From positions 1 to 22,039 of the forward strand of contig JBLFWS010000041.1 in the NCBI GenBank assembly GCA_047611865.1: a DNA stretch of 22,039 nt. Reading direction: 5' to 3'. This document shows, piece after piece, positions 1-22,039 of the stretch. The position numbers and the translations under genes were made by a program. Each line of letters starts with the position of its first letter. Positions within the stretch are counted from its first letter, which is position 1. The notes under the pieces were generated by a model that saw only the letters and a list, made by a program, of their open reading frames with translations, was not told the DNA's origin and searched no databases. This DNA comes from Chlamydiales bacterium (GTDB taxonomy: Bacteria > Chlamydiota > Chlamydiia > Chlamydiales > JBDQID01).

Positions 1-618
1 CACAGTGACCTTCGGACCCATCTTCCAAGTAGGATGATTCAAAGCATCTTCTACTGAGATACTCTGTAGTTGTTCATAGGAAAAGTCTCTGAATGGTCCG
101 CCAGAAGCCGTTAAAATAATTCTTCGGGCCGTAGCTTTATTTTCGCCTTGCAGACATTGAAAAATAGCATTGTGCTCACTATCAATAGGAACAAGATCTA
201 CACCTTTTTCACGAGCTAAGCCCGTAATTAAAGCCCCAGCAGAGACGAGGACTTCTTTATTTGCCAAGCCAATATGCTTTCCGGCCTCAATCGCAGCCAT
301 GGTTGGTATCAATCCGGCTGTACCTACAATTGCCGAAATAACCATATCTGCACTAGAACAGGTTGCAACAGCCTTTAAAGCATCCATCCCTCCGAGGACG
401 TTAAATCCTGGCAAACGCTTCCGTAATTCGCTTGCCTTATCGAGGTCAAAAACACCGATAATTTCAGGAGAAAACTCCCTGGCTTGTTGCTCAAGAAGGT
501 CAATATTGGAGTTCGCAGCAATGGCTGAAACAGCAACTCTTTCTCCGAGATGCCGAACCACTTCCATAGTGCTTTTTCCGATTGAGCCCGTACTTCCTAG
601 TATTGCTAATCGCTTCAT
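1..618 (-). CDS. dxr: 1-deoxy-D-xylulose 5-phosphate reductoisomerase, 5' part (continues beyond the left edge)
   Basis: Not in the ORF track. The reverse strand from ATG at 618 reads MKRLAILGSTGSIG (NADPH-binding motif), then IGLANKEVLVSAG, PIDSEHNAIFQCL, ILTASGGPFR and HPTWKMGPKVTV, all Dxr signatures. Confidence 0.97.
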   Translation of the reverse strand, partial: MKRLAILGSTGSIGKSTMEVVRHLGERVAVSAIAANSNIDLLEQQAREFSPEIIGVFDLDKASELRKRLPGFNVLGGMDALKAVATCSSADMVISAIVGTAGLIPTMAAIEAGKHIGLANKEVLVSAGALITGLAREKGVDLVPIDSEHNAIFQCLQGENKATARRIILTASGGPFRDFSYEQLQSISVEDALNHPTWKMGPKVTV

Positions 619-655
619 TGTAATATAACTAGCTCTATTTTTGAGTATCAGAAAA

Positions 656-683
656 AGTATAACAGCAAACGGGAAAATGTCAA
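656..683 (-). promoter_or_regulatory. sigma70/sigma66-type promoter for dxr
   Basis: On the minus strand: TTGACA (683-678), 16 nt, TATACT (661-656), with an extended -10 TG. It lies about 38 nt upstream of the dxr ATG. Confidence 0.7.
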
Positions 684-719
684 TGTTATCGAAAGGCGCC
701 TGAAACAATTCAGTGGAAA

Positions 720-1730
720 TTATTTTAGCAAATCTTTTTTTATCGCAAAGCGATTAAGAAGACCCGCAATAAGGCCATTGCTTGGTGAAACGACTAAAGC
801 CAGAATATAAAATACAGCAATGACACAAACAACCAAGCCCGCTGTTGAGAGGGGGATATAGTATATTGACAAGAGATGCCTTGACAAAGCCACCCCTGTC
901 ACCGAAGAAACTATTCCTACAACAGAACTAATAAACAGCATTTTCCCCAAACGATCAGTAAGTAACCTGGCTATCAAAGGAGGCCCTACTATAAATGTCA
1001 AAACCATCAGAACTCCCACCGCACGAAAAGCTCCAATTGATGTAGCAGAAACGTTAACCATCAAGAGATAATTAAAAAATACAGTTGAAATCCCCAAAGA
1101 CTTTGCTAGCTGAGTATCAAAGCTCGTTATTTTGAATTCTTTAAAAAAAGCCGTGAAAACAAAAATATTCAGTAGCACTACAGTATATACGAGTTTTAAA
1201 TCATCAATATGTAAAGCATCCACGTTTCCCATAACCACTTCTGCGCCAATATGAGCATTACGGGTGTACATTGAGATCAGAATAATCCCCAATGCAAACA
1301 TAGTACTAAAAACCAAACCGGTACTGGCATCTTCCTGTAACCTGACAACAGTAGTTAAGAATTCCGTAAGAAAAGTCGTTAAAATCCCTGTAACTACAGC
1401 CGCAATCATCATTGCCTGAATATCAATCCCCTGGTGATCATGACCATCAGCAGAATTATGCGTAAGAATATATGCGAGCACTATACCTAACAAAATAGTA
1501 TGAGAAAGAGAGTTAGCCAACATCGTCATTCTTCTTAACACCAGAAAAGTTCCTACAATTGAGGAGGAAATAGCCACCCCAACGAGTACAAGCATTTGCA
1601 ACTCATCAGCCACCAAGCCCTCAATCTCTACATTTCCGCTACAAAAGCTGATGAATCGTTGTATCAGAGTCAGAAAAAAACCCAGAAAATCTTGCTTGTA
1701 GTAGGGGTTAATATAAGCTAATAAGGTCAT
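720..1730 (-). CDS. ytgD: Mn/Zn/Fe ABC transporter permease (TroD/YtgD, ABC-3 family)
   Basis: Hydrophobic protein with GTFLVLRRMTMLANSLSHTILLG, EDASTGLVFS and AFRAVGVLMV motifs. Start overlaps the upstream stop (ATGA) and it is the last permease of the operon. Confidence 0.92.
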   Translation of the reverse strand: MTLLAYINPYYKQDFLGFFLTLIQRFISFCSGNVEIEGLVADELQMLVLVGVAISSSIVGTFLVLRRMTMLANSLSHTILLGIVLAYILTHNSADGHDHQGIDIQAMMIAAVVTGILTTFLTEFLTTVVRLQEDASTGLVFSTMFALGIILISMYTRNAHIGAEVVMGNVDALHIDDLKLVYTVVLLNIFVFTAFFKEFKITSFDTQLAKSLGISTVFFNYLLMVNVSATSIGAFRAVGVLMVLTFIVGPPLIARLLTDRLGKMLFISSVVGIVSSVTGVALSRHLLSIYYIPLSTAGLVVCVIAVFYILALVVSPSNGLIAGLLNRFAIKKDLLK

Positions 1731-3076
1731 GGTATCGTCGCTTTTCTTGGGGGGATAGGCTGAAAGTGAGGGTCTCGTTTAGGATCATGGAGAAGATCTG
1801 TTAACTTCTCCTCCAACTCTGGTGTAATAATATGCTCCATCTCTTCTGCAGATTTGTGAACACGCTCTACTCCAAAGCCTAGATAGCTTGCTAGGTACAC
1901 TTCCCAAAGTCTATGCAAACGTACAATATGTGCAGCACGATGTTGACCATCAGTGGTGAGTTGATACATATCACCTTCGATTTTCACTACCCAACCCTGA
2001 TCTATTAATCTAGATAGAGTAAAATACACAATGTAACGCGAAGTACTTTGTAAGTTTGCTAATTGACTTAAGGCAACCCCCTTTACCTCCCCAAAACGCC
2101 AAATTGTCTTTAGAAGATTTTCCTGTAAACACTGAAAGCGAAACTTCATTATACGCCAAGTTCTTAACAGGACTCCTCTTTCAGGAGCTATTAGTAAAGA
2201 AAGTACACATATACTTGAAGCAACAAGAACTATAACGGGTCCCGTTGGAAGTGATACACGCCAGGAAGGATAGAAAGCCTTAAGATACTGGGAATATTCT
2301 ACAGAGATCACTACACCAAAGAAGCCACTAGCAACTCCAAAAAATGCTGAGAGAAAAAACATTTTGTATAATTTATTGGTATATTGTCGTGCTGCAGCAG
2401 CAGGAGCAATTAACATTGCTGACATCAACACAACTCCTACACTTCTAATCCCCACAATAACAGCAAGTACTATCAAAAAGAAAATCAGGCTTTCGATTAA
2501 GTTTGCTTTGATACCTACTGTAAGAGCAAAATCCCTATCAAAATTAATAACTTGTAATTCCTTGTATAAAAGAAAAACTACCAAAACAATGAAAAAAGAA
2601 AGTCCACCATATAAGACTACATGCATATCCGTCATCGTTGCAGCTTGTCCATAAAGATAGCTTTGAATCTGGATATAAAGGGTTGTATGAGTAAATTGAA
2701 CTCTACTCGCTAAAGTAACTCCGACTCCAAAAAATACAGACAAGACGAGACAAAGAGCTGAGTCAACACGTACTCCAAAACGGTTTTCCAATAAGTTTAT
2801 TACCCACAATCCCAATACAGAGGATAAAAATGCTCCAACCATTATACAAGGAGCAAGCCATTCTCCTCCCAAGTCATTAGGGAATAGGACTGAATAAAAT
2901 ACTACTGCGAGAATAACGCCTGGGTAAGAAGCATGGGACAAGCTCTCACCTAAAAGCGACTGCTTACGCAAAAAAACAATAACTCCAACTAGAGAAGCCG
3001 CAAGACACATCAGCATGCAACCCAAGGTAGGTGCCCTAAGAACAGGATCGGTAAAATACATTAGTAAATAATTCAA
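1727..3076 (-). CDS. ytgC: Metal ABC permease fused to a C-terminal DtxR/MntR-type repressor (YtgCR / TroC-TroR fusion)
   Basis: N-terminal ABC-3 permease (LRKQSLLGESLSHASYPG, GIRSVGVVLMSAMLIAP). From about residue 319 a DtxR-like domain (ENLLKTIW, LTTDG, VRLHRLWEVYL, AEEMEH, DPHFQPIP). Confidence 0.93.
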   Translation of the reverse strand: MNYLLMYFTDPVLRAPTLGCMLMCLAASLVGVIVFLRKQSLLGESLSHASYPGVILAVVFYSVLFPNDLGGEWLAPCIMVGAFLSSVLGLWVINLLENRFGVRVDSALCLVLSVFFGVGVTLASRVQFTHTTLYIQIQSYLYGQAATMTDMHVVLYGGLSFFIVLVVFLLYKELQVINFDRDFALTVGIKANLIESLIFFLIVLAVIVGIRSVGVVLMSAMLIAPAAAARQYTNKLYKMFFLSAFFGVASGFFGVVISVEYSQYLKAFYPSWRVSLPTGPVIVLVASSICVLSLLIAPERGVLLRTWRIMKFRFQCLQENLLKTIWRFGEVKGVALSQLANLQSTSRYIVYFTLSRLIDQGWVVKIEGDMYQLTTDGQHRAAHIVRLHRLWEVYLASYLGFGVERVHKSAEEMEHIITPELEEKLTDLLHDPKRDPHFQPIPPRKATIP

Positions 3077-3093
3077 CTCTACCTCTAATCAGA

Positions 3094-3900
3094 CTACAAA
3101 AAGCCTGAAGTTCTATTTTGCGAAAGCTTTGCTGCTTCACCAAATAGCGCATGACTTTTGCCAAACGCAGAGTGCATGGTTGTTTCGTTAAAAACATCAA
3201 TAGTTTTCCCAGATGCAACCAAATGCATGTTCAATATCACAAGCCAGTCAAAATATGACTCAACAGAATTTAAATCGTGATGAACGATAAAAATCGTTTT
3301 CCCTTCATCACGAAGCTTACGTAGAAGCTCAATAATCACCTTCTCTGTGGCCATATCAACGCCAACAAAGGGTTCATCCATAAAGTAAATATCAGCCTCC
3401 TGCATAAAGGCTCTAGCAATAAACACCCTCTGCTGCTGTCCACCGGACAATTTGTTAATTTGCCTTTCTGCAAAAGAACGCATCCCAACCATATCTAAAT
3501 AATGTTTTGCCGCTTCTTTATCAGCTTTACGAGGCCATCGGAGCAAACCCAATTTGCCATATCGGCCCATCAAAACAAGATCAAGAACAGTAATTGGGAA
3601 ATCCCAATCCACAGTCTCTTTCTGGGGAACATAAGCTACGCGTCCACATACTTCCTTAAAAGTCTTCCCAAAAAATTCGACCTTACCCGAGATCGGTTTG
3701 ATCAAATTTAAAGCCGTTTTTACTAAGGTCGTTTTCCCTGCCCCGTTTGGACCAATCACCCCAACGATGTTTCCTGGAGGTACAGCCATGGACACATCCC
3801 AAAGGACAGGCGTTTTATCATAATTTACTGTTATCTGATAAAGCTGTAATGCTGGCGGAACGAAGTTACTACTTTGCTGTTGGCTCATCGTAGTTTCCAT
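3094..3900 (-). CDS. ytgB: Metal ABC transporter ATP-binding protein (TroB/YtgB); start may be ATG 3888
   Basis: Walker A GPNGAGKT, signature LSGGQQQR, Walker B YFMDEPF, H-loop VHHDL, and the YVPQ..VDWDFP motif typical of TroB/MntA. Confidence 0.95.
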   Translation of the reverse strand: METTMSQQQSSNFVPPALQLYQITVNYDKTPVLWDVSMAVPPGNIVGVIGPNGAGKTTLVKTALNLIKPISGKVEFFGKTFKEVCGRVAYVPQKETVDWDFPITVLDLVLMGRYGKLGLLRWPRKADKEAAKHYLDMVGMRSFAERQINKLSGGQQQRVFIARAFMQEADIYFMDEPFVGVDMATEKVIIELLRKLRDEGKTIFIVHHDLNSVESYFDWLVILNMHLVASGKTIDVFNETTMHSAFGKSHALFGEAAKLSQNRTSGFL

Positions 3901-4903
3901 TTAAATAATTAGAAATTGTCAATGCGTTGTGCCTGATCATCTTCAGATAACTATCTCCTGTACTTCCTGATTCGCCCTTAGCATCCCCATAAAGAGCTGT
4001 TCTTGCAATTTTTACAGATATGTCCTTTTCAAGGGCGGCATCAAGAATTTTCCTAATTGAATCCTTACTGACATTGGACTCTGAAAAAAGAATGCTAATA
4101 TTGTATTTTTCAAGATGTTCTAACGTATTCTGTATGTCCATTGTACTTATTTGAGCGTCAGGTGCAAGCCCTTCAGGAGACTGAAAACGAATTTTCCATT
4201 GCTCAAAATCTTTCTCTTCAGGACCAGCTAGATAGGAACGAGTAAAATAATTAAATGCATCATGACTAGTTACCAGGTAACGCTTATCTTCTGGAACAGA
4301 ATGCAATAACTCTCGGACTTCTTTATCTACTCTCTTCATCTCTAGCATAAATTCCTGGCCATTCAGGCGATAAGCTGCTGCATGTTCTGGGTCATGCTTA
4401 CTTAGCTTCTCCACAATGATTGGCAAAGTCCTCATCCACATAGAGATGTCCATCCAAATGTGAGGGTCAAGTTGTCCATCAACTTCTAGAATTAATTCCT
4501 TGTATTTCTCACGAACTATATCTCCAAGTGAAAAGGCAAGCGGATTGTTTTCAAGGCTATGCTTTAAGCTGGGTCCATGCTCCAGGCCCAAACCGTTATA
4601 AAAAATGATATCCGCATACTCCAGCTTTTCCCCGTCCCCTTTAACCAGTTCATATGAATGAGGGTCAAGGTTCCCTTTAATCAGCGAGATGGAGGTAACA
4701 TGTTCTCCTCCAACCCTTCTCACGAGGTCATCAATCATACCAATTGTCGAAAGAACTCTAATTTTCCCTTTAGAGTCTACCCAATCCTCAAACTCTTTAC
4801 CGTGAGAAATATCCACTCCACCAGAACAAGAAACTAATAGGATCAAAAAGCCACAACACAGCAAACGAAAAAATGAACTTCCTAAGACATTATTTACGGG
4901 CAT
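3869..4903 (-). CDS. ytgA: Metal ABC transporter substrate-binding lipoprotein (TroA/YtgA)
   Basis: Lipobox LVSC and the cluster A-I metal-ligand motifs DPHSYE, DPHIWMD, SHDAFNYF and LYGD. RBS AGAGGA upstream. Confidence 0.93.
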   Translation of the reverse strand: MPVNNVLGSSFFRLLCCGFLILLVSCSGGVDISHGKEFEDWVDSKGKIRVLSTIGMIDDLVRRVGGEHVTSISLIKGNLDPHSYELVKGDGEKLEYADIIFYNGLGLEHGPSLKHSLENNPLAFSLGDIVREKYKELILEVDGQLDPHIWMDISMWMRTLPIIVEKLSKHDPEHAAAYRLNGQEFMLEMKRVDKEVRELLHSVPEDKRYLVTSHDAFNYFTRSYLAGPEEKDFEQWKIRFQSPEGLAPDAQISTMDIQNTLEHLEKYNISILFSESNVSKDSIRKILDAALEKDISVKIARTALYGDAKGESGSTGDSYLKMIRHNALTISNYLNGNYDEPTAK

Positions 4904-4926
4904 CTTTCCTCTTAAAAGTTAAGTTA

Positions 4927-5250
4927 TTAGCGACCAAGTTCAATAGCCTCAAGATTTATTATCCTTAAGAAGTCAAATCCATAAATACCATTTGAACAAC
5001 CAGATGTGAAATCGATACGGAGGGCGTAACGTCCCACACTTTTCACACGTTTTGCCCGAACGTTCTCATCAATTGTCGCTATATCAAGAACTCTTTTTCC
5101 TGTTGACTCGTCAACACAACTCGCACAAGGACATTTTTTTTGAAGATCACTTAGGCGATAATCTACCAACATCCCATCAGTCCATTCTATAGTAAAGACA
5201 TGATCGTCTTTTTGTTGAATGGATCGAACAAAAGCAGCTCTAGCTTGCAT
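4927..5250 (-). CDS. DUF971 / gamma-butyrobetaine-hydroxylase N-terminal-like small metal-binding protein
   Basis: IEWTDG, LQKKCPCASCVDESTG, VGRYALRIDF and GIYGFDFL match the DUF971 pattern. Start placed at ATG 5250 (MQARAAF), overlapping the mrp 3' end; the ORF track start at 5298 is an alternative. Confidence 0.85.
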   Translation of the reverse strand: MQARAAFVRSIQQKDDHVFTIEWTDGMLVDYRLSDLQKKCPCASCVDESTGKRVLDIATIDENVRAKRVKSVGRYALRIDFTSGCSNGIYGFDFLRIINLEAIELGR

Positions 5251-6106
5251 GAGAGCTATCCTCCCATAGTAATTCAAAGTTTTCCATATGCTTGCCATTT
5301 TCCCCTTTCATTACTTCCACATGATCCAAAACCCTCTCTGCCAGGTGAAGAAATTCCTTAGAAAGTGGACTCTCTGGCTTTTGTGAGAGAATAGAAATCC
5401 CCATATCACAGAAATGAGAGAAGTCTGGATCAATTGGCAAAGATCCCAGAAGCTGAACACCCGCCTCTTCCGCTAATGCCTTTCCACCTCCTCTACCGAA
5501 GAGATAGATTTTTTCACCTGAGCGTTCATGAAAGTAGTAGCTCATATTCTCAACTACCCCAACTACAGGTACATGAACTTTAGTAAACAGCTCCATGGCT
5601 TTCCGCACATCACTTACCGCAACCTGTTGAGGAGTTGTGACCATTAGTGCTGCTGTAATGTGAGCCTGCTGACACAAGGTTAATTGAATATCCCCGGTAC
5701 CTGGAGGAAAGTCAATAATAAGATCATCCAAATCACCCCAGTCAGTATTATTAATAAATTGAGAGATCAGTCCATTGGCAATCGGAGCCCTGATCACAGC
5801 CGCCTCATTATCCTTCCGAAAATAGGCCATGGACATCACCCGTATACCTTGGGACAAGGCAGGCTGAAGAATATCCCCCTTTTGTTCAGGTAGTCGATCC
5901 TCAGGGAGCATCCTCCTCACTGAAGGTCCGTAAATATCTGTGTCCATAATACCAACAGTACGACCAAGGCGCTTAAGTGCCATCGCAAGATTCACTGCGA
6001 CAGAGGATTTGCCTACGCCTCCCTTCCCTGCAGCTACAGCAATTACATTTTTCACTCTTGAAAGCGCGTGTATCGGTTTCTTTTCATCAAACATCTTCAG
6101 GGGCAT
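5240..6106 (-). CDS. mrp: Mrp/ApbC/NBP35-family P-loop ATPase (Fe-S cluster carrier family), atypical: lacks CxxC
   Basis: Deviant Walker A GKGGVGKS, plus DTDIYGPS, DFPPGTGD, VTTPQ and VVENMS. Start set at ATG 6106 (MPLKMF), preceded by RBS GGAGA. Confidence 0.92.
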   Translation of the reverse strand: MPLKMFDEKKPIHALSRVKNVIAVAAGKGGVGKSSVAVNLAMALKRLGRTVGIMDTDIYGPSVRRMLPEDRLPEQKGDILQPALSQGIRVMSMAYFRKDNEAAVIRAPIANGLISQFINNTDWGDLDDLIIDFPPGTGDIQLTLCQQAHITAALMVTTPQQVAVSDVRKAMELFTKVHVPVVGVVENMSYYFHERSGEKIYLFGRGGGKALAEEAGVQLLGSLPIDPDFSHFCDMGISILSQKPESPLSKEFLHLAERVLDHVEVMKGENGKHMENFELLWEDSSHAS

Positions 6107-6768
6107 TATTTCTCCATTTATTGACATAATTTTTAATTTATAACTATAGCAAAAATAAAAGTTTTCAAGCAAAAGGTTTCTAGATTACACATAATAATTC
6201 ATTAGCCAAAATTATTCTTTATACCTTAGGAGAAAAACCGACTCAATCCATATATATAATCACTATCTAATTATATAAACACCAAATAACTAAATCTACA
6301 GAAACAAAGGCAACCAATCAAAACAAACAATAACCAACTCAAACGATACAAATATAGCGAAGTAAAATAAAACTAAATAGATTAAGAATTCTCTATAACA
6401 GAGCCTCTCAATCATCAGCTCTTTCTTCTTTTTTATCTTGCCTAAAATCGTACCATTTTTTATACATTGCACTTAAAGATTAAACCCAATTAATACCCAT
6501 AAAAGTTATGCCTTTTCCAATCGAAATGAGTCCATACCAAATTTTTCTAAGAAGATTAGATATGCTTTGTGACTTTAAGAGGACAATAAAGAGAGCGAGA
6601 AACCACCTTGCTGGTGGATGATTGTAGTTAATCAATTCTTGCCTATACAAATACTTAATTTCCTATGCTCAAAACAAATATGAAAATCTCGAAATCAAGA
6701 ATGGACTTACAAAATTAAAAACCAGCGGGTAAGGGTAAATCCATCAATTAGACACAAAAAAAGGAAAA

Positions 6769-7311
6769 GTGCAAATGAGTCACACGAATCAAAACTTAGA
6801 TAAATTTTCCCTTAAAGAACTGCAGGGAAAGCTTGAGGAGCTGATTGCCAACGCCATCCAAAAAATTGGTGGAAACAAAGAAAATGACCTTTGTAAATTT
6901 CTACCAGTTCCTACTGGCGGGTACATGCACCACTTCACACTTAGAAAAATGAAAGTTGAAGAGCCCGAAAAACTTTTAGAACTCATTCGTAAATTCATCA
7001 TTAAAGTCGAAAAGCCCGGAAAAGTGGATCCTAAACCTCGCGCTGCAAGAGGCTCCAGAAAAAAGCGTGACCAAATCGTACTCAGTAAAACAGATCTCGA
7101 CCGCATGCTAAATATAGCCAGGCTCGCTGGAGACAAAGAAATGATTTCTAAGCTCACCCCAAAGAAATCCCTCACACAAATCAGGAGAGACTTAATCTCT
7201 TCCATCAGACAAGGCAAAGGCGAACAGGAACTCTGGAATGTTTATGTTGAGGCACTTGCAAATCAAACAACTCTTAATGGCACTCAAACACTACAGAATC
7301 TCTCTCTCTAA
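6769..7311 (+). CDS. Conserved chlamydial hypothetical protein (probable CT066-like; basic and soluble)
   Basis: 180-aa ORF with AAGGA RBS (GTG 6769 or ATG 6775). It lies between the ytg operon and the NTT gene, as I recall CT066 does in C. trachomatis. Contains GGYMHHFTLRKMK and KPRAARGSRKKR. Orthology is inferred from synteny. Confidence 0.75.
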   Translation: MQMSHTNQNLDKFSLKELQGKLEELIANAIQKIGGNKENDLCKFLPVPTGGYMHHFTLRKMKVEEPEKLLELIRKFIIKVEKPGKVDPKPRAARGSRKKRDQIVLSKTDLDRMLNIARLAGDKEMISKLTPKKSLTQIRRDLISSIRQGKGEQELWNVYVEALANQTTLNGTQTLQNLSL

Positions 7312-7401
7312 CGGCCTACAAGGCACTGTTGCAACAGTAAGCCTAGGCTAGGCTTCGGGATTTCTAATAGTAAAGCCTTTAAAATTTACCTCCTCCTCCA
7401 A

Positions 7402-7434
7402 CAAGCTTCGGGGCAATCGCCTCGAAGCTTGCTT
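7402..7434 (+). terminator. Strong stem-loop, probable terminator or 3'-stabilising hairpin
   Basis: CAAGCTTCGGGGC - AATC - GCCTCGAAGCTTG: 13-bp stem with one G-U pair. The U-tail is weak. Confidence 0.6.
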
Positions 7435-7572
7435 AAACCCAGTGGACACCCGATCCTAGGTCGTGTATTAAAATTAGGGAATGTCTGATTTTGAGGGCAT
7501 TTTTTTATAATTTTGGATCGCTCACGACTCTCCATACTTAGACAAGTAGGTGAGTTGGGTGCAATTCAAAAG

Positions 7573-7782
7573 GGCGTTATTGCATAATTTAATACGTTTA
7601 CAATCATTTATTTAACCACAGAGAGCACCGAGAACAGAGAGAGATAGAAAAATGCATAAAGTCTCTCAGAATATGCTATCAACTGATCTGTGATTTTTTA
7701 TTTTCTCTGTGCCCTCTGTAATCTCGGTGGTAATATGTTAATCATAAGCCTCTTGTAGACGCATGTTTTATGCAACAACGCC
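7573..7782 (+). mobile_element. 210-bp MITE with IS903-group-like ends, copy A
   Basis: TIRs GGCGTTATTGCATAA / TTATGCAACAACGCC. Flanking 9-mers ATTCAAAAG (7564-7572) and ATTAAAAAG (7783-7791) match at 8/9. Second copy at 18629-18838. Confidence 0.9.
7613..7733. repeat. Internal REP-like inverted repeat built from three CAC(A/C)GAG-type 9-mers per arm
   Basis: Left arm ACCACAGAG AGCACCGAG AACAGAGAG. Right arm reverse complement ACCACCGAG ATTACAGAG GGCACAGAG. Confidence 0.7.
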
Positions 7783-7860
7783 ATTAAAAAGTGTGAAAAA
7801 ATGTTCTAAAAGCAGCGTTTCGTAATTTTAATACACGACCTAGTGCTGATGTGCCATTTT

Positions 7861-7948
7861 GAATGAAGAAGAGACTATTGCAACAGTCATAATTTCGGCA
7901 GTAGACACCTTTGCTTTGGGGAAGGTCTTACACACCAAAGAAATTGAG
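7861..7948 (-). pseudogene. Possible degraded N-terminal fragment of an IS982-family transposase
   Basis: Minus strand reads LNFFGV*DLPQ, then after a 1-nt shift AKVSTAEIMTVAIVSSSF. This resembles the D-PQ-KMS-AE(I/V)MT-AIV N-terminal motif I recall for IS982 transposases. Short, and recognised from memory only. Confidence 0.4.
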
Positions 7949-8134
7949 CCTACACGCTAGATAGGACTTACACCGGGCTTAAAGTTTACAGCCCCGCTAT
8001 CTATACACAAATAACTTAAAGCCTCTCGATTTAGATAGAGTCCGAGCTTTGCATCAAAAGACTTGGGTAGAACTTGGACTTTGATATAATCAGGGAAGTA
8101 ACTTGCCTGAACATATAAATTCCTTGGCCACAAA

Positions 8135-8680
8135 ATGAACACTGCATTTGTTTCCGCCCCTCTCCCACCACCAATAAGCCAATCTTTACACAGACTATGC
8201 CATGGAATGAAAGATACTGAATGGGTCGATCAAGAAAATATGCATCTCACCTTAAGGTATATTGGTCAAATTAAAGGACATCAACTTCACGACATTGCTG
8301 AGGCACTTCAAGATATTCAACTAAATCCGATTTTATTACAAATCAAAGGCTTGGGTCATTTTATCAAAAAAAGAGGAGTCACCCTTTACGCTCAAATTGC
8401 AAAATCTAACCCACTAAATAAACTAAAATCTGAAATCGACAAAATGTTAAATGAAGCAGAGCTACCCAAAAACAGAGCCCATTACCTTCCACACATTACA
8501 ATTGGCTACTACCAAGGGAAAAAAATGGAGGCCGCCGCTCACTTTCTGGAAAGAAATTCCTTTTTTGAGACTGAAATCTTTGAAATCAACAATTTTGACT
8601 TAACTTCCTGCCACAAATCTTTAAAAGGCTCCATTTACACAGAAGAAGCCTCCTACCCCCTTCGGAAACCTAAGTATTAG
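8135..8680 (+). CDS. thpR: RNA 2',3'-cyclic phosphodiesterase (2H phosphoesterase, LigT/ThpR)
   Basis: Two HxT motifs (WVDQENMHLTLRYIG and YLPHITIG), about 180 aa, with a C-terminal GSIY motif. Confidence 0.9.
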   Translation: MNTAFVSAPLPPPISQSLHRLCHGMKDTEWVDQENMHLTLRYIGQIKGHQLHDIAEALQDIQLNPILLQIKGLGHFIKKRGVTLYAQIAKSNPLNKLKSEIDKMLNEAELPKNRAHYLPHITIGYYQGKKMEAAAHFLERNSFFETEIFEINNFDLTSCHKSLKGSIYTEEASYPLRKPKY

Positions 8681-9001
8681 CCCAGAAATTCCAATTGTTC
8701 TTCACTATTTACAACTAAGCAGATCTCTCTAGATTTAATTAATGCTTACTCATGCAGTACACCGAGTCACTTATCACTTTACATTACTCAATTATCCTTC
8801 GAAATACACATTAAAATAATCTATATATCAAACCCTTTAAACTGTGGATTTTAATAACAGTAAACCTTCCTTCATTTTCATGAAAATATTTTCATACTCC
8901 CCTATATGAAATTAAACTCCATTCATGACCGATGTTTTTTATTTTAATAAAACCCCCCTTTTCCAGAAACGCATCATTTACCTACAAGCCCTCAGTTTTT
9001 C

Positions 9002-9030
9002 TTGATTTTTAATCTAATTCTGTGGATAAT
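9002..9030 (+). promoter_or_regulatory. Putative sigma66 promoter of the NTT gene, overlapping a consensus DnaA box
   Basis: TTGATT (9002-9007), 17 nt, GATAAT (9025-9030). TGTGGATAA at 9021-9029 is the reverse complement of TTATCCACA. Confidence 0.5.
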
Positions 9031-9094
9031 TGAGCACTTTTCATGATTTCATCATCGACTATCACAGTTAACTAAATTGAGGATCGACGATTGA

Positions 9095-9137
9095 TAAAAA
9101 GGTGAAAAACCGTCGTTAAAAAGGTGAAAACCGCCGT
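9095..9137 (+). repeat. Imperfect tandem duplication (22 + 21 bp)
   Basis: TAAAAAGGTGAAAAACCGTCGT followed directly by TAAAAAGGTGAAAA-CCGCCGT. Confidence 0.85.
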
Positions 9138-9240
9138 CAATTGCTCTCTTGAACTATTCCTGGAGCAACAGGGCCCGTTACCCTTGTTAACGAATTGCCC
9201 GGGAATTAACAAGATTCAAATCAACAATAGGATAAAGTGC

Positions 9241-10839
9241 ATGAGTACTAAAGAACAAACAACACCAGAATTTACGGGATGGCGAGCTGCTCTATGGCCC
9301 ATCCACGGGGAAGAATTGAAAAAGTTCCTGCCCTTAGCTTTTATTATGTTTTGCCTTCTGTTTAACTACACAATTCTACGAGATACAAAAGATACACTTG
9401 TAGTTAACTCCGCTGGAGCAGGTGCCATCACATTTTTAAAGCTATATTGCGTGACACCAGCAGCTATTTTATTTGTTATAATTTACGCCAAACTGACAAA
9501 CCTTCTCAACAGAGAGACCGTCTTTTACGCTGTTGTTACTCCGTTCCTGGTCTTTTTTGCAGCTTTTGCATTTGTGATCTACCCTAACCTGGAAGCAATG
9601 CACCCTTCACTAGAAACAGTCCAGGCACTGCACCAAAACTACCCCAGATTTAGTGGTTTCATCGATATATACGCCTACTGGGCTTTCTCTCTTTTCTACG
9701 TTCTTGCGGAGATTTGGGGAAGCGCAATGATTGCTCTAATGTTCTGGCAGTTTGCCAACCACGTTGTTCGCATGACAGAATCTAAAAGATTTTACGGTCT
9801 TTTCGCTGTTATCGGTAACCTCGCACTAGTCCTTTCAGGTCAAGTCGTTAAATTTTCATCCAGCTACATTCAAAAGTTTTACGCGACGAAAGAAGAAGCC
9901 TGGTCAGCATCAGTCGGCCTCCTCATGGCCGCTGTTATATTGTTTGGACTAATCGCAATGGGCCTCTACCGCTGGATGCACACTTCCGTCTTAACCGACA
10001 AGAGATTCTTTGACGCAGAGAAGGCACCTGTAAAATCCAAAAAGAAAAAAGAAAAGCCTTCACTAGTGGAAAGTGCAAAACTCATCCTAAATTCACCTGA
10101 GCTTGGCCTAATCGCTATTCTAATCATGGCATACGGTGTTACTATCAACCTGGTTGAAGTTCAGTGGAAACATCAGCTTGGCTTATGGTATGCTGGTGAC
10201 AAAGGTGGTTACAACAGCTTCATGGGAGACTTCTCCACTCTAACAGGTATTACAACTATTTTGTTCGGACTATTCCTTGGTTCAAACATCCTACGCCGTG
10301 TGAGCTGGTTCAAAGCTGCTATTATCACCCCTCTGGTTATTACTGCAGGTGGAGCTTTCTTTTTCTTTTTCATTTTTTCAGAAAGCTTTGTCACCCTTAT
10401 TTCTTCAAACTTCGGAATCACTGGCGTTGCTGCTGCCACTTTCCTTGGAGCTATCATTATCATTCTAAGCAAAGCCATCAAATACATTCTTTTTGATGCT
10501 ACAAAAGAAATGGCCTACATCCCTCTTGATGATGAGCTGAAGACAAAAGGTAAAGCTGCAGTTGATGTTATTGGAGGCCGTGCTGGCAAAGCTGGTGGTG
10601 CCTTCACTCAAAGCACACTCTTGATTTTGTTTGCTACTAAAGATGTTGTAGCCATTGCTCCAATTGCCTTCGGAGCTTTCTCCGTCGCTTGCGGACTTTG
10701 GTTTATCGCAGTAAAAGTACTTTCAAAGAAAGTAGACGCTGCGGTTAAACTTCGGTCTGAGCAGGAGCTTGAAGAGAAAGCTGTCAAAGACTCCTCAAAA
10801 AAAGTTGAAGAGATAGAGACAACTAAAGCTCCAAGTTAA
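9241..10839 (+). CDS. tlcA: NTT/TLC-family nucleotide transporter, probable ATP/ADP translocase (Npt1/TlcA)
   Basis: WPIHGEELKKFLP, NYTILRDTKDTLVV, FYVLAEIWGS, FWQFAN, KRFY and KEMAYIPLDDELKTKGKAAVD are NTT signatures. Start set at ATG 9241 after AGGA. Substrate specificity is inferred. Confidence 0.93.
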   Translation: MSTKEQTTPEFTGWRAALWPIHGEELKKFLPLAFIMFCLLFNYTILRDTKDTLVVNSAGAGAITFLKLYCVTPAAILFVIIYAKLTNLLNRETVFYAVVTPFLVFFAAFAFVIYPNLEAMHPSLETVQALHQNYPRFSGFIDIYAYWAFSLFYVLAEIWGSAMIALMFWQFANHVVRMTESKRFYGLFAVIGNLALVLSGQVVKFSSSYIQKFYATKEEAWSASVGLLMAAVILFGLIAMGLYRWMHTSVLTDKRFFDAEKAPVKSKKKKEKPSLVESAKLILNSPELGLIAILIMAYGVTINLVEVQWKHQLGLWYAGDKGGYNSFMGDFSTLTGITTILFGLFLGSNILRRVSWFKAAIITPLVITAGGAFFFFFIFSESFVTLISSNFGITGVAAATFLGAIIIILSKAIKYILFDATKEMAYIPLDDELKTKGKAAVDVIGGRAGKAGGAFTQSTLLILFATKDVVAIAPIAFGAFSVACGLWFIAVKVLSKKVDAAVKLRSEQELEEKAVKDSSKKVEEIETTKAPS

Positions 10840-10864
10840 TACTTAAACGTCTTTAGGTATTATC

Positions 10865-10905
10865 AAAGCCGTCACCCTCAATCTAGTCGGTGGCGGCTTT
10901 TTTTT
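10865..10905 (+). terminator. Rho-independent terminator of the NTT gene
   Basis: AAAGCCGTCACC - 12-nt loop - GGTGGCGGCTTT running into an 8-T tract. Confidence 0.88.
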
Positions 10906-10956
10906 GTAACAATCCAATTTTAACGCCCTCTGGACTGCTCTCCTCTATTATTTAGC

Positions 10957-10986
10957 TGGACAGAATGACTTCCTCTTTGGTATCTT
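10957..10986 (+). promoter_or_regulatory. Possible promoter for secDF
   Basis: TGGACA, 18 nt, TATCTT with an extended TG. It lies just after the NTT terminator and about 60 nt before the ATG. Confidence 0.35.
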
Positions 10987-11045
10987 GCTCATTTCGTATC
11001 GTTTTCTTTCGACTAAATTTCAATTAAAGAAGGGAAGTTTTTGTA

Positions 11046-14000
11046 ATGGAAAAGCAAAAACGCTGGCAATTTTTAGTAATTGTCGCTGTGGTTCTTCTAA
11101 CTTTCTACAATATTTTGCCTACAGTTTTCTACTACGGCAAACCACTTAGAAAGCCAATCGAAGAAAAAGCCGCAAATAGCATAGCAATCAATATTACAGA
11201 ACGCATTAATGACCAAGAAGACCTGGCCAACGAGTGGCTTTGGGCTTTCTGTAAAAATTTGAATATTTCTGCCAAGTCAATTGAACTTGTGCCTTCCAAT
11301 CCAAAACTCATTGAAGTTACTTTCAATGATGGGGCTGAAACTGAGACCTTCAAAAGATTCTTGCCTCGTGCAGGTGAACTTATTTCTTTTGTACCCTCTC
11401 AACTTAAATTATCCACAAGACCATCTGACAACCCGGAAAAGAAAGTCCTGGTCGAAAGGCGTATCGGTGTTCATCTGAATCCTGAAGAAGCAAGCAATTT
11501 ATTTGTTTATTCTTCAAAGAAAGATGAAAGTGGTAAATTGACCTCCTTTTACCGCCAGCTAGTATATGAGCGTGTAATTCAATTAGCCATGAGCCTGGGT
11601 TCTGAATCAGAAGAAGCCTTAAAGCTCTCTGCAGCCCTTCAAAGCTCTCCCGAACGCCCCAATGAAGAACTACTCCTGGATCTTGCATCTGGTATTTTAG
11701 AATACAATAAGCTTTTTGGGGACTTCAGCCCTATTACGCAGAGATACTACTCGGGTTTTTCTCGCGGTCTGTCAGCGGAGCAAAGAAGACCTGCCCGCCA
11801 TTTTGCTCAATTATTGGAAAAAGCAGAAGATAAAGCTAAATTCAAACGCGGCCTTATTCAAGATGAGCTTAAAGAGCAAGACCTGGACGCTGATGTCAAT
11901 AAGCAAGTACTGCTTGATACTCTTGAACAGCGAATTAATACCTTAAAAGATGCAAAACTCATTGTGAAAAACAGCGAAGATGCATTCGATGGGGACCTTG
12001 CCTCTTTCACTCAGGCTTCTCTACAAGAAAAGTTGAATGAAAGTGCTGAGCAAGGAAACCAAACGGGTATTCAAGTAATAGACCTAGATGGCCGTCACCC
12101 CTTCATAGAAAAAATCTCTATAGACTGGGAAAATGACTACCTCAGCCTCGAGCTTTATTCCGAAGTAAACGCCATACGTGAAACCAAAGCTCTAACTGAA
12201 GATGAAGCTTACGTCAAAGAAAGACTCAGCCAACTCGTCATCAATGATATAGCTCATATATCAAGATTTGCGGATGAAGTTGTAAAGCCTTCTCACGAAG
12301 ACTTTGTCGTTCAACTGAATAGACTAGCTAATAGTACAAGCGTAATAGCCTTCGATTTAGGTGAAATTGCCAAGAAACAAAGTACTCAGCTTCTTTCTAA
12401 TCTCACAGAGACGTGGCAGCCGTCACACCAGGATCTGAATAGAGACGTATTTCCTGTTATAGACTATGACTCTTACTCCATGCTCCCTGCGGAACAGCAA
12501 AGGCTTGGACTAGTTGTTTATGCCCCAGCAGCTCTGGATAATCATGAACTTCCCAAGGGCTTTCGCGCCAATGGAATTTATGTTATCGCTCGTGGTTTAA
12601 AAGATATCATGCGCAAGTACGAGGCCTACCCCGAAAGTGACGAAGCAATCGCTTTCATGGAAGACTTCAATAAGCTTCGCGATTTTATGCAAGATGAAGG
12701 CTTTACTGGATATCCAGGTACGATATTCGGGGATACTTCAGAATATACAAACGATTTCATATTTGAACTTTCAGACTATTACAGTAACCTCTTAAAAGCC
12801 TCACGAGAAGAATTCTCTATCAATGGTAGGAAATATTTTGCTGTTCTGGAACTCTCAGATACGGAACAACGTATTCTTTCCCAAAACAAGATCGAGAACG
12901 AAGTTCATGAAGACATCATGAAATGGCGTGATGAATACAATGCGGCACAAGTAGACCTCGATTTAACGAAAAGATATGTTGTACCTCCCCCTACTCGCAA
13001 TACTTTCTGGAGTAACTTAAAACTCAACGCTAGAAAATATTTCCGTGGGGATGACAGCAAGATATTAAAGTGGGGTCTTGACCTTTCCGGTGGAAAAATG
13101 GTTCGTGTTGGTTTGCGCGATGAAAACAACCGATCTGTTACCGATGAAGCTAGTTTAAAGCAGGGCCTCAATGAGCTGACATCAAGAGTTAACAAAATGG
13201 GTCTTTCAGAGGTTAACCTCCGTATTGAAGGCTCCAACATTGCCCTTGATTTTCCAGGCTCACAAGGTTTTTCAGCTTCTGACTTAATTAAAGCTTCTTC
13301 CATGCGCTTCCACGTCGTTAATGAGAAGTTTTCCTTACGCAACAGTGCATTGGCCACTGAAGTTCAACAATTCCTTCAAGACGTTTGGAATGAAGCTGTT
13401 GTAACAAATAGAAAAGATCTGGAAAGCATCAATGACATTGCGTGGCAACACCTGGGCGGTAGCGGTGATTCTTTTCAGCGCCCCCGTAGCGGCCATGCAA
13501 AGACCCTTTTCGAAAACGGTCTACGCATTGTAAACCCAAAAGAATCTGTTAAGTCAAATAACTTTGACGACACACTCTCTTCTGTGGCTATTTACAGAGG
13601 CGATGACCCTAGCGAATGGCGAGGACAGTCTACACCTCTATTTATAACATTCCATAACTATGCTCTAGAAGGTTCCGACCTTGAAAATGTTCATGCCGCT
13701 TATGATCCAGAAAAAGGAAATATCCTTTCTTTCGGCGTAAAAAGCACAAACTCTAAAGCAAATAGCTCATTCTCCTCTCCGAGAGAAAGTTTGCACACTT
13801 GGACATCACAATTTGCACAAGAAAAGATTGCGGGTACACCAAAAGCTGAATTCACCAGAGGTGATGGATGGCGTATGGCCGTTATTTTAAACGGCAATAC
13901 AATTAGTGAGCCTACTTTAAATCAGCCATTGCGTCATCATGCAATGATATACGGCAAGTTCTCACAAAGAGAAGTTAACAAGCTTGTTGCTGATCTAAAA

Positions 14001-15581
14001 GCCGGTAGCCTTAGTTTTACCCCTCGCATCCTTTCTGAAGAGAACATCAGCCCGGAACTCGGACAAGATGAACGCTTCCGTGGAATCTCTGCAGCTTTTG
14101 CTGGATTGGCTCTCGTTATTGCTACGATGATTTCCTATTACAGGTTTGGTGGTTTTATTGCCTCCTTAGCGGTAATGCTAAATTTATTGATTATGTGGGG
14201 AATCCTTCAGAATCTAGATGCAGCATTAACACTTGCCGGAATTGCAGGGATCATCCTAACGGTTGGTATGGCCGTTGATGCCAACGTACTGATATTTGAA
14301 CGTATCCGTGAAGAATACGCCATTTCGGGCCGTATTGCTTCAGCAGTCCATACAGGATACCGCAAAGCTTTCAGTGCTATTGTAGACTCCAATGTTACAA
14401 CAATAATTGCCGCTCTAATCCTGATGCAATTTGACTCTGGTCCGATTAAAGGTTTTGCTATTACTTTAATAATCGGTATCGCCTCATCAATGTTTACGGC
14501 TCTTTTTGTAACCCGTTATTACTTTACTGGCTGGGTTCAAAATCCTAAAAACAAAATGCTCAATATGGCAAATATCATAGGCAAATATAGCTTTGACTTC
14601 CTTGGAAAAGCTAAAGTCGCCTTTGTAATTTCCTTAGTCATTCTTGTTGGTGGAGGATCTCTTCTTCTCTCAGAAAGACAGAATATCCTTGGAATGGACT
14701 TTACCGGTGGATACGCTCTCTCTGTGAACGTTGATGAAGATGCTGATGGCTCGTACAGGGCTAGAGCAGAACAAGCTTTGCTCAGCGCAGGAGCCACTGA
14801 AGGAGACTTTCAGGTAAGGCAGCTTAATAAGGATAACCACCTCCGCATTCAACTTGGAATGAGTATGGAAGAGGAGGAACATCCCTTTTACAGCATGCCC
14901 GTGGAAGACACTGAGAAAAAGGTTGTATTTGAGTATGAGAAAAACCCTCGCATTGAATGGACTGTTAATTCACTTAGTAAATCAGGCCTGAAAATCGAAA
15001 AGGAGCGTCTTGTAGAGCTCGATAAAAACTGGACCTCTATTAGTGGACAGTTTTCTGATGTCATGCGTGACAATGCTTTGTTTGGCTTAGGTCTTTCCTT
15101 ACTGTGTATTCTGATTTACATCACAATACGCTTTGAGTTTAAGTACGCTATTAGTGCCATTCTCTGTGTTGCTCATGACGTCTTGGTTTCATTGGGAGCC
15201 CTTGGAATTTTCTATAAGTTGGGCCTAACCATACAAATCAATATGGAAACTATTGCAGCGGTCATGACGATTATTGGGTACTCTCTTAACGATACTATCA
15301 TTATCTTTGACAGGATTCGTGAAGATACTCAGATTATGCGCAAAAAGACATACGTTGAAATTGTCAACCATGCTCTCAATGCGACTCTGAGCCGTACTGT
15401 GATGACTTCAGCAACAACTCTGCTTGTGTTGATAGCCTTGCTTCTTTTTGGTGGAAGCCTGATTTTCGACTTTGTTTTTGTCATGACGATTGGTATTTTC
15501 ATTGGAACTTTGTCTTCATGGTTCATAGCCTCTCCTCTCTTGTTGTACTTTCACAACAGAGAAGAGCTGTCTAGTAATTAG
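11046..15581 (+). CDS. secDF: Protein translocase subunit SecDF fusion with a large chlamydial-type N-terminal soluble region
   Basis: SecD motifs WGLDLSGG and LTLAGIAGIILTVGMAVDANVLIFERIREE. SecF motifs LGMDFTGG, YITIRFE and IGYSLNDTIIIFDRIRE. Confidence 0.96.
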   Translation: MEKQKRWQFLVIVAVVLLTFYNILPTVFYYGKPLRKPIEEKAANSIAINITERINDQEDLANEWLWAFCKNLNISAKSIELVPSNPKLIEVTFNDGAETETFKRFLPRAGELISFVPSQLKLSTRPSDNPEKKVLVERRIGVHLNPEEASNLFVYSSKKDESGKLTSFYRQLVYERVIQLAMSLGSESEEALKLSAALQSSPERPNEELLLDLASGILEYNKLFGDFSPITQRYYSGFSRGLSAEQRRPARHFAQLLEKAEDKAKFKRGLIQDELKEQDLDADVNKQVLLDTLEQRINTLKDAKLIVKNSEDAFDGDLASFTQASLQEKLNESAEQGNQTGIQVIDLDGRHPFIEKISIDWENDYLSLELYSEVNAIRETKALTEDEAYVKERLSQLVINDIAHISRFADEVVKPSHEDFVVQLNRLANSTSVIAFDLGEIAKKQSTQLLSNLTETWQPSHQDLNRDVFPVIDYDSYSMLPAEQQRLGLVVYAPAALDNHELPKGFRANGIYVIARGLKDIMRKYEAYPESDEAIAFMEDFNKLRDFMQDEGFTGYPGTIFGDTSEYTNDFIFELSDYYSNLLKASREEFSINGRKYFAVLELSDTEQRILSQNKIENEVHEDIMKWRDEYNAAQVDLDLTKRYVVPPPTRNTFWSNLKLNARKYFRGDDSKILKWGLDLSGGKMVRVGLRDENNRSVTDEASLKQGLNELTSRVNKMGLSEVNLRIEGSNIALDFPGSQGFSASDLIKASSMRFHVVNEKFSLRNSALATEVQQFLQDVWNEAVVTNRKDLESINDIAWQHLGGSGDSFQRPRSGHAKTLFENGLRIVNPKESVKSNNFDDTLSSVAIYRGDDPSEWRGQSTPLFITFHNYALEGSDLENVHAAYDPEKGNILSFGVKSTNSKANSSFSSPRESLHTWTSQFAQEKIAGTPKAEFTRGDGWRMAVILNGNTISEPTLNQPLRHHAMIYGKFSQREVNKLVADLKAGSLSFTPRILSEENISPELGQDERFRGISAAFAGLALVIATMISYYRFGGFIASLAVMLNLLIMWGILQNLDAALTLAGIAGIILTVGMAVDANVLIFERIREEYAISGRIASAVHTGYRKAFSAIVDSNVTTIIAALILMQFDSGPIKGFAITLIIGIASSMFTALFVTRYYFTGWVQNPKNKMLNMANIIGKYSFDFLGKAKVAFVISLVILVGGGSLLLSERQNILGMDFTGGYALSVNVDEDADGSYRARAEQALLSAGATEGDFQVRQLNKDNHLRIQLGMSMEEEEHPFYSMPVEDTEKKVVFEYEKNPRIEWTVNSLSKSGLKIEKERLVELDKNWTSISGQFSDVMRDNALFGLGLSLLCILIYITIRFEFKYAISAILCVAHDVLVSLGALGIFYKLGLTIQINMETIAAVMTIIGYSLNDTIIIFDRIREDTQIMRKKTYVEIVNHALNATLSRTVMTSATTLLVLIALLLFGGSLIFDFVFVMTIGIFIGTLSSWFIASPLLLYFHNREELSSN

Positions 15582-15587
15582 ATAAAG

Positions 15588-15630
15588 TAAAGGCCTGGGT
15601 TTCAGCATTTGCAAGAAATCCAGGCCTTTA
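15588..15630. terminator. Terminator-like hairpin after secDF
   Basis: TAAAGGCCTGGGTTTC - 11-nt loop - GAAATCCAGGCCTTTA: 16-bp stem with one G-U pair, starting 7 nt after the stop. Confidence 0.75.
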
Positions 15631-15899
15631 ATCAAAACAAATATTATTTAGATCGTGTATACTAGGCAAAATGATTTATTTTACCTACAATTTCATCCCA
15701 AAAAGCAGGCTTACACTGCCGGGAGAGTAAAAAAATGATAAATCTTTCTTAACCTTTAACCTTGTTTACGGTATTTGTAGATATAGTTTTTAGAGTTTAG
15801 GTAGGAATGCATCTAAGCATCCGTAAGCTGGAATTACATGCCCTCCTCTTCGCTCCAATATACTTGAAATAAGTACAGATCATAAATTGGAGAGATCGA

Positions 15900-17639
15900 A
15901 TGCAGTCATCTGAAGATGATAAAGACAACACTTTGTGGATTTACCCCGAATCAAAAAAAGATTGGAGTGATCAAATAATCAAAGAGTTCCGTATTCATCC
16001 TGTTACTGCTCAGGTTCTTGTTTCTAGAGGTTTTACTTCTTTAGAAGAGATCAATAGATTTCTTTACGCAAAGCTCCCTGATCTTCACGATCCAAGCCTT
16101 TTTCCTCAGATGGAAAAAGCCGTTCATCGCGTTTGCAAGGCTCTCCAAGATGACGAAGGAATTCTCATTTATGGCGACAACGATGTAGATGGAATGACTG
16201 GAACAGCGCTTCTCACGGATCTGCTTTCTTCTCTTGGAGCAAAAGTTTTCTACTACGTTCCTAACCGCGCCAGCCTTCGACGAAGCTTAATCCTGGATGC
16301 TCTCGATTATGCCCTGGAAAATAGCTGCAAACTCTTAATTACTGTTGACTGTGGGATCACTGCCGTCGAAGGCATCAAACAAGTAGTTCAAAATAACGTC
16401 GACGTTATAATTACTGATCACCATGAACCTACTGATCAAATTCCACACTGCGTAGCCACTTTAAACCCCAAGTTAGTCGGTGCCAACTACCCAAATAGAG
16501 AATTAACTGGAGTTGGAGTAGCCTTCAAACTAGCCCATGGATTAACAAACGAGCTCATTAGATCTGGAAAAATATCTAACACCGACGTAGATCTCAAAAG
16601 TTACCTCGATCTCGTCGCTCTTGGTACGATTTCCGATATGGGAGCTCTTTTAGACGAAAACCGTATTCTTGTGCGCTATGGTCTCAATCAGATCTCTATC
16701 ACTAATCGAATTGGCCTTGCCAAACTTTTTTCCATTTGTGGACTCTCCCAGCACGATGTTACTGTATCTGATATAGCTTCAAAAATAGCCCCCCGTCTAA
16801 ACAGCCTAGGTCGTATTGCTGACCCAAGAAAAGGTGTAGAACTTCTTCTTATCAAGGATTCTGCAAAAGCCGAAGAACTGGCAAAAGAATTAGATCTTAA
16901 CAATATCGCGCGTCAAAAAATTGAGCGGGCCGTTTCCAGTGATGTTGATGGATTACTAATCTCAAATCCTGAAATACTGGATGAAAGAGCCATTATCTTG
17001 TCATCAACAGACTGGCATCCTGGTGTCATTCCTATTGTCGCTACGCGCCTTTCAAAACATTATAATAGGCCGACTGTAATTATCGCCATTGAAGATGGCG
17101 TAGGAAAAGGGTCCATGCGTTCTATTCGAGAATTCCCGTTATTGAACGTTCTTAAAAAGAATTCTGATTTACTTCTCAATTACGGTGGACATGACTACGC
17201 TGCAGGCATGACCATAGTTTCTGAAAATATTGAACTATTCAAAAAACACTTTATTGAAGAAGCCAATCTTGTCCTTCAGGAAAATGATGTCCTTTCCAAA
17301 CTAACTATCGATGCCAAAGTAGACTTCGATGAGATCAACTTTGATTTTATGGAATCCTTACACCTCCTGGCCCCATTTGGCAATGAGAATCCTGCACCGA
17401 TACTTTACTGCGACGTACAACAAACGTGGCCCCCAAAAATTATTGGCACGAACCACCTAAAGCTGTATATGGAGCAACACGATCGAATGCTAGAAGGAAT
17501 ATGCTTTGGAATGGCCAATAGAAGAAAGCAGATACGCAAGAAAAACCTTCTTATGCGTATTGCCTTTACCCCCCAAATCAACACCTTCCAAAACAAAACA
17601 AGTATTCAATTACTTGTTCGAGATTTTTCTCCACTTTAA
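15900..17639 (+). CDS. recJ: Single-stranded-DNA-specific exonuclease RecJ
   Basis: DHH-family motifs YGDNDVDG, ITVDCG, TDHH, ALGTISDM, APRLNSLGR, GSMRS, GGHDYAAG and APFGNENP. Confidence 0.97.
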   Translation: MQSSEDDKDNTLWIYPESKKDWSDQIIKEFRIHPVTAQVLVSRGFTSLEEINRFLYAKLPDLHDPSLFPQMEKAVHRVCKALQDDEGILIYGDNDVDGMTGTALLTDLLSSLGAKVFYYVPNRASLRRSLILDALDYALENSCKLLITVDCGITAVEGIKQVVQNNVDVIITDHHEPTDQIPHCVATLNPKLVGANYPNRELTGVGVAFKLAHGLTNELIRSGKISNTDVDLKSYLDLVALGTISDMGALLDENRILVRYGLNQISITNRIGLAKLFSICGLSQHDVTVSDIASKIAPRLNSLGRIADPRKGVELLLIKDSAKAEELAKELDLNNIARQKIERAVSSDVDGLLISNPEILDERAIILSSTDWHPGVIPIVATRLSKHYNRPTVIIAIEDGVGKGSMRSIREFPLLNVLKKNSDLLLNYGGHDYAAGMTIVSENIELFKKHFIEEANLVLQENDVLSKLTIDAKVDFDEINFDFMESLHLLAPFGNENPAPILYCDVQQTWPPKIIGTNHLKLYMEQHDRMLEGICFGMANRRKQIRKKNLLMRIAFTPQINTFQNKTSIQLLVRDFSPL

Positions 17640-17678
17640 AACCAACGGAAGCACTATCTTCCGTATAGATTTATCTAC

Positions 17679-18464
17679 TTACTCAAGATCTTTATCAGCG
17701 CTTGGGTTATAGGGAATCTTCCACTTCTTGATTAGTGCTAAAAATTCTCCATTTGCCTTCAAAGTACTCAAAGCCTTGTTGAATCTACTTATAAATTCTT
17801 CGTTAGAACTTCCCTTTATAGTTGCTAGCCGTAAACCCAAATCGTTAAGATAAGCTTCTTGAACTACCAACCGCCCCTTGTATAGATTCTGAGTAAATCC
17901 GTATGCTGTAAAAATCCCTAAAATTATTCCATCTACGTCATGATCAATCAAGTGTTCAATTGCCTCGTTAATATGGTCATAATATCTAATAACAATGCTG
18001 GGGTTGATTTTTACATCGTATACAATAGACGAATCTCTGGGTATTCCTACAATTTTTCCGGGCATTTCATCAAGAGATTTAAACTCAGACCCTTCTCGTA
18101 TTACAAGTAACGGGCCTAGTGGTAAATAGTTTTTCGAAAATGTATACTGCTTAGCACCACGGCCCTCTAGGGATAAGGTAGAGATAATAGCATTGTAATC
18201 CCCATTTTCAAATCCCATTTTCAAATTTTCATCTTGGGAGATATTAACTGTCTCTATAGACATATTTTCCAAGCGACCGACTGCTTGAATTAGCTCTTTT
18301 GTGAAAGCCCGAACATTTCTTTCATCCTGTCCCAAATTTAACACATGCCACGATGGCTCTATACCAATTCGATAAGCTTGATTCTCTGGCTCCTTCTCAG
18401 AGCAAGAAATGCAAGCCATTAGAATACAAACAAATAGATGAATAATGTATAATTTCCTAAACAT
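17679..18464 (-). CDS. Polar amino-acid ABC transporter substrate-binding lipoprotein (FliY/GlnH/ArtJ-like), orphan
   Basis: Signal peptide with lipobox-like CISC. Family-3 SBP features YTFSKNYL, KSLDEMPGKIVG and FNKALSTLKANGEFLALIKKW. Start set at ATG 18464; the ORF track start is 18482. Confidence 0.8.
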   Translation of the reverse strand: MFRKLYIIHLFVCILMACISCSEKEPENQAYRIGIEPSWHVLNLGQDERNVRAFTKELIQAVGRLENMSIETVNISQDENLKMGFENGDYNAIISTLSLEGRGAKQYTFSKNYLPLGPLLVIREGSEFKSLDEMPGKIVGIPRDSSIVYDVKINPSIVIRYYDHINEAIEHLIDHDVDGIILGIFTAYGFTQNLYKGRLVVQEAYLNDLGLRLATIKGSSNEEFISRFNKALSTLKANGEFLALIKKWKIPYNPSADKDLE

Positions 18465-18628
18465 AATACCACTTGTATACAAACTTCCCGGAACCTCTCA
18501 GTTCTATGATAACAGTCTTAGCCCTGGATTTCAATAAAACCCGATCATATTCCGAAACGACTTCAAAAATTGTTTTTTGATCCGATCTTTTTCCAAGTGT
18601 TAAAGCGCATAAATCTCAGGTCCAAAAT

Positions 18629-18838
18629 GGCGTTGTTGCATAAAACATTCGTCTACAAGAAGCTTATGATTAAAACTTTACCACCCTGATCACAGAGGGC
18701 ACAGAGAAAATAAAAAATCACAGATCAGTTGAGAGTATGTTCTGAGTGGCTTTATGCATTTTCCTATCTCTCTGTATTCTCGGTGCTCTCTGTGGTTAAA
18801 TAAATGATTGTAAACGTATTAAGTTATGCAACAACGCC
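18629..18838 (-). mobile_element. 210-bp MITE with IS903-group-like ends, copy B (inverted relative to copy A)
   Basis: Perfect 15-bp TIR GGCGTTGTTGCATAA and perfect 9-bp duplication GTCCAAAAT (18620-18628 and 18839-18847). Aligns to copy A without gaps, about 18 mismatches by hand count. Confidence 0.95.
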
Positions 18839-18884
18839 GTCCAAAATTCCAAATCTTGAACTTGTTTCGGTATAAGTTCAATTA

Positions 18885-18913
18885 TTGTAATTTAGGAAAG
18901 AAAAATATATAAT
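18885..18913 (+). promoter_or_regulatory. Putative sigma66 promoter of the permease/SBP fusion - hemH unit
   Basis: TTGTAA (18885-18890), 17 nt, TATAAT (18908-18913). Confidence 0.55.
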
Positions 18914-18959
18914 ATCTCAACTTTAGTTATTATAACGCCCTCATATTATCTGGTTTAGT

Positions 18960-20729
18960 ATGGACAATCTTAAACTCCAATCAAGAAGACCTATGAAAAA
19001 ACATTTTCTGGACTCTAATTGGTTAATTCCCCTGTTAATGCTGGCTCTATTTGTTCTAAGCTGGGAACTTACATGCACTTTGTTCCAACATCTCATTTTT
19101 GTCTTACCCAGGCCTTCTCAAGTCGTTCAGGTTCTCATTGAATCTCCTAATCGATTTATTCTTCACAGCCTTGTTACCAGTAAAGAAATGCTCGGGGGAA
19201 TTGCTATAGCTTTCAGTGCTGCTTTCCCACTGGCCTGGTTAATGCTAAAATACCAGCTTGCCAGAAGGACCTTTCAACCTCTTTTTATTGTTATTCAATG
19301 CATGCCTATGTTTACGCTAGCTCCAATAATGGTGATCTGTTTCGGTTGGTCCTATACCGCGATTGTTATCCCTACAGCATTGATGATTTTTTTCCCCCTT
19401 ACACTCAGCATTTACAAAGGCTTATGCTCCACCCCTCAAGCTTACCTCGATTTATTCAAAGTCAACCAAGCTACAGAGTGGCAAACTTTCTTTAAGCTTC
19501 GCCTTCCCGGAGCCTTGTCCCACATATTTGCAGGACTACGTATTTCTGGAGGAATAGCAGGAATTGGGGCTGTTGCAGGAGAATGGGCAGGGGGACAATC
19601 TGGTCTTGGGATGCTTATGCAAGAAAGTCGTCACTCTACAGATCTTGAGACATGCTTCGCCGCATTTTTCTGCCTAACTGGTATCAGTCTGATTCTGTAT
19701 GCTTCCATTACTTCATTTGAGAGCTTTTTGTTAAATCAAAGAAGGCAAAACTTTTCATCCAAAAATCACCTCTCCGCGCTCCTGATAGCTTTTTGTATCA
19801 CCCTATCTGGCTGCCAGGGAGAGACCCAGGCACCCAAGGAAACACGAATTTTACTGGATTGGTTCCCAAACCCCAACCATGTAGCATTATACGCGGGCGT
19901 TGAAAATGGAATATTTGAGAAACACGGCCTCTTTCTCAACATACAGAAACTCCATGACCCTTCGCAATCAATACCTTATATAAGCTCAGGCCAAACAGAA
20001 CTAGCTATATACTACATGCCTTACACCATTAGGTCTTATTCTCAAGGAGCTAATATTCAAGTATTAGGAGTCTTGGTAAAAGAGCCTCTTGATGGTTTAC
20101 TTGTTCGCTGTGATGCTGAAATCAATACACTCGAAGATTTAAACGGAAAAACAATTGGTTATTCCCTCGGAGGACTAAATTCTGCTTATATCCGTTCACT
20201 GATGAAGAAGCGGAATATCAAACCTGATAAGTGTCGCAATGTTCATTTCGACATCATTAGTTCCATTGGAACTAAAAGTGTTGATGCAACCTTTGGTGCT
20301 TGTTGGAATATAGAAATGGAACACTTAAAATCTCTTGGAGTTGACACAAAGTTTTTCATGCTCCGTGATTTTGATGTCCCCAACTATTATGAGCTCGTTA
20401 TACTTGCTAGTAAATACTTTATAAATCAAAACCCTGATAAGGCAATTAACTTCCAAAAAGCATTACAAGAAAGCATTGATTTCTCTAAAGAACATCCCGA
20501 AAAAGCCTTCGACCTCTATGCCAAAGCTAACCCCGATAAATCTTTAAAAACTCTTATTTGGGAAAAAAAAGCTTGGACGCACACTTATCCTCTATTGGCA
20601 AAAAATCAGGACATCGACCATGATTGCTGGACAAATTTCTGCTCCTGGATGTATGAACAGCATCTCATCGACGATATCATTGAAACAAAAGGTCTTTTCC
20701 CATGTCTGACAAAACCACCTGCTACGTAA
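18960..20729 (+). CDS. Fused ABC permease + NMT1/THI5-type substrate-binding protein (ThiX-ThiY-like; thiamine precursor/HMP uptake inferred); start may be ATG 18993
   Basis: N-half is a SsuC/TauC-type permease (LPRPSQV, FFKLRLPGALSHIFAGLR, AVAGEWAG). C-half begins LLDWFPNPNHVALY and has TLEDLNGKTIGYS and VPNYYELVI, typical of ThiY/NMT1. Confidence 0.85.
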   Translation: MDNLKLQSRRPMKKHFLDSNWLIPLLMLALFVLSWELTCTLFQHLIFVLPRPSQVVQVLIESPNRFILHSLVTSKEMLGGIAIAFSAAFPLAWLMLKYQLARRTFQPLFIVIQCMPMFTLAPIMVICFGWSYTAIVIPTALMIFFPLTLSIYKGLCSTPQAYLDLFKVNQATEWQTFFKLRLPGALSHIFAGLRISGGIAGIGAVAGEWAGGQSGLGMLMQESRHSTDLETCFAAFFCLTGISLILYASITSFESFLLNQRRQNFSSKNHLSALLIAFCITLSGCQGETQAPKETRILLDWFPNPNHVALYAGVENGIFEKHGLFLNIQKLHDPSQSIPYISSGQTELAIYYMPYTIRSYSQGANIQVLGVLVKEPLDGLLVRCDAEINTLEDLNGKTIGYSLGGLNSAYIRSLMKKRNIKPDKCRNVHFDIISSIGTKSVDATFGACWNIEMEHLKSLGVDTKFFMLRDFDVPNYYELVILASKYFINQNPDKAINFQKALQESIDFSKEHPEKAFDLYAKANPDKSLKTLIWEKKAWTHTYPLLAKNQDIDHDCWTNFCSWMYEQHLIDDIIETKGLFPCLTKPPAT

Positions 20730-21685
20730 TTGCCAACTTCGGAGGACCAAGAACTCTTAACGAAGTACAATCCTTCTTAACTGAGCTTCTTACTGACCGG
20801 GACGTTGTCCGAACAGGAATGCCCCAGTGGCTTCATAACATCATGTTTAAACGCGTAGCAAAGAAGCGCACCCCAAAAGTTTCTGAAGAATACAAAGTCA
20901 TGGGAGGGAAATCCCCCATTTATGCTGATACAGAGTATGTAGCAGAGCAGCTTAAGACGCATCTCTCAGCTCCAATTTTAACTTTCCACCGTTACCTACC
21001 TGAGACTCATGGAAAGTTTATTCGTGACATCCAAACAAATTCTTATGATGAAATCATTATTTTCCCCATGTTCCCCCAGTTCACCTATGCAACTACAGGA
21101 AGCATCGCAAGATGGTTTAACAAACACTTACCCAGTCAGATCATTAATAAAATCCGGTGGATCAAATCCTATCCCGCGCACCCTGCCTTTACTCAATCCT
21201 ATGTCAATTGTATTCGTGACTTTTTAAGAGACGAAAGCCTTCCGGAAAACGAGGTTTTCTTTGTCTTCTCTTGCCACGGTATCCCCAAGAAGTTTGTAGA
21301 GCAGGGAGATCTGTATCAAGATGAATGTGAAAACTCCTACAAAGAAATAATGAAGTCATTTCCTAACTCTGAAGGTATACTTGCCTACCAATCAAAATTT
21401 GGTCCTGGGGAATGGCTCAAGCCTTACACCATTGATGTTTCTAAAGAAATAAGGAAATGGAGTAAGGATAAAAAGAACATCGTTTTTGTTCCAATTAGCT
21501 TTACCTCTGACCACTTGGAAACTATCGTTGAAATTGAAAAAGACTATGTCAGCGTCGTAAAAGAAAATCAGCTCAACGCCTACCGTGCTCCTGCACTAAA
21601 CTTTCGCTCTGAGTGGATACACGGAATCTCTAAAATCATTAAAGAGTCAAATTACTGTAATAACCAAATGCTGATTAGGCGCTAA
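20702..21685 (+). CDS. hemH: Ferrochelatase
   Basis: NFGGP, GGKSP, RYLP, PMFPQFTYATTGS, FSCHGIP, YQSKFGPGEWLKP and PISFTSDHLETIVEIE motifs. Overlaps the upstream gene by 28 nt. Confidence 0.96.
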   Translation: MSDKTTCYVIANFGGPRTLNEVQSFLTELLTDRDVVRTGMPQWLHNIMFKRVAKKRTPKVSEEYKVMGGKSPIYADTEYVAEQLKTHLSAPILTFHRYLPETHGKFIRDIQTNSYDEIIIFPMFPQFTYATTGSIARWFNKHLPSQIINKIRWIKSYPAHPAFTQSYVNCIRDFLRDESLPENEVFFVFSCHGIPKKFVEQGDLYQDECENSYKEIMKSFPNSEGILAYQSKFGPGEWLKPYTIDVSKEIRKWSKDKKNIVFVPISFTSDHLETIVEIEKDYVSVVKENQLNAYRAPALNFRSEWIHGISKIIKESNYCNNQMLIRR

Positions 21686-21973
21686 AGCTTTCACTGCTCG
21701 GAAATTTATACCCGGAAAATAGGGCGTCTACCGGATTTTTAAATGCTGTGAAAGATTCCGGTATACAATTCTCGGTATGGTTCAATTCAAGGTAACACTT
21801 TTTCCTAAGCCTATAGGCTGTCTGACCAAAATCTCGGATGACTTAAGAGAAGCGAAGGAATTTGTGCTTATGTAACTGAGTCATGCCCGATCTTCTAAAA
21901 ATGCAGGGTATTAAAATTGATAAACGTTTTGTTCTTTGCTTATATTGGAGAGGTGCCACTACGGTGCAATTAA

Positions 21974-22039
21974 CCACAAGGGTAACACTTTTGTTCACTC
22001 ACATGGGTTACACTGTTTACCCACATGGGTAACACTTTT
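21974..22039 (+). repeat. Short direct-repeat array (19-bp unit, at least 3 copies, reaches the window end)
   Basis: CCACAAGGGTAACACTTTT (21974), TCACATGGGTTACACTGTT (21999), CCACATGGGTAACACTTTT (22021). A partial copy GGTAACACTTTT starts at 21791. Confidence 0.8.

Follow-up and report, generated by a model that had tools for sequence, protein, structure and literature searches.

A chlamydial Mrp-type ATPase without the CxxC pair and its four-cysteine DUF971 partner upstream of ytgABCD

In chlamydiae, a Mrp-type ATPase that lacks the cluster-bridging CxxC pair is coupled, as an adjacent gene or within one polypeptide, to a DUF971 domain with four invariant cysteines. This combination characterises the phylum rather than the source genome alone. 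We lean towards the view that the ATPase and the DUF971 metal domain are two halves of one machine for handling iron or iron–sulfur (Fe-S) cofactors. Cluster binding by CxxC-less carriers such as HCF101 is only partly understood. The position of the module directly upstream of ytgABCD suggests that, in chlamydiae, a step not yet studied lies between the uptake of iron and the assembly of cofactors.

The locus and its iron-import neighbours

The window, i.e. the whole stretch of DNA analysed, comprises 22,039 nucleotides of a Chlamydiales genome (contig JBLFWS010000041.1). The features discussed here all lie on the minus strand:

5240..6127, minus: Mrp/NUBPL-family P-loop ATPase, 295 aa + stop (PF10609, E 6.8e-88)
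5519..5530, minus: HERS loop in place of the cluster-bridging CxxC, Mrp residues 200-203, from the alignment to 8zkc
5243..5281, minus: Mrp C-terminal tail NFELLWEDSSHAS with the F-x-L-x-W motif typical of split-type Mrps
5260..5265, minus: GGGAGG, Shine-Dalgarno sequence for the DUF971 start at 5250, 9 nt before the ATG, read from the sequence
5240..5250, minus: 11-nt overlap of the Mrp end and the DUF971 start (translational coupling)
4927..5250, minus: DUF971 / GBBH-like_N protein, 107 aa + stop (PF06155, E 4.5e-23)
5116..5133, minus: CPCASC (CxCxxC), residues 40-45, three of four putative metal ligands, invariant in 143/143 relatives
4996..4998, minus: Cys85 of GCSNGIY, putative fourth ligand, His in DUF971 proteins elsewhere
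3869..4903, minus: YtgA-like ZnuA-family solute-binding protein (PF01297, E 2.9e-55), starting 23 nt past the DUF971 stop
3094..3900, minus: YtgB-like ABC ATPase (PF00005)
1727..3076, minus: YtgC-YtgR-like fusion of an ABC-3 permease (PF00950, E 7.8e-48) and a DtxR-type iron-dependent repressor domain (PF02742, E 3.8e-23)
720..1730, minus: YtgD-like ABC-3 permease (PF00950, E 3.5e-44)

The window Mrp scores 294.7 bits against the PF10609 profile (cut-off 27.1). Solved E. coli ApbC (8zkc) is its top match in the sequence search (E 9.3e-64) and also the best match of the ATPase domain in the structure search, with 40% identity in the structural alignment. MinD, FleN and FlhG are structural neighbours as well, with much weaker matches than ApbC and Cfd1. 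At the positions of the deviant Walker A motif GKGGVGKS (G34-S41), D139 and the DxPPGTGD switch (P141-D146), conservation reaches at least 95% among 143 Mrp sequences from the phylum, and most Walker A and DxPPGTGD positions are invariant in a 104-row Mrp alignment. No match to DUF59 (PF01883) was found in the window Mrp or across the 95.5%-complete genome.

The initial annotation placed HERS at the position where ApbC has CxxC and counted just two cysteines in the Mrp, and both statements are exact by coordinates and by alignment. The segment “yyfHerSge” lies over “vhiCsnCgh” of 8zkc, replacing the first cysteine by His and the second by Ser, and the only cysteines left in the protein are Cys152 and Cys240. 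In Mrp dimers the CxxC pair, located behind ENMS, bridges a [4Fe-4S] cluster. The source genome also encodes a second Cys-less Mrp paralogue, with a coupled PF03692 protein described as “zinc- or iron-chelating”.

The DUF971 protein, the single copy in the source genome, scores 82.2 bits against PF06155 (cut-off 22.8) and matches the solved DUF971 protein 3luu at E 1e-9. It has exactly four cysteines (40, 42, 45 and 85). The earlier placements of CPCASC in this overlapping gene and of the cysteine of GCSNGIY were likewise correct to the nucleotide; in the latter, “tsgCsngiy” aligns over “sdgHntgif” of 3luu, replacing the fourth ligand His by Cys.

Downstream, the window contains the complete YtgABCD set in canonical order, repressor fusion included, and no terminator was predicted between the module and these genes. 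One report assigns ytgABCD an iron role and describes it as the sole iron importer known from chlamydiae (PMC7760296). All 20 diverse genomes of the phylum that were checked have ytgA and ytgB downstream of the module, and three DUF971-less type-1 Mrps (L148, L150 and L151) adjoin ytgA too. Outside the phylum, the ytg linkage was seen at 0/80 loci, and being confined to the phylum it could reflect shared ancestry of the gene order and carry no functional significance. A search for a shared operator upstream of mrp, comparing 8-mer counts in 141 upstream regions with shuffles, returned no palindrome or common motif. Our literature search, in a library with 14 papers that mention DUF971, turned up no publication that connects either Mrp or DUF971 with ytg or with chlamydiae.

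Distribution of the three traits within and beyond the phylum

We sampled 301 genomes of the phylum, of which 143, including the source genome, have DUF971, each in single copy. Mrp lies directly upstream on the same strand at every one of these 143 loci, fused to DUF971 in 77 and encoded separately in 66, which bears out the two-component pairing that had been proposed. The CxxC pair is absent from all 143 Mrps (four have a single loop Cys), while the four DUF971 cysteines, the counterpart of Cys85 included, are present in all 143. Because the same states recur at every related locus, chance is ruled out for those in the window. The ATPase domain has no conserved cysteine, any one column containing Cys in at most 46 of the 143 sequences, and the only conserved thiols of the module are thus the four in DUF971. 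A histidine at the first CxxC position was considered as a substitute ligand and set aside, as it is present in just 18/143 relatives.

Where the genes are separate, 55 of 64 pairs overlap (median −4 nt). The strict F-x-L-x-W motif occurs in 41/66 split Mrps versus 1/77 fused ones, and this tail aligns with the first DUF971 strand of a fused form. The structure prediction of a fused orthologue (pLDDT 89.4, pTM 0.87) suggests that the Mrp and DUF971 domains pack in a defined way. Given the natural fusions and this model, the two proteins almost certainly act together as one unit. The tree needs two to three switches between fused and split forms, with the caveat of a bias in the fused outgroups, for which length was the selection criterion.

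The initial annotation had further proposed to test whether CxxC loss, DUF971 adjacency and the His-to-Cys change vary together. They do so perfectly within this one clade (143/143) but not as a general rule elsewhere, and, being limited to one clade, the perfect co-occurrence amounts to a single evolutionary event. CxxC loss does not follow from adjacency: in the phylum of genome G553, Mrp is directly upstream of DUF971 at 29/29 loci and overlapping split genes are the norm, yet CxxC was read in 28 of the 29 Mrps (one loop being unreadable by pattern) and His in all 29 DUF971 proteins. The archaeon-labelled genome behind locus L204 falls in a phylum, represented by 296 genomes, in which the pairs retain CxxC and His. 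Nor does CxxC loss require the His-to-Cys change, as all CxxC-less lineages outside the phylum retain His. The CxxC is lost and His kept at L235, L250, L270, L280 and L282 and in 31 HCF101-type proteins; DUF971-linked Mrps of this kind occur in the HCF101 clade and in Terriglobia-labelled and Planctomycetota-labelled genomes.

The fourth ligand itself, expected in the family as the His of GHxxG[IL][YF], is His at 80/80, 32/32 and 29/29 loci of other phyla, with rows missed by the pattern read by eye. Four-Cys DUF971 was found at none of the 80 loci, a sample whose search pattern favoured His, and in 0/75 fusions longer than 517 aa. Among metagenome relatives, 78 of 80 loci have His, and Cys is the fourth ligand only in L294 (P0362) and L297. 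Neither has a Mrp within the fetched flank, and the change thus occurred there in stand-alone DUF971 genes. P0362, an outlier with four cysteines, is labelled as coming from a Planctomycetota MAG; across 250 genomes of that phylum, the 30 relatives that match it best all have His. In a library of 1.84 billion proteins, the best 150 matches included 115 four-Cys DUF971 proteins, 57 of them fused to Mrp, and none of these 57 keeps CxxC. Within the lineages sampled, this phylum alone shows four-Cys DUF971 linked to Mrp. In ten Hyphomicrobium-type fusions CxxC is kept, with S/S/V at the DUF971 Cys positions, and in entire lineages the DUF971 ligands are wholly lost.

Relation to HCF101 and other known systems

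HCF101 is an Fe-S carrier of eukaryotes that acts in plastids, mitochondria and the cytosol. Plastid HCF101 had been described as lacking CxxC, and the named chloroplast HCF101 in our sample does lack it. The two systems are alike in that a Mrp ATPase is joined to DUF971 and that CxxC is lost, in most members in the case of HCF101. They differ in that HCF101 has an N-terminal DUF59 (PF01883), absent from the window Mrp, and in that its DUF971 is fused to the ATPase C-terminus, whereas the window has a separate overlapping gene (77/143 relatives are fused). HCF101 also retains the His, except in the green lineage, where none of the four ligands is left; the window protein has four cysteines. 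The green-lineage ligand columns read D/S/S/F, so that its DUF971 cannot be the cluster site; green HCF101 is reported to need three other cysteines for its cluster (PMC5890173). Passages in HCF101 papers call the role of DUF971 elusive or undefined (PMC7980591, PMC11838916).

In our careful tree, the chlamydial and HCF101 sequences form two distinct clades (bootstrap 100% for both) on an open backbone, and a topology that unites the two is not rejected by the AU test (p 0.753 and 0.405). Two CxxC-keeping members lie within the HCF101 clade, and CxxC was therefore lost independently inside it. A PVC-bacterial origin of HCF101 has already been proposed (PMC7980591). The nearest neighbours of the chlamydial clade are CxxC-keeping bacterial Mrp-DUF971 proteins such as P0133 and P0147 (81/95 support). 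These, like the pairs in the phylum of G553, have the same domain pair in the same gene order, but keep both CxxC and the His fourth ligand (Cys3His), with ytgABCD linkage at 0/80 loci.

The ATPase fold and motifs of the window Mrp are common to ApbC/Mrp, Nbp35/Cfd1 and Ind1 (NUBPL), from which it differs by the missing CxxC and by falling below the NCBIfam equivalog cut-offs (256 versus 348 bits for ApbC, NF008669; 264 versus 450 for MrpORP, NF041136). Its partner shares the Pfam family and the CxCxxC with 3luu and with the zinc-binding N-terminal domain of gamma-butyrobetaine hydroxylase, on which PF06155 was founded, but has Cys instead of His and is stand-alone and ATPase-coupled, with no dioxygenase attached. 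We take the homologous site of the hydroxylase to be a Cys3His single-zinc site with a geometry unsuited to a cubane cluster. ATPase-type HypB, which works with HypA in nickel delivery to hydrogenase (5aup, 5aun), also pairs a Mrp/MinD-type ATPase without CxxC with a small metal-binding protein. HypB from HypAB complexes occupies ranks 6-10 among the structural matches of the ATPase domain (target TM-score 0.81-0.84). This likeness concerns the ATPase fold and is otherwise an analogy of mechanism only.

Proposed function and alternative readings

In about half of the related genomes, a single polypeptide carries both halves of the machine towards which we lean. The pair would serve iron or Fe-S cofactor handling, and mrp-duf971 would probably be co-transcribed with ytgABCD. 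In Shewanella and Pseudomonas, DUF971 mutants have been reported to cofit with Mrp, BolA and YggX (bioRxiv 10.1101/072470). We propose that the ATPase drives docking or release of its DUF971 partner. By homology to the zinc site of gamma-butyrobetaine hydroxylase, the four cysteines most likely form a single-metal site, for Zn or Fe, and less likely a ready-made [4Fe-4S] site. The single-metal reading draws on the interchange of His and Cys in stand-alone DUF971 genes (L294 and L297 versus 78 loci with His) and on the loss of the ligands in whole lineages. A cluster bridged between two DUF971 domains may nevertheless form, and a role in catalysis or in binding a cluster would likewise be compatible with the invariance of the four cysteines across genomes whose DUF971 identity falls to about 28%.

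The mechanism put forward in the initial annotation, that cluster ligation moved from the ATPase to DUF971 to give a heteromeric carrier with a transient Fe-S cluster on the four cysteines, seems to us possible but somewhat unlikely. The cluster could sit within one DUF971, or between two that are brought together by the ATP-bound Mrp dimer. Such a move would explain why the four cysteines are the sole conserved thiols of the module and why CxxC is absent from 57/57 Mrp-fused four-Cys proteins among the best 150 library matches. It also fits the repeated loss of CxxC from DUF971-linked Mrps (this phylum, the HCF101 clade, L235/L250, L270 and L280/L282) and the reverse pattern in the ten Hyphomicrobium-type fusions. 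However, every other CxxC-less lineage retains His, the His-to-Cys change also occurs in stand-alone genes whose fetched flank contains no Mrp, and the homologous hydroxylase site, presumably that of a single zinc, would not suit a cubane cluster. Green HCF101, without CxxC and without the DUF971 ligands, argues against it too, given the report that it depends on three other cysteines (PMC5890173). A broader form of the idea, which we regard as speculative and unlikely, is that HCF101-type carriers in general have in DUF971 their missing module for holding a metal or cluster. The four-Cys site would here fully replace the CxxC bridge, two DUF971 domains being brought together by ATP-driven Mrp dimerisation around iron or a cluster supplied directly from the co-encoded Ytg importer, and the repeated CxxC losses would be convergent hand-overs.

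The module might also be a metallochaperone that takes Fe, Mn or Zn imported by Ytg and inserts it into client proteins in the manner of HypB/HypA. The gene order in 20/20 genomes, the three Mrps adjoining ytgA, the HypB structural matches and the coupling of the second Mrp paralogue to a PF03692 protein are all consistent with this. Nevertheless, we consider it quite improbable, as the Mrp sequence is far closer to Fe-S carriers (PF10609 E 6.8e-88; 40% identity to ApbC), there is no ytg linkage beyond this phylum, and the DUF971 phenotypes reported elsewhere point to Fe-S maintenance (10.1101/072470). With its defining cluster site gone and MinD, FleN and FlhG among its structural neighbours, the ATPase might instead have left cofactor biogenesis to become a switch of the MinD/ParA kind that acts in regulation or positioning, DUF971 being an adaptor stabilised by zinc. 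This is very improbable, given that those matches are much weaker than the ones to ApbC and Cfd1 and that the conserved DUF971 partnership is common to CxxC-bearing Mrps of other phyla.

With no conserved ATPase cysteine, an invariant four-Cys site and both fused and split forms, the phylum is a clean natural experiment on DUF971, whose site may ligate a cluster, bind iron or hold a structural zinc. Aconitase (PF00330) was tried as a specific client and rejected: 210 of the 301 genomes have it, and its presence does not follow that of the module. In family f7, 20 of 46 genomes have aconitase versus 0 of 46 with the module, and in family f16 the respective counts are 0 and 4 of 4.

The Mrp-DUF971 module and its genomic neighborhood

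The window contains a gene for an Mrp ATPase followed on the same strand by one for a DUF971 protein, and the two open reading frames overlap by 11 nt. The sequence GGGAGG lies 9 nt ahead of the duf971 start codon. The features are as follows.

5240-6127, minus strand: Mrp/NUBPL-family protein, 295 aa (PF10609, E 6.8e-88)
4927-5250, minus strand: DUF971/GBBH-like_N protein, 107 aa (PF06155, E 4.5e-23)
720-4903, minus strand: complete ytgABCD-like operon, directly 3' of DUF971
9124-10839, plus strand: TLC ATP/ADP translocase
11046-15581, plus strand: SecD/SecF-type fusion (1511 aa)
20702-21685, plus strand: ferrochelatase

The last three are all ordinary for an environmental chlamydia.

Every coordinate given for the Mrp and DUF971 motifs in the initial annotation was exact on re-reading of the window sequence. 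In alignment, the Mrp loop past ENMS places H..S over the C..C of solved E. coli ApbC (8zkc), so the CxxC that bridges a [4Fe-4S] cluster in Mrp dimers is indeed missing, and the fourth DUF971 ligand is a Cys, over the His of the solved DUF971 protein 3luu. The two proteins contain two (Mrp) and four (DUF971) Cys in total. The Mrp scored below the NCBIfam equivalog cut-offs of both ApbC and MrpORP, and a domain profile search found no DUF59 domain in it. The best named protein matches were from Parachlamydiaceae and Chlamydiales.

We searched 301 genomes of the same phylum for PF06155 and for the Mrp query. PF06155 was present in 143, in single copy each time, and the Mrp query had a match in 152 (E ≤ 1e-20); by family, the two were present or absent together (DUF971 in 32/32 genomes of family f6 and 24/26 of f9, against 0/30 of f4 and 0/46 of f7). 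All 142 other loci were fetched, and in each one Mrp was directly upstream of DUF971 on the same strand. Counting the window, 77 of the 143 loci were fused in one open frame and 66 were split, with the genes overlapping in 55 of 64 split pairs (median -4 nt). The CxxC pair was missing from all 143 Mrps, with a single Cys in the loop in four, and all 143 DUF971 sequences carried CxCxxC with a Cys as the fourth ligand. In the ATPase domains, the Walker A and switch motifs were conserved, no Cys column exceeded 46/143 sequences, and four ATPase parts were Cys-free. His at the first Cys position, as in the window, was not conserved (18/143); Ser or Thr at the second was commoner (63/143).

Downstream of duf971, after a 23-nt gap with no predicted terminator, four same-strand genes encode a ZnuA-family binding protein, an ABC ATPase, a fusion of an ABC-3 permease with a DtxR-type iron-dependent repressor, and a second ABC-3 permease. 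PMC7760296 describes this gene set for the chlamydial iron importer ytgABCD. ytgA and ytgB directly followed the module in 20/20 genomes picked across 18 family codes, and ytgA adjoined DUF971 in 0/80 loci outside the phylum. Three of the four type-1 Mrps without DUF971 (L148, L150, L151, and L161) also adjoin ytgA; the L150 match spans two stop codons and L161 stops at a contig edge. Our literature search found no publication on a module of this kind, in which an Mrp lacking DUF59 and CxxC has a four-Cys DUF971, either fused to it or encoded separately, and is tied to ytgABCD throughout one phylum.

Coupling of the two domains and variation of their cysteines

That half of the relatives carry Mrp and DUF971 as a natural fusion argues strongly for a shared function. 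The predicted structure of a fused orthologue (375 aa, 37-row alignment) had a pLDDT of 89.4, a pTM of 0.87, and a confident junction, which suggests that the domains pack in a defined way; PDB matches were all limited to the ATPase, and no solved structure with both domains was found among them. Split-type Mrps have a C-terminal tail with an F-x-L-x-W motif (F-x-L-x-W-K-E-M-like; FELLWEDS in the window, 5243-5281, minus strand), the strict F-x-L-x-W form being present in 41/66 split Mrps versus 1/77 fused ones. This tail aligns with and resembles the first DUF971 strand of a fused form, and our guess is that it could serve as a docking peptide for the separate partner.

The expected co-variation of CxxC loss, DUF971 adjacency, and the His-to-Cys change was perfect inside the phylum, but other lineages broke the link. 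Since the Mrps of the phylum form one clade (100/99 support), their co-occurrence there represents a single event. Proteins of over 517 aa gave 120 matches, none with a four-Cys DUF971.

Matches among proteins of over 517 aa, sorted by Mrp loop and DUF971 ligands
CxxC, no DUF971: 34/120
CxxC, Cys3His: 13/120
CxxC, S/S/V/H: 10/120 (Hyphomicrobium-labelled)
No CxxC, Cys3His: 31/120 (e.g. red-algal P0140, P0146, P0221)
No CxxC, ligands lost: 21/120 (e.g. named chloroplast HCF101 of Corylus, P0190, and Withania protein P0228; both D/S/S/F)
No CxxC, no DUF971 match: 7/120
Other or dropped: 4/120

The Hyphomicrobium-type DUF59-Mrp-DUF971 fusions (P0171, P0175, P0183, P0188, P0189, P0199, P0201, P0209, P0227, and P0234) keep CxxC and have S/S/V at the DUF971 Cys positions, a mirror image of the chlamydial state.

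Among 80 loci from many phyla, eight were fused and 16 had a same-strand Mrp in the flank; of these 24 linked Mrps, 20 had CxxC, two did not (L235 and L250), and two had loops unreadable by the pattern. The fourth ligand was His throughout, under a search pattern that favored His. A Planctomycetota-labelled phylum (250 genomes) yielded 32 loci, all with His, and three of its 13 linked Mrps were without CxxC (L270, L280, and L282). These five loci, from genomes labelled Terriglobia or Bryobacterales and Planctomycetota, are independent cases of a CxxC-less Mrp beside or fused to an ordinary Cys3His DUF971. In the phylum of genome G553, DUF971 was present in 186/296 genomes (a tally including one unpublished genome, G806, outside the locus analysis); Mrp was directly upstream in 29/29 loci analysed, with CxxC read in 28/29 (one loop unreadable) and His in 29/29. 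The best 150 profile matches among 1.84 billion representatives included 115 four-Cys and 32 Cys3His proteins; 57 of the four-Cys proteins were fused to Mrp, with CxxC in 0/57. The divergent four-Cys protein P0362 carries the name of a Planctomycetota MAG; 80 metagenome loci of its lineage had His in 78 and Cys in two (L294 and L297), and none had a flanking Mrp. Thus, adjacency does not predict CxxC loss, given the upstream Mrps that keep it; CxxC loss does not require the His-to-Cys change, given the CxxC-less Mrps with His-type DUF971; and, as L294 and L297 show, that change arises without a linked Mrp.

CxxC was lost at least five times in DUF971-linked Mrps, and the DUF971 cysteines were lost with CxxC kept in one lineage. 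These patterns hint that the two sites are partly redundant. Green HCF101 runs counter to this, having lost both; it is reported to rely on three other Cys (PMC5890173).

Likely role of the module

The genome encodes the usual upstream Fe-S machinery (SufBD, a NifU_N protein, and an A-type carrier), and the Mrp-DUF971 pair would be an ATP-driven late-acting factor whose sole metal site would be the four-Cys site of DUF971. It had been proposed that cluster ligation moved from the ATPase to this partner, giving a heteromeric carrier; the underlying observation was borne out, and the interpretation only in part. We lean toward a site that holds a single metal, Zn or Fe, because the DUF971 site is homologous to a zinc site, because His and Cys interchange freely at its fourth position, and because the site is lost in other lineages. 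The main rival is a true cluster site, which we consider rather unlikely. A still more doubtful reading would be a chaperone that handles metal imported by Ytg, analogous to the ATPase-type HypB and HypA. No client protein of the module was identified, and no shared operator was found upstream of mrp.

Relation to HCF101 and a second Mrp paralogue

A bearing on the origin of plastid HCF101 had also been suggested. Both a PVC origin for HCF101 and the CxCxxC motif in DUF971 have been published before (PMC7980591). With 111 Mrp domains, a quick tree set the chlamydial clade apart from the HCF101 clade; in an AU test on that set, a tree holding the two together was better by 17 log-likelihood units (p-AU 0.753). 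Six chlamydial rows on long branches, two long CC_noDUF rows, and the surplus rows of each group were omitted from a careful tree of 77 rows, which had the loop columns removed. In that tree, the chlamydial clade had 100/99 support and fell with bacterial fusions bearing CxxC and Cys3His (81/95), and the HCF101 clade (100/100) was separate; the backbone was open, and joining the two clades cost 2.96 log-likelihood units (p-AU 0.405). CxxC-bearing P0174 and P0237 sit within the HCF101 clade. Given this nesting and the CxxC-bearing neighbors of the chlamydial clade, the two clades lost CxxC independently. The same tree placed the DUF971-less L148, L151, and L161 as sister group to all DUF971-bearing Mrps (L150, a long branch, was omitted).

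The giant proteins P0241 (7702 aa) and P0280 (3509 aa) match DUF971 profile positions ~53-79, 30 and 14 times, respectively; these repeats are probably unrelated to DUF971.

The genome also encodes a second Mrp paralogue (263 aa, PF10609 E 3.5e-87; G000:C62), Cys-free and without CxxC, which forms a clade of its own (100% support). At its locus, L002, a PF03692 "CxxCxxCC zinc- or iron-chelating" gene (145 aa, 1040-1477) precedes the paralogue (1474-2265), whose start overlaps the end of that gene by 4 nt; the PF03692 partner was upstream in 7/10 paralogue loci of relatives. Neither Mrp-type ATPase of this genome therefore has cluster ligands, and both are coupled to small Cys-rich proteins, one apiece.
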